Shown here piece after piece: positions 1 to 64,000 of a stretch of DNA of 64,000 nt (position 1 is the first letter of the stretch; the number at the start of each line of letters is the position of its first letter). Both the position numbers and the translations under genes were made by a program. The notes under the pieces are model-generated. The model did no database searches. It worked only from the letters and a program-made list of their open reading frames with translations, and was not told where the DNA came from. This DNA is from an uncultured delta proteobacterium (GTDB lineage: Bacteria > Myxococcota_A > Polyangia > Fen-1088), in assembly GCA_963737265.1 (NCBI GenBank), contig CAVTRY010000011.1, forward strand, positions 1 to 64,000, written 5' to 3'.

Positions 1-438
1 TTCACACTTCTTGGCCAGGGTGTCTTTGAGCGCAAACGAGGTGCCGTCATGGCACAGAATCTCCGAGAACTGAGCCAGCTTGCCCTTCGGCAAACTCTCA
101 AGCACGGGTGCCGTCAGCTTCGCGAGCGCCTGTTCGAGCATGGCGTGCATAAAGATGGGGAATCTCCGTTTGCTCAGTTGGTTGTGGAAAGGCTTGTAGC
201 GAACAGCCTTGCCGGTGAACGCATTGAAAGCACGCAGGATGTCCGCGAGCCACGCAGCTGTGCCTGCCCCCAATGTCGAGATGCGGGCTACAAGAAGCGC
301 GGCCCGGGCAATTTCGCGGCGCCGTCGAAGAAAGCCACACCGGCGAGCCGCCTTCTCCGCCTCGGCATCGCTGAGAACCTGCTGTAGCTTTTGGCTGAGT
401 GTCTCCGCCTCGGTCGTGGCAATGTCTCTCTTGGGCAC
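1..438 (-). CDS. IS4-family transposase, N-terminal part (runs off the window edge; not in the ORF track)
   Basis: Manual translation from GTG at 438 (GAGGAG RBS upstream): VPKRDIATT...GFLRRRRE...VRYKPFHNQLSK...FSEILCHDGTSFALKD. YKPFHNQL and the first catalytic Asp motif (DGTS) are typical of IS4-family transposases. Confidence 0.8.
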   Translation of the reverse strand, partial: MPKRDIATTEAETLSQKLQQVLSDAEAEKAARRCGFLRRRREIARAALLVARISTLGAGTAAWLADILRAFNAFTGKAVRYKPFHNQLSKRRFPIFMHAMLEQALAKLTAPVLESLPKGKLAQFSEILCHDGTSFALKDTLAKKCE

Positions 439-564
439 CGGGAACCTCCTCGCGTTTGTCTTCGCAAACGAATGTGTACGAGGATTCCGGTGCCTTTTGC
501 AATCACCTTGAACATCCGTTCAGTAAGCGATCGATTTCATTGAGGAATTAAGATCCTACCTATG
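1..564 (-). mobile_element. IS4-family (IS231-like) insertion sequence, one end
   Basis: The minus strand from 564 reads CATAGGTAGGATCTTAA, the CAT-N9-CTTAA pattern of IS231-type terminal repeats, directly upstream of the transposase. Confidence 0.65.
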
Positions 565-572
565 TGGGCAGA

Positions 573-959
573 CTAAGCGGCGGCCGGGGAGTAGGCCACC
601 CGAAGTTCATTCGCCAACATGAGGAATCGTGGGTCCGCAGTCCACACCTGGAATCCACCGACCACCGCGGACGCCAGAATGTTCACGTCGATCCATCCAA
701 CACCTCGCCCGAAAAGTCGTCGTTCACGAACAAACTCAACAACCTCCTGGTGGGCGACCGTCTGAGCTTGGTACATCTGCGTGTACGCTTCGAGAAGGTT
801 CCTTCTGCCGCCTCCAACGTCGCCAATGAGCAGTTCGCCGAAAACCATCTCGTGTCCAACAGCCTCGTCCCGACCAAGAACCTCGTCAAGGCCGCTGGCG
901 AATGGCTTACGACCGGCGAGGAACCGGATCCAGACCGAAGTATCTACTAAGACCATCAC
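573..959 (-). CDS. vapC: VapC/PIN-domain toxin (cassette 1)
   Basis: VLVDTSVWI...GELLIG...IDVNILAS...WTAD PIN motifs; 4-nt overlap with the antitoxin. Confidence 0.92.
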   Translation of the reverse strand: MMVLVDTSVWIRFLAGRKPFASGLDEVLGRDEAVGHEMVFGELLIGDVGGGRRNLLEAYTQMYQAQTVAHQEVVEFVRERRLFGRGVGWIDVNILASAVVGGFQVWTADPRFLMLANELRVAYSPAAA

Positions 960-1168
960 GCTACCTTACGGCTTCTTGGCTGCTCCCTTCGGCGGGGCAC
1001 CTCGCGGGCGCGTGGCTCCGCGCCTCGAAGCGAGCGCAGGCGTTCATAAGCGGCGTGTCGGACGAGCGCCTCCAGGCCGAGCCTAACGGTGTCTGTGTCG
1101 GTGGTGGCACGGCACGCAACCTTGGCGTGCCTAAGCAGTTCCACGTCGATGTGCAGAGTCTTCTTCAT
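956..1168 (-). CDS. vapB: VapB-family (RHH) antitoxin (cassette 1)
   Basis: MKKTLHIDVELL...TDTVRLGLEAL; GGAGG RBS; immediately upstream of the PIN gene. Confidence 0.88.
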   Translation of the reverse strand: MKKTLHIDVELLRHAKVACRATTDTDTVRLGLEALVRHAAYERLRSLRGAEPRAREVPRRREQPRSRKVA

Positions 1169-1191
1169 ACCTCCTAGCTTACCATACTTAG

Positions 1192-1208
1192 ATGGCTATA
1201 TCAGCCAT
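1192..1208. promoter_or_regulatory. Candidate VapB autoregulatory operator
   Basis: Inverted repeat ATGGCT-N5-AGCCAT just upstream of vapB. Confidence 0.45.
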
Positions 1209-1221
1209 ATCGCGTGGCGCT

Positions 1222-1392
1222 GCCCAACAAATAGGCGTTGCAGCGGACGAAGGCCCGTCAACTCTCGGTCGACGGTCAACGAGCCGGGGCCGCGCGGCTA
1301 TTCAGATGATCCGAAGGCCGCCGCGCGGCCCCGGCAGTGCTACTATCGACCTTCACCTAAAGGCCTTGCCGCTGAACGGCAAAGCGTTGGAC
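1222..1392 (+). other. attC integron recombination site 1
   Basis: R'' GCCCAAC (1222) and R' GTTGGAC (1386); L-box arms gcgttgcagcggac / gccgctgaacggcaaagc; long internal GC-rich hairpin. Confidence 0.85.
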
Positions 1393-1396
1393 GGAC

Positions 1397-1804
1397 CTAC
1401 GTCGGGACGATGAGGTCGACGGTTGGAAAGTACGCACGATAGCGCCGTGGATCTCGTGTCAAAATTCGGAAGCCCGACACCGCGGCGTGCGCGCCGATGT
1501 AGAAATCAGGGAGGGGCGAGGTTCGCGCTCCACCGCGACGCCGGTATTGCAGAAATGCCTTGCCGGCCAAGAAGGCTGCCTCATAGGGCAGCGGCTCACG
1601 CCTGAAGGTCGTGCTGGGAATCGCCTGCTCAAGTTCTTCGACCCTTCCGTATCCGATGGACACTTCTGCGTAGATCAGCGCGTTAATTGCCAGCGGCGAG
1701 TCGTTGGCTGCCGCTTCCAGCGCCTGTGACGACGACTCGGACCAAGTCGGGTCATTGGTGGCAATATCGAGAATGATGTTGCTGTCGACCAGCGTTGTCT
1801 TCAT
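1397..1804 (-). CDS. vapC: VapC/PIN-domain toxin (cassette 2)
   Basis: LVDSNIILD...YAEVS...LPDFYIGAHA...LTRD. Confidence 0.92.
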   Translation of the reverse strand: MKTTLVDSNIILDIATNDPTWSESSSQALEAAANDSPLAINALIYAEVSIGYGRVEELEQAIPSTTFRREPLPYEAAFLAGKAFLQYRRRGGARTSPLPDFYIGAHAAVSGFRILTRDPRRYRAYFPTVDLIVPT

Positions 1805-2037
1805 CCGGCTTTCCGGGTCAGCGCAAGAATCTGGTCCGTGCTCATCTTGACGTCAGCAGTGCCCCTCAGCCGTGCGACGACGTTGGCGCCCCGGCCGCTC
1901 GATTGCTTCAGTGGAGTCTTAACAAGACGAACGGTATTCCCATGTACCTCGAAATCGACTTGGGTGTAGGGGAGAATCCCCAACTTCTCGCGCACTTCGA
2001 TCGGAATCGTCACTTGTCCCTTTGACGTAACTCTCAT
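1801..2037 (-). CDS. AbrB/MazE/SpoVT-family antitoxin (cassette 2)
   Basis: MRVTSKGQVTIPIEVREKLGI motif; overlaps the toxin start. Confidence 0.92.
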   Translation of the reverse strand: MRVTSKGQVTIPIEVREKLGILPYTQVDFEVHGNTVRLVKTPLKQSSGRGANVVARLRGTADVKMSTDQILALTRKAG

Positions 2038-2107
2038 GGTCTTACTCCTACAGGTAATACTACGACAAAGCTATCCCCGATGCAAGATGGCGAACGCGTT
2101 GATGGCC

Positions 2108-2221
2108 GTCCAACAAGCCGTTGCAGCCGTTGCAGCGGATGTGGTCGCCGCAGGGACATCGGCGTAGAATCGAGTGGCCGGCTTGGCGGCGCCCACACCG
2201 CCGAACGGCAAGGCGTTCGGC
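2108..2221 (+). other. attC integron recombination site 2
   Basis: R'' GTCCAAC (reverse complement of the preceding R' GTTGGAC) and R' GTTCGGC; same arm motifs as attC1. Confidence 0.85.
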
Positions 2222-2265
2222 AGACGTGGGACGTTGAACCGCGGCGGAGGCTTGACAAGTATATA

Positions 2266-2499
2266 CCTGCGAGAATCTGTCAGAACGGAGGCAGTCAGGC
2301 TGTGCGTCTGCCAAAGTCTTGTCGTTTCAAGGCGGACCAGGACCAGGTGATCGTCCGGAAGGTGGGGAAGCAGGTCATTCTTGAACCCGCTGACGAGTGG
2401 CCGGCGGAGTTCCTGGCCTGCCTGGGTGCGTGGCACGATGACATCCCCAAGCCGCCCGTACGTAGAGTTGCATCCAGAAGGAACCCCTTCGACTCGTGA
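2266..2499 (+). CDS. vapB: VapB (AbrB-type) antitoxin, apparently lacking a start codon (cassette 3)
   Basis: ARICQNGGSQAVRLPKSCRF...VILEP is the classic VapB/VagC N-terminus. No in-frame ATG/GTG/TTG lies between attC2 and this motif; the ORF-track start at 2080 is upstream of attC2, in the previous cassette. Confidence 0.75.
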   Translation, partial: PARICQNGGSQAVRLPKSCRFKADQDQVIVRKVGKQVILEPADEWPAEFLACLGAWHDDIPKPPVRRVASRRNPFDS

Positions 2500-2888
2500 A
2501 ATACCTTCTCGACACAGACAGTGTCAGTAATGCGCTTCGCGGTCAGGGAGACGTGGGCGTGCACATCCGAGAGTGCAATCCATCGGACCTCCGCATCAGC
2601 GCGATCACGCTCGCGGAACTTCGGTACGGAGCTGACAGAAAGGGATCACGGAAACTCAACGGCCTCATCGACACGTTTGCGGCCGCCATCGAAGTTGTGC
2701 CATTCGACGAAGTCGCCGCAGCCGAGTTCGGCCGGATCGGTAGCATGCGTGCCGAACGGGGAACACCTATTGGAGAGTTCGATGTCCTCATCGCCGCGCA
2801 TGCGGTCTCACTGCGATGCACCCTGGTCACTAACAACGTGCGGCACTTCTCAAGAGTACCAGGACTGTCGGTCGAGAACTGGGCCTGA
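2496..2888 (+). CDS. vapC: VapC/PIN-domain toxin (cassette 3)
   Basis: YLLDTD...TLAELRYG...FDVLIAAHA...LVTNN. Confidence 0.93.
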   Translation: MKYLLDTDSVSNALRGQGDVGVHIRECNPSDLRISAITLAELRYGADRKGSRKLNGLIDTFAAAIEVVPFDEVAAAEFGRIGSMRAERGTPIGEFDVLIAAHAVSLRCTLVTNNVRHFSRVPGLSVENWA

Positions 2889-2904
2889 GACAAGGCGCAG
2901 CGCT

Positions 2905-2931
2905 GCCGAACAAGCCGTTGCAGCGCTCGTA
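2905..2931 (+). other. attC site 3, left arm only (degenerate or truncated)
   Basis: GCCGAAC aagccgttgcagcg matches the attC2 left arm and complements R' GTTCGGC; no recognisable right arm. Confidence 0.6.
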
Positions 2932-3106
2932 GCTGCGTGTGGCCGACGACGGGGACAAGTGTGGCGGCGGGCGTGGTGTCGACAAGCTGTGCGACATTGG
3001 GTTTGGCAGCGGCAAACGCGCGATGTGCGCGATAGGCCTCGTCGGCGATGGCCACCAAAGCGTCGCGTTCAAGGCCGACTGGTCGGGAATGAGCCTGTGA
3101 CTGAGA

Positions 3107-4570
3107 TCAAGGACAGGTGCTATTCAGCTGAGGCGAGAGGCTGGCGACGTTGCTCTGGTAGTTGGACGGTGCGCCGCTGACGTTGATGCCGATGACGCCT
3201 TCCGAAATGCGCGCGTTGATGGTGGAAGCCGGCTGATTCGACCAGGTGTCGGACGCCTGCGACAGGCCGGCGCTTTCATCGACCAGGATCTTCATGCCGG
3301 TCAACGTGCGCAGATACGAATAGGTGCAGGTCTTGCCGTTGTACGTGGAGCCATTCGTGCCCGCGACCATGAAACCGTTGTTGTTGCCAACGCCCGTGGT
3401 CCAGACGAGATCGAGGCCGGTCCCCTTCATGGCGTTCCAAAACGAGTTGGTCACATCGTCCGAGTTCCAGGTCGAGTGATCCATCGCGACGATGGCGTTC
3501 GGCATGTTCGTCTTGATCGCCGTTGTGATCAGGGCGGCGAGCTGCCCGAGTTGCTGGTAGGTAAGCGGCTGGGTCTGCGACGAGGAGGCATACTGGACGT
3601 AGTCGCCCTCTAGCAGCCAAATGAGTGGCTTGGTTGGCCACACGGCGTGGCTTTGCTTGGCGTAATACGCGTACGCTTGGACGATCTTGTTTTGGTCACA
3701 AATTTGCCCGGATGGGCAGGCCGAATTCGCGGTTCCCAGGATCAAGGCGCCAGCGCCCGTCGTGAGGTTCGGGCCGCCGCTTTGGTTACCATCGGGAAGA
3801 CCGTTCACGTGTCCATAGAAACCGATGATGTAGGCATAATAGGATGGGACAAGGTTGGTCGAGGCGAGCTGCTGAAGCCAGCTGCACGTTTCACAGGACG
3901 ATACGCTCCCGTCGGCCTTGATGGATTGTCCCATCCAGTTGGTTGCCCACTGTAACCAGCTGTAGGAGGCCGGGCTCGGCTCGCCCCACCCAAATTTGCA
4001 GCCGAATGGATCGCCGTGGCCGGCAGCTCCGGCGCTTCCGGAACTGCCGCCGGTTGCCGGGGATCCTCCGGCCCCGCCGTACCCAGTCGCAGTCGAGCCA
4101 CCGGTGCTGGCCAAGAATCCGCCGCTTCCCGCGCTGCCGTTTACTGCGCCACCGCTTCCAGCCGCGGCATCCGGGCCCGAGCCACCTCGACCGCTGACTC
4201 CGCCGCTTCCTGCTGCTGTGCCGCCGTCGGCCACCACGCCGCCCGTTCCTGACATTCCGCCATTGCCCACCGTTCCGCCCTTGGAGGATCCTCCCGTCGC
4301 TGGCAGTCCGCCGCCACCCAAGGCGGCCCCCGACGAAAGCGTGCCGCCCGTCGAGGCCACTCCACCCAGGGAGGCGGTTCCACCGGTCGAGCTTGTGCTG
4401 CTTGTGGAGGTAGTGCCGCCATTGGTCGCCGTTCCGCCACTCCCATCTCTTGCGCCTCCTGTTCCCGGCGAGGTGCTCGATCCGCTCGAGCAGGCGCCGG
4501 CCAACCCGGCGAGCGCAGCGAAGACAAGACCAAGGCCGGATGCTCGCAATCCTCTCCGTGGTGATTTCAT
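3107..4570 (-). CDS. Lipoprotein with long Gly/Ser/Thr linker and an unassigned aromatic-rich C-terminal domain
   Basis: Signal peptide with lipobox LAGAC, low-complexity linker, about 300-aa globular domain (possibly glycoside hydrolase-like; inference). Confidence 0.75.
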   Translation of the reverse strand: MKSPRRGLRASGLGLVFAALAGLAGACSSGSSTSPGTGGARDGSGGTATNGGTTSTSSTSSTGGTASLGGVASTGGTLSSGAALGGGGLPATGGSSKGGTVGNGGMSGTGGVVADGGTAAGSGGVSGRGGSGPDAAAGSGGAVNGSAGSGGFLASTGGSTATGYGGAGGSPATGGSSGSAGAAGHGDPFGCKFGWGEPSPASYSWLQWATNWMGQSIKADGSVSSCETCSWLQQLASTNLVPSYYAYIIGFYGHVNGLPDGNQSGGPNLTTGAGALILGTANSACPSGQICDQNKIVQAYAYYAKQSHAVWPTKPLIWLLEGDYVQYASSSQTQPLTYQQLGQLAALITTAIKTNMPNAIVAMDHSTWNSDDVTNSFWNAMKGTGLDLVWTTGVGNNNGFMVAGTNGSTYNGKTCTYSYLRTLTGMKILVDESAGLSQASDTWSNQPASTINARISEGVIGINVSGAPSNYQSNVASLSPQLNSTCP

Positions 4571-4769
4571 TGAATGGGGTGCTCCTGCATTCGGGACGTG
4601 TGACGATGTGGGATGAGACAGCGGCGATCCTGCGCGAGTTGCGTCAATCCGTGGCTTCACCTAGGCAGGTGGCCGATGCGGTCAGGATATCATCATTGAG
4701 CGATCGAGGCGGGAGGAAACTCGGTCTGGGGGGTGGCTTTGTGGTGTGCGACGGCCACGCGGAATCGCA

Positions 4770-5012
4770 GGGCGGGCTTGGTGGAACCACCGCGTCCGCC
4801 AGTGGAACCACCGGGTCCACGAGTTCCGGCGGTGGGACGGCCCTCATCGAGTGGGGGAGGGGACGCGAGCGCTGGGACACCGTGTCCCGACGGTGGTGTT
4901 GATGGCGTCGCCCCTGATGCGGGCGCGGCGTCGCCCTACATTGCGGTTTGCGGCACGTCGCTCTGTCTCGGAGGGCAGTCCTTTCGCGTGAAAGGGGCAA
5001 CGGCGTACGGAG
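4770..5012 (+). pseudogene. Frameshifted remnant: Gly/Ser linker plus start of a GH5-like domain
   Basis: GGTTASASGTTGSTSSGGG then, in another frame, PYIAVCGTSLCLGGQSFRVKGATAYG, resembling the first strands of GH5 mannanases; ends abruptly. Confidence 0.4.
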
Positions 5013-5055
5013 CAAGGCCACCACAGGCTCGTGGTGCGCGGTCGACGGTCGCCCA

Positions 5056-6114
5056 TCATTGAGGGGTTGGGAAAATATAGATCGTATACGTGTCGGTGGC
5101 CGATTTGTCGCCGTAGTTGCTGTCGAAGTAATAAAACGAAATGGGACTGCCGGTACCCGTGTAAAGCAGATAGTAAATGTGGTCGTTGCGGTACGGGCCC
5201 CACCAGGTCGACCGCTGCCCCTTGCAATCATCCGCTGCGGTTTCGTCGACGCCAATTCCGAAATCGCACGCTCCGTCGTTGCTGTTTGCGCCGGCACCCG
5301 TCGCCGACCAGTCGTCGTACTTCGCGTCGCCCATTCCGAGGTTCCCCGCGCCGACGGGCGCGGCGCCGGAGGCTTGTAGCAAGTAGATGGTGCCGCTTTC
5401 GCCAGTCTGGGTGCTCTTGACGGTGATTTTCAAGTCTGGAACCTGCAGCGTCTCGAGGGTACTCACGCCGATGCTCGGTGGCGCGGGCGACGGGGGCTTG
5501 GGCCCGGGCACCGGCGTGTCCGTCGCAGGTGGGGTCGGCGCGAGGAGGAAAAGCGAAACCGGGATCGACCCTGACGAGGCGCTGCCGGAGGTGACGAGCT
5601 TGAGCGTCAGCGGCTTCCCGGCGCCCGTGACCGTCATGTAGTAGACATGAACGGCAGTGAAGCTCCCGAACCACTTCATTCGCGCGGGGCCATAAGTCAC
5701 TTGCGCTCCCCCGTTGGGTGGGTGGAGTTGCAGGAGGCCGGTATCGATCCCGACATCCGTCCCGTTGACGACATCCGCCGCGCCCGTGCCGTCCGCGGCG
5801 CTCGCAAACTCCGCGTCTTGTAGCTCGGTGCCGACCGGGACACTGCCCTTCGCCTCGAGCAAATAGAGCGCTCCAGATGTGAGGCTCGTCTTGAACGTGA
5901 CAGGAGTGCCCGCCGCTGGGGAGTCGATCGTCTCGATCGCGCTCGCCGACGCGGTTGATCCGCCGGTCGCCGAGGTTCCACCGGTCGCTTGCGCGCCGCC
6001 TGTTGCACCGCCAGATCCTTGGACGGCGCCGCCCTGGGCCGTGGCTCCACCCGAGCTCACGATACCGCCCGACCCCTGCGCTCCTGACGCGGGGGCCCGG
6101 AGGTCAACGACCCG
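5056..6114 (-). CDS. Gly/Ser-linker protein with two similar beta-rich domains; probably N-terminally truncated
   Basis: Repeated motif YLL(E/Q)A.G..PVG...DA.(F/Y)...G(I)..D...W(F/W)G....H.YY....G.G.P; no signal peptide; the frame is open up to the upstream gene's TAG. Confidence 0.65.
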   Translation of the reverse strand, partial: RVVDLRAPASGAQGSGGIVSSGGATAQGGAVQGSGGATGGAQATGGTSATGGSTASASAIETIDSPAAGTPVTFKTSLTSGALYLLEAKGSVPVGTELQDAEFASAADGTGAADVVNGTDVGIDTGLLQLHPPNGGAQVTYGPARMKWFGSFTAVHVYYMTVTGAGKPLTLKLVTSGSASSGSIPVSLFLLAPTPPATDTPVPGPKPPSPAPPSIGVSTLETLQVPDLKITVKSTQTGESGTIYLLQASGAAPVGAGNLGMGDAKYDDWSATGAGANSNDGACDFGIGVDETAADDCKGQRSTWWGPYRNDHIYYLLYTGTGSPISFYYFDSNYGDKSATDTYTIYIFPTPQ

Positions 6115-7977
6115 CTATTGGCGGGCGAAGATGAGCACGCTCCAACTGGGAAGATTGATCCATATCTGGCCGTCTGAGGCCTCCAGATGGATGCCGTAAT
6201 TGCCCACGGTGTTGATGCCACCGTAGACAGGCGCCTGAGAGTTGAAGATTTCGTGCCATGTACCGCCGTCGCCGGAGAGGCTGATGCCGTACTGGTTCGA
6301 TCCCCACTGGCCGTCACCTGGATTCACGACCACAAGGAGCACATCACCATTTTGGTCATATCGTTTGAAAGCGATGATCTGGTTCCGGGTGTCGTTGTGG
6401 GTGATGAAGCCGGCGGGCGATCGCAGCGCTGGATGCGCCCAGCGAAGGCTGTTGATGTCGCGCACGAGCTGCTGCATGGGAGCACCCGTGCGATCGCCAA
6501 CCTTGGCCCAGTCGAGGCGCAGGTCTCCCCAGGGGCCGACGACTGGGTTCCATGAACCGTCGAGATGGCCCTCGCTTCCCATGAAGAGCATGGGTATGGC
6601 CGGCAGGGTGGCGTTGAGCGACCAAGCGAGGCGGGCTTTGGCGAGTGCCCAGCCGTTCGTGCGGCCACCGAAGCGCTGGGTGAGGTAGAGACCCGTGTCG
6701 CCTTGCCCGCTGTAGATCTGGTCGTGGGAGCCGGCGAGGTACATCACGTTGTGCCAGCTATTTGGATCGGAGAATAGTCGTTGGTTGTCGATGATTCCGC
6801 CGAGGCCGCCACCATTGAGCATATTGATTGTGTCCCAGGGGCTGTTCATATCCCAAATGGCAGAGAACTGAAAGACGCCCCAGGGGTCGATCCAGGGCAT
6901 AACGGAAGTGGTGGCGTCGTTGGGATTGTATTCGGCGATGAGGTACTTATCCGGGAACTCGCCGCGCAGGGCGGGAACGATGTATTCGAGGGCATCAGGC
7001 TGGATGGCCTGAACGGCGTCGAAGCGCAGTCCGTCGACGCAGAAGTCGCGCAGGTACATGCGGGCGTTGTCGAGCAGGAAGTCTTTGACTTCACGCTGCC
7101 AGAGGGCAAAGCCTTCACCCCAGGGGGTGTGGTGGCCGTTGACGAAGTAAATGCCGCCCAAAATGAGATTTCCGCGATTATCCCGATTGTAGCCAGCGTC
7201 GTTTCCGTCGTATTGCCAGTAACGGTTATCAGAGCTGGACGCGTGGTTGTAGACCATGTCGAGAATCACAGCCAAACCTTTGGAATGGGCAACGTCGATG
7301 AGCTGGATCAACTCGGCGACAGCGCGCTCTGGACTCGTGGCGTAGGCGTCCTCAGAGGCGAAAAGGTCGCAGGGCCCGTAGCCCTCATCGGCGCCTATGC
7401 CGAGGCTCGCTCCGGGCAGGTCGCAGAGGAAGTCGGTGATGGGCAAGAGCTCAATGGCGTTGAAACCGAGGCCGCGGACGTAGTCGAGCTTGGTCATGAC
7501 ATCGACGAAGGTGGCGATATTGTCGGTAACCGGGATGCCGTCGTTCTTGCCGGCGAACGAGCCGACATGGAGCTGGTAGATAAGGAAATCCTGGAAGGCG
7601 GGCGGGTTGAACCGCTGGCGGTTGCGGGTGAAGATGCCCGGATCGATGACATAACCCTGGGAGGTCTCGGCGGAACTTTGGACCTGCTGCGCGCGGGCGT
7701 CGGTACGGTAGTCGGCGCCGGCGATATTGTTAACGCCCCCGGGGTTGGTAATGATGAATTGGTACTTGTCATTGGCGGTGACAGGGATTTGGTCAGCCGA
7801 CCAGTTTCCGGTGCCGGGCTCTAGGGCAAGGTCGAGGGCGTGGGCAGGTAAGCCGTCGGTGAAGTCGCCAAAGACCTGCACGCGGGAGGCGTTGGGGGCC
7901 CAGACGCGAAATCGGGCTGTGCCATCCGCGTAGAGGAGACTGCCCATGCCGTCGTTGTTGGGTGAGGGAGAGCGCAT
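6115..7977 (-). CDS. GH13 alpha-amylase family enzyme with CBM48 (branching enzyme/TreZ-like)
   Basis: FRVWAPNA, IYQLHVGSF, DMVYNH, GLRFDAV, IAE, GSHD motifs; GGAGG RBS before ATG 7977. Confidence 0.9.
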   Translation of the reverse strand: MRSPSPNNDGMGSLLYADGTARFRVWAPNASRVQVFGDFTDGLPAHALDLALEPGTGNWSADQIPVTANDKYQFIITNPGGVNNIAGADYRTDARAQQVQSSAETSQGYVIDPGIFTRNRQRFNPPAFQDFLIYQLHVGSFAGKNDGIPVTDNIATFVDVMTKLDYVRGLGFNAIELLPITDFLCDLPGASLGIGADEGYGPCDLFASEDAYATSPERAVAELIQLIDVAHSKGLAVILDMVYNHASSSDNRYWQYDGNDAGYNRDNRGNLILGGIYFVNGHHTPWGEGFALWQREVKDFLLDNARMYLRDFCVDGLRFDAVQAIQPDALEYIVPALRGEFPDKYLIAEYNPNDATTSVMPWIDPWGVFQFSAIWDMNSPWDTINMLNGGGLGGIIDNQRLFSDPNSWHNVMYLAGSHDQIYSGQGDTGLYLTQRFGGRTNGWALAKARLAWSLNATLPAIPMLFMGSEGHLDGSWNPVVGPWGDLRLDWAKVGDRTGAPMQQLVRDINSLRWAHPALRSPAGFITHNDTRNQIIAFKRYDQNGDVLLVVVNPGDGQWGSNQYGISLSGDGGTWHEIFNSQAPVYGGINTVGNYGIHLEASDGQIWINLPSWSVLIFARQ

Positions 7978-8198
7978 TGGAACCTCCAGTAGGTTACCAG
8001 TTGGTTTAGCGCAAATCGGCGTGATATGCGAGCCCTGCGCGACCAAGGGTCCCTTGGTCGCGTTTCCCATCGCGAGGTGGTCAGGACGAAACGAGGATGG
8101 AACAGCATCGACCAAAGGTTCGCGGCCTACGCCAGCGGCTCCCCATTCTCCCCCTAGCCGAACACCCCAAGACGTCTGGGGCAACTGCTCTCTGGCCT

Positions 8199-8308
8199 CC
8201 GTAATCCCGCGATAGGCGCAGAAGGTCGTGGCCGTGGTCGGAGTGATCTTCGTCGGCACACGGCCACGACCACGACCACGACGGCGACGACGCTTACGAC
8301 CACATTCA
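8199..8308. repeat. Dispersed ~110-bp palindromic element, copy 1
   Basis: Highly similar to 44080-44189; internal stem GGTCGTGGCCGTG/CACGGCCACGACC. Confidence 0.8.
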
Positions 8309-8414
8309 GGCCGTGACCATGCGAGAGCAATCGCTCCGGGTCGACGTTGCCTCAAGTAACATGCACGAAAGTGCCGAATGTCTGCGCATGGAGCTGGGCT
8401 CTCGCCGCGACGGC

Positions 8415-10409
8415 TCAGGGTTGACAGACGCCGGCGGCGCAGGTGCCGCCGGTCGCGCAGCGGTGGTCGCAAGCGCCACAATTGTTTGCGTCCGTTGCCG
8501 TGTTCACGCAGGCGTTTCCACAGCGCTTGGTCGTGCTTCCGGCGCAGGCCGTCGCGCAGGCGCCGGCACTACAGAATTGCCCGGTGGGGCAGGGCTGATT
8601 GCAAGCCTCACAGTTCGCGCCGTCGGCATTGACGTTGGTACACAGACCGCCGCCGCAAGGCTTGACATTGACGTTGCTGCCGCAGCCGGCGGTGCAAACG
8701 CCCGCGACGCAGCTTTCGCCCGGCTTGCAGACGGTGGCGCAAGCGCCGCAATTGGTGAGCGAGGTCTGCGTGTTCACACAACCAACGGGAGGACAGGCCG
8801 TGAGCGTGCCTTGGCAGGAGGTGGCGCAGAGCCCGTTGGCGCACACTTGGTCGAGCGGACACTCGCTGCCGCACGCTCCACAGTTGGCGCGGTCAGAGCT
8901 AATGTCGGCGTAGCCCGTGCCGCAATTGGCGTAGGCGCCGTCCATGCCAGCGATGAAGGTGCCAATGTTGGTGCAGGCGCCTTCGACGCAGACCTCGCCG
9001 AGCTTACAGGCCGCGCCGCAGGCACCGCAGTTCCAGAAGTCGCTGCGCAGATCCGCGCAACCGCTTCCGCACGGACTCACGTTGCCACAGTTGGGCAGAC
9101 AGGTGGCCTGGGCACAGATCTGCCCGGCTGGACACACGTTGCCACAGGCACCGCAGTTGTTGCGATCGCTCGAGGTGTTGGCCGCTCTGCCGCCGCAATT
9201 CTTGATGGGCGGAGTTTCCACGAAGGCCACGCACTGTCCCTCGATGCAGCTCGTGCCCGCGGCACAAGTGTATCCCAGCACCCCGCAGTTGCTTTCGTCG
9301 GATGCGAAGGCCACGCAGCTTGCGCTGATCAGGTCCTGGCCCACGGCACAGGTGTCGGTGCAGGTCCCGGCGGAGCAAGTTTGTCCCGCCAGGCATGCGG
9401 TGGTGCAGCCGCCGCACTGGCCGAATGAGGACCGCGAAGCGCAGCGGTCGCCGCAAAGCTGGGCGTTGTCGACCCGGCAGGAATCCACGCAGGTTCCGCC
9501 GATGCAGCTTTGCGTGGGCGGACAATGCGTGCCGCAAGTGCCGCAATTGTAACTGTCGGTGGGCAGGAACGCGCAGGTGCCTCCGCAATTGGAATCCGGT
9601 GCCGGACAAGTCGTCGTACACATGGCATTGATGCAGACTTCCCCGCTCGCGCAGCTGTGATAACAAGCCCCGCAGTTGGTCGCCGAGCTCGCCGCGTTTA
9701 CGCAGGTTCGTCCGCATTGGACAAGACCAGCGGCCGCGCACGCTGTCGCTGCCTGACAAGCTCCACCCAGGCAGACCTGGTCGGCCGTGCAGGTGGCATT
9801 GCATGCGCCGCAGTTGTTGGGATCGCCGGTGATGTCCACGCAGGATCCCTCACAGTTCGGCCCGGATGGACACGCTTGGGTGCAGCTTCCATCGGCGCAA
9901 GCACTGCCATTTCCGCACACCTTTCCAATTGCGCCACAGTCGTTCGAGGAGGATCGCAATGCCACGCAGGCCAAGGTCGGGCCTTCATTCGAGTAAAGTG
10001 TGGCCGCCACAAGGTTGGCCGCGCAGCCAGTCGTGGCCGTCGCACAGATCCCATTGCTACAGATTTGGCCGTCGGGACACGACGTACCGCAGGCACCGCA
10101 GTGCTTGGCTGAGCTCATGAGGTTTACGCACAGCGAGTCGCAAACGGTGAGGCTGGGCGGACACGCCGGGAAACAAGCCCCACCGACGCAAACCTGGCTC
10201 GTCGAACAGGCAACGCCGCACGTGCCGCAATTGAATGGGTGGGTAAGCAGGTCGACACATCCGTCCCCGCACAGAGTGCGACCCACAGCGCAGGTGCCGT
10301 CGGGAAAATCCTTGTAAACCGGAAGCTTCGAGCTCGTGGACGAGCTGCAGGATTCCACGGCGGAAAGGACGACGGCGGCGGCGACAAGGATCGACAATCG
10401 GTGCGACAT
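8415..10409 (-). CDS. Cys-rich tandem-repeat lipoprotein (myxobacterial MXAN_6577/Stig1-like repeats)
   Basis: Signal peptide with Cys; about 14 copies of C...D..NCG.CG..C.....C..G.C; GAGGAG RBS. Confidence 0.85.
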   Translation of the reverse strand: MSHRLSILVAAAVVLSAVESCSSSTSSKLPVYKDFPDGTCAVGRTLCGDGCVDLLTHPFNCGTCGVACSTSQVCVGGACFPACPPSLTVCDSLCVNLMSSAKHCGACGTSCPDGQICSNGICATATTGCAANLVAATLYSNEGPTLACVALRSSSNDCGAIGKVCGNGSACADGSCTQACPSGPNCEGSCVDITGDPNNCGACNATCTADQVCLGGACQAATACAAAGLVQCGRTCVNAASSATNCGACYHSCASGEVCINAMCTTTCPAPDSNCGGTCAFLPTDSYNCGTCGTHCPPTQSCIGGTCVDSCRVDNAQLCGDRCASRSSFGQCGGCTTACLAGQTCSAGTCTDTCAVGQDLISASCVAFASDESNCGVLGYTCAAGTSCIEGQCVAFVETPPIKNCGGRAANTSSDRNNCGACGNVCPAGQICAQATCLPNCGNVSPCGSGCADLRSDFWNCGACGAACKLGEVCVEGACTNIGTFIAGMDGAYANCGTGYADISSDRANCGACGSECPLDQVCANGLCATSCQGTLTACPPVGCVNTQTSLTNCGACATVCKPGESCVAGVCTAGCGSNVNVKPCGGGLCTNVNADGANCEACNQPCPTGQFCSAGACATACAGSTTKRCGNACVNTATDANNCGACDHRCATGGTCAAGVCQP

Positions 10410-10984
10410 CGAATACTCCTCGGTAGGGATGCGAACGATGCGGTGCCCGAGTAGGTTAGCAGCCAAAGCGGCCTGCGACGAAATCTTGTTGATAGGCTTC
10501 CGGTCGAAGGCTCGATCCGCCTCGGCGGGCATCGACCAACTCGGCCAAAAGCGCGTCAATGTCAGTCTGACCGGGTAGGAAATGGGCGGTCTGGTGGATC
10601 GAGCGTGCGTTATCGTCTCCGCCTCGACCTCGGCGGCGACGGTCGCGGGCGACATCCGGGAATGGGGCTGAGCTGGCGCAAGTCACGAAATTCACCGCCG
10701 CCTGCGAGTCTCTTGCCGCGCTGGCGGGCCTCGGGCGCAGGCAGAGATGGCGGGCAAAGTTGGGAAGCGACCGGTTACCGATCGGCCCTATTTCGTGCGG
10801 ACGACCATCAAGGACTGGAGAACATCCGTGAGTGCGCGCGTACCGCGGCTCTATTTACGACAAGTTTAGTCCTTTGAAAACTGAACGAAACGTGTCCCGG
10901 CCTATAACTGCGTTAGGTTGGCGAAGCAGAAAGTTCGCCGACCGTTTCCGAACAACAACGTCTTGTCGACGAGGCCTATAGCAC

Positions 10985-12097
10985 ATGAAGACAAAAGCTT
11001 GCTCGCTCCTTCGGAGTTTTCTCCTCCTTACCCTGGCTGGAATCGGATTGTTCCCCTCGACGGGCAGGGCAGCGGATGCGCCTATCACGGTTGGCTTCAT
11101 TTATGTGGGTCCCAAGGACGACTACGGTTACAACCAGGCGCACGCCCAGGGTGCCAAGGCTGTCGCCGCGCTTCCTGGCGTGAAGATCTTAGAGGAAGAG
11201 AGCGTGCCCGAGACGGTCGCCGTCCAGAAGACCATGGAGAGCATGGTGAAGCTCGACGGCGCCAAACTGGTGTTTCCAACTTCGTTCGGCTACTTCGATC
11301 CACACGTGCTCAAGGTCGCAAGCAAGTTCAAGGATGTCTGGTTTCTTCATTGCGGCGGCCTCTACACCGAGGGCAAGCACCCAAGCAACGTGGGCAGCTA
11401 CTTCGGCTACATCGACGAGGCCGAATATATTTCGGGCATCGTGGCCGGCATGACGACGAAGTCGAACAAGCTCGGTTTCATCGCTGCCAAGCCCATTCCG
11501 CAGGTATTGCGCAATATCAATTCCTTCACGCTGGGCGCCCGTTCGGTGAATCCGAAGGCGACCACCAACGTGGTCTTTACCGGTGACTGGTCCATGCCAG
11601 TCAAGGAAGCCGAAGCTGCCAACAGCCTTATTGATCGCGGCGTCGACGTGCTGACCGCTCATGTGGATTCACCCAAGGTCATCGTCGAGCTCGCCGAGCG
11701 GCGCGGGATCTTTACCACGGGTTACCATGTCAATCAGTCAGCCCTGGCGCCCAAGGGCTATCTCACGGGCGCCGAGTGGAACTGGGCCAAGGTCTACACC
11801 GACTATGTGGAATGGGTCCGCGAAGGAAAGAAATTCCCCCATCTTCTGCGCGGCGGTCTCAAGGAGGGCTTCGTCAAGATGTCCCCCTATGGCAAGGCGG
11901 TCAGCGAGGCGGCCAAGAAGAAGGCCGACGAAGCCAAGGCCCAATTCATGAAAGGCACGATGGTCGTCTACAGAGGGCCCATCAAGGACAACGCGGGACA
12001 GGTTGTGATTCCCGCCGGTACCGAACAGAAGCAGACCGACATAGCCCTTGAAAGCATGTCGTATTTGGTCGAGGGCGTCGTCGGCAAGACGCACTAG
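10985..12097 (+). CDS. BMP-family ABC transporter substrate-binding protein
   Basis: VGFIYVGPKDDYGYNQAH, TSFGY motifs; signal peptide. Confidence 0.92.
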   Translation: MKTKACSLLRSFLLLTLAGIGLFPSTGRAADAPITVGFIYVGPKDDYGYNQAHAQGAKAVAALPGVKILEEESVPETVAVQKTMESMVKLDGAKLVFPTSFGYFDPHVLKVASKFKDVWFLHCGGLYTEGKHPSNVGSYFGYIDEAEYISGIVAGMTTKSNKLGFIAAKPIPQVLRNINSFTLGARSVNPKATTNVVFTGDWSMPVKEAEAANSLIDRGVDVLTAHVDSPKVIVELAERRGIFTTGYHVNQSALAPKGYLTGAEWNWAKVYTDYVEWVREGKKFPHLLRGGLKEGFVKMSPYGKAVSEAAKKKADEAKAQFMKGTMVVYRGPIKDNAGQVVIPAGTEQKQTDIALESMSYLVEGVVGKTH

Positions 12098-12103
12098 CGC
12101 GCC

Positions 12104-13231
12104 ATGGCTACAACTCTTGCGACGGCGGATGCTGCTCCGGCGAGGCGCGGCAGCGCGCTTGTTCAAGCAGCCGCGATTCCGGCGGCCGCCGTCGCCGTGT
12201 CCTTGCTGCTATTCGGTATCTTCGTCGGTCTTTTCGGGGCCAACCCGGTCCAGGTCTTTCACCAGATGATCCGGGGATCCTTTGGCACCTGGTTCTCATT
12301 TCAGAATACCTTGCAGCGGTCGGCACCGCTGATGTTGACCGCGCTGTGCACGGCCTTGCCCGCGCGTTTGGGCATGGTGATCATTGGCGGGGAAGGCGCG
12401 CTGGTCTTGGGCGGACTGGCGACCGCGGCGGTGGCCATGGCCATGCCTGCCAGTTCGCCACTGACCGTGCAGGTGACGATGCTCGCGGGCGGATTCCTGG
12501 TGGGTGGGCTATGGATTGGGCTGTCGGCGGCCCTGCGCGCCTACCGTGGCGTGAACGAAACCATCAGCTCGCTGCTGCTGAACTACATCGCCATCGCACT
12601 TTTGAACTTTATGGTGGAAGGACCGTTGCGTGACCCGGCCAGCCTCAACAAACCGTCGACGCCGTCGCTCGCGGACGCCGTGATGCTCGGAAATCTGCCA
12701 GGTCTTGATGTTCACGTGGGGTTGGCCTTCGGGCTCGTCTTCTGCCTTGCCACCTATGTGCTCATGCATCGGACGGTCTTTGGCTTTTCCGCCCGCATGG
12801 TTGGGGGTAATGTCCGCGCCGCGCAGCTCAGCGGTTTGCGCGTGGCCCGCCTGATGGTGGTCACTGCGTTCGTGGCGGGGGGCGCGGCGGGAGTCGCCGG
12901 GGCGGTCGAGGTCGCGGCCGTCCAAGGCAGCGCCAACGCATCGCTGGTAGCCGGCTACGGCTATTCCGGCATTCTGGTCGCCTTCATCGCGCGCCACAAT
13001 CCGTTGGCGGTCATCCCCGTGGCCCTGCTACTGGGTGGCATCGGCGCCAGCGGCGGGCTGCTGCAGAGGATGTTCCACCTGCCCGACGCCGCCGTCAACG
13101 TGCTGCAAGGAATCCTCTTCATCACCATCTTGTTCAGTGAAACCTTCCAGGGCCGGTCGCTGGTCTTTAAGCGGCGAGCCGTGGCCGCACCCATGACCAA
13201 GGCCGGCGATGCAACCATGGCGTCCGCATGA
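12104..13231 (+). CDS. ABC transporter permease
   Basis: Hydrophobic; IGGEG, VNETISSLLLNY, GYSGILVA motifs. Confidence 0.9.
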   Translation: MATTLATADAAPARRGSALVQAAAIPAAAVAVSLLLFGIFVGLFGANPVQVFHQMIRGSFGTWFSFQNTLQRSAPLMLTALCTALPARLGMVIIGGEGALVLGGLATAAVAMAMPASSPLTVQVTMLAGGFLVGGLWIGLSAALRAYRGVNETISSLLLNYIAIALLNFMVEGPLRDPASLNKPSTPSLADAVMLGNLPGLDVHVGLAFGLVFCLATYVLMHRTVFGFSARMVGGNVRAAQLSGLRVARLMVVTAFVAGGAAGVAGAVEVAAVQGSANASLVAGYGYSGILVAFIARHNPLAVIPVALLLGGIGASGGLLQRMFHLPDAAVNVLQGILFITILFSETFQGRSLVFKRRAVAAPMTKAGDATMASA

Positions 13232-14175
13232 CGCCGAATCTTTTGCCCGACGGTGCGACCCTGACGGGTTTTTGGGGCGTGCTGCTGGCGGTCCTGGCGG
13301 GCGCGATTCGTATCAGCACGCCATTCCTGTTCGTCAGTTTAGGGGAATGCCTCACGGAGAAGAGCGGGCGGATCAACTTGGGGCTGGAAGGGACGCTGGT
13401 GATGGGCGCCATGGGCGGTTACGGCGTTTCCCTCTACACAGGCTCACCCTGGCTAGGTGTCTTGGCGGCCGGAGCGCTTGGGATCGCTCTCGGCGCCTTG
13501 CATGCCTGGCTCTGTTCCCGGCCCAAGGTCAACGACATTGCGGTGGGAATTGCCCTGATGATTTTCGGTGTCGGGCTGGCGTTCTTTCTGGGCAAGCCAC
13601 TCATCAAGCCAAGCGCGCCCCACCTCCCCGCCATTCCCCTAGGCGCCTGGAGCTCCTTGCCGCAGGTGCGCGCGGCCTTGAACATCAACATTCTCTTCGT
13701 GGTCGGGATTGGCGTGACCGTGCTCGTGCGCTGGATGCTCAAGCGCAGCCGGTGGGGACTGGTTCTGCGCACGGTGGGCGAAAGCGCGAATTCAGCCCGG
13801 GCCATGGGGTACGACGTCAACCGCGTGCGACTGCTCGCCACCATGAGCGGGGGATTTCTGGCCGGCGTGGGTGGCTCGTTCTTGTCACTCTTTTACCCTG
13901 GCAGCTGGAACGAAGGTCTGTCGAGCGGACAGGGCCTGATGGCGGTGGCGCTCGTGATCTTCGCCAAGTGGGATCCGGTCCGCTGTTTGTGGGCCTCGCT
14001 ATTATTCGGGGGTGCCAGTGCCTTGGGACCGGCCTTGCAGTCCGTTGGCTTCACCCAGGGCTACTACTTGTTCAATGCCGCACCCTACGTCTTGACTCTG
14101 GCGGTGATGATCGCCACCAGCTCATCCGATCGGGCGCTGGCTGGTCAACCGGCGGAGCTGCGGGTGGCCCGATGA
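13228..14175 (+). CDS. ABC transporter permease
   Basis: GECLTEKSGRINLGLEG, GQGLMAVALV, APYVLTL motifs. Confidence 0.9.
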   Translation: MTPNLLPDGATLTGFWGVLLAVLAGAIRISTPFLFVSLGECLTEKSGRINLGLEGTLVMGAMGGYGVSLYTGSPWLGVLAAGALGIALGALHAWLCSRPKVNDIAVGIALMIFGVGLAFFLGKPLIKPSAPHLPAIPLGAWSSLPQVRAALNINILFVVGIGVTVLVRWMLKRSRWGLVLRTVGESANSARAMGYDVNRVRLLATMSGGFLAGVGGSFLSLFYPGSWNEGLSSGQGLMAVALVIFAKWDPVRCLWASLLFGGASALGPALQSVGFTQGYYLFNAAPYVLTLAVMIATSSSDRALAGQPAELRVAR

Positions 14176-14200
14176 CCCCGTTGCCAATGGAGTTTGCCCC

Positions 14201-15763
14201 ATGAATGCATTCGTCAACCCCGCCCATGCAACCCGCGAACTCCCTTGGCTCGCGGTTCCCGCCCTGGAGGCGACGGCGATTCGCAAATCCTTCGGTGACT
14301 TTGTCGCCCTCGATAACGTATCGCTTACCGTGATGCCGGGAACCGTGCACGCGCTCCTGGGCGAAAACGGCGCCGGCAAGAGCACGCTGGTCAAATGCAT
14401 CATGGGCTACTATCGACAGGACAGTGGCAAGGTCGCCATCGACGGCGCCGAGGTGCGCGCGCAGAACCCGCGCGAGGCCAGCGCCTTCGGCATCGGTATG
14501 GTCTATCAGCACTTCACCTTGGTGGACAACATGACCGTCACCGAGAACCTCGTGCTGTCTCGGCGCGAGCAGCCCTTTTTCTTCGATTGGCAGGCCGAGG
14601 AGGATCGCGTCCGCGCTTTCATGGAGGAGACGCCTTTTCGTTTGGATCCTCGGGTCATCGTTCGCTCCTTGTCGGCGGGTGAGAAGCAGAAGCTGGAGAT
14701 CCTCAAGCAACTCTACCTCGGCAGCCACATCATGATTCTCGACGAGCCGACATCGGTGCTTGCCCCTGGGGAAGCGGACGAGGTGCTGGGGCTGTTGCGC
14801 AACATGACCCGGGAAGGCCGGTTGACCATCCTGCTCATCACGCACAAGTTCCGCGAGGTCATGAGCTTCTGCGACGAGGTGACGGTGTTGCGCCGCGGCT
14901 GCTTGGTGGGTGTCGGGCAAGTCGCGAATCTGACGCCCGCGCAAATGGCGGAGATGATGGTGGGCAGCACCGTGCCGCGCGCAGCGCTGGAGAAGGACGC
15001 GCGAACACCCGGCGGCGTGGTGCTCGAGGTCCATAAGCTGGACGCCCACGATGACCTGGGCATTCCGGCGCTGACCGAACTCACTTTCGAAGTGCGAGCC
15101 GGCGAGATTGTCGGCATCGCCGGAGTCTCCGGCAATGGCCAAGCCGAATTGGTCGAAGTGCTGGCTGGGCAGCGAGCTCTACGCGGCGGGCGTATCGCAG
15201 TGCTCGGCGCCAACTACGAGGCTACTCGTCGCGACATGCACCAACATGGGGTGCGTTGCTTGCCCGACGAGCCCTTGACCAACGCCTGCGTGGCCAGCAT
15301 GTCCGTGGCCGAAAACGCGGCCTTCCGCCGCTTCGACCGGCCGCCGCTAGCGCGCTTCCGTACGCTGGTCAGTCGTCGCGCCATCCGCCGCGAGGCCCAA
15401 TCCTTGGTCGTCGAATACGGCATTCGAACGCCTTCCGTCGAGACGCCCATCGGCAGTCTGTCCGGTGGCAATGTCCAGCGCGCGGTGCTAGCCCGCGAGT
15501 TGGCGAGCGGTGCGACCTTGCTGGTGGTCTCCAATCCCTGCTTTGGGCTCGACTTCACCGCCGTGGCCGAGATTCGTTCCCGCCTTATTTCCGCCCGCAA
15601 TCAGGGGACGGCGGTCTTGCTGATCAGCGCGGACTTGGACGAGGTACTCACACTGTCGGATCGCATCCTGGTCATGAGCGAAGGCCGCGTGGTGCACGAG
15701 ACCATTGCCGACAAGGCCGACATGGCCGTGATTGGCCGCACCATGGCTGGACATCACGGCTGA
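14201..15763 (+). CDS. ABC transporter ATP-binding protein (two NBDs, sugar/nucleoside type)
   Basis: GENGAGKST, ILDEPT, GVSGNGQ, LSGGN motifs. Confidence 0.93.
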   Translation: MNAFVNPAHATRELPWLAVPALEATAIRKSFGDFVALDNVSLTVMPGTVHALLGENGAGKSTLVKCIMGYYRQDSGKVAIDGAEVRAQNPREASAFGIGMVYQHFTLVDNMTVTENLVLSRREQPFFFDWQAEEDRVRAFMEETPFRLDPRVIVRSLSAGEKQKLEILKQLYLGSHIMILDEPTSVLAPGEADEVLGLLRNMTREGRLTILLITHKFREVMSFCDEVTVLRRGCLVGVGQVANLTPAQMAEMMVGSTVPRAALEKDARTPGGVVLEVHKLDAHDDLGIPALTELTFEVRAGEIVGIAGVSGNGQAELVEVLAGQRALRGGRIAVLGANYEATRRDMHQHGVRCLPDEPLTNACVASMSVAENAAFRRFDRPPLARFRTLVSRRAIRREAQSLVVEYGIRTPSVETPIGSLSGGNVQRAVLARELASGATLLVVSNPCFGLDFTAVAEIRSRLISARNQGTAVLLISADLDEVLTLSDRILVMSEGRVVHETIADKADMAVIGRTMAGHHG

Positions 15764-16029
15764 TAGCTTCGTGCGCGCGCCAGAGTGCGTAGTGAGATTC
15801 GTCTCGCCACAGGCCACGGAAAGAACGCCTTCGCCGTGGACGCGATTGTTTCCAAGTACTGGTCATGCCGAGCTATTGGAGCTGCAAGGCCGCCTGGCAC
15901 AACGTCCGACAGGCGTCCGCCACCCACCTCATAACGCATGAATAACATAATTCAGACCTCTCTTATCTTAATTTGTATCCAGCGACACAGGGTCGTGCTA
16001 CCCTCGCGTCCGTTTTGAAGGAGGAGAAG

Positions 16030-19011
16030 ATGAAGCCAGGACACCTCACGAAATTGTTCGGTTGGGCCGCTTGGGCCTTGGCGTTCGCCGCCTGCTCGGG
16101 CTCGAACGGCTCGAATGGCCAGAACGGAAAATCCTGCACCATCCAAGTAGACGGTGGCGCCACCCTCCTAGTCTGTCAGGACGGCACCAGCGTGGTATTG
16201 CCCAAGGGGATCACCATACCCACAAGCGATGCTGGCACCACCAGCTGCACCATCAGCAGCCCTAGTGGCGGCGCGCAGACGCTCGTTTGCCCCGATGGCA
16301 CCACGTACGTCTTGCCGACCGCTCCCGCCAACCCCGTCCCCGCCGCGAATTGCAGCGTGGTCAGCAACGGCGACGGCACCAGCAGCATGACCTGTCCAAG
16401 CGGCGACGGCGGCATGGTCACCGTGACGGTGAGGAACGCCCTCTCGAATTTCGCCAACCTGAGCGCGGCCGAGATGGCGGCCCTGGATCTGAATATCACG
16501 CTCACCAGCGTGACCATACCCACGAGCGGCAAGCCGGTGATTACCTTCAAGGCTATCGATCGCGCCAGCGGCAATGCCATTTCGGGTCTGCCTCCGTCGG
16601 ACATGCGCTTCGCCCTGCTGAAATTGGTGCCGGCCACCAACGGGGGCAATGACACGTGGGTTAGCTACATGGCGGCCAATGCCACCAGCGTGCCCGGCAC
16701 CGAGACGGCGGCCGCGACCGCCACGGCCACCAGCGGCGCTCTCGCCGACAACGGCGACGGAACCTACGTCTACACCTTCGCCAAGAACGTCACCGACGCG
16801 ACGAACGCCGGCACCACCTACGATGCCAACGCCACCCACCGCTTCGCGATGCAGGTCTCCCAGTCGCTCAATGGCCTGCAGGTCTTCGCGCCGGTCAACG
16901 TGGTCAAGGATTTCGTTCCGGCGACTGGCGCTGACGTCACGGGCGAGAACGACAAGGTCAACGGTGCGTCCTGTCTCGAATGCCACAGCTCCTTCCGCGC
17001 TCCCGCGGGCGGCACGGGCGCCTTCCATGGCGGCACTCGCTACGACGTTCGCTACTGCGTGGCTTGCCACAACGATCAGCAGCGCTATGCCGCGCTCCCG
17101 GGCACCGGCGCCGTCCCCAACGTCGATCTCGACGCGCCCGGCGTCGTCGATCCCACGACCGGCAAGTGGAACGGCAACGCCTGGATGATCAACGGCCAAC
17201 CCTTCCTCGACCTGCCGGTCTGGATCCACAAGATCCACAAGGGAGACCAACTCACACTCACGGGCGGCCAGTATACCGGCATCGCAATGCCGTACACCAA
17301 TACCTATCCGCAGGACTTGCGCAACTGCGCCAAGTGCCACAATACCGTGGCCATGGCCACCAATTTTTCGACCAAGCCCAGCCAGCGTGCTTGCGGCGCT
17401 TGCCACGACAGCATCAGCTTCCTCGCACCGCCGCCGGCCGGCCGCAAATTTCACCCAGGAGGCTCACAGTCTGACGACTCGATGTGCGTGACCTGCCACG
17501 CGTCAGCCAGTACGCTGGATGACGCCATACCGACCCTCGTCGCGCACGTCCCGATCGCGCTGCCGGATCCGACGGCGACCAACTACGGCGGCACCAATAC
17601 CCACACGAACCAGGGCTGGATCCCAGCGGCAGGGGTGCTGCCCGCGGGCGCGGCCAAGATCACCTACCAAATCAAGTCCGTCACCCGCGATGCCAACAAG
17701 CACCCGAGCATCGTCTTTCAGTTCCAGAAGACAGTCCCGCCAGCGACGACCGCCACCCCGGTGGTATTCAATTCGCCCGGCGCCAGCACAGGCGTCGATG
17801 GTGGCGCAAGCCCCGACGGCGGCCTGGGTAGCGCCGAGATGATGGACGGGTTCGTGAACTCCCCGAGTGTGTATTTCGCGTACGCGGTTCCCCAGGATAG
17901 CATCAAGGCCCCCGCCGATTTCAACGTGACTGTCTCCGCGTATATCAAGGCGGTCTGGAACAAAACCGCGGCCAGCACGGGCACGATGACCGGTCCGGAT
18001 GCGAGCGGCTACTACACCATCACCCTGACCGCGACGGTTCCAGACAATGCGGTCATGCTCACGGGCGGCATCGGCTACAGCTACGGCACCTCCTCGAATC
18101 AGCCACTCACCGAAATCGACCTGACTGCCTTCCCCTACGGCGATTCCACGGTCGTTTCGGCATGCGCGACCGGGCAAATCTGCGGCGGTCTCATCGTTGC
18201 GGCGACCGACGTATCCATGGTGGCGACCGGATACACCGCTCGCCGTCCGATCGTGAACAACAGCACCTGCATCATGTGTCACGAGCAGCTCGGCGCCAAC
18301 CCGAGCTTCCACGCTGGACAGCGCAACGACGCTTCCACCTGCGCGTTCTGCCATAACGCGAATTTGTCGGACAGCGGGTGGTCGGTAGGTTCATCGACGT
18401 TCATCCACGGCATCCATGCCGCCTCTAAGCGGACCGTGCCCTACACCTGGCAGGCGACGTGCCCGACAGGAACCACCTTTGCCGCCGGAACTTGCACGAC
18501 TGCCAATGCCGACTCCTACGCCAAGGTCACCTACCCTGGCATCCTCAGCAACTGCCAGCAGTGCCACCTGCCCGGAACCTACGATTTTAGCGCCACGGCC
18601 TCAGCGTCCGCGCTGCCCAACCTGCTCATGAGCACGGTCGGCACAGGGACCTACACCCCGGCCATCACCAATTCGCCGTACGTCACGGCCGATGGCAGGA
18701 CAGACTATGGAACCATCTTCTCCACAAGCAGCTTGACGAGCGGAACGAAGAACGGCGTCGCCTGCACGACGACCGCCCCCTGTGTTTGCACTTTGGCGGC
18801 TCCTTGCGAGGCTTCCTCCTCGACCCTAGTCAAGTCGCCTATCACCGCAGCGTGCTCCGCCTGCCACGACTCGCCGAACGAGATCAAGCACATGCAGTCG
18901 ATGGGTGGCACGTTCTACGGAACGCGCCTGTCCGCCATGGCCAATTCGGAAATGTGCATGATGTGCCACGGCCCGGGCACCGTCGCGGCTATCGCGGACG
19001 TGCATAAGTAA
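16030..19011 (+). CDS. OmcA/MtrC-family decaheme c-type cytochrome lipoprotein
   Basis: Ten CxxCH motifs in a 5+5 layout, DNGDGTYVYTF, IHKIH, YPQDLRNC; lipobox FAAC; GAGGAG RBS. Confidence 0.92.
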   Translation: MKPGHLTKLFGWAAWALAFAACSGSNGSNGQNGKSCTIQVDGGATLLVCQDGTSVVLPKGITIPTSDAGTTSCTISSPSGGAQTLVCPDGTTYVLPTAPANPVPAANCSVVSNGDGTSSMTCPSGDGGMVTVTVRNALSNFANLSAAEMAALDLNITLTSVTIPTSGKPVITFKAIDRASGNAISGLPPSDMRFALLKLVPATNGGNDTWVSYMAANATSVPGTETAAATATATSGALADNGDGTYVYTFAKNVTDATNAGTTYDANATHRFAMQVSQSLNGLQVFAPVNVVKDFVPATGADVTGENDKVNGASCLECHSSFRAPAGGTGAFHGGTRYDVRYCVACHNDQQRYAALPGTGAVPNVDLDAPGVVDPTTGKWNGNAWMINGQPFLDLPVWIHKIHKGDQLTLTGGQYTGIAMPYTNTYPQDLRNCAKCHNTVAMATNFSTKPSQRACGACHDSISFLAPPPAGRKFHPGGSQSDDSMCVTCHASASTLDDAIPTLVAHVPIALPDPTATNYGGTNTHTNQGWIPAAGVLPAGAAKITYQIKSVTRDANKHPSIVFQFQKTVPPATTATPVVFNSPGASTGVDGGASPDGGLGSAEMMDGFVNSPSVYFAYAVPQDSIKAPADFNVTVSAYIKAVWNKTAASTGTMTGPDASGYYTITLTATVPDNAVMLTGGIGYSYGTSSNQPLTEIDLTAFPYGDSTVVSACATGQICGGLIVAATDVSMVATGYTARRPIVNNSTCIMCHEQLGANPSFHAGQRNDASTCAFCHNANLSDSGWSVGSSTFIHGIHAASKRTVPYTWQATCPTGTTFAAGTCTTANADSYAKVTYPGILSNCQQCHLPGTYDFSATASASALPNLLMSTVGTGTYTPAITNSPYVTADGRTDYGTIFSTSSLTSGTKNGVACTTTAPCVCTLAAPCEASSSTLVKSPITAACSACHDSPNEIKHMQSMGGTFYGTRLSAMANSEMCMMCHGPGTVAAIADVHK

Positions 19012-19107
19012 CGACTAGCCAGGGGCTGTCCCTAATTCTCGTGCCTGACACCACCGCCACACGAACCGAGGCGTGAGCTCGCCGGCAAGCTCGCGGTCCT
19101 GGAGGAT

Positions 19108-20082
19108 TCATCGGGTCCGCTTACGGCCGGCCGGTATCGGCATGTCCTTCAGCCCCCAGATGACGCCTTCGTTGTAGGTGGGATTTTCCCACCTTCGCCC
19201 TTCGACCGCGGGCGAACAGTGCCCATCTCGGTAAAGTATGGCGGTTCCGAGGGCGACCATAGCCTCAGCCATGTCGTGATCGGGATGCTTGCGATTTCCA
19301 GAAGAGTTGTAGCTCACGCAACGCTGAAGAATCTCGCGTGCGACGGTCATCTCGGTGCCCCTCTCGCGCAGGTGTTCGAATAGCCGCAGGAGAGCAACTT
19401 CGGGCTGCGACTTGTGGTTGGGCAGGCCAAGCTGGCGCATAACAGCGCCGGGGTAGACCTCTATTGCTTCGCTCGCGTACCCCTGCTGCGACCAAAGCGG
19501 GACAATCCGATATTTTCCGCTCGTGCCCAGAAAATCCAGCAGGACGTTTCCTGCGAGGGTCATCCGGAAGAGGCTCTGGAATTTGTCTTTCAGGGGCGGG
19601 TGCGCACAGGCGAAGCTATCGGTGTCCCGTTTGATCCAGTAGTCCTTGTTTCTCCATGCGGCGAAGCCAGAAAAGTCGAGCCGGCCATCCTTGGGCCAGT
19701 GAAGCGGGTGGACCACGGCGGCCCTGCGATGCCGTAGGAGCCAAGCGACATGCCAGTTGAAGGAGCGCCATCCGTGGAATGCGCCCTGTTTATGCCCTGC
19801 GGCTTGGGCAAACTGCTCATCGCGAAGGAGGACATTGGGGATGGAGAAGGGAAAGTCGAGGCCTACGACCTTGGCTGGATGCTTGACGAGTTCCTCGCAC
19901 AGCTCCCGCAACGTCCATCCAGGGGAGTCGAGCAACAGACGCTGGTTGAAATCGTCGAGAATGATGCTGTACCGATTCCAGCCCTCGACTCGGGCACGGA
20001 CGGCGACAATTTTCCTCCGCTGGTCTTGCTCCCTCGCCGGGCCGGCAAAGTCGACGCCGACGATGGTCTCGACGCTCTTCAT
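19108..20082 (-). CDS. DUF429-family predicted nuclease (RNase H fold)
   Basis: IVGVDFAG, VGLDFPFSIP, IEVYPG motifs. Confidence 0.7.
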   Translation of the reverse strand: MKSVETIVGVDFAGPAREQDQRRKIVAVRARVEGWNRYSIILDDFNQRLLLDSPGWTLRELCEELVKHPAKVVGLDFPFSIPNVLLRDEQFAQAAGHKQGAFHGWRSFNWHVAWLLRHRRAAVVHPLHWPKDGRLDFSGFAAWRNKDYWIKRDTDSFACAHPPLKDKFQSLFRMTLAGNVLLDFLGTSGKYRIVPLWSQQGYASEAIEVYPGAVMRQLGLPNHKSQPEVALLRLFEHLRERGTEMTVAREILQRCVSYNSSGNRKHPDHDMAEAMVALGTAILYRDGHCSPAVEGRRWENPTYNEGVIWGLKDMPIPAGRKRTR

Positions 20083-20195
20083 TCTTTTGACGGTGACCCT
20101 ACCACAATCTCAAGATGCCTCGAGGCGAGCTCAACCACAGGATGGTTAGCAAGAAACTTGGGTTAGGCTCTTGAACGCGTCTTGCCGTGGCCCCG

Positions 20196-20465
20196 TCAAG
20201 CAACCACGTGCGTGGTGCGAGCCTCTTGTTCTTTGGCGGCCTGCCTGGCCAGCAGCCGCTTCGCCTGCAGGTCGCCAGCGGCGGCTTCCTTGGCAGTTTG
20301 GGCTGGGGTTTCCGCCGCTTCCTGTAAGGCCGCCCGGGCAGCACTGCTCAACTGAACAGTATCGCTGGGCACAGGCTGCGCTGGGGTCTCAGGCGCTTTC
20401 GCGCGCACGTCCGCGGCCTGAGCCACTGCCTGGGTTTGCGTGACGCTGCCAACTGGGTCGCTCAT
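20196..20465 (-). CDS. Small Ala/Gln-rich hypothetical protein with DTVQLS motif
   Basis: AAGGAG RBS; SDTVQLSSAA resembles the FlgM-like D-x-V-x-[IL]-S motif. Confidence 0.65.
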   Translation of the reverse strand: MSDPVGSVTQTQAVAQAADVRAKAPETPAQPVPSDTVQLSSAARAALQEAAETPAQTAKEAAAGDLQAKRLLARQAAKEQEARTTHVVA

Positions 20466-20562
20466 GTTGATGTACTCCTTCGTAACCTTCTTCGGCACGG
20501 AGACTGCGCTTGATAAGGAAGATCAACCCGCGAGCCCGGCCCGAGCTTGGCCTTAACGAACT

Positions 20563-21378
20563 TCAAGCGGCGCCGACGACCTCGTCGGTCCAGACCCTGA
20601 AACTCTGCAGGGTGTTAGGACCGAAGGTCGTCGTGATGGCGACGTCGGCCGCGTCGCGTCCGCGGGCGATGAGAATGCGGCCGATGCGCTGGGCGTTGTT
20701 GCGCGGATCGAATGTGTGCCAAGCCCCTCCGAGGTATGCCTCGAACCAGCCGGCAAAGTCCATTGGGGCAGAGGACGGCGGCAGCCCGATGTCCCCGAGG
20801 TATCCCGTGCAGTAGCGGGCGGGGATGTTCAGGCATCGGCAGAACGCGATGGCCAAGTGGGCGAAGTCGCGGCAAACGCCTTTGCGCTCGATGTACACCT
20901 CCCACGCCGACTTGGTTGGGCTGGCATGCTCGTACCCGAACTGGATGTGTTGATGGACGAAGTCGCAAACCGCCTGGACCCGCGCCCAACCGAGCGGCGC
21001 CGAGGAAAACAAATTCCAGGCGATCTCCGACAAACGGTCGGTCTCGCAGTAACGACTTCCAAGCAGAAACACCAGCGTCTCCTCGGGCAGTTGCGGAACG
21101 GGGTGTTGCAGCGCCGAAAAGAACGTGGCTTCCGGAACGCCGCTGTCTTTCACGATGGTATCCGCGGTCACGCTGAAATGGCCTTGTGGTGCGACGAGGC
21201 GCGTACACCAGTTGCCAAAGCCGTCCCGGTACGCGGCCATGGGAACCGCGGGCGTCGCAATCATGTGGTCGGGCCACACCAGATCCGATGCGCGACTGTA
21301 GTGGACATGCAGGGTCAAGAGCATGGGTGTGGGCTGGGGAAGCTGGTACTGCAATTCGTAGCCAACGCGGATCTGCAT
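20563..21378 (-). CDS. Transglutaminase-like cysteine protease family protein
   Basis: SRYCETD, GVCRDFAH, PARYCTGYLGD, GRDAADV; true start MQIRVGYEL. Confidence 0.92.
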   Translation of the reverse strand: MQIRVGYELQYQLPQPTPMLLTLHVHYSRASDLVWPDHMIATPAVPMAAYRDGFGNWCTRLVAPQGHFSVTADTIVKDSGVPEATFFSALQHPVPQLPEETLVFLLGSRYCETDRLSEIAWNLFSSAPLGWARVQAVCDFVHQHIQFGYEHASPTKSAWEVYIERKGVCRDFAHLAIAFCRCLNIPARYCTGYLGDIGLPPSSAPMDFAGWFEAYLGGAWHTFDPRNNAQRIGRILIARGRDAADVAITTTFGPNTLQSFRVWTDEVVGAA

Positions 21379-21385
21379 ATTTCCC

Positions 21386-22177
21386 TCACGCAATCGGTGT
21401 GTGTTTTGCGGACAAGAGCGGGCGGCTGGCGACAACGAGGAGACGCGCGAGGCGATCTGCCCAAGCGACTTGTCCCGCCCCGTCGGCGATGAGGTCCTGA
21501 CGAATCTCGATCTCAACGACTGGAATGTCCCGATTCTCACCATGATGGACGATGGAGAAGTCGGAGGCATCATTCGCGGCGTAGGGCTCATTGTAACCCA
21601 CGACGAGGTCTCCCTCTTCGCGCAGGAGATGCAAGAGCGGTCTTGCCAGGCGATTGTCGCGGTTGAAAAGAACGCCGACGTGCCAGGGGCGGACCACGTC
21701 CAGGAAGACCGGGGTGAAGCTGTGAACAGACACGAGCATGGTGGAAACGCGTTCATCCCTACGTCGATCGATCTCGGCGCGAATCTGCTCGTGATAGGGC
21801 AAAAAGATCTCCTGCCGCCGCGCCTCCGCGTCCTGCTGTGGCAGGTTCTGGTTTCCAGGGATGAAGGTCCTTTCGCTGTGCGCGGTGATAGAGTCGGGGG
21901 CGGTGAGGGGACGATTGCAGTCGATAACCAGTCGAGAGTACGGCTGCCAGGCGACGAAGGCATCGAGTGCGAACGCCAGCCTTTGCGCGACCGGGCCCGC
22001 GCCGATATCCCAAGCGATATGGCTGGCAAGCTCGTGCGCGGACAGGCCAAGCGAGCCCAGCCTGAGCGGCACCCGGCGCCCCGCATGATCGCAAACCACC
22101 ACGAAAGGCGAGGATCCCCCGCGGCCTGACACCGCGAAGGCTGCAGGTTCGTCTTGCCCAAGCAGAGTGGCTTCCAC
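21386..22177 (-). CDS. N-formylglutamate amidohydrolase family protein
   Basis: CDHAG, HIAWDIG, YSRLVIDCNR, PYH, SVHSFTP, IEIRQDLI motifs. Confidence 0.9.
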   Translation of the reverse strand: MEATLLGQDEPAAFAVSGRGGSSPFVVVCDHAGRRVPLRLGSLGLSAHELASHIAWDIGAGPVAQRLAFALDAFVAWQPYSRLVIDCNRPLTAPDSITAHSERTFIPGNQNLPQQDAEARRQEIFLPYHEQIRAEIDRRRDERVSTMLVSVHSFTPVFLDVVRPWHVGVLFNRDNRLARPLLHLLREEGDLVVGYNEPYAANDASDFSIVHHGENRDIPVVEIEIRQDLIADGAGQVAWADRLARLLVVASRPLLSAKHTPIA

Positions 22178-22355
22178 CCATACTCCCTACCCCAGATAGG
22201 GTGGTATGCCAGCAACAATCCGGCGTCGCACAAAAGCGGTTTCGCTGCAGGATCATGATTGTAAATTTGCGAAGACGATCCACGATCGTTCTGGAAGCGC
22301 AGATCGACGCTGACTTGGCAGCACGCAGCCACAGAAAAGCGTAACCGGAATTTCC

Positions 22356-24014
22356 ATGAAACAGACCACCCATCCGCACCGCCCAGACAGCCCGTTCCCG
22401 ACCGGCTTCTCGCTGCTCAATGACCCTGCCCTCAACAAGGGCACCGCTTTCACGCAGGTCGAGCGCGACATGTACCGACTGCAGGGCCTGCTGCCGCCGC
22501 ACGTGCAGACGATGGCGGAGCAGAAGGCACGGGTCATCGAGAATTATCGCATGAAGGATACCGACCTCGAACGCTACATCTACCTCTCCAGTCTTCAGGA
22601 CCGCAATGAGACGCTCTTTTACCGCGTGCTCATGGAGAACATCGAGGAGCTGATGCCTATCGTCTATACGCCCACGGTGGGAAAGGCGTGCCAGCAGTGG
22701 GGGCACCTATTCCGACGCCCACGTGGACTCTACATTTCCACCCGCGATCGCGGACGGATGCGGGACCTGCTGCGCAACTGGCACCACCTTGGCGTGCGCG
22801 TGATCGTGGTGACCGACGGCGAGCGCATCTTGGGGCTTGGCGATCAGGGGGTGGGGGGCATGGGCATCCCGGTCGGCAAGCTGTCCATCTACACGGCATG
22901 CGCCGGGATCCACCCGGCCACGGTCTTGCCCGTGATGCTGGACGTGGGCACGGAGAACGAAGGGTATCTCCAAGATCCGCTTTACCTGGGACTTCGCCAG
23001 CACCGCGTGCGCGGACAAGAGTACGACGATTTCGTGGGCGAATTCATGTCCGCTGTCCATGAGCTGATGCCGCAGGCGCTGATCCAATTCGAGGATTTTG
23101 CCAACATCAATGCCTTCCGTCTTCTCTCGCAGTGGCGCGAACGGGTGTGCACATTCAACGACGACATTCAAGGCACGGCCGCGGTCACGTTGGCTGGCCT
23201 CTATGGCGCGCTCCGCATCACGCGCAAGTCCCTCGGCGAACAAACTCTCCTGTTTCTCGGCGCAGGCGAGGCTGGCGTGGGGATAGGCGATCTCGTCGTC
23301 TCGGCGATGGTGGGCGAGGGGATGGATCTGTCCCTTGCACGCCAGCGTTGTTGGTTCGTCGATACCCACGGGCTCGTGGTCAAGGGGCGAGACCACCTCG
23401 CCGGGCACAAGCTGGCCTACGCCCATCACGGACCGAGCGTCCCCGACTTCCTTGGATCCGTGCGCGCCGTGAAGCCGACCGCGATCATCGGTGTCTCGAC
23501 CATTCCCAAGTCGTTCGACCGACAGGTCATCGAGGCCATGTCCGCGCTCAACGAGCGACCCATCGTTTTTGCACTCTCCAACCCCACGTCCAAGTCCGAG
23601 TGTACTGCCGAGGAAGCCTATGCCTGGTCGAACGGTCGAGCCGTCTTCGCGAGTGGTAGCCCCTTTCCACCCTGCGCCGTCGGTTCCAAGGTGATGATTC
23701 CCGGCCAGGCCAACAACTGTTACATCTTCCCGGGGGTGGGGCTCGGCATCGTCGCCGCGGAGGCCAAGCACGCAACCGATCGAATGTTTGCGCGGGCCGC
23801 CCAAGCCCTAGCATCGGCGGCACGGGAGGAGGATTTGGAAGTTGGGCGCGTTTTCCCCGAGCTCAAGCGAATTCGCGAGGTTTCCGCTCGGATTGGTGTC
23901 GCCGTTGCCGAAGTCGCCTTTGAAAGCGGTTTGGCCGGAGCAAAGCGCCCGGCGAGCCTGTCCGAGTTGGTCGAGTCCAAGATGTGGTTACCCAACTACG
24001 AGTGCTTCTCCTAA
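22356..24014 (+). CDS. maeA: NAD-dependent malic enzyme
   Basis: NKGTAF, PIVYTPTVG, TDGERILGLGD, FNDDIQGT, GAGEAG, LSNPT motifs. Confidence 0.95.
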   Translation: MKQTTHPHRPDSPFPTGFSLLNDPALNKGTAFTQVERDMYRLQGLLPPHVQTMAEQKARVIENYRMKDTDLERYIYLSSLQDRNETLFYRVLMENIEELMPIVYTPTVGKACQQWGHLFRRPRGLYISTRDRGRMRDLLRNWHHLGVRVIVVTDGERILGLGDQGVGGMGIPVGKLSIYTACAGIHPATVLPVMLDVGTENEGYLQDPLYLGLRQHRVRGQEYDDFVGEFMSAVHELMPQALIQFEDFANINAFRLLSQWRERVCTFNDDIQGTAAVTLAGLYGALRITRKSLGEQTLLFLGAGEAGVGIGDLVVSAMVGEGMDLSLARQRCWFVDTHGLVVKGRDHLAGHKLAYAHHGPSVPDFLGSVRAVKPTAIIGVSTIPKSFDRQVIEAMSALNERPIVFALSNPTSKSECTAEEAYAWSNGRAVFASGSPFPPCAVGSKVMIPGQANNCYIFPGVGLGIVAAEAKHATDRMFARAAQALASAAREEDLEVGRVFPELKRIREVSARIGVAVAEVAFESGLAGAKRPASLSELVESKMWLPNYECFS

Positions 24015-27000
24015 GTGTCGGACGCCAGCGCTAGCCAGGCACCCACGGGCAAACTTGCCAGCGTCTCCTCGAGAGCCTCAAGACTTGGAGGCTTGGCCAG
24101 GTGGCGGTGAAAGCCGGCCTTTGCGGCACGTTCTAGATCCTCGGGTTGTGCATAACCGCTGAGTGCGACGAGGAAGGTTCCGCGAAACTGCTCATCCGCT
24201 CGCAGGGATTTCGCCACTTCGAAGCCGTCCATCCCAGGTAGACCGATATCGCAAAGAACGACATCGGGACGGAACGAACGTGCTTTTTGCAATCCCTCGG
24301 GGCCGTTGTAGGCCACCTCGACGTGGTGCTGGCTCAGTTCCAGGGCGTCGCGCAGGCTCTCGGCAGCGTCCACATTGTCCTCGATGATGAGTACCCGGCG
24401 ACGGATTGGTTCTGTCTCACCTGGGGCCGGAGCGGCCTCGCCGATTTTGCCGGGAAGAAGAGGCAGCTCGACCACGAGCTCCGCTCCCTTGCCCAGCCCA
24501 TCGCTATGCGCGCAGACCTCGCCGCCGTGCATCTCGACGAGACTCTTGACGAGCGCTAGCCCAAGCCCAAGGCCGCCCTTGCTTCGATCGAGTGTCGCCT
24601 CCGCCTGCACGAAGGGCTGGAACAAGCGCTTGAGCATGCCCGGATCGATGCCGGTGCCCGTGTCCACGATACTGAGCTGGGCCCGCCCTCGCCCGGCGGG
24701 CTTGGTGGTGGCGACGGTGACTCGACCGCCGCTCGGGGTGAACTTCGCCGCATTGCTGAGCAGGTTTCCCACCACCTGCGCTAGCCGCGGCTCGTCCCCT
24801 TCGATCGTCAGCACCTCTGGCGCAACCAGCACGTTCGAGCTCAATCCCCCTACTTTCGAAGAGCGAACGATGATCTTCCACAGCGCGACTGACCACGTCG
24901 CCAAAATCCACCTGGGTGCATTTGAGCTGGATCTTGTTACGCGAGATGCGCGTGATATCCAGAAGATCGTCGACCAAACGCACCAGCTGATCGGTCTGCC
25001 GGCCCAGAACTTCCTCGGCGCGCTTGGCTTGTTCGCTGCCCGGAGCCACTCGTTTGAGGATGTGCAGGCTATTGCGGATCGGGGTCAGGGGATTGCGCAG
25101 CTCGTGCGAAAGCACGGCCAGGAATTCGTTCTTACGCCGGTCGGCGTCGCGCAGCTCGTGTTCGGCGCGCACCTGCTTGGTCACGTCCGAGAACACGACC
25201 ACGGCCCCCACCACGCCGGCCGCCGTTCGAATGGGCGCCGAGCTCGTCGAAAGGTGCACGACCGATCCATCGGGTCGCGGCAAGCGTTGCAGCACACCGT
25301 GGACGGTCTCGCCAGCGAGAGCGCGCGCGCCAGGCGTTTGCGCCGGATCCACGGGCTTTCCGTCGGCGGTTTCGAGCTTCACCTGTCGAACCCTCTCGCC
25401 GATGTCGAGACCTTGCCAGTGCTCGGGGGCGCCGATCATGCGACGAAACGCGGGATTGACCCGCACCAGGTTTCCCGCGCGATCGCTGACCACCAGGGGT
25501 TCGGTCAGGGAGTCGAGGATGGCGTCGAGCTCCGCTGCCCGGCGCTCGGCCAGCTCGCGCTGCTCGCGCTCGGTGGCCTCGGCCCTGCGCCGCTCGGTAA
25601 TGTCGCGCACGACGCTGACCAGGGTGCGTGCACCGCCGACTTCGGTCCCGCGCGAGCTCACTTCGACCGGGAAGACGGAGCCATCCTTGCGACGGTGCAC
25701 GGTTTCGAAAAGCACGCCCTTCACATTGGCCTGCGCCAGCTGTTCCGAGAGGATTGCCAGCGTTCCGCTGGCCCGCAAATCGTGGATAGTGAGACCGAGA
25801 AGCTCGTCTCGGCTGAAGCCGTAAGCCGCCGCCGCCGCCGGATTGGCCTCCATGATTCGACCATCATCGAGGTTCATGAACAAAATGATGTCGCGACTTT
25901 GCTGCACGACCAGCTCGAAACGGCGAAGAGTCTCGTCGGCAAGCCCGATGGGAGTCAGATCGACCGTGGCACAGGCCACCCCGGTCACGCGGCCAGCCTC
26001 GTCGCGAATCGGTTCCCAGCAGGCATCGAGAAACATGCGGCCGGTTGGACCAGCGAACCACATCTGTTCCCGGTGCTCGACGCCCAGGTCGAGAACGCGT
26101 CGCTTGATCTCCGCAATGCGCGTTGCGTCCTCGGGCCCGAAGATGTCCTCGTCGCGTAAGCCGACGATTTGTTCTGGTCGAGCCATCTTTTGGTTGTAGC
26201 TCCAGATGTACTTGAGATCGACATCTTGCGCCGCCACCGAGACCGGGGAATTCCGCAAGGCCAGCCGGAAGCGCTGCTCACTCTCGCGCAGGGCCTCCTC
26301 GGCGCGTTTGCGTTCGGTGATGTCGATGATGGAGCTGATGATCACCGGTTCGCCTTGCAGTGCACTCACCTGCGCGGAGACAAGGGCGGTCCACTCCCTT
26401 CCGCCCTCGCCGAGGAAGCGGAACTCCGCATTGCGCACTATTCCTTGTTGCTCCAGATCGCGGATGAATCGCTCGCGCTCCTCCTTGTACTTCCAAATGT
26501 TGAGCTGCGAGCTGGTTTGGCCGATGGCCTTTTCGCGCGCATATCCGGTGACCTCTTGCCAGCGTTCGTTGACCTCGACAAACAGACCGTCGTGTAGCCT
26601 GGTTATGGCCATGGCCGAGGTGCTGCCGCGAAATGCCTTGGCGAATTTCTCTTCGGAGAGGCGAAGACCCTCCTCGGCCCGCTTGCGCTCGGTGATATCG
26701 ATGGCGGTCCCAAGCCGGTACTTCTGCCCGGCAATCTCGATGCTATCGAAGCTGAAGCTGCCGAGGCGGCGCTGCCCCGATTGCGTCGTGTATTCGAGTT
26801 CCCGGTCGCGCACCGAGCCGGCCTTCTGAATTTCGGAGTCCATGCGCGCCCGCCCCTCGGGATCGCTTGCAAGGCCAAGCTCGACGGACGTTTTGCCGAT
26901 CGCCTCGTGTCGGCCGTACCCGAACATCTTCTCCCAAGCATCGTTGACCGCTGCAAGCGTGCCATCGGAGTCCTTGATGAGCGCAATGGCAAAAGGTGCG

Positions 27001-29768
27001 CGGTCGTAGATGGCGGCGTACTTCTGCTCGCTCTCGCGAACTCTCTCGGCCGCCAGGGTGATTTCCGTGATGTCTTCCGAGAAAATGATGATTCCGCCGA
27101 CTCCACCGGTCGCCTCGTGCCACGGACGCACCTCCCAGCGCAACCACTGCACGGTGCCATCGTCGCGTACGAACCGATCCGCCTCGGCGTGTACCACCTC
27201 GCCCGACAAAGCTCGCCGGTGGACTTGCTTCCAAGCGTCGCTAATCTCGGTAAAGACCTCGTAGTGACAGACTCCGCGCAAGTCCCGTTCGTACAGCCGA
27301 TAGTCGGCAATCCACCTCTTGCTGGCGCTGAGATAGCGCATCTGCCGGTCGAACATGGCAAGCGAGGCCGGGGCGTGTTCGATGAAAAGTCGCAGGCGCT
27401 CTTCGCTCTCGCGCAGGGCCCGATCGGCGAATGTGCGCTCGGTAATATCGCGGTTGGCTGCAAGAACGCGCTCGACCCCGTCCTCGCCGCGCGCGTACTG
27501 TTTATTCGCCAGCACGATGACCAAACGCCCATCTTTGGTCTGCTGTCGGAGCTCGCCCGCCCAGCAACCCCCGCTGCGTAGCTCGGCCTCGATCTCGGCC
27601 GTTGGCTGGGGAAACGACGTGGCCAATAGCTCGTGCGAGACGTGGCCAATCGCTTCCTCTCGGCTAAATCCGTAGAGCTCTTGGGCGCCCCGGTTCCACG
27701 ACTCGATCACGCCGTCGAATCGCCGCACGAAGATGGCATCGTGCGAAAGGTGAACCAGCTGCGCCTGCTTCTTGGCGGCCTCCTCCGCGCGTCTGACCTC
27801 GGAGATATTGACAAAGGTCACGACCACGCCGGCAATGAAGTTCTCGATCGTCCGATAGGGCAGGATTCGCAGCACGAACCAATGTCCGTCAGGGGTTTGC
27901 ACCTGGCGTTCGACCGTGGTGAGAAGGCGCAGCACTTCGAGCGCTTCGGAAACCAGATCCTGACCCGCGAAACGGGGCGCGAGATCGGCCAGTGGCCGTC
28001 CGACATCGCTTTCGAGCAGATGGAATAGGGCCGTCGCCGCTGGAGTGAACTTCGTGATGCGCAGGGAGCGATCGAGAAAGATGGTTGCGATCTGCGTCGC
28101 CGCGAACAAGTTCTGCAAATCGCCATTGGCGGAGGCAACCTCGTCGAGCTTTTCGCGTAACTCCCCGTTGACGGTCTCTAGCTCTTCGTTGAGCGAATGC
28201 AGCTCCTCCTTGGAGGTCTGCATCTCTTCATTGGCGGACTGCAGCTCTTCGTTGGTGGAGATGAGCTCCTCGTTCGACGATTTCAGCTCCTCGTTGGCCG
28301 ATTCCAGCTCTTCGACGGTGGAACGCAGCTCGGCTCTGGTCGTGCGCAGCTCGTTTTCGAGTTGCTGTACCACCGGCTCCTCGGGACCGGACAAGGCGTC
28401 CGCTTGCTCGGGATCGCGCGAAGCCAGGGCCTGCTCCTCGACCACAACCAGGTAAAGCCCCTCCGCTTCGATGGTGGGCACGGGGCGGACGATTAGCCGG
28501 ATCGGGCGGGTCTGCTCCTCGATGTCGACCGGAACGTCGGTCCGGATGCAAGCGCGCCGGGTGGCCGCGGCCTTGGTCAAGGCGGAGCGTAGCTCCAGAC
28601 GCAGCGGTCCGCGAAAGGCGTCGAACAGATTCGTGGTCGACATCGCGCCCGCGGGAAGCACCAGGTACCTCGCCAGGGGGCCCGCGACGAAGAGAACTTC
28701 GCCGTGCTCGTTGATGACGGCCGATGCCGGAGCATAGTCCTGCAGGATGGTGCGTTGGAAGGCGGCGCCCACTCTTTCCCTCGTGCCCGACCCCGCCTCG
28801 GGCTGACTCGGCGGCGGTACGGGAGGCACTTGCGCGGCGCTGCGCACCGAGAGCGGGAATTCAACCTGCGGGCGAGCCAAAGTGTCTTTGCGGCGGAAGA
28901 TACGGCTCTTCTTGTCGATGCTCTCGAACAACTCCGTGCTGTGCGCGACGCCTTCGGAGGGACCGAGAAAGAGAAAGCCCCCGGGTCGCAAAGCGTAATG
29001 GAACAGCGGGATGAGCTTTTTCTGCAGATCGGGGTCGAGATAGATAAGCACGTTCCGACAGGAGATGAGATCGAGCTGGGAAAACGGGGGATCGCGGATA
29101 AGGCTGTGCTGCGAGAAGAGGCACATTTCGCGCAGCTCCTTGCTCGCCTGGTAGCCCTCGCCCTCGCGTGTGAAGAAGCGTTCCAGCCGCTCGGTGCTTA
29201 CCGACTCGCCGATCGACGATGAATACCGCCCCATCCTCGCTTGGGCCAGGATCCCGGCATCGATGTCTGTCGCAAAGATTTGGACGATGCGTGTCTGCCG
29301 GCAACGCTCGAGGCGTTCGCGTACGAGCATGGCGATCGTGTAGGCTTCTTCGCCGGACGCGCAACCTGGCACCCAGATGCGCAAGGGAGCTTGCTCTCCC
29401 TTCGCGTCGGTGATGCGGGACAGGACCTGACGCGCCAGCGTGTCGAAGGTCTCTGGGTCGCGGAAGAACTGGGTGACACCAATGAGGAGATTCTTGACGA
29501 GAGCCTCCGCCTCGGCCGCACTCGATTCGAGCAGCTGAATATAGTCCGCAACTGCCGTGACACGGAGTCCCTGCAAGCGACGGCGAATCCGGCGCAGCAA
29601 CGTGGCCTTCTTGTATCTGCTGAAGTCGTGTCCAGTGTGCTTCTGAACCAGCCCGCACAGTGCTGCGAGACTCGCCGCGAGCTCGGGCAACTCTGGAACT
29701 GGCGCAGGCTCGCGGGAGATCTGACGATTCCCGGCGACAGGATCGTTGCCGCGCGATCGACCTTTCAT
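24011..29768 (-). CDS. CheR-coiled coil-multi-PAS-HisKA-HATPase-REC hybrid kinase (no CheB domain), frameshifted near 24835
   Basis: GHDFSRYK, VPGCASGEEAY, CRNVLIY, NEELQS repeats, several PAS domains, SHELRNPL; the C-terminus (NLLSNAAKFT, GLGLGL, DIGLPGMDG) continues in another frame. Confidence 0.88.
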
Positions 29769-29902
29769 CGGGGGACTCTTGCACGATCGCGTGCTAGCGG
29801 ACAACCGGCATTGTGGCACCAACTAGAGCGTTTTGGCCGCCCGCGCTCACGCCAACGCGACCGCCCACGCTAGCCGATCTGCGCTGAACCCGTAAACGGT
29901 CG

Positions 29903-32900
29903 CTAGCGGCGTAAATCCAGCGTCAGTGGAAACAGTGGATTGGTTGGCTCGGGCCCCACCACCATCGTGCCGGGCGTGTGGCCGAACGGCAGGAAGCGGG
30001 CCTTGCGCCGGCTTTCGGCCACCAGGGCATTGCTCGGCCGCGCATCGTGCGAAAGGCCACCGGGATGCGACACGTGGTACGTGCACCCGCCCACAGCGCG
30101 GTCGCTCCAGGTATCGAAGACATCAAAAATCAAGGGTGCATGCACGCCGATGGTAGGGTGTAGGGCTTCTGGCGGCTGCCAGGCGCGAAAGCGCACGCCG
30201 GCCACGAGCTCTCCCGGCGTCCCCGTCGAGGTCAGTGGCAATTGGCGTCCGTTGCACACCACGAGGTGTCTTCCGTCGGTCAGGTTGCGTACGCGCACCT
30301 GCAGGCGTTCGAGCGAGGAGTCCACGTAGCGTGCCGTGGCGCCCATCGCGCCCTGCTCGCCGAGAACGTGCCAGGGTTCGAGGGCGCGGCGTAATTCGAG
30401 CTCGATCGAGCGAACCTGAATCGATCCCACCAGGGGGAAGCGAAACTCGAAATGGGGTCGGAACCAGTCGGCTTCGAAGGGGAAACCTGCCTTGCCGAGA
30501 TCCGCCACCACATCATCGAAGTCCTCGCGAACGAAATGGGGCAGCATAAAGCGATCGTGGAGCGCCGTTCCCCACCGCACCAGCCGGTGCTGATAGGGGC
30601 TCTGCCAATGCATGGCCACCACGGCGCGCACGAGAAGCTGCTGGGCCAGGCTCATGCGCGCGTGCGGCGGCATTTCGAAATTGCGCAGTTCGAGAATGCC
30701 TTGCCGGCCCGACGCCACCTCGGGGTTGTACAGCTTGTCGATGCAGAATTCGGCGCGGTGGGTGTTGCCGGTCACGTCGACGAGGAGGTGGCGGAACAGC
30801 CTGTCCACCAGCCACGGTAGGCACGTCTTGCCTGCTTCGATCTGCCGAAACGCTATCTCCAGCTCGGCAAGCGCATCGTGCCGTGCTTCATCCACGCGCG
30901 GGGCTTGGCTGGTGGGGCCGATAAATAGGCTGGAGAACAAGTAGGACAACGACGGGTGGTTGTTCCAATACGCGAGCAAGCTGCGCAGCAAATCAGGGCG
31001 TCGCAGAAATGGACTGTCGGCCGGGCTGCGGCCGCCCAAGGTGATGTGATTGCCTCCGCCCGTGCCGCTGTGCCGACCATCGAGGTCGAACTTCTCGGTC
31101 GAAAGCCCAACTTGTCGCGCCTCTTCGTAAAGCGCCGCGCTGAGATCGCAAAGGCCTTGCCAGGAATGGGAAGGCTGAACATTGACCTCCAGCACGCCAG
31201 GGTCGGGGGTCAGCTCGAACTTTCCAAGACGCGCATCCATCAAGGGAGGATAGCCTTCTAGACGCACAGGTAAGGACAGCGCCGCGGCCGTGGCTTCGAC
31301 GGCGGCGGTCAGTTCGAGATAGGCATCTACCGTTGCCAGCGGCGGTAAGAAGACATGCAAGATGCCCCGCCGAGGCTCCACGCAAAGGGCGGCGCGCAGA
31401 AGGCCGGCCGCCGATGTCCCTCGCCCGGGAGCTGGAGTCTCCTTCTCCTTTTTCTCATCTTGCCGGCTCGGCGACGCTGCCTGTAGGAGCACTCGCGCTG
31501 GCAACGGCGGTCGCGCCGCCAAAGGATCGGGATCGTGGATTTCGACCCGATCGCCCGGAGCCGCCCAGGGTAAAGAATCGAGCGGCAGGCGATAGCCCAT
31601 GGGCGAATCACCCGGAAGAAGGAACATGTGCTCGCGGCGCAGGTGCCAGGGACCGCTGCGCCAACCCGAACTCTCTTCGTGAACCAGCGGCAAAGCGTAG
31701 CCAACCACGGAGCCGAGCGAGTTGCCGAAGACCCGGGCCAGACGTTGTCGTTCGAGCTCGTCGTCCAGCCGCGAATCGAGCGGATCGACGTTCACGGGGA
31801 GTCGACGCTCGCGCCAAAGGTAATACCAAACGTCTTCGTAGCCGGGTTGGACGTGCGCCGTCCCTACGCCCAGACGCTGCGCCAATGCGCGGATGAAGGT
31901 GACGGCTTCGGCTGCGCCGCGCTGGGGGTGCGGCCCCTCCTCGCCATCCTCGGCAACCAGCAGATCCGCATTCTCCCAAATCGCAACGCCGTCAGGCCGA
32001 AAATAGCAACCGATGGACCAGCGAGGAAGCGGCTCGCCCGGATACCATTTGCCCTGTCCGTGGTGGAGCACGCCGCCAGGCGCAAAACGATGGCGCAGTC
32101 GGCGCGCCAGGGCGTCGGCCAGGCGAAACTTCGATTCGCCGAGCGCAGCGGTGTTCCATTCCGGCGCATCCGGATCCTTGGCCGAAACGAAGGTCGGCTC
32201 GCCGCCCATCGTGAGACGCACGTCTCGTGCTTCCAGGGCGCAATCGACGGCTGCCCCCATGGACGCAATGGCCGACCACGTTTCGTCGCTGTAGGGCTTG
32301 GTGCTGCGCGGGGCCTCGGCCACGCGCTTGACGGACATAGTGAACGAAAACGATTCGTTCGAGCTTGTCGTTCTCTCCGCGCTTGTCCCACGCGAACGAG
32401 CCGACGATGGGAGCAGCGGAGCTGGGATTCGGGCGTGCACGCGAGCGGAATATGGCCCTCGCCTGCCAGAAGACCGCTGGTGGCGTCGAGTCCGATCCAC
32501 CCCGCGCCGGGCAAGAACACCTCGGTCCACGCGTGTAAATCGACCACGTCTTGGGCGACGCCCGCCGGTCCCTCGACCGGCTTTTCATCGGGCTTGAGCT
32601 GGACCGAGTAGCCGGAGGCGAAGCGCGTGGCGAAGCCCAAGTGGCGCAACACCTGGCACGAAAGCCACGCGAAGTCGCGGCAAGATCCGCGGCCAACCGT
32701 CAAGGTCTTCTCGGGCGCGAGCACGCCAGGCTCCATGCGGATGTCGTAGCGAAGCAGGCGCTGGATGTGCTGGTTGATGTCCACCAGAACGTCCATGGTG
32801 CGACGGCCAGACCGGGCGAAGCGGGAACGGCAGGTTCCGACCAGGCCGGCCAGACGCGTCCCAAGCGGCAGCGTATCGAAATACGGGAGAAGCTCGCGGC

Positions 32901-33225
32901 GTAGGCCAGCCTCGTAGCGAACCGGCAACTTTTCGGCGTCGCCGTCCAAGAAGAAATCGAAGGGGTTGATGGCGATGAGATCCGCCAACAGGTCCACCTC
33001 GACCTCCAAGGACGACGCGGGTTCGGGAAACACCAAACGCGCCTGAAAATTCCCAAACGGATCTTGCTGCCAATTGAGAAAGTGGCGCTCGGGCGCGATA
33101 CGTAGGGAGTAGCCCTCGATGGCCGTACGGGTGTGGGGCGCTGGCCGCAGTCGCACGACGTGCGGAGAGATTGTGACAAGCCGACTGTAGGCATAACGCG
33201 TGGAATGGTGCAGAGAAACTCGCAT
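29903..33225 (-). CDS. Transglutaminase + DUF2126 (putative COOH-NH2 ligase) fusion, two frameshifts near 32358 and 32429
   Basis: GSCRDFAW, DLHAWTEV, then RLTMGGEPTFVS, GKWYPGEPLPRW, TPDPGVLEVN, GTGGGNH, GNTHRAEFCIDK, TLDLR. Confidence 0.9.
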
Positions 33226-33236
33226 TGTTGATTCTT

Positions 33237-34172
33237 TCAAACCGTCATCAAGAAGTCTTTGTTGAGCTGATTGGACAGGTCGGCAATCCGGCCTGTGACC
33301 TCGGAAAGGAATTCGTGCAAGCCTGCTTCGAGTATTTTGTCCATGCGGGCAAAACGCAGGCGCGCTCGTAGCTCCCCAGCCAGACGCTGTGCCTCGAGGT
33401 CGCGACCGCCGGCCAATTGATCCAAGTCTTGGCAGACTTCATCCGCGCAATAGCGCAAACTACGCGGAAGCTCTGGCCGGAGCGTCAGCAGCTCCGCCAC
33501 ACGCGCGGGTTCGATGACATCGTGAAAGACTTGGTGGTAGGCGCGAAGTGCGCTCACCTGCCTTAGCACTGCACCCCAGGCGTAGTAGATGCTGGCAGGC
33601 CCGGCGTCCGGCTTGTCCGCCAGCACCTCGTACTTGACGTTGAGCACGCGCGCGGTCCCGGCCGCCCGTTCCAAAAACGTTCCCAAGCGAAGGAAGTAGA
33701 ACGAGTCGTCATGCAGCGTCGTGCTGTACGAAACGCCGCGAAACAGGTGCGAACGGTCGCGCACCCATTCGCAGAATTCACGCGACCGGGACTGATCGAG
33801 ACCGTCTGCCTCAAGGCCGCGCATGCCCAGCCACGTCCCGTTGATACTTTCCCACATTTCGGTGGAGATCACCGAGCGCAGGGCACGCGCGTTTTCGCGG
33901 GCGGCCCGCACGCAGAAGAGGATGCTCCCCGGATGGTCCTCAAGGGTGAAGTAGCGTGTGATGGCGTCAGCGTCCGCGTGACCGGCAGCAAGCTCGGGTG
34001 GGCCGCCCAAGACCGCCAGGACGCTTTGCCATTCGTCTTGCCCGCCAGCCAGGGTGGGATCCGTTGCCTGCAGGGAGATACTGCGACTCACCTCCAAGAT
34101 GCGGGCGATATTCTCCGCACGCTCGACGTAGCGTCCGGTCCAATAGAGATTCTCGGCGGTTCGGCTCAGCAT
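33237..34172 (-). CDS. Alpha-E domain protein (DUF403)
   Basis: MLSRTAENLYWTGRYVERAEN, ARENAR, LGTFLERA, LPRSL motifs. Confidence 0.93.
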   Translation of the reverse strand: MLSRTAENLYWTGRYVERAENIARILEVSRSISLQATDPTLAGGQDEWQSVLAVLGGPPELAAGHADADAITRYFTLEDHPGSILFCVRAARENARALRSVISTEMWESINGTWLGMRGLEADGLDQSRSREFCEWVRDRSHLFRGVSYSTTLHDDSFYFLRLGTFLERAAGTARVLNVKYEVLADKPDAGPASIYYAWGAVLRQVSALRAYHQVFHDVIEPARVAELLTLRPELPRSLRYCADEVCQDLDQLAGGRDLEAQRLAGELRARLRFARMDKILEAGLHEFLSEVTGRIADLSNQLNKDFLMTV

Positions 34173-34206
34173 GGGAGCACCTCGCAAGTATCGGAAGTTC
34201 GGTTGG

Positions 34207-35871
34207 TCACGGCTGCAATACCCAAGTGTCCTTGGTGCCCCCGCCCTGGGACGAATTCACCACGAGAGAGTCCCGCGCAAGCGCCACCCGCGTGAGGCCA
34301 CCCGGAACGACCACGATCCCATCGCGACCCGAAAGCACGAACGGGCGCAGATCGATATGCCTTGGCGCGATCCCTTCCTCGACGAATGTGGGACAGGTCG
34401 AAAGCGCCAGCGTCGGTTGCGCGATGTAACCCTCCGGGTCTCGTTTGATGAGCTCACGGAATTTGGCTTGCTCGTCCTTGGTGCTGTGCGGGCCGATGAG
34501 CATGCCGTAGCCACCCGAGCCCTGCGTTTGCTTGACCACGAGCTCGTCGAGGTGCTCGCACACGTAGGCCCGCTCATCGGCCTTTGAGCAACAGTAGGTG
34601 GGAACATTGGCCAAGATAGGCGTTTCGTCGAGATAGAAGCGGATAAGCTCAGCGACGAAGGGATAGGTCGACTTGTCGTCGGCTACGCCCGTGCCAACCG
34701 CATTGGCCAGTGTGACGCCACCGTTGCGGTAAACGCTGAGCAGGCCAGGGACGCCGAGCACGCTCGATGGTTTGAAGGCGAGCGGATCCAGGCTGTCGTC
34801 ATCGATGCGCCTGTAGATGACATCGACCCGGCGTGGTCCGTGGGTGGTGCGCATCCACACGGCATTGTCGCGCACGAAGAGATCTTGCCCCTCCACAAGG
34901 TCCACCCCCATCTGCTCGGCCAGAAAGGCGTGCTCGAAGTACGCGCTATTGTAGGGCCCTGGCGTTAGCACCACGACAGTCGGGTCGCCATCGACGCTTG
35001 CCGGTGCGAGCGAGCGAAGACTGCGCAGAAGCTCGTGGCAATAGTGGTCCACGGGCGCCACGCGAACCTGCGAGAAGATGTTGGGGAACAGGCGCATCAT
35101 GGCGGCGCGGTTTTGCAGCATGTAGGAAACGCCCGAGGGCGTGCGCAGATTGTCCTCGAGGACATAGAACTGGTCTTCATTTACCCGAACGAGATCGATG
35201 CCTGCAATATGGACATAGACATCGCCGGGCACATCCACGTCGCGCATTTCGGGACGGAAGAGGGTGTTGCGCAGAAGGTGCGACTTTGGAACGACACCCG
35301 CGCGCACAATGTCCTGATCGTGGTAGATGTCGCGCAGGAACATGTTCAGCGCCTTCACTCGCTGTTTCAGTCCGGCGGCGACCTTGTCCCATTCTTTCGC
35401 CGACAGGACCCGCGGGATGATGTCGAATGGGATGAGGCGTTCGGTGCCGGCGCTGTCACCGTAGACGTTGAAGGTAATACCGATGCGCTGGAACATGAGG
35501 TCGGCATCCCTGCGTTTCTGCGCAAACACGCTCGATTCGGTGGATTTCAGCCAACCCGAAATGTCCCGGTAGGAAGAGCGCACCTCGGAGTCGCTTCGGG
35601 TCTCCCAGTCCGCCGCAAATGTCCCCGGCGAACCCGGACCGCACATTTCGTCAAAGGCCGTTATCGCATGGACCTCGGGTGCGACCGGCTCGCCTTCGAC
35701 TAGGACCGTCTCCACCGGGAAAGGCTTCCTCTCGCACTCGTCAGACGACGCGTCGAGTGCGTCTGCCGTCCTCGCATCGACTACCTTGTCGGGTGGTTCC
35801 GAGCCTTGAAATCTACGCCCTGTCGCTTGGCATTTCTTCCGGTACGTATCTTCTGTCGCCGCTGTCGTCAT
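34207..35871 (-). CDS. Circularly permuted type 2 ATP-grasp protein
   Basis: GITFNVY, PFDIIPR, LEDNLRTPSGVSY, GTGVADDK, GGLTRVAL, VVNSSQGGGTKDTWV motifs. Confidence 0.95.
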   Translation of the reverse strand: MTTAATEDTYRKKCQATGRRFQGSEPPDKVVDARTADALDASSDECERKPFPVETVLVEGEPVAPEVHAITAFDEMCGPGSPGTFAADWETRSDSEVRSSYRDISGWLKSTESSVFAQKRRDADLMFQRIGITFNVYGDSAGTERLIPFDIIPRVLSAKEWDKVAAGLKQRVKALNMFLRDIYHDQDIVRAGVVPKSHLLRNTLFRPEMRDVDVPGDVYVHIAGIDLVRVNEDQFYVLEDNLRTPSGVSYMLQNRAAMMRLFPNIFSQVRVAPVDHYCHELLRSLRSLAPASVDGDPTVVVLTPGPYNSAYFEHAFLAEQMGVDLVEGQDLFVRDNAVWMRTTHGPRRVDVIYRRIDDDSLDPLAFKPSSVLGVPGLLSVYRNGGVTLANAVGTGVADDKSTYPFVAELIRFYLDETPILANVPTYCCSKADERAYVCEHLDELVVKQTQGSGGYGMLIGPHSTKDEQAKFRELIKRDPEGYIAQPTLALSTCPTFVEEGIAPRHIDLRPFVLSGRDGIVVVPGGLTRVALARDSLVVNSSQGGGTKDTWVLQP

Positions 35872-35940
35872 AGTTCCTCCAATCGATGCGATTTCTCGAT
35901 GCGATTATGAGCTGGCTCGCCAACCGCCAAACACCATGGG

Positions 35941-36933
35941 CTACCGATGGATCGCCCGTTCAGGGACTTCGCGCTGCCTCGCTTCGGCGCGAAACCGTCT
36001 GCGCATCTCGGCGCGGGTAATGCCGTGTTGGCGTTGGTAGATGCGAGCCAGGAGCCTTTCGAGGTCAAGCGGATCGCTCAGCGAATTCATGACCTGCTGG
36101 GGGGTGCGCCAGGCGTTCCACCCCGAGCCGTGCACCGGAATGACTCCCAAGTCCTTTGTCCCGTGCCACAAGGCCCCCTCGTGTATCGTCGCCGGCATGC
36201 GCCCAAAGGCGGCTCCAACTGAATCTGGAGACACCATGTTCCCAGCCCACAAGTCCTCGACGATCGCGGTCCGGATCGGTAGCTTGCGCCGAGCAAGTTT
36301 CCAAAGGTCAGCGGCTCTCGCGGTGAACGCGCAGGTGTCCCAAAGAGCGCCGCAGGACTTCAGCCGCCGGGCTTCCGACGGCGAGGCGCGATCGACCAGC
36401 CTGCGGACAGATAGGAGCCTGCCATCAAGTCCTCCTCCAGGAACGACGATCCGCTCGCCATTTCCCACTCCGGTCATTTCCGCACCGGCGATGATGATTG
36501 GGCTTGCGGCCAAAGCCAGGCCAACTGCGACCAACGAGCCTGCCAGCACGCTGGCCCCAGAAACATAATGGTAGGCTGGCGCCACGACTACGGCGGCCTC
36601 GGGATCGCGCACCACGACACGTCCCAAAGCGAACAGCAAGTCCACCGAGGGGCCACGGTTGAGCGGACGAGACAGGATTGCGATGCCACGCCACCGGCGG
36701 AGCTGGGTGCGAGCAAGCTCCTCATACTTCGTCGAGACGACGACGGCGATGCGCTCCCGCGGCACGAGCTCGGCGTACGACGCTACTGTCTGCTGTAGCA
36801 GCGATCCGTCACCCGCGATGAGCGCGAACTGCTTGGGCACCGCCTGGCCCGATAGTGCGCTCGTGAGCGGGAAGAGCCTTGAGTCTTCCTCTCCAGCTTG
36901 AACGATGACGTGCAGATCTCCCGCGGTGAACAT
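35941..36933 (-). CDS. Degenerate mannose-1-phosphate guanylyltransferase-like nucleotidyltransferase
   Basis: RLFPLT...VPKQF...SLLQQT, PLNRG, SGWN.W; the Gly-rich GGxG motif is replaced by GEED. Confidence 0.7.
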   Translation of the reverse strand: MFTAGDLHVIVQAGEEDSRLFPLTSALSGQAVPKQFALIAGDGSLLQQTVASYAELVPRERIAVVVSTKYEELARTQLRRWRGIAILSRPLNRGPSVDLLFALGRVVVRDPEAAVVVAPAYHYVSGASVLAGSLVAVGLALAASPIIIAGAEMTGVGNGERIVVPGGGLDGRLLSVRRLVDRASPSEARRLKSCGALWDTCAFTARAADLWKLARRKLPIRTAIVEDLWAGNMVSPDSVGAAFGRMPATIHEGALWHGTKDLGVIPVHGSGWNAWRTPQQVMNSLSDPLDLERLLARIYQRQHGITRAEMRRRFRAEARQREVPERAIHR

Positions 36934-37001
36934 GAGGACGCTCCTTTTCCTTGGGCCCTGAATCGACGCCATCGCAATGCAAGCCGGGGACCAGCAACCC
37001 A

Positions 37002-37025
37002 AGGCTTCAGGCTCCAGGCTTCAGG
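37002..37025 (+). repeat. Heptamer tandem repeat (GGCTYCA x3)
   Basis: aggcttcaggctccaggcttcagg. Confidence 0.7.
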
Positions 37026-37136
37026 TTGTCTGGTCGAGAGCGGGGAACTCCATGGCCCGAAGGAGATCGCCCCGTCGTGCAGCAAGGGGGGCGCGGTCTT
37101 CGGCGCCACGCATTGATGGGAACCTTGGAAACAAAA

Positions 37137-37153
37137 TTGGCACGCCGCTGGCA
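37137..37153 (+). promoter_or_regulatory. Sigma54 -24/-12 promoter
   Basis: TTGGCACGCCGCTGGCA (GG-N10-GC), about 30 nt upstream of the transglutaminase ATG. Confidence 0.7.
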
Positions 37154-37184
37154 TTGCTCCCATGGCAGCCAAGGGGGATCCAAC

Positions 37185-38099
37185 ATGCGTCTATCGATTA
37201 TTCACGAGACGAAATACCGCTATGCCACGCCAGCCGACTACACCATCCAGTACCTCCGGCTATCGCCGCAAACGACGCCTCAGCAGAAAGTGCTGAGTTG
37301 GAGCTTGGACCTACCAAGGCCGGCATCGCCCTTTTGCGACGGGTTCGGCAACGCCTCCCACGTTCTCGTCATCGACAAGCCTCATCACGAGATCTGCATT
37401 CGCGCGCGCGGCGAGGTCGAGGTCGAAGACTCGCCGCTCAGCCTGCCGGATATCGGACCGCTCGGCCCCGATGTCTACACGCGGTTTACGGCACTCACCG
37501 CTCAGGATGAGGCGCTTAGTCGCTTCGCGGAGACCTTTCGCCGCCAAACCACGAACAATCGCGCGGCTGGGGTCGAGGCGTTGATGTTGGCCGTGCGCGC
37601 GGAAATGGACTACCGGCCTGGCATCACTCAAGTAGGCACGACGGCGGCGCAGGCCTTTACCAAACACGCTGGCGTCTGCCAGGATCACGCGCATGTGTTC
37701 GTATCCTGTTGCCGGAGACTGAACATTCCCGCCCGCTACGTAAGTGGCTACCTCGCGCCCAAAAACAGGCCGGCGGCGAATCTCGGCCATCGGACGACAC
37801 TGGCTAGCCACGCCTGGGCCGAGGCCTGGATTGAAGGCCTGGGTTGGCAGGGGTTCGACGTGGCCAACCACACACGTGCTCACGGTCGCCACGTGCGCGT
37901 GGCCGTCGGACTCGACTATCTAGACGCGTGTCCCGTGCGCGGCTTTCACCGCGGCGGCAAGGGCGAATCTCTGGATGTGGAAGTCCAAGTGAACGAAATC
38001 GCGTGCCAGCAAGAGATCCATGCCGTGAAGCCTGCCCGCAGCCCGGAACGACAACAGCAGTATCAACGGCAGCAGCAGCAGCTTCAGCAGCAAGTGTAG
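37185..38099 (+). CDS. Transglutaminase family protein with poly-Gln tail
   Basis: HETKYRY, DGFGN, GVCQDHAH, PARYVSGY, SHAWAE, GLDYLDACPVRG; ends QQQYQRQQQQLQQQV. Confidence 0.93.
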   Translation: MRLSIIHETKYRYATPADYTIQYLRLSPQTTPQQKVLSWSLDLPRPASPFCDGFGNASHVLVIDKPHHEICIRARGEVEVEDSPLSLPDIGPLGPDVYTRFTALTAQDEALSRFAETFRRQTTNNRAAGVEALMLAVRAEMDYRPGITQVGTTAAQAFTKHAGVCQDHAHVFVSCCRRLNIPARYVSGYLAPKNRPAANLGHRTTLASHAWAEAWIEGLGWQGFDVANHTRAHGRHVRVAVGLDYLDACPVRGFHRGGKGESLDVEVQVNEIACQQEIHAVKPARSPERQQQYQRQQQQLQQQV

Positions 38100-38475
38100 G
38101 TCGACACTTCCCGAGAACAGAAGCAAGGTTTCCACCGCGTAACTTCCCAGATCTAATTTGGACAACATGGCGCCGAGTTCAGCTCGATCCAACAGCAGCT
38201 CGGCGTTACCAAATTGGACGTGCCCCCGTCCAAAAGACACCGAACGGTAGCGCTCAAGCCCGCTCTTGAGTCGGCGGAGCCAGGTAGTTCACGCAGGTTC
38301 GTGTAGCTTAGCTTATTTTAGCATGCCGATCTGTTTGGCTGCGAGGTTGGGGAATCCATAGCTAGAGACACAACTAGGGTATCCAGGTCGTTAACCCCGG
38401 AAATGGTTGCGCTGCGCCTGCTGGCCTTGTGTTAAACGTCTCTTGATGGCTCCGAAAGGACACCAGGCTCTTGGA

Positions 38476-41400
38476 ATGGGGCAGCCACCGGTGACCCGCC
38501 CGCGGGGCATGTCGTCCAGCATGGTTCTGGCCCTTGTGGTCTTGGCGCTCGTCCTCACTAGCGGCCTCGCCGTCTTCAACGTGCGCCGCGTGATGACGAC
38601 CGAGGGCCGGGTCGCGCACACGCACGAGGTTCTGGAGAGCCTCGAATCGCTGGTGTCCACGTTGAATGACGCTGAGACCGGTCAGCGCGGCTACCTCATC
38701 ACCGGCGTACCAGCCTACCTCGAGCCCTACAGCACAGCCGTGGCCTCTGTCCACGAGCGCATCAATCATCTGGCAGCGCTCACGCAAGACAACCCCGAGC
38801 AGCGGCAACGAGTCGAGGCCATGCGCCCGCTCGTGGCGGACAAGCTCGCGGTGTTGAAGCGAACGCTTGAGGTTCGCAAGCAGGCGCAGAACCCAGTGCA
38901 GGGCGCCGAGGCTGCCCGCGCGGTCGTGATGACCGGCGAGGGCAAGCGAGTCATGGACGAAATTGGGCGAAGGGTTGCCGGGATGGCGGCGATCGAGCAC
39001 CAGCTCGTCGACAAGCGCAGGCGGGAGTCGACGGCAGCGCTCGGGACGGGGATTGCCAGCAGCCTGCTTGGATTTGCCATCAGCCTGGGCCTGGTATTGG
39101 CGGCCGCCCGCTCGAACCGCCGCCGGCTGAAGGATCAGCAACGCGCGGCCGAGGCGCTGGCAGCCGAGGCCTCTCGCCTGCAAACAACCCTGACCAGCAT
39201 CGGGGACGCGGTCATCGTCACCGATCTTGACGGCCGGATTACGCTGCTCAATGAGGTGGCCAAGAGCCTGGTGGGCTGCGGCCAGGGTGTCGAGGGCCGA
39301 CCGCTGGAAGAGGTGTTCCACGTCGTCAACGAGCAGACACGACGGCCGGTCGAAAGCCCGGTTTCCAAGGTGCTGCGCATGGGCGTAGTCTCGGGGCTTG
39401 CCAACCACACCGTCCTGCTCTCGCGAAACGGAAGCGAGATCGCCATCGACGACAGCGGCGCGCCGATCCGGGATTCGCAGGGGCGCACCATCGGAGTCGT
39501 CCTGGTGTTCCGCGACGTTCGAGAACGCAGAAAGGCCGAAAACGAGCTTCTGACCGCCAAGCAGGGTTTGGAGTCCTTGCTCGACAATTCCCCATTGGGG
39601 GTCATCCAATGGTCCACTACCGATTGCCTGATCGAGCGCTGGTCGGACGAGGCGACGAAGACCTTTGGTTGGACCGCCCATGAGGCAGTCGGCAAACGCA
39701 TCGACGAGTTGAGTTGGATCTACCCGGACGACCGGCCCCGCGTGGATGGCGTGATTGCGGACATGCTCAGCGGCAAGCGCCCGCGCAACGTGACCAAGAA
39801 CCGAAACGTTCGCAAAGACGGCTCGGTCATCGAGTGCGAGTGGTACAACTCGACCCTCCGCGATCCCCCGGGCAAAGGCTCAGTCTTGTCCCTCGTGTTC
39901 GACGTGACGGAGCGCAAGCGGGCCGAGACGGAGTTGCGCGAACAAGCCGCCGCTCTCGAGGCTGCGCTCGGGTCACGAGCGAAGGTTGCCCGCCTGTACG
40001 AGGTCCTAAGTCGGGTCAACGAGGCCATCGTCCGCTGCCGGGCGGAGCAAGAGCTGCACGAACAGGTGTGCAGCATTCTCGTGGAAGTGGGCGGCTATCC
40101 CTTGGCCTGGATTGGCCTGGTTCGGGAAGCGCGGGTCGTGCCAACGGTGGTCCGCGGTCCGGCCGCGGACTACGCGCGCGAAATCATGGTGACCCTGGAT
40201 GGCGAGCTCGGCAAGGGACCCACGGGGACATCGATTCGGGAAGGACGTCCGGTTGTGACTCAGGACTTCCTGACCGACGCGAAGATGAGTCCCTGGCGCG
40301 AACGGGCCGCAAGCCATGGCTTTCGCTCGTCGGCGGCGCTGCCGCTTCGGCGCGGCGGCGTCGTCGTGGGCGCGCTCACCCTGTATGCGCGCGAGCCCGA
40401 CGCCTTCGATGCCGAGCACACCAGCCTTCTCGATGCCCTGGTTGCCGACCTGTCGTATGCCCAGGATGCCATGGAGGACGAACGCCTGCGCGCGCTGGCC
40501 GAGGAATCCCTGGCCAGGAGCGAGGCCCAGTTGCGCGAGGCCGACGAGCGCAAGAGTCAGTTTCTGGCCATGCTCTCGCACGAGCTGCGCAATCCCCTAA
40601 CACCTATCAAGAACAGCTTGCACATCCTAAACCGCGTGGCGCCGAACGGCGAGCAAGCGCTACGAGCCAAGGCCGTCATCGAACGCCAGGTCGACCAGCT
40701 TGCTCGCCTGGTGGACGATCTGCTCGACGTGACCCGCCTTACCCGGGGTAAGTTTCGGCTCGAGCGCGCCCGACTCGATCTCGTGGACGCCGTTCGTCGC
40801 ACTGCCGAGGATCACAGACCCCTGCTCGCCGGCGCAGGAATCGACTTCGAGGTCGTGCTTGCCGCCCATCCACTGTGGATCCATGGCGATGCTGCCAGGC
40901 TGGTCCAAGTGGTGGGCAACCTGCTAAGCAATGCGGCGAAATTCACCCCCAAAGGCGGCAAGGTCACCTTGAGCGTTGGCGAAGCATGCGCAGAATTCGC
41001 CAGGCTCTGCGTGCGCGACACGGGGGTTGGCATTGCCAAGGAATTGCTGCCCCATCTGTTCGAGCCGTTCATGCAGGCCGAGAGCACCCTCGACCGCAGC
41101 AAGGGCGGGCTCGGACTTGGGCTTGCGCTGGTGAAGGGCGTGGTCGAGATGCACGGCGGAACGGTCGAGCCGCACAGCGATGGAGCGGGGTGCGGGGCCG
41201 AGTTCATCGTCAGGCTGCCGACGGAGACGGGGCCGCGACCGTCGTTGGCCGAGGGCAAGACAGTCAAAGCCCCGGAGCAGTCTCGCCGGGTGCTGGTGGT
41301 CGAGGACAACGTCGATGCCGCGACCAGCCTGAGGGACGTTTTGGTGCTGTGCGGGCATGAGGTCGAGCTTGCCTGCGACGGATACGATGGCGTGGAGAAA

Positions 41401-41679
41401 GCCCGGGAGTTTCGGCCCGACGTCGTCATCTGCGACATCGGCCTTCCCAAGATGGATGGCTACGGAGTGGCCAAGGCATTGCGCGCGGACGCGAACCTGC
41501 GCTCGGTACATCTGGTAGCCTTGAGTGGCTATGCTCAGCCCGAGGATCTGCAGCGCTCCTTCGCCGCCGGCTTCGACGCACACCTGGCCAAGCCGGCGAG
41601 CGCCGAGGACATCGAGTCGGTCGTGGCTGGGTCTGCGGAAAATTCCGCAACCAAGCATGCACGCAAACGGCTAATCTAA
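38476..41679 (+). CDS. CHASE3-PAS-PAS-GAF hybrid sensor histidine kinase/response regulator
   Basis: DAETGQRGYLITG (CHASE3), SIGDAVI, SHELRNPL, NLLSNAAKFT, DIGLPKMDG; start uncertain. Confidence 0.92.
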   Translation: MGQPPVTRPRGMSSSMVLALVVLALVLTSGLAVFNVRRVMTTEGRVAHTHEVLESLESLVSTLNDAETGQRGYLITGVPAYLEPYSTAVASVHERINHLAALTQDNPEQRQRVEAMRPLVADKLAVLKRTLEVRKQAQNPVQGAEAARAVVMTGEGKRVMDEIGRRVAGMAAIEHQLVDKRRRESTAALGTGIASSLLGFAISLGLVLAAARSNRRRLKDQQRAAEALAAEASRLQTTLTSIGDAVIVTDLDGRITLLNEVAKSLVGCGQGVEGRPLEEVFHVVNEQTRRPVESPVSKVLRMGVVSGLANHTVLLSRNGSEIAIDDSGAPIRDSQGRTIGVVLVFRDVRERRKAENELLTAKQGLESLLDNSPLGVIQWSTTDCLIERWSDEATKTFGWTAHEAVGKRIDELSWIYPDDRPRVDGVIADMLSGKRPRNVTKNRNVRKDGSVIECEWYNSTLRDPPGKGSVLSLVFDVTERKRAETELREQAAALEAALGSRAKVARLYEVLSRVNEAIVRCRAEQELHEQVCSILVEVGGYPLAWIGLVREARVVPTVVRGPAADYAREIMVTLDGELGKGPTGTSIREGRPVVTQDFLTDAKMSPWRERAASHGFRSSAALPLRRGGVVVGALTLYAREPDAFDAEHTSLLDALVADLSYAQDAMEDERLRALAEESLARSEAQLREADERKSQFLAMLSHELRNPLTPIKNSLHILNRVAPNGEQALRAKAVIERQVDQLARLVDDLLDVTRLTRGKFRLERARLDLVDAVRRTAEDHRPLLAGAGIDFEVVLAAHPLWIHGDAARLVQVVGNLLSNAAKFTPKGGKVTLSVGEACAEFARLCVRDTGVGIAKELLPHLFEPFMQAESTLDRSKGGLGLGLALVKGVVEMHGGTVEPHSDGAGCGAEFIVRLPTETGPRPSLAEGKTVKAPEQSRRVLVVEDNVDAATSLRDVLVLCGHEVELACDGYDGVEKAREFRPDVVICDIGLPKMDGYGVAKALRADANLRSVHLVALSGYAQPEDLQRSFAAGFDAHLAKPASAEDIESVVAGSAENSATKHARKRLI

Positions 41680-41686
41680 ATCCAGC

Positions 41687-42367
41687 ATGGCCGACGCTGC
41701 GCAGCCGCCAAGAGAGCTGATTCGCCTCATTTCGCACGACCTGCGCAGCCCGCTCACGGCCATGCAGCTCAACGCCCAGCTCATCGAACAGTCGGCGCTG
41801 CGGGACGGACGGGAGAAAGAGCAGCGCTGGGCCTCGCTCATCGTCGCGGCGACGCGCCGTCTGGATGGAATGCTTCGGCAACTAGGCGAGGCCGAGCGTG
41901 TTCGCTCCGGCCAGATCCCGCTGGCCATCGAACCACTAGTCTTCGACCAATTCTTGCGCCAACTCTTGGACAGCAGTGGGGACCTCGCCGGCGAGAGGGT
42001 TCATCTAATACCAGCGAAAGAATCGCTTGTCTTGTCGGCCGATCGCACGCGCCTCGGGCAAGCCATGCTCAATGTGCTGCACCTGGCTTTGCAACAGGTG
42101 GCCCCCCTCGCGCGTGTCACCGTGGACGCGCGAGATCGGGACGGGGAGCTTTGCTGCACGATCATCGCTCCCGTTCCGCCCGAGCTGACCGCACAAACCA
42201 GGGCAGGGAGCGCCGCCACGCCGGCAGCTCGCGCCGGAGGTTGCGGGGGGATCGCCCTCCACGTCGCGCGAACACTGATCGAGTGTCATGGTGGAAAACT
42301 GCGCGTTGCCGAGGACGCGGAGCGCGCCCTCGTATTCGAGATCGCTCTTCCCGCTGTTCGCAAGTAA
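41687..42367 (+). CDS. Sensorless histidine kinase-like protein with degenerate ATPase domain
   Basis: SHDLRSPL H-box present; N box poorly conserved and DxGxG absent. Confidence 0.7.
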   Translation: MADAAQPPRELIRLISHDLRSPLTAMQLNAQLIEQSALRDGREKEQRWASLIVAATRRLDGMLRQLGEAERVRSGQIPLAIEPLVFDQFLRQLLDSSGDLAGERVHLIPAKESLVLSADRTRLGQAMLNVLHLALQQVAPLARVTVDARDRDGELCCTIIAPVPPELTAQTRAGSAATPAARAGGCGGIALHVARTLIECHGGKLRVAEDAERALVFEIALPAVRK

Positions 42368-42376
42368 AATACCGAG

Positions 42377-43723
42377 CTATGGCAGCCCGTATTTCACCAT
42401 CTTCTCCCACAGATTCTTGCGCGTGATACCCAGCGTCTCGGCCGCGCGCTTTCGCTCCCCGCCCGCGTTTTGCAGCGTGCGTTCGATGTAGTCCTTTTCG
42501 AACCGCGCCATGACCATGGAAAGGGGCTCGTTGCGATCGCTCGCCACCGCCGGGGTCGAGCCGCGAAATTCGGCCGGCAGGTGATGGGTCTGGATGTCTT
42601 GTCCGTGAGCCAGAATAGCGGCGTGCTGGATGGCGTGCTTGAGCTCGCGGACATTGCCGGGGTAGCCATAGGATTTGAGCGCGGCCCACGCCGCGGGCGC
42701 GATGGCTGGGGTTGTCTGGCCGACCGGCGTGAACTCACGTAGGAATCCCTCGACCAACATGGGCAGATCCACCAGGCGCTCGCGCAGTGGCGGCAAGCGC
42801 AGATCGAAGACCTTGATGCGGTAATAGAGATCCTGGCGGAACTTGCTCTCCGCCCCCATCGTCTTGAGGTCGCGGTTACTGGCCGAGATCAGGCGCACGT
42901 CGACCTTCACCGAGGTATTGGTGCCAATCGGCTCGAAAGCACCGTCTTGCAGAACACGCAGAAGCTTGGCCTGCACCTCCATCGGCATTTCGCCGATCTC
43001 GTCGAGAAAAAGCGTGCCGCCATCCGCGGCCTTGAATCGCCCGTCGCGCCGTTTGACCGCGCCGGTGAAAGCGCCGCGCTCGTGGCCAAATAGCTCGGCC
43101 TCGATGAGCGTCGCTGGCACGGCCGCGCAGTTGACCGCCACGAACGGCGCGTCTCGGCGCTCGCTGGTGGTGTGAATCATGCGCGCGGCGAGCTCCTTTC
43201 CAGTACCGCTCTCTCCGCTGAGCAAGACCGCGGCAGAGCTCGACGCGATGGCGTTGATTTGATTGCGCACCTGTGCAATGGCAGGCGAGCGGCCTTCGAT
43301 GGCCTGGCCCACCTTGCGCATGGCCAGCTCGGCACGAACCTCGGCAAGTTCGCGCAACAGGCGCCAGCGCTCGTCGATGCGCTCGACCATGGCCAGCACC
43401 TCGGGCAACTCGAAGGGCTTGGTCACGTACTCGATAGCAGCCTCTTTGACTGCCGCAACGGCCTCCTGGATGCTACCGAAAGCGGTCATCAGAACCACGT
43501 GGGTATCCGGCTGTTCGTTGCGCACGCGGCGCAGGATGGTGAAACCATCCACCTTGGGCAGGCGGATGTCGCTCAGCACCAGGTTGAACGTCTGGTGATC
43601 GAGGAAACACATGGCCTCGCCCCCGTCAGAGGCAAGCGACACACGATGGCCTAGCTCGCGCAGGGCCTCGCCGAGAGGCAGTCGGATGTCCGCCTCATCG
43701 TCAACTAGTAGGATATCGAGCAT
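42377..43723 (-). CDS. NtrC-family sigma54-dependent response regulator
   Basis: REC domain, GESGTGKE, GAFTGA, FLDEIGE, PGNVREL, Fis-type HTH. Confidence 0.95.
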   Translation of the reverse strand: MLDILLVDDEADIRLPLGEALRELGHRVSLASDGGEAMCFLDHQTFNLVLSDIRLPKVDGFTILRRVRNEQPDTHVVLMTAFGSIQEAVAAVKEAAIEYVTKPFELPEVLAMVERIDERWRLLRELAEVRAELAMRKVGQAIEGRSPAIAQVRNQINAIASSSAAVLLSGESGTGKELAARMIHTTSERRDAPFVAVNCAAVPATLIEAELFGHERGAFTGAVKRRDGRFKAADGGTLFLDEIGEMPMEVQAKLLRVLQDGAFEPIGTNTSVKVDVRLISASNRDLKTMGAESKFRQDLYYRIKVFDLRLPPLRERLVDLPMLVEGFLREFTPVGQTTPAIAPAAWAALKSYGYPGNVRELKHAIQHAAILAHGQDIQTHHLPAEFRGSTPAVASDRNEPLSMVMARFEKDYIERTLQNAGGERKRAAETLGITRKNLWEKMVKYGLP

Positions 43724-43824
43724 CTCAGGTCCACGTTGCCGGAAACCGGCGACGAACGGATAGTGGGGCTCGGGCACCGCGAAGGCAAGCCACTTTTCCA
43801 TGACGGACGCATCCAGCCACGAAC

Positions 43825-43841
43825 TTGGTCCATGGCTTGCA
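43825..43841 (+). promoter_or_regulatory. Candidate sigma54 promoter
   Basis: TTGGTCCATGGCTTGCA (GG-N10-GC), divergent from the NtrC-like gene. Confidence 0.45.
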
Positions 43842-44040
43842 GCGCTGTAGCTCGGAAAGATGATGTTGCGAGGGACCGAGGGGGAGCGAGCGCGAAAGCG
43901 ATGAAATTTATGCAGGCATTGGAGCCAATACACCAGCCACTGACCTTGGACCTTGGTCTGGCCCTCGGCGGAGCCGAGCGCGACTCGTTCGGAACTGGTG
44001 ACGTCGCCAGAGGCGTCTGTCACCGGTCGGTGACACGCGC

Positions 44041-44079
44041 TCCAGCCTCCAGCCTCCAGCCTCCAGCCTCCAGCCTCCA
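44041..44079. repeat. Heptamer tandem repeat (TCCAGCC x5.5)
   Basis: Perfect tandem array directly adjoining the dispersed element. Confidence 0.9.
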
Positions 44080-44189
44080 CCGTAATCCCGCTATAGTCGC
44101 GGAAGGTCGTGGCCGTGGCCGGAGTGATCTTCGTCGGCCACGGCCAGGGCCACGACCACGGCGACGACGACGTTTACGACCACCATTCA
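44080..44189. repeat. Dispersed ~110-bp palindromic element, copy 2
   Basis: ccgtaatcccgc...gaaggtcgtggccgtgg.cggagtgatcttcgtcggc...acgaccac shared with 8199-8308. Confidence 0.8.
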
Positions 44190-44291
44190 TCGCTCCAACT
44201 AGGTGGCGCGTCCATCCTGGAAAGGAGCCTCTTTCTGCCGCCTTCCGCGACGTTGCTGCGCTTGTCGCGGATTACGGCTCCGGAGGCGGCA

Positions 44292-45005
44292 ATGACCAGG
44301 GTTAACTGCGAGCTGTGCCGCCATGGAGCCTTGGCAGCGCTGTCGCACGAGTTGCGCAACCCGCTAGCGGCCCTGAGCAACAGTCTCTATGTGCTGCAAC
44401 GAAGTCAGTGGCGCGAGCCACAAGCAGAGCGGGCCATGGCGGTGATGGATCGCCAGATACGCCATCTTGTTGCTCTCCTCGATGGTCTGGCAGATGCGGC
44501 TCGCCTCGAACAGGGGAGGGTAGAGCTACGCCTGGCGTCGGTCGACCTCGGTGCGATTCTGCGCAAGGCTCTCGACGACCATGAAGCCCTCTTCAGGCGT
44601 GGCGAGATCCAGAGCTTCTTGCAGATTCCCTCCGAGCCTGTCCACCTGCCTGCCGATGCCTTGCGCATTGAGCAGGTCATAAGCCATTTGCTTGAGAACG
44701 CGGCGCGGTTCACCCTCCCCGGCGGATCGGTGATGCTGTCTCTCGAAGCAGACAAGGCGGCAAGGGTCGCTCGCATCCGAGTGCGGGATTCAGGCATCGG
44801 GCTCGACCCCAATGTGCGCCATCAGTTGTTTCAGCCCTTCGTCCAGGCCGACACCTCCCTCGCGCGAACCCGAGGTGGGCTCGGCCTTGGCCTCGGGGTC
44901 GTCAAAGGCCTCGTCGAGCTACACGCTGGATTGGTAAGGGCCGAAAGCGAAGGCCCTGGTAGGGGCTCGACCTTTGTCGTCGAGCTACCGATGGAGAAGA
45001 GCTAG
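44292..45005 (+). CDS. Sensorless histidine kinase (HisKA-HATPase only)
   Basis: SHELRNPL, LLENAARFT, DSGIG, GLGLGL; GGAGG RBS. Confidence 0.85.
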   Translation: MTRVNCELCRHGALAALSHELRNPLAALSNSLYVLQRSQWREPQAERAMAVMDRQIRHLVALLDGLADAARLEQGRVELRLASVDLGAILRKALDDHEALFRRGEIQSFLQIPSEPVHLPADALRIEQVISHLLENAARFTLPGGSVMLSLEADKAARVARIRVRDSGIGLDPNVRHQLFQPFVQADTSLARTRGGLGLGLGVVKGLVELHAGLVRAESEGPGRGSTFVVELPMEKS

Positions 45006-45051
45006 CGGGCGCTGCGCCTGCGCGCCCGCTAGACAGATTTTCGAGCCGCCG

Positions 45052-45735
45052 TCAGATGGCCAGATAGTCACCGATATTCTCGCGGAGAACGGCACGCGCC
45101 CGATGAAGCCTTGTCTTGATCGCCTGCTCCGACACTCCGAGCGACTGGGCTGCCTGCGACGTGGAATGACCTTCGATCTCCCGCGCTAGGAAAACCTGCC
45201 GTAGCGAGTCGGGCAACTTCTCGACCGCGTTCTGAATCTCTCTTCGCAATTCCCCAAAGGCCAAGTGCTCGTCAGGGCGAGGCGGCCCGCTGAAACGTGA
45301 TTCATGGTTCGAATTCGCGGCCCCAGCAGCGCTCTCATCCGGAAGAATCTTGGAAAATGTGAACGTCGGTCTTCGGCTGCGCACGCGCAGGAACATCAGC
45401 GAAGCGTTGGCGGTGACGCGATAAAGCCAGCTACCTATCTGAGAGCGGCCCTCGAATCCAGGTAGCTTCCGCCAAACCGTGATGAAGACATCCTGTAGGA
45501 TCTCTCGTGCATCGTTCTCGTCATGCACGATACGCACCGCCAAACGAAACAGCCGCGCCTCGTGCCGATCGAGCAACGTCTTGAGGGCCATCAAGTCGCT
45601 CTTTTGTGCTCGCGCGACCAAATCTTCGTCGGTCAGCCATTCGCGCGCGCCGAGTGCCTCGGCAGCTGGCGCTTCATGCGACGACAGATCGGTCGAATAT
45701 GAAGGTGGAGTAGGGTCCGTGGCACAGATGTTCAT
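45052..45735 (-). CDS. ECF sigma-70 factor
   Basis: DAREILQDVF, SWLYRVTAN, IKTRLHRAR motifs; no anti-sigma adjacent. Confidence 0.9.
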   Translation of the reverse strand: MNICATDPTPPSYSTDLSSHEAPAAEALGAREWLTDEDLVARAQKSDLMALKTLLDRHEARLFRLAVRIVHDENDAREILQDVFITVWRKLPGFEGRSQIGSWLYRVTANASLMFLRVRSRRPTFTFSKILPDESAAGAANSNHESRFSGPPRPDEHLAFGELRREIQNAVEKLPDSLRQVFLAREIEGHSTSQAAQSLGVSEQAIKTRLHRARAVLRENIGDYLAI

Positions 45736-45820
45736 GCTTTTTCTCGCGATGTGGGTGAGGTGGCCCGTCTCGAAAAGGCCTTTCCAGCCGAGACTGCCAA
45801 TGCCGTTCCACCGTGAGCTC

Positions 45821-45836
45821 AGCAATACCCATGCCG
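45821..45836 (-). promoter_or_regulatory. Sigma54 promoter upstream of the ECF sigma gene
   Basis: Minus strand CGGCATGGGTATTGCT (GG-N10-GC). Confidence 0.6.
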
Positions 45837-46215
45837 CCGACGCAAATCACTTCTCGCCATTGGGTACGTTGCATGAACCCGGGTTTTGGAGTGAAGCGAC
45901 CGGAAACCCAAGGGCGCATCCTCAAGAGCAGATCGCGAGACCTGCCACGTATGGGTGTGTCAGCCGAGAGAATGGATGGAAAACCCTGGGCCTGTGCAAC
46001 GCACCCCCTCGCTCATTGGTTCTTCTTGGCGGGTTCGCGGAATCGCGAGCAGCTCACTGCGGGGTCGTCTGGATTTGAGATCCGATCGAGGGCAAGCCAC
46101 CTGGGAAGGAAGCCGGGGTTCTTCGCGCTCCATTCTATTTCGGTAGTGAGACGCCAGGTTTCGGTCACCAGACGGTAACGCTTCCTGTGGCACGACCACC
46201 CCGCTGACCAGGCAC

Positions 46216-46272
46216 CAGGCTTCAGGCTTCAGGCTTCATCGCCGCTCTCTGACAAGCCAGACCCTGGAGCCT
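46216..46272 (+). repeat. Heptamer repeat (GGCTTCA x3) with inverted partner ctggagcct
   Basis: caggcttcaggcttcaggcttca ... ccctggagcct. Confidence 0.65.
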
Positions 46273-46311
46273 TGCGTTGTGGACGAAGCCCGCGCTTTTG
46301 CCCCTCGACCG

Positions 46312-47010
46312 TTAGAATGTCTCGCCTAGCCACTTGAACTGCGCGTAGGAGCAATGTAGCCACACCTTGATTCGCTGACGGTCCAGGCGGGTAAAGGAAC
46401 CGCTGGCGAAATCCGGGTTGTTGGCGGCGGCCCAGAAGCTGGCGTCCTGTCGATCCATCTTTTGCATCGCCGCTGGCTGCAGCTCCGGCAACTCGATAAC
46501 CACTGCCCCAAGCTTGCTTGCCTTGGCGCAAGTCTCGGAACCATCGAAGAACGAAAAATCTTTCCCGCGTCCAAAGTTCTTCACGATGCAAATTCGAGCC
46601 GTGGCGCCATAGCGATCGAGCAGTCGATCAAGCATCAGCACCGAATCCTTGCCGTCGTCCATGACATGCCAAAATACGACGCCCACGTTACACTCGCGAG
46701 CCAGATCGAGCACGCCAGCCTCGGCAATCCATTTTGACAGCGGCCGGTCGCTTTGCGAGGGGAGATCGACCAGCACGCGACGATCAGACTCGGTCGCGAG
46801 GGTCAAAATCTCGTCTACGCTTTCCGAACGTTCGAGGTCGACCGGCCGGGTGTAGTCTGCATAGTGTCGCAGGAGCGCTCCGTGCGAACCATCCGCATCA
46901 AGGGCAAGGAACGGCAGCGCACGATCGATGAGATACTGCGCACACAAGCGCGCCACGACCGATTTGCCGACCCCACCCTTTTCGCCACCAATGAAATGAA
47001 TTGTGCTCAT
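46312..47010 (-). CDS. ParA/MinD-like P-loop NTPase (often annotated mobilization protein, MobD-like)
   Basis: IHFIGGEKGGVGKS deviant Walker A; VLVDLP. Confidence 0.8.
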   Translation of the reverse strand: MSTIHFIGGEKGGVGKSVVARLCAQYLIDRALPFLALDADGSHGALLRHYADYTRPVDLERSESVDEILTLATESDRRVLVDLPSQSDRPLSKWIAEAGVLDLARECNVGVVFWHVMDDGKDSVLMLDRLLDRYGATARICIVKNFGRGKDFSFFDGSETCAKASKLGAVVIELPELQPAAMQKMDRQDASFWAAANNPDFASGSFTRLDRQRIKVWLHCSYAQFKWLGETF

Positions 47011-47092
47011 GCGCCTAAGATGACAAAAACGTCGCTTGGTTCCACCCGTTGTGCAGGGACGACTGCGAACCCTTGCAACATGCTGGCGGGGT

Positions 47093-47600
47093 TCATGGCG
47101 TGTGTTTCCGCGTGAAGCGGGCGCCATGTACCGAAACCGGGCCGAGGTCGTGCCGCATCGGCGCTTCGAAGAACTGCGGAACGAGACGCCACTCTTCGAC
47201 CAGCCCACCTGCATTCGGGGACGAGCTCAAGCGCTCGAGATCCGAAGGGTCGAGCGGTTTCCGCTTGAAGGCGTCTTGGATTCGGCTGAACACGCCGTTG
47301 CGCCACTGGAACACTTCGTCCAGCTTCTCGACATAGGTAAACGCGTGGTTGTTTTCGCCGTAGTAGTCGTCGAATAGGTCACGACCGAGATAGATCGCGT
47401 TGGAGCCAGAGACTTCAGGTATTCCGCCATCCCCATTTTGATCGCCGGCAGATGGTGCCGTGGACACGCAAACTTCACGCCTTCATCGGTGCGGCCCAGG
47501 ACGTCCGCCGCGGCGGCGTCCCAGGTAATCGGCGTCGTAGCCAGGAAGACGCTGGTCAACCACATCCCCCCGTGCCAGGCGCGTGCGGCGTTTGTCCCGC
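47093..47600 (-). pseudogene. Unidentified gene fragment with frameshift near 47405
   Basis: Protein-like text switches from ...KMGMAEYLKSLA to NAIYLGRDLFDDYYGENNHAFTYVEKLDEVFQW...; no clear start. Confidence 0.4.
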
Positions 47601-47779
47601 TTGGACACACAGCCCACCCAAGAAGCTTCTGCGGCCGACGGCTTCGTCTCACTTGAAGGTATTGCATATGCGTAGGATGAAGAAGCCGGCGCCGAGTGAC
47701 GGTTGCATGCGCTCGACGCAGGCCTATCTTCCAGAGCCTCATTGCTACCGCCGTCTGAAATGTGACAACATCTTCCTGC

Positions 47780-48970
47780 ATGAGGAAGAAATACGTGGTT
47801 CACCGACCACTCGCAATTGAGCGGCCCGATCTTGTGGCCGAGTGGCACCCGTCGAAGAATCTTCCGCTGACTCCATATGAGGTGACGGCGGGTATGGAGA
47901 CCCGCGTGTGGTGGAAATGCCCCAAGGGCCCGGACCACGTGTGGGAGGCGACGATCCTCGGGAGAGCCGTCCGCGGCAAGGGTTGTCCAGTTTGTGCGAA
48001 TCGCCTGGTAACCCCGAAGAACTCGCTTGCGGTTCGGGCGCCCAAACTCGCGCAAGAATGGCACCCGACGAAGAACGGCTCCGTCAGGCCGACGGACGTG
48101 GTGCCCGGTTCGGGCAAGAGGGTGTGGTGGCAGTGTCGCTTCGGCCACGAGTGGCAGGCCAGCCTCGTCCAGCGGACCAAGGTGGCCACCCGCTGTCCAT
48201 ATTGCGTGGGGTATCGGGTCACCCCCGAGCGCACGCTCGCCGCCCAGGAGCCGGCCCTGGCCAGGACCTGGCACCCGACGAAGAACAGGGAATTGAAACC
48301 GATCGACGTGGGACCGGGCACTGCCAAGAAGGTCTGGTGGCTGTGCAAACGCGGTCACGAATGGCGGGCGGCCGTTAACTCACGGGCTCGCAGGGGCACC
48401 GGCTGTCCGATGTGTGCGGGCAACAAGGTCAGCCCCGAGCGGTCGCTCGCGACCGTGGCGCCCGACGTGGCCGCCACCTGGCACCCCACCCGCAATGGAC
48501 GGTTGCGACCCAAGGATGTCATGCCGGGCACCGACCGAAAGGTTTGGTGGAAATGCCCGGTGGGTCCGGACCACGAGTGGAAGATGTCGATCGTTGCGAG
48601 GCGTATCTATTTCAGCTGTCCGTTCTGCACCAACCATCGGGTGTCTTGCACGAACTCGCTCGCCACGGTGGCAAAGAAGATCGCCCGGGACTGGCACCCG
48701 ACGAAGAACGGCAAGCTGCGACCGACCGACGTCGTGTATGGTAGCGGCAAGCTCGTCTGGTGGCGGTGCCAGTTTGGCCACGAGTGGTCTGCGACTGTCA
48801 TCTGCCGCACTCGCGGAAGCGGTGGTTGCCCGGGCTGCCGCTTCGATTCGCAACTCCAGCGCCGCCGCGAAACGCACAAGTTGCTCCCGGTCGATCGCGC
48901 GTTGTTGGCGATCGAGGAGGAAGCGCGCCGGGCGGCTTCCCGAAAACCGAACGTGAAATCGCGACGCTGA
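47780..48970 (+). CDS. Zinc-ribbon repeat protein (DUF4379-type), five repeats
   Basis: 5x WHP.KN..L.P..V..G....VWW.C..GHEW......R.....CP.C. Confidence 0.88.
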   Translation: MRKKYVVHRPLAIERPDLVAEWHPSKNLPLTPYEVTAGMETRVWWKCPKGPDHVWEATILGRAVRGKGCPVCANRLVTPKNSLAVRAPKLAQEWHPTKNGSVRPTDVVPGSGKRVWWQCRFGHEWQASLVQRTKVATRCPYCVGYRVTPERTLAAQEPALARTWHPTKNRELKPIDVGPGTAKKVWWLCKRGHEWRAAVNSRARRGTGCPMCAGNKVSPERSLATVAPDVAATWHPTRNGRLRPKDVMPGTDRKVWWKCPVGPDHEWKMSIVARRIYFSCPFCTNHRVSCTNSLATVAKKIARDWHPTKNGKLRPTDVVYGSGKLVWWRCQFGHEWSATVICRTRGSGGCPGCRFDSQLQRRRETHKLLPVDRALLAIEEEARRAASRKPNVKSRR

Positions 48971-49070
48971 AGTGCTGGACCGCGGCGAGGCTGTCGCGTG
49001 TTGCGCCTGGGAGGTACTTGCGAGAAGGTCGAGGCCGCGATCGTGGGCAGGCGATGCGCGGAGGTCGCCC

Positions 49071-49702
49071 GACATCTTTCCGGAAATCAACATCCCTGTC
49101 ATCAGCCTAATCTGGAATTACAACGGGCTCGAGCCCCAGGAAATGGAGCGAAGGATAACGTCCAACTCCGAGCGCTCAAAACGTGTCCATAAATGGACCC
49201 GTCTTGAAGATTTTTGAAGGGAGGGCCGCTGCCCTCCCCTCGTCCGCGAAGTAAATTCGCGGACTTCACCCCACCTGCGGCCGAGCCCTTGGCTTGGCTC
49301 GGCTGCTGAAGAACTGTCCAATTTTTGGACAGTTCTTCAGTGACCACGCTGGTCAACGACGTCGAACACATCGAGTCCCAGTCCATGAACGGGATCTCGG
49401 TGGTCAAGATTTTCTTCCAACCCTCCGCCAACGTCCAAGTCGCACTCGCGCAAACCACGGCCATCGCTCAAACCATACTGCGCGGCCTCCCGCCCGGCAC
49501 GACGCCGCCGCTTGTGGCCATCTTCTCCGCCTCCACTGTGCCGGTGCTCCAAATCGGGCTGACCAGCGACAGCATGAGCGAACAGGCCCTGTTTGACTTC
49601 GGCAACAATTTCATCCGCACCCAGCTTGCCACGGTCCAGGGGGCGTCCATTCCCTTTCCCTACGGGGGCAAGCAACGCTTGATTTCCGTCGACCTCAACC
49701 CA
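49071..49702 (+). pseudogene. RND (AcrB-family) permease N-terminal fragment interrupted by a MITE
   Basis: DIFPEINIPVISLIWNYNGLEPQEMERRIT..ERS | VTTLVNDVEHIESQS...PPGTTPP...PYGGKQRLISVDL. Confidence 0.88.
49179..49336. mobile_element. 158-bp MITE with TCA direct repeats
   Basis: Flanked by TCA (49176-49178 and 49337-49339); imperfect TIRs AAACGTGTCCATAAAT / AGAACTGTCCAAAAAT (12/16); removal restores the RND reading frame. Confidence 0.8.
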
Positions 49703-49715
49703 GCGACGCCAGGTC

Positions 49716-50045
49716 GTGTTGAGTGCTTTTCAGGAAGTCCAGGACGAGGTCACGGGAATCGAAGTCCTTCGTCAGGCCATGCAAGCGCAACAATTGGCCT
49801 TGGACGCGGCCAAGAGGACGCTAGAGATCTCCACCAACCGTTACACCGGCGGACTCGTGAGCTATCTCGACGTCGTCACGGCCCAACAGAATCTGCTTAC
49901 CAACGAGCGGCAGATGGCCGTCATCGGGGCGCAGCAACTCGTGGTCAGCGTGCTCCTGGTCAAGGCTTTGGGCGGCGGCTGGGACGCGGCCAGCTTGGCC
50001 GCGGTCCAGGTAAAGCCAAGAGCGAAGGACCTGGTCTCTCGCTAG
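49716..50045 (+). pseudogene. Outer-membrane efflux factor (NodT/OprM family) C-terminal fragment
   Basis: VLSAFQEVQD...RYTGGLVSYLDVVTAQ...LVKALGGGW. Confidence 0.85.
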
Positions 50046-50148
50046 GAGCTGGATCGGAAAACTTGACGGCGCTAGGACCGGAGCTACGGTGGTGATGTAG
50101 GTATAGGTAGTAAGATAGTTACATACCCCGACACACACCAGGGACAAC

Positions 50149-52947
<2,799 letters not shown>

Positions 52948-53013
52948 TCGCTCGCTGCGAATGTCTGCCGTCGCGCACGCTTGGCGCTCTGGCTTTGTTG
53001 TAAGCTCGCTCGC

Positions 53014-53691
53014 ATGACGACGTTCTTTCTTGCCTTTGTCGTTGCCTCGGGAGTCCCGGCCGAACCTGCCGCCGCAGCTGCCAGCGAAAGGCTCGACCTG
53101 CGCACCGTGGTCGAGCGGATGCAGAAGCGCTACGACCAGGCCAAGGATTTTCACGCCCGCTTCTCGCAGACCTATGGCCGTGCCGTCGTGGGAAGGACGA
53201 CGCTGTCGACGGGGACGATCACCTTCAAGAAGCCCGGTCGGATGCGTTGGGACTATGACAAGCCTGAGCCGCGCATGTTTCTGTCGAACGGCCAGGTGCT
53301 GTGGCTTTACGAGCCGACGGAGAAACAGGCTTTCAAGCAGGATTTGAAGAACTCGCAGTTGCCGGCAGCGCTGGCCTTCCTGATGGGCAAGGGCAAGATC
53401 GCCGACGAGTTTGACGTGTCGCTTGCGAGCGACGCGCACCCGGGGCGTCCCGGCGACTACCGACTGGCGCTCAGTCCCAAGCAGCCGCAGTCGGCCTACA
53501 AGTCCATACTCTTCGTGGTCGATGCCAAGGAATTCTTGGTGCGCGAGAGCGTGCTGGTGGACGCGCAAGGCAATACCAACCACTTCGTTTTCGAGGATCT
53601 CGAGGTCAACGGCAAGGTGGCCGACGCAGTGTTTAAGTGGGCCCCGCCCACGGGTGTCCGCGTGGTGGATACGGGAAAAATTGGGAAATAG
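53014..53691 (+). CDS. lolA: Outer-membrane lipoprotein carrier LolA
   Basis: ARFSQ, KKPGRMRWDY, SNGQVLWLY motifs; conserved position after ftsK. Confidence 0.9.
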   Translation: MTTFFLAFVVASGVPAEPAAAAASERLDLRTVVERMQKRYDQAKDFHARFSQTYGRAVVGRTTLSTGTITFKKPGRMRWDYDKPEPRMFLSNGQVLWLYEPTEKQAFKQDLKNSQLPAALAFLMGKGKIADEFDVSLASDAHPGRPGDYRLALSPKQPQSAYKSILFVVDAKEFLVRESVLVDAQGNTNHFVFEDLEVNGKVADAVFKWAPPTGVRVVDTGKIGK

Positions 53692-53697
53692 GTCGGA

Positions 53698-53780
53698 TCA
53701 GGCTCAGGCCTGCAGGCTGCAGGCTGCGGGCGGTAGGCTAGCTGCGGGCTATTTTTGCGGAGCCCGAAGTCTGGAGCCTC
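53698..53780. repeat. Degenerate heptamer repeats with inverted partner between convergent genes
   Basis: ggctgcaggctgcgggc...gggct / agcccgaagtctggagcct. Confidence 0.55.
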
Positions 53781-53782
53781 CG

Positions 53783-54754
53783 TCAGCGCTTTCCCTCGCC
53801 TTGCGAAAGGTAGGCGAGGATCACGTCGTCCAGGCTTTGATCGGTAACGAATGCGCCGGGCGAACCTTCTTGCGCAGGCGGCTTGACCGCGGCCGTCCTG
53901 GGCGCATTCGCCGCGTCAGCGGCTGGCGCGATGGGCCGGGGTGGCGGTTCGACGTTCCTGCCCGGGCTTGCGCCCACCAGGCTGGCGTGGCTACCCTCTT
54001 TGACGACATACGGACCGGCGGACATCTGCCGACGACGAATCGGCGTCGGGTTTCGCGTCTGGGGCGCAGACCCGGTGCTGCCGCCGACCACGACTTGCCT
54101 CTGCACCACGACCGGTGTGATGGGACGAACGACGGGCGGATGCGAGCTGGGAGCTGACCGGGCCACGACGGGCGGGGGCGGCGCCGGCTCCGCGTCGGCC
54201 GGCATGCGCTCGCGTGTCGGACGGCGGAAGGTGTAGGTTCCCGGGCCCGGGACGGCCGGCTTGGTGATGTGGATGGGGAGAGGTTCGGGCGTCACCTCTT
54301 TTTCGGCTGGAATCGCCGGCAAGGCGTCCAGGTCGAGTACATCGGCTCCCGTGGCCGCGGGCGACGGGCCGTCGTCGATGGCGGGGGCGGCGGGCGCGGC
54401 GACAGCGACCACAGGCGCCGCGCTGGCATCCGCAAAAAGATCCTCGATGGGGAAGGTTTCCCCGCGCATGGCGAAGAAACGCGAGATTCGCTCGTTGTAG
54501 GCGTTTTGCTTGAGCTCCTTGAGAATGGCCTTGTGCTGGGCCTGCATCATCGCCCGCACTTCGTCTTCGCTGGTGTCGGGGTCGTACTCGCCGCGCTTGC
54601 TGGCGAGAATGCTACCCCCAAAAAATAAGTGCGTGAAAAGATGGGGGTTTCCCGGCCCCGAATCCTCGGTCTGGACGTGGAAGACCTGCCCGCCGAACTT
54701 GACGTTGTGGTTGTACCCAAGCAGCGGGCTACGGAGCGGTTTCGGCATATCCAT
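53783..54754 (-). CDS. Conserved hypothetical protein with Pro-rich tail
   Basis: GYNHNVK...FHVQTEDSG...THLF..G.IL...MQAQHK N-terminal domain and terminal SLDDVILAYL motif, as I recall from deltaproteobacterial hypotheticals. Confidence 0.8.
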   Translation of the reverse strand: MDMPKPLRSPLLGYNHNVKFGGQVFHVQTEDSGPGNPHLFTHLFFGGSILASKRGEYDPDTSEDEVRAMMQAQHKAILKELKQNAYNERISRFFAMRGETFPIEDLFADASAAPVVAVAAPAAPAIDDGPSPAATGADVLDLDALPAIPAEKEVTPEPLPIHITKPAVPGPGTYTFRRPTRERMPADAEPAPPPPVVARSAPSSHPPVVRPITPVVVQRQVVVGGSTGSAPQTRNPTPIRRRQMSAGPYVVKEGSHASLVGASPGRNVEPPPRPIAPAADAANAPRTAAVKPPAQEGSPGAFVTDQSLDDVILAYLSQGEGKR

Positions 54755-54807
54755 CCTCAGTATAGCGCTTGCAGAGTTTATGCTAAACTGGGTTTCAGGG
54801 TTTCGGT

Positions 54808-55098
54808 ATGGTCAGCATCACCGCAACAAAGATTCGCGACAACTCGCGCGATCCGTCGTGCGTGGTGGGTCTTGGCCGCCCTTTCCAGGGTTTCCTCATC
54901 AGTTACCCGACCATCGGCCGAGGCATGGTTATTTTTCGCGAGCCCAGCGGACATCGCATGGTGACGACTCCAGTCCGGCGCGTGCTGGGTGAATTCGGCG
55001 AGCCCGATATTTACGTCGAGACGGAAAACTCGGTCTACCGGCTGCGCGTCCGCGCGGGTGCGGTGTCGGCCGAGAGCGCGCAAGCCGCGAGCCGATAG
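54808..55098 (+). CDS. Small hypothetical protein
   Basis: Plausible beta-rich ORF ending YVETENSVYRL. Confidence 0.6.
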   Translation: MVSITATKIRDNSRDPSCVVGLGRPFQGFLISYPTIGRGMVIFREPSGHRMVTTPVRRVLGEFGEPDIYVETENSVYRLRVRAGAVSAESAQAASR

Positions 55099-55212
55099 TC
55101 GCTGGCGGGAATTCGGCGTTGGGCTGGAATCGCGGCTTTCTATCTGGAAGGGCCGCGACCTAGTTACCGGAAGTGCATCAGGCAGGCGTCATCGTGCTAC
55201 TCTAGGCGCGCT

Positions 55213-57183
55213 TTGGGAACTATTCGTCAGGCCGTGATATTGGCGGCTGGTCGCGGCCGAGCGGTGGCAGAGCCAGGCGTGGCGAACTGCCTGACCTGCG
55301 TGGGGAACAGCGCCCTTATCCTGCGCACCTTGCGCGTCCTGGCTGCCGCTGGCGTCCGCCGCACCGCCATCACGTTGGGGTACGACGGCCGGCGCCTGCG
55401 CCGCGAAGTCGAAGCCATGAAGCGCGCCGAGCCCAATCTGCCCGACCTCGTTTTCTTCGACAATCCGGCGTGGCAGCGGCCCAACGGTCTGTCCGTGCTG
55501 GCCGTGCGCAAGTTCATCACCGAGCGCACGCTCTTGGTCATGTCGGATCAGATTGCGGCGCCGCACCTGGTGCGCGAGATGGCGGGTCTCGGGACCGCGG
55601 GCAACACCATGGTGCTGGCCATCGACCACGATCTTTCGCGCGTGTTCGACTTCGACGATGCCACCAAGGTCAAGCTTCGGGACCACCCGGGCGGAGCGAA
55701 AAGCGTGTCCGCCATTGGCAAGGGGCTGGTCGATCACGACGCTGTAAGCGCCGGCATTTTCGTGATGTCGCCCACCTTGGTCGAGTGTCTTGCCGACCTC
55801 GCGCGGACCAAGGATCCCTCGCTCACCGAGGGCGTGGCCGAGGCCGCGCGGCGTGGCTTGGTGGTCGGGCACGATGTCGCCGGTGCTATCTGGCAGGACG
55901 TCGATTCGGCCGAAATGCGTTTGCACGCGGAATGGCTATTGCGGGTCTACGGCGACGAGCTTCTCTATCCCGGGGTCCGCTCGTCCACGCGCTCGACGGG
56001 CGCGGACACGCTCGCGCTCATCGAGAGCTTGCTCGCGGAAAAGAATCTTCCTCGCTACACGCTCTTTAACCCCGGTCCAGTGGTGACCTCGGCGGGGGTG
56101 AAGGCGGCCCTGGTTCACTACGACGTGTGCCATCGCGACGAAGACTATTCGGGCGTCGTGCGCCGGTTGCAGCAGAAGCTGCGACCCGTGTTCGGCGCTT
56201 CCGCGGAGCACGATATGCTGCTTCTCACCGGGTCGGGGACCGCCGCCATGGAGATGGCGGTTACCTCGGTGGTGCCCGAGGGCAAGAAGATTCTGACCAT
56301 CGAAAATGGTGCTTTCGGCGAACGGCTAGGCGAGATCGCACGCTTACACAGGCTGCCGCACGTGTCGCTTTCCTACCCGTGGGGCACCCTGCCCGATCCG
56401 GCGGCACTGGAAGCCATGTTGGCGCGCGATCCCGCCATCGCGGTGGTGGCCATGATTCATCACGAGACATCGATCGGCGTCGTGAATCCGGTGGGCGCCA
56501 TGGGCCGTATCTGTCGCGCGCGGGGCGTGACCCTGGTCGTGGATGCCGTATCATCGGTCGGCGCGGAGGATCTCGATGTGGTTCGCGACAACATCGATGT
56601 CTGCTTTTCTTCGGCCAACAAGTGCCTGCATTCCGTGTCCGGCGTGTCGTTCGTGTGTGTCGCGCCGACGGTGTGGCCGCGCATTGCGGACATTCCACCG
56701 CGCGTCTACTACCTCGACCTGAAACGCTACCGACGCTACCTGACCGAGGTCGCGCAGACGCCCTTCACGCCCGCCGTGTCGTCGTTCTTCGCTCTCGAAA
56801 AAGCCCTCGACGAGCTGTACGAGCAGGGGGGAGTGCAGGGACGGCGCGAAACCTACCGCAGACGCAATCTGCTCATCCGTCGCGTCCTGACCGACCTCGG
56901 TTTCCAGTCCTTCACCAACACCGGGCGCGAATCACACACCATTTTCACCGCGCGCGTGCCGTCCTTTGTCCACATCGACGCGCTCTATTCCCGCATGAAG
57001 GATCGCGGATTCATCATCTATCGCTGCAAGGGCGCTCTCGGCGCGCATCACATCCAGATCGCCAACATGGGCGAGCTGCCGGACGCCACCATCGATGCGT
57101 TTCTTGGCGCCATGGCGGAAGAAGTCGCGCTTGCGCGCGAGGCAGCGCCCGCCAAGGATCGGGAGCGGCTTCGTTCGCTGTAG
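55213..57183 (+). CDS. LicC/PntC-like nucleotidyltransferase fused to 2-aminoethylphosphonate transaminase-like class V aminotransferase
   Basis: VILAAGRG, NGLS, LVMSD, WQDVD; then LFNPGP, GSGTAAME, NGAFGER, HHETS, DAVSS, SANKC (PLP lysine). Confidence 0.85.
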   Translation: MGTIRQAVILAAGRGRAVAEPGVANCLTCVGNSALILRTLRVLAAAGVRRTAITLGYDGRRLRREVEAMKRAEPNLPDLVFFDNPAWQRPNGLSVLAVRKFITERTLLVMSDQIAAPHLVREMAGLGTAGNTMVLAIDHDLSRVFDFDDATKVKLRDHPGGAKSVSAIGKGLVDHDAVSAGIFVMSPTLVECLADLARTKDPSLTEGVAEAARRGLVVGHDVAGAIWQDVDSAEMRLHAEWLLRVYGDELLYPGVRSSTRSTGADTLALIESLLAEKNLPRYTLFNPGPVVTSAGVKAALVHYDVCHRDEDYSGVVRRLQQKLRPVFGASAEHDMLLLTGSGTAAMEMAVTSVVPEGKKILTIENGAFGERLGEIARLHRLPHVSLSYPWGTLPDPAALEAMLARDPAIAVVAMIHHETSIGVVNPVGAMGRICRARGVTLVVDAVSSVGAEDLDVVRDNIDVCFSSANKCLHSVSGVSFVCVAPTVWPRIADIPPRVYYLDLKRYRRYLTEVAQTPFTPAVSSFFALEKALDELYEQGGVQGRRETYRRRNLLIRRVLTDLGFQSFTNTGRESHTIFTARVPSFVHIDALYSRMKDRGFIIYRCKGALGAHHIQIANMGELPDATIDAFLGAMAEEVALAREAAPAKDRERLRSL

Positions 57184-57298
57184 CAGGGTGTCAGCCGCCG
57201 GCGGCCAGCGCTTGCGCCGTGTCAGCTGGCTGGTTACACCTTATCCGTGCCTTGAGCGCCGCGGGCTGCTAACGTGAGCCGAGAGGCAGAAAAGACGA

Positions 57299-57724
57299 AT
57301 GCCTATCCCGACGATCATGGGACTATTTACACCAGGTTCATCACAGCAGGACGAAGGGGACGGAATCGTGGTCCGCGCGGAGGCCACGTACCGACCTGAA
57401 GAGTCCGATTTAGACGACGGCAAGTACGTCTTCTCGTACCACATCGAGATCGAGAACCAGGGCGCTCGCACCGTGCAGCTCATCTCGCGGCACTGGTGGA
57501 TCACGGACGCACATCAGGTCGTGCGCGAAGTGGAAGGCGAGGGGGTGGTCGGGCAGCAGCCGGTCATCGCGCCGGGGCAGGTCTTCAGTTATTCAAGCTG
57601 GTGCATGTTGCCCACGTCGACCGGCTGGATGCGCGGCATCTATCACGTGGTGGCCGCCGGTGGCGAGCGCTTGGAGATTCCCATTCCGCCCTTCGGCCTG
57701 GCTGTTCCGCATTCGATCAACTAG
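57299..57724 (+). CDS. apaG: ApaG (DUF525) protein
   Basis: QLISRHWWITD, GEGVVGQQP motifs. Confidence 0.95.
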   Translation: MPIPTIMGLFTPGSSQQDEGDGIVVRAEATYRPEESDLDDGKYVFSYHIEIENQGARTVQLISRHWWITDAHQVVREVEGEGVVGQQPVIAPGQVFSYSSWCMLPTSTGWMRGIYHVVAAGGERLEIPIPPFGLAVPHSIN

Positions 57725-58890
57725 TCGGGGGCGACGGTGTCCCTTGCCGCGGCAGCTCGAACCAGAAGGTGCTGCCTTGGCCGACCTGGCTGTCCACGCC
57801 GATGCGGCCGCCGTGGGCCTCGATGGCCAGTTTGCAGAAGTAAAGGCCAAGCCCGGAGGAGGCGATGCTTTGTCGAACGTTGGTGTCGAGCTGGCCAAAC
57901 TTCTCGAAGATCTTGGGGTGATGTTCGGCGGCGATGCCGGGGCCGTGATCGGTGACTTCCAAGCGAAGCGCGTCGTCTTTGCCGTGTAGCGATACTCGGA
58001 CTTCACCCCCGGGCGGGGTCAGTTTGAGTGCGTTGCTAACGAGATTCTGGATCACGCGCGCGATGGCATCGCGGTCGACCACACCGCGCACCGATGCGCG
58101 GCGAAAGGTCACGTTCTTCTCGTCGGCGAGCGAGCGGATGGCATCGATGGCATCGGCCGCCACGTCGCCCACGTCGCACGCGACGAGGCGCAGGTTCATC
58201 TGCCCTGCTTCGATTTTGCTGGCGTCGAGCAGCACCGTGACCATCTGGACCATCCAGCGCGTGGCCTTCATGGCCAGGTCGAGGTTCTGCATGGAGTCGG
58301 GCGAAATGAACCCGGCTTCCTGTTCGCGAACCAAATCGAGGTAGTTGAACACGGCGGTGAGTGGAGCGCGTAGGTCGTGCACTGATCATGTGCACCATGC
58401 TGTCGCGCATGCCCTCAAGCTCGCGCTGCTTGGCCAACGTGACCTCGAGCTCGCGCTGTTGGCGGCGAAGCTGGAGGTGGACGGCCACGCGCGCCTCGAC
58501 CTCTTCGACCTGAAATGGCTTGGTGATGTAGTCGACGCCACCCGCGGCAAACGCGCGGACTTTGTCCACGGTTTCGCCGTAGGCGCTGATGAAGAGCACG
58601 GGAATCGCGCGCAGCGAGGCGTCCTTCTTGAGCTCGCTGCAAACTGCGTAGCCGTCCATCACCGGCATATTGACATCAAGCAAAATGAGGTCGGGCGTGT
58701 CGGCTTTTGCGGCTTGCAAGGCCAGCTTGCCACTCGGCACGGGGCGGGCACGGTAGCCCCGCTGCTTGAGCATTTCGGCCAGCATGTGCAAGTTGGCCGG
58801 CGTGTCGTCGACCACGAGGATGCTCGGGCTCGTCGGCGGGCTCGTCGGCGAGCTCGTCAAATCGACGGAGGGTGACAATCGTTCTGGCAT
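57717..58890 (-). CDS. REC-HisKA-HATPase hybrid kinase, frameshifted near 58383
   Basis: ILVVDD, DVNMP, DYITKPF; VHMI | VHDLRAPL; NLVSNALK, GLGL. Confidence 0.88.
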
Positions 58891-58897
58891 GGCCGAG

Positions 58898-61225
58898 CTA
58901 GCTTCCCAGCCTGTCCATCACACCCTGGTAGTCGAATCCGCGCACGAGGCGGCGCAGCTCCTCGGCCGCCGCAGGCGCGGTGACGGCCAAGTCCCGCACG
59001 ATTTCCAGAGCCTTGTCGTACTCCGCGGCAACCGTGGCAGTACGAAGCTGGTCCAGCAACTGGACGGGCGCGCTGGAGAGGGCGCCGGGCGTCCAGTCGG
59101 CCATTCCGATGGGCAAAGGAATGGGAACCGGGGTTTCAAGATCGTCGACGGACAGGTACTCGAGGTGAAGTTGAGCCCCGAGTTTCTCCAAAATCTCCAC
59201 ATCATGGAACGGCTTGCCCACGAAATCGTCCATGCCGCCGTCGAGTGCGCGTCTGCGATCCTCCTCGAAGGTACTGGCCGTCACGGCGATGATGGGCGTG
59301 TTTCGGCCATGTTCGCTCTGCTTGATCCTGCGCGTGGTCTCGAATCCGTCCATGCGGGGCATGCGCAGATCCATGAGGACCGCTGCGGGGCGCGTTCGCT
59401 CGACCGCCGTGATGGCCTCTTCCCCATTCGCGGCCTCGTAGGTTTCGAATCCGACCGAGGAGAGAATCTTGACCAGCAGGGCGCGGCTATCCAGTTGGTC
59501 GTCGACCACTAAAATGCGCCAAGGACCGGTTCCAGGTTTGATCGCGGCGATGTGGCGCAGGCCTGCACCGTTTTGCAGATTGGCGCCGTTGCCCTCGACC
59601 AGGGGCAGCTCGAAGCGGAAGCAGCTTCCGCGCCCAGCCAGGCTTTTTACCGTCACGTCGCCGCCGAGCAGACGCGCGAATTCGCGGCTTATTGCCAGCC
59701 CAAGCCCGGTGCCACCCGCCCGGATGCCCTGCGAGGTCTGCGCGAATTTGTCGAAAAGACGACCAATATCATCCTGTTCTATGCCAGGCCCGGTGTCCTC
59801 GATGTCGGTAACCAGGCGCGTGCCGGCAGGGCCTTGGGCGATGGAGATGTTCCATGTGATGTGGCCCCGCTCGGTGAACTTCACTGCGTTGCCAAGGAGG
59901 TTGATGAACACCTGACGTACCTTGCTTTCGTCGGAGACCACGGCGGCGGGTAACTCGTCGCACAGTTTGACCGTGAGCGACAGCCCTTTGCTTTCCGCGC
60001 GCAGCTTGAACATGGTGGCGATGTCCTTGGCCAGCGCGGTGAGGTCGAAGGTCGTCAGCCGAACGTGAGCCCGGCCGGCCTCGATTTTCGACATCTCCAA
60101 GATGTCGTTGATGAGCGCCAGCAAGTGTTCGCCGGAACGATTGATGGTCACGAGAGGCTCACGGTGCTCCGGCGAGACGTCGGTGTCGCGCAGCAAGAGC
60201 TGCGAAAACCCAAGGATGGCATTGAGGGGCGTGCGGATCTCATGCGACATGCTGGCCAAGAACAGACTCTTGGCGCGGTTGGCGCGATCCGCTTCCGCCT
60301 TGGCCTCGGCGAGCGCGGCGTTGGATCGTTCAAGTTCCGCGGTTCGGGCGGCCACACGCTGTTCGAGCTCCGCCGTCAGCAGGCGCAGCTCATCGGCGAT
60401 GTGTTGGCGCTCGCTGATGTCGCGCGCGACCGCGATGATGGCGGGAACGCCGCCGTACTCAATGACACGCATGCTGGTGTCGAAGACAAGTCGGGTGTGG
60501 TCGGGGCGAAGGTAGGTCAGCTCATGGGTGGCCCGGCCGGATTTGCAGATAGCATCGATGCGCGCGGCATGGACTGCCGTTGGCAGGCTCGGCGTGTCGA
60601 GGTCCCACAGGTGCTTGCCGAGAAGCTCGTCACGGCCGAGTCCCAGTTGTTCGAGGGCAGTCTCGTTGGCATCGACGATGCGTCCGTCTAGCTTGATGAC
60701 CAGGACGGTGTCGGTGAAGCTATCGAACAGCATGCGATAGCGGCGCTCGGACTGGCGCAGCTCCGTTGCAAGCCGCATTCGCTCCTCGTGCGCGCGTACG
60801 CGTTCGTGGCGCGCCTGTGCCTCGACAAGCTCGCGCTGGATGGTGGCTCCCAGTCGGTCGAGGTTGTTCTTGTTCACGTAGTCGTTGGCGCCCGCGCGCA
60901 TGACGACAACGGCGTTTTCGCCGGGAATGGTTCCGGACACGAGAATGAAGGGGATGCCGAGCGGCGTCGCCTTCAGGATCGCGAGGGCCTCCTCCGCGCT
61001 GAATCCAGGCAAGGAGTAGTCACACAGGACCACATCCCACGGCCGCAGGGATAGCGCCTGGGCGAAATCGTCGGCTTGCTCGACACGTTTGGCGTCGACG
61101 GCGAACCCAGCGCGCGCCAGGTGGCGAAGCACGAGGTCGGCGTCGCAGGGCGAGTCCTCGACGATGAGGACGCGCAGTCCTTCACCCGACGCTGTCACGA
61201 GTTTGTCGTTGTCGATAGTGTTCAT
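58898..61225 (-). CDS. REC-PAS-HisKA-HATPase-REC hybrid kinase
   Basis: SHEIRTPLNAI, NLLGNAVKFT, GTGLGL, DLRMP motifs; start may instead be 61285. Confidence 0.92.
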   Translation of the reverse strand: MNTIDNDKLVTASGEGLRVLIVEDSPCDADLVLRHLARAGFAVDAKRVEQADDFAQALSLRPWDVVLCDYSLPGFSAEEALAILKATPLGIPFILVSGTIPGENAVVVMRAGANDYVNKNNLDRLGATIQRELVEAQARHERVRAHEERMRLATELRQSERRYRMLFDSFTDTVLVIKLDGRIVDANETALEQLGLGRDELLGKHLWDLDTPSLPTAVHAARIDAICKSGRATHELTYLRPDHTRLVFDTSMRVIEYGGVPAIIAVARDISERQHIADELRLLTAELEQRVAARTAELERSNAALAEAKAEADRANRAKSLFLASMSHEIRTPLNAILGFSQLLLRDTDVSPEHREPLVTINRSGEHLLALINDILEMSKIEAGRAHVRLTTFDLTALAKDIATMFKLRAESKGLSLTVKLCDELPAAVVSDESKVRQVFINLLGNAVKFTERGHITWNISIAQGPAGTRLVTDIEDTGPGIEQDDIGRLFDKFAQTSQGIRAGGTGLGLAISREFARLLGGDVTVKSLAGRGSCFRFELPLVEGNGANLQNGAGLRHIAAIKPGTGPWRILVVDDQLDSRALLVKILSSVGFETYEAANGEEAITAVERTRPAAVLMDLRMPRMDGFETTRRIKQSEHGRNTPIIAVTASTFEEDRRRALDGGMDDFVGKPFHDVEILEKLGAQLHLEYLSVDDLETPVPIPLPIGMADWTPGALSSAPVQLLDQLRTATVAAEYDKALEIVRDLAVTAPAAAEELRRLVRGFDYQGVMDRLGS

Positions 61226-61432
61226 CTGCTGTCCCGACGGGTCCGCGCCGAGGTCGCCGTGCTGTCCGACGGGGCTGGATCCCATGCTGGTATCGACAGT
61301 TGCGTCGTGCTCTTAAGCACGCGTGGATTGCGCCAGGTTCCGGGCGGCGGGGATGCCATCAACCTGACGCGAGTGGCGCGCATGTGTCATCGCTCTGGCG
61401 CGGGAAATCCACGAGATCCGGGGCTTTTGCAA

Positions 61433-61448
61433 CGGTACGTTCCTTGCT
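61433..61448 (+). promoter_or_regulatory. Sigma54 promoter of the fliL operon
   Basis: CGGTACGTTCCTTGCT (GG-N10-GC), about 28 nt before the fliL ATG. Confidence 0.7.
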
Positions 61449-61475
61449 GAGTGAGGGTGATGGAGGATCCCTGTC

Positions 61476-62069
61476 ATGGCGGAGAAGACAAAGGAAGAGG
61501 AACAACCGGCGGCCAAGGCCCCGGAAGGGCCGAGCAAGTTGATGCCGATGATCCTCATCGCGAATACCGTGCTGATGACCGCGGTCTTGGCCGTGGTGCT
61601 ATTGCGCAAGCCCGCTGCGGCGCCGTCCGCCGCTCCGCCGACGCCTCACGCGGCCACCGCGGCTCCCGCGGCGCCCGCGGGCGAGCATGGCAAGGAGGAA
61701 GGGGCCGGCCACGGCGAGGGTGAAGGTCACGGCGATCCGGCCGCCGCGGCGGATCCAGGCGGGGCCCCCGGCCCGATTCTCAAGCTGGAAAATTTCATCA
61801 TTCAGCTTCGTGGAACCGACACCGATCGCTACGTCCGCGTGGCCTTCGATCTGGAGCTCAATGGCGAGGCCGACCGTGCGGTCGTGCAGGCGCGGTTACC
61901 GCACATTCGCGACGCCGTCATTTCCTATTTTTCGGATCGCTCGCTCGATGAGCTTCGCGGCAGCGAAGGCATGGACCGCATCAAGCTCGCCGTTTCGAAG
62001 AAGCTCGACGAGATCCTGTCGGGACATCGCGTGCGTTCGGTCTTCATCACGGAGCTCGTCATTCAGTAG
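61476..62069 (+). CDS. fliL: Flagellar basal body-associated protein FliL
   Basis: Single TM segment; FIIQL...RYVRV...IRDAVI...VFITELVIQ. Confidence 0.92.
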   Translation: MAEKTKEEEQPAAKAPEGPSKLMPMILIANTVLMTAVLAVVLLRKPAAAPSAAPPTPHAATAAPAAPAGEHGKEEGAGHGEGEGHGDPAAAADPGGAPGPILKLENFIIQLRGTDTDRYVRVAFDLELNGEADRAVVQARLPHIRDAVISYFSDRSLDELRGSEGMDRIKLAVSKKLDEILSGHRVRSVFITELVIQ

Positions 62070-62133
62070 TCGCCTTCGAGTAGTCGTTCTCCAGTATTCG
62101 TTTTCTTTTCGATTTCCGCCGGAGCAAACCACC

Positions 62134-63180
62134 ATGGCATCCCCACTCGATCCGCAAGAACTCGAAGCGCTCATGCAGGCCATTCAAGAGGGCCGCGTGG
62201 GACCCGAGACGAGCGCCGGCTCCGCCGAGGGCGACAGTTCGGTGGTGCAGTACGATCTGACGAGCCAAGACCGCATCATTCGCGGACAAATGCCCACGCT
62301 CGACTCCATCAACGAGCGCATCGCCACCACCTTCGGCAAGAGCTTGGGCGGCAGGATGCGCTGCGAGCTGCGCGTGGTTTCGTCGCCCGCGGTCTTGATG
62401 AAGTTCTCCGAAGTCACCGGGACGGTTGCCGACCAAACCATCACCGGCGTCTTGAGCCTGGGAGCAGGACACGGCCTTGCGCTGCTGGTGATTGAAGGGG
62501 CGCTGACGCGCGGCTTGCTCAGCGCCTCGCTTGGCGACCGCAGCGCTGGGACGGCCGCGCAAAATCCCGACGCGCGCAACGAGCTGACCAACGTGGAAAA
62601 ACTGGTTCTCAAGCACTTGCTCGGCATTCTGGCCGACGCCATGGCGGTTGCTTGGGAGGACGTTCTCGCCTTCAAGCCCGAAGTGCTGCGCTTCGAATCC
62701 GATCCGCGCATGGCCATCATCGCCACGCCCTCGGACGTCGCCATCCTGTGCTCGTTCGAGGTGACGGGGGGACTGGACGGCAAGCTCGTGCTCGCCATCC
62801 CCTACGCTGCGGTCGAGCCGGCCAAGAAACTCCTGACCTCGCCGCCGCGCTTGGGCGGACAGCGCGATGCCCGATTCTCGATGGCGCTCGCGCGCGAAAT
62901 CGAAGCCGTCGAAGTCGAGCTGCGGGTCGAGATCGGCCACCGTTCGCTCAATGTGGGTGACCTGATGGATCTCAAGATCGGCGACGTCATCACCCTCAAT
63001 ACCAGCGAGGGATCGCCCCTGCCGGTGTTCGTGCAGGGGCGGTTGAAGATGACCGCCTCGCCGCGCGTCGTCGGCGGCGGCATGGCCGTCGAAATTCTGA
63101 AAGCGATCGCGCAGCCATCCACACCGACGCGCGCCGCGCGGGCGGCTGGACAAGCATTCGCGCCTGCGGCGCAAACCTGA
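62134..63180 (+). CDS. fliM: Flagellar motor switch protein FliM
   Basis: LDPQELEALM, YDLTSQDRIIRGQMPTL, ELTNVE, C-terminal SpoA domain. Confidence 0.92.
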   Translation: MASPLDPQELEALMQAIQEGRVGPETSAGSAEGDSSVVQYDLTSQDRIIRGQMPTLDSINERIATTFGKSLGGRMRCELRVVSSPAVLMKFSEVTGTVADQTITGVLSLGAGHGLALLVIEGALTRGLLSASLGDRSAGTAAQNPDARNELTNVEKLVLKHLLGILADAMAVAWEDVLAFKPEVLRFESDPRMAIIATPSDVAILCSFEVTGGLDGKLVLAIPYAAVEPAKKLLTSPPRLGGQRDARFSMALAREIEAVEVELRVEIGHRSLNVGDLMDLKIGDVITLNTSEGSPLPVFVQGRLKMTASPRVVGGGMAVEILKAIAQPSTPTRAARAAGQAFAPAAQT

Positions 63181-63202
63181 CCCCAGATGACGAGGAGCTC
63201 TC

Positions 63203-63502
63203 ATGCCCGATGAAAGTGTTGGTAACGCCGGCGACGCTCAGCCGAAGAAGCTCAACCTGCTCTTGGATGTTCCTCTCGACCTCTCGGTCGAGCTGGGGCG
63301 AGCGCGCATGTCGATTCAAGATTTGCTCAACATGAGTCCAGGATCCGTCGTCGAGCTGGACAAGATCGCGGGCGAGCCCCTCGACCTCATGGTGAATGGC
63401 CGCCTGGTCGCGCGCGGCGAGGCCGTGGTGGTCAACGACAAATTTGGTGTGCGCATCACCGACATCGTCAGCCCGTCCGAGCGCATCGCGCGTCTGCGTT
63501 AA
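63203..63502 (+). CDS. fliN: Flagellar motor switch protein FliN
   Basis: LLDVPLDLSVELGR...GEAVVVNDKFGVRITDI. Confidence 0.96.
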   Translation: MPDESVGNAGDAQPKKLNLLLDVPLDLSVELGRARMSIQDLLNMSPGSVVELDKIAGEPLDLMVNGRLVARGEAVVVNDKFGVRITDIVSPSERIARLR

Positions 63503-63514
63503 CTGGAGGTCTTC

Positions 63515-64000
63515 ATGCTTCTCCCTGTCGTCTTTCTTCCCCTGGCCGCGGTTCTCATCAACGACGCCAAGACCGACTTTTCCAATCACGCCATCACCGT
63601 CGATATCGCGACATCGGAACCAGTCCTGCGCGAGGATGTGCGTGGCGTCTCGGGTGGTCCACGCCGCTTGTACATCTATCTCAACGACACGGTGGCGAGC
63701 CATCGAGAGTTTGGCGCGGGACCCGACGCCATCGTCGTGCGCCCGCGCGCTCGTTACACCAAATTGGAGGTTCCCACGCCCGCTCGTTGCGCGGAACCGC
63801 TTTCGATCGAGCAGACGCCGGCCGGCATTCGCGTGCGGGCGACTTGCCGAGACGTCGGTCCAAATGGAAGTGTTTTTACCGCGCCTGCAGTCCTGCGAAA
63901 CACCGCGGACGCGGAGCGGCCCGAGCCGGATGCGCCTCGGTCGGCGATGGTGCGAGGTAAGGTGCACGAGGACTTGCTGAGAGCCGCGCTCGCGATTCCC
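63515..64000 (+). CDS. Probable FliO with N-terminal extracytoplasmic domain (partial)
   Basis: GGAGG RBS, ATG 63515, hydrophobic N-terminus, open to the window end; the call rests on its position after fliN. Confidence 0.5.
   Translation, partial: MLLPVVFLPLAAVLINDAKTDFSNHAITVDIATSEPVLREDVRGVSGGPRRLYIYLNDTVASHREFGAGPDAIVVRPRARYTKLEVPTPARCAEPLSIEQTPAGIRVRATCRDVGPNGSVFTAPAVLRNTADAERPEPDAPRSAMVRGKVHEDLLRAALAIP

Follow-up and report, generated by a model that had tools for sequence, protein, structure and literature searches.

A probable distal integron array end carrying VapBC toxin–antitoxin cassettes in a Myxococcota-like bacterium

Introduction

In sedentary integrons of the Vibrio cholerae N16961 type, two-gene toxin–antitoxin (TA) cassettes with their own promoters lie between attC sites and are enriched in chromosomal arrays. 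Killing upon cassette loss has been shown for Vibrio (PMC13108822), and TA genes are common in cassettes (PMC7370490). Clusters of attC sites without an integrase seen nearby are known as CALINs (PMC4889954), integrons with an inverted integrase have been described (PMC13323075) and an attC model for the Deltaproteobacteria exists (PMC8352920). The IS1111-attC elements ISKpn4 and ISPst6, which belong to the IS110 family, occupy a fixed attC base in the orientation opposite to the array and have a long noncoding region downstream of tnp (PMC11187229). Related literature includes PMC2727003 and 10.64898/2026.10.21.760802.

Positions 565–2931 of a 64 kb stretch of DNA (the window) contain, side by side, two VapBC modules that look intact and one that is probably silenced. 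The region is read here as the decaying, immobilized distal end of an integron array in a Myxococcota-like bacterium, CALIN-like within the window, with a probability of about three in four. This type of structure is already known; with it, the accumulation of TA cassettes described for Vibrio now takes in VapBC and a Myxococcota-like host. The region shares the two-gene cassettes with the V. cholerae N16961 type and differs from it in its host, in that all three modules are VapBC, in the decay of its sites and in that the related platforms have an intI pointing toward the array. No word beginning with 'vap' occurs in the accessible text of the Vibrio study PMC13108822, in contrast to the all-VapBC composition seen here. 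Compared with a CALIN, the region has only two whole attC sites and one half-site, and the absence of intI cannot be shown for it because the array touches the left edge of the window behind an IS4-family element. The three integrases (IntI) that accompany this attC family are each encoded on the same strand as attC and precede their array, as in the inverted-integrase integrons, but they were seen in relatives and not in the window.

Materials and methods

A GTDB genome set was scanned with a 20-base pattern derived from the right-hand halves of attC1 and attC2, which gave 116 stretches at 114 loci (numbers with the prefix L below). The contig of the window is absent from these loci, where its best match (94%) is to the IS4-family element. 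A covariance model was built from 48 related attC sites, none of them from the window, and was used instead of the IntegronFinder model. It rests on the automatic RNAalifold structure, in which the inner stem is out of register; the covariation count was made on a hand-set structure instead. For a census of related cassettes, 386 candidate open reading frames from 189 intervals between successive sites at 37 loci were compared with Pfam.

Results and discussion

The VapBC cassettes

An earlier note on this DNA described three VapBC cassettes in which each R'' is the reverse complement of the R' that opens the cassette. All six motifs that it quoted are present where it placed them, the complementarity extends over 7, 9 and 9 nt for cassettes 1–3, and two of the pairs are inverted and one is forward, as claimed. 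The opening of cassette 1 is less complete than described, in that only TGGGCAG (565–571, forward strand) is kept of its R'; the end of the IS4-family element abuts base 565, and the initial GT is either absent or has been displaced by this element. At this point three of the four aligned homologous copies of cassette 1 start with GTTGGGCAG.

In the arrangement expected for VapBC type II TA systems, an antitoxin gene lies upstream of, and overlaps, the gene for a PIN-domain toxin with acidic residues, and the three pairs fit it except that pair 3 has no antitoxin start. Cassette 1 encodes, on the reverse strand, the toxin VapC1 (573–959; PF01850, E = 1e-8, with four acidic active-site positions) and the antitoxin VapB1 (956–1168, a 4 nt overlap), whose match to the VapB family PF09957 is weak (E = 4e-4; 20.7 bits, below the cut-off of 23.4). 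The vapC2 (1397–1804; PF01850, E = 3e-10, four acidic positions) and vapB2 (1801–2037) genes of cassette 2 are also on the reverse strand, the antitoxin being of the AbrB/MazE type (PF04014, E = 1e-8, and TIGR01439; 35.4 bits, above the cut-off). On the forward strand, cassette 3 holds an N-terminally truncated VapB-like reading frame (2252–2499; NF047862, E = 9e-15, below the cut-off) and an intact vapC3 (2496–2888; NF047863, E = 1e-31, below the cut-off). All three toxins exceed the Pfam cut-off for a PIN domain. Three working modules are not supported, however, as pair 3 is broken and lacks both the −10 box and the vapB start. VapC3 is closest to the tRNA(fMet)-cleaving VapCs (PDB entry 6ifc, E = 9e-23); VapC1 has one weak VapC match and VapC2 has none. 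The acidic active-site motifs typical of PIN toxins are present in VapC1, VapC2 and VapC3.

A candidate promoter of vapB1 (TG-n-TAAGCT, 1184–1176) is accompanied by a candidate palindromic operator (1192–1208). The candidate for vapB2 (TTGCAT-17-TAGTAT, 2085–2057) is retained in the homologue at L070 although the spacer has diverged. Since a generic promoter scan of positions 1–3300 gave no sites, these candidates rest on looser patterns together with conservation. In cassette 3 the −35 element TTGACA (2252) is retained, but 29 bp that include the −10 box and the ATG in the L025 copy are absent, and the list of open reading frames contains no in-frame ATG, GTG or TTG start within the cassette ahead of the conserved domain of VapB3. 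Module 3 has probably been silenced by a single deletion that took away its −10 box along with the start codon of the antitoxin. The L025 copy also differs in the purine-rich sequence just ahead of vapC3. The cassette 3 homologue at L009, which likewise stands at an array end, has a deletion of its own from the same operator region.

Each of the three cassettes is found again in other arrays as a mobile unit whose boundaries are unchanged. Homologues of cassette 1 with 85% DNA identity are found in two other metagenome-assembled genomes (MAGs), one of which has four copies; cassette 2 has a homologue at L070 (77%) and cassette 3 has homologues at L025 (69%) and L009 (80% over part of its length). 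The dN/dS ratio is 0.05–0.10 in six of eight pairs, the other two, both with L025, being saturated for dS; the values are 0.07–0.09 for vapC1, 0.09 for vapB1 and 0.06 for vapC2. Modules 1 and 2 look intact and are under purifying selection. The only matches in a plasmid collection were vapBC2-like and stood outside any cassette context; attC2 had no significant match there.

The attC sites and their damage

An attC-like site had been noted after each pair. The R''/R' and L''/L' inverted repeats with their AAC/GTT core are complete in attC1 and attC2, both of which are damaged, whereas attC3 has only R'' and L''; three usable sites are not supported. In attC1 (1222–1392, forward strand), which is of the long (167 nt family) type and aligns with the long family sites, R'' (1222–1228) is separated from L'' (1237–1244) by an atypical 8 nt spacer, and L' (1371–1377) is followed by an 8 nt spacer and R' (1386–1392). 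The four aligned relatives of cassette 1 have a 105 nt attC body instead of the long type found here, a difference for which a deletion of cassettes from one L'' box to another could account. The second site, attC2 (2108–2221, forward strand), is of the 105 nt family type lengthened by a 9 nt tandem duplication (2118–2135) over L''. Neither this duplication nor the 8 nt left spacer of attC1 resembles the intact relatives. The attC3 half-site (2905–2924, forward strand) consists of R'', a 5 nt spacer and L''.

The covariance model assigns 96 bits to attC2, 39.5 to attC1 and 23 to attC3, for which only the left part aligns; the next best score in the 64 kb is 15.7, so that the resemblance exceeds chance. 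In the bottom-strand fold of attC1 (z = −5.1) the centroid shows the R box, the L box and the bulges; attC2 forms the L stem, with its R box shifted out of register. Bottom-strand folding is favoured in the family medians. This bias is lost in attC1, where the probability of folding with the boxes is 0.60 for the bottom strand and 0.83 for the top strand; since bottom-strand folding is still good, attC1 may not be dead. The probability for attC2 is 4e-7 in the normal 5/8 register, where the median of 82 related sites is 0.41, and 0.04 in a shifted register. With an IS4-family element at the first R', an altered spacer in attC1, a duplication in attC2 and an IS110-family element in attC3, the cassettes are probably no longer excisable. 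Rfam gave no matches, and the rest of the 64 kb window contains no further attC sites or integrase; a motif scan found neither intI nor attI within the window, the sequence to the left of which lies outside that scan.

Related sites and arrays

Although the left half of the site was not part of the scan pattern, an R''–spacer–L'' half lies within 260 nt upstream in 63 of the 128 distinct matches, and its spacer is 5 nt long in all 63. Damaged sites are found among the others, as are chance hits in unrelated taxa. With a looser finder 130 sites were located beyond the window, of which 117 have 5/8 spacers; this geometry also holds for 52 of the 65 sites that do not match the scan pattern. It is not claimed as new, as spacers of up to 10 nt are already reported in PMC7370490. 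When the hand-set hairpin is applied to 48 nonredundant related sites, 93.2% of the cells are paired compared with 84.4% in shuffled and 28–41% in slid controls, both of which are inflated by kinship among the sites, and the stem contains 106 double changes compared with 33 after shuffling (none of 500 shuffles reached as many). The family hairpin has an extra base in L'' and leaves a second unpaired base outside the stem.

The loci with whole sites are mostly titled as Myxococcales or delta proteobacterium MAGs, with a few from other phyla, in agreement with the proposed myxobacterium-like host. Four candidate tyrosine recombinases are present among the 114 loci, three of which score above the TIGR02249 integron-integrase cut-off (450–453 versus 265 bits). 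Each of these three (at L011, L045 and L046) lies upstream of an array with the attC family of the window, on the attC strand; no attI could be defined from the regions downstream of the three intI genes. The presence of the same attC family beside IntI, together with the shared boundaries of the homologous cassettes, bears out the identification of the modules as integron cassettes.

TA genes were assigned to 40 of the 189 intervals (about 21%; 28 forward, 11 inverted and one with both), some of them from an antitoxin or a weak match. PIN domains occur in nine intervals, six of them inverted and no two adjacent; a run of three VapBC pairs is thus unusual, and the all-VapBC composition of the region is not explained beyond chance. 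Among 18 arrays whose distal end is closed, seven finish with a TA interval (3.4 expected; p about 0.024), and none of 17 arrays whose proximal end is closed starts with one (2.7 expected). The mean rank of TA cassettes is 0.60 (p about 0.024). The distal bias is modest and the arrays, some of which come from one genome, are not independent, so that it counts as support and not as proof. The lean of TA cassettes toward distal ends favours both the placement of the region at a distal array end or in a CALIN and the persistence of addiction modules, which had been offered as an explanation and is the likeliest one.

Origin of the array end

Cassette anatomy, the movement of the units between arrays, the occurrence of IntI beside the same site family and the lesions can be read from the sequences themselves. 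The preceding history would, following established integron biology, begin with IntI inserting the three VapBC cassettes one by one as circles. Promoterless neighbours may then have been lost over time, and the TA cassettes, with their own autoregulated promoters, would have been retained because their loss frees a stable VapC RNase that would arrest the cell. Such a retention filter would leave TA cassettes adjacent at the old array end. The IS4-family element, the spacer change, the duplication and the IS110-family element have since damaged the sites, probably immobilizing the cassettes, and a single deletion probably silenced module 3. On this reading the region would be a clear example of an integron array at the end of its life, in which addiction cassettes stay, mobile elements cut the recombination sites and one deletion switches off a TA module.

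Retention by addiction is the best reading of the TA cluster, but it and its rivals are not fully exclusive. The cluster might never have belonged to a larger array, having arisen through secondary-site insertion by an IntI from elsewhere in the genome or through movement of the block by the IS4-family element, with the TA cassettes merely sticking. Off-target insertion and rearrangement are named as CALIN origins in PMC8618304, an IS4-family element flanks the block and related genomes have many short dispersed clusters, for example on several contigs of one MAG. This origin is nevertheless unlikely, given that a regular R' remnant stands at the start of the first cassette, that the exchanged attC body of cassette 1 points to neighbours since lost and that the same IS4-family element at L061 sits inside a continuing array.

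Chance alone could also have brought three TA cassettes together, as they are common in the clade, and adjacency would then need no selection; L060 and L030 each contain three TA cassettes in a row. The bias of TA cassettes toward distal ends and their absence from proximal ends make this improbable. The earlier note had also considered that the pairs act as stacked anti-phage modules; on such a view they would have been kept together as an abortive-infection island. TA systems are the commonest recognized defence class in sedentary integrons, although there of the PfiAT family (10.1101/2024.07.02.601686), and modules 1 and 2 are under purifying selection; beyond this, no other evidence favours such a function. 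None of the six cassette proteins matches the PADLOC 2023 profiles, module 3 is broken, no other defence genes were identified adjoining the cassettes and the trio is not conserved, its members being found in different arrays of relatives. A defensive island is accordingly a very doubtful explanation, and retention by addiction is preferred.

A candidate promoter in the attC loop

In the standard model distal cassettes are silent until they are moved beside Pc, and the region would therefore matter more if a motif found in its attC loops were a real promoter. Both long attC types have a conserved TAnnAT element resembling a −10 box in their terminal loop, and it might fire into the next cassette, in which case attC would be a promoter too; we regard this as a tentative proposal, somewhat short of an even chance. 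In attC1 it takes the extended form TG-C-TACTAT (1338–1346, forward strand), pointing into cassette 2, and in the terminal loop of attC2 it is TAGAAT (2165–2170, forward strand), pointing into cassette 3.

On the top strand, the terminal loop contains the broader pattern TAnnnT in 80 of 83 distinct sites of 98–108 nt, 74 times exactly 57 nt from the end, compared with three of 83 on the reverse strand and a background of 1.7% per 45 nt. The first, second, fifth and sixth positions are conserved to 99 (T), 99 (A), 94 (A) and 99% (T), while positions 3 and 4 vary. A tree-based count gives two changes for T1, one for A2 and two for T6, compared with eight and seven at positions 3 and 4 and 3–16 in the other loop columns. 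TG-C-TACTAT is found in 15 of 17 sequences of 160–175 nt, attC1 included, the other two being likely false positives of the finder; the motif is absent from all 19 short sites. The sites that carry it are repeats of shared ancestry, and conservation is almost as high at some adjacent positions of the loop. There is no conserved −35 element beside it. The TA leaders of the clade contain TAnnnT in 22 of 27 cases and a clear −35 in only seven. Ordinary forward cassettes have a median leader of 26 nt, with TAnnnT in eight of 57, and such short leaders imply that these cassettes need an upstream promoter.

It is possible that the loop motif instead serves hairpin extrusion or protein binding. Its interpretation as a stop codon (TAA/TAG) is less likely, as this leaves the conserved A5 and T6 and the TACTAT of the long type unexplained. 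Should the motif act as a promoter, each cassette would carry the promoter for its downstream neighbour. Expression of a whole array could then do without a Pc gradient, and CALINs would remain active despite having no integrase. Cassettes 1 and 2, like other inverted TA cassettes, would be exposed to antisense transcription starting in the attC before them. Distal cassette expression independent of Pc has been described, with single cases of a promoter bridging one attC (PMC2945992) and of a start site inside one attC (10.1101/2023.11.21.568050), and a review of cassette expression covers cassette-borne, IS, intron and gene-less promoters (PMC8876359). The loop motif differs from these in being a fixed, family-wide feature of attC, and remains a candidate promoter only. 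The literature searched, from which most subscription papers were absent, contained no paper on a family-wide attC promoter or on myxobacterial arrays.

Insertion elements and introns

The left part of an ISApu2-like IS4-family element occupies positions 1–564 on the reverse strand, with the N-terminus of its transposase at 438–1 (NF033592, E = 9.5e-13; about 41% to ISApu2 Tnp) and a terminal repeat at 549–564 that abuts the R' of cassette 1. A copy with 94% DNA identity and the same end is present at L061. Targeting of attC by this element was considered, but only one of the two copies is at an attC; the other, the only one among the 114 loci, lies inside a cassette, and repeated targeting of R' is thus not supported.

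The IS110-family remnant (2925–3100, reverse strand) is inserted directly after the L'' of attC3 and consists of terminal bases followed by fused transposase fragments. Positions 2943–3078 share 82% identity with the IS110 transposase at L022, which matches PF01548 and PF02371, and the junction with attC3 is common to the window, L022 and L114; the best plasmid relatives are less than 30% identical. Its position at a fixed attC base, opposite to the array, and the long noncoding region downstream of tnp at L022 resemble the IS1111-attC elements. The window has only a remnant, however, and the L022 element differs from them in that no sub-terminal inverted repeats were seen by eye and in that its noncoding region contains two near-identical units with different guide-like segments.

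Group II introns are known to occur in attC sites. At L025 the attC that closes the cassette 3 homologue is interrupted by a sequence which we take to be the end of such an intron, and intron reverse transcriptases are present in several related arrays.

An IS110-family element lying within an attC site of L022, one of the related loci from the GTDB genome scan (L022 4436-6310), is an intact relative of the remnant at positions 2925-3100 of the window. Its downstream non-coding region contains two near-identical units of ∼95 nt (near 4655-4750 and 4820-4915), each with two variable segments that match the sequences to the left and to the right of the L'' target in attC. These segments resemble two target-binding loops of a bridge or seek RNA, and the guide-like sequences differ between the units. 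A cursory check of the literature found no description of such a two-unit arrangement. A second IS110/IS1111-type element, found in three MAGs, occupies a fixed insertion base in R' of the attC family of the window (L014 10313, L027 7075, L030 and L104).

The same cassette genes are associated in different genomes with attC bodies of the 105-nt, 167-nt or short type (window 1222-1392; L070 1500-1560), suggesting that attC bodies have been exchanged or brought in by deletion. Two features are family-wide, namely an 8-nt right spacer (window 1378-1385 and 2207-2214) and an extra base in L'' that is a top-strand G (window L'' 1237-1244).

In a single MAG (L011-L029, L037 and L052), several dispersed clusters accompany an array that is linked to intI and comprises 27 or more intervals; this genome carries four copies of a homologue of cassette 1. 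Group II intron reverse transcriptases are present inside the arrays of L025, L031, L057 and L074, several of them oriented against the array direction.

In the window, an open frame of 139 amino acids (2080-2499) starts with the ATG at position 2080, crosses attC2 and continues into vapB3. This ATG is the sole in-frame start remaining for vapB3, and the frame is probably fortuitous.

The genes downstream of the array (3107-10655) lie on the minus strand. They encode two Gly/Ser-rich, secreted-looking proteins without a Pfam match (3107-4660 and 5056-6060), an alpha-amylase/CBM48 enzyme and a Stig1-like cysteine-rich protein with 11 repeats.
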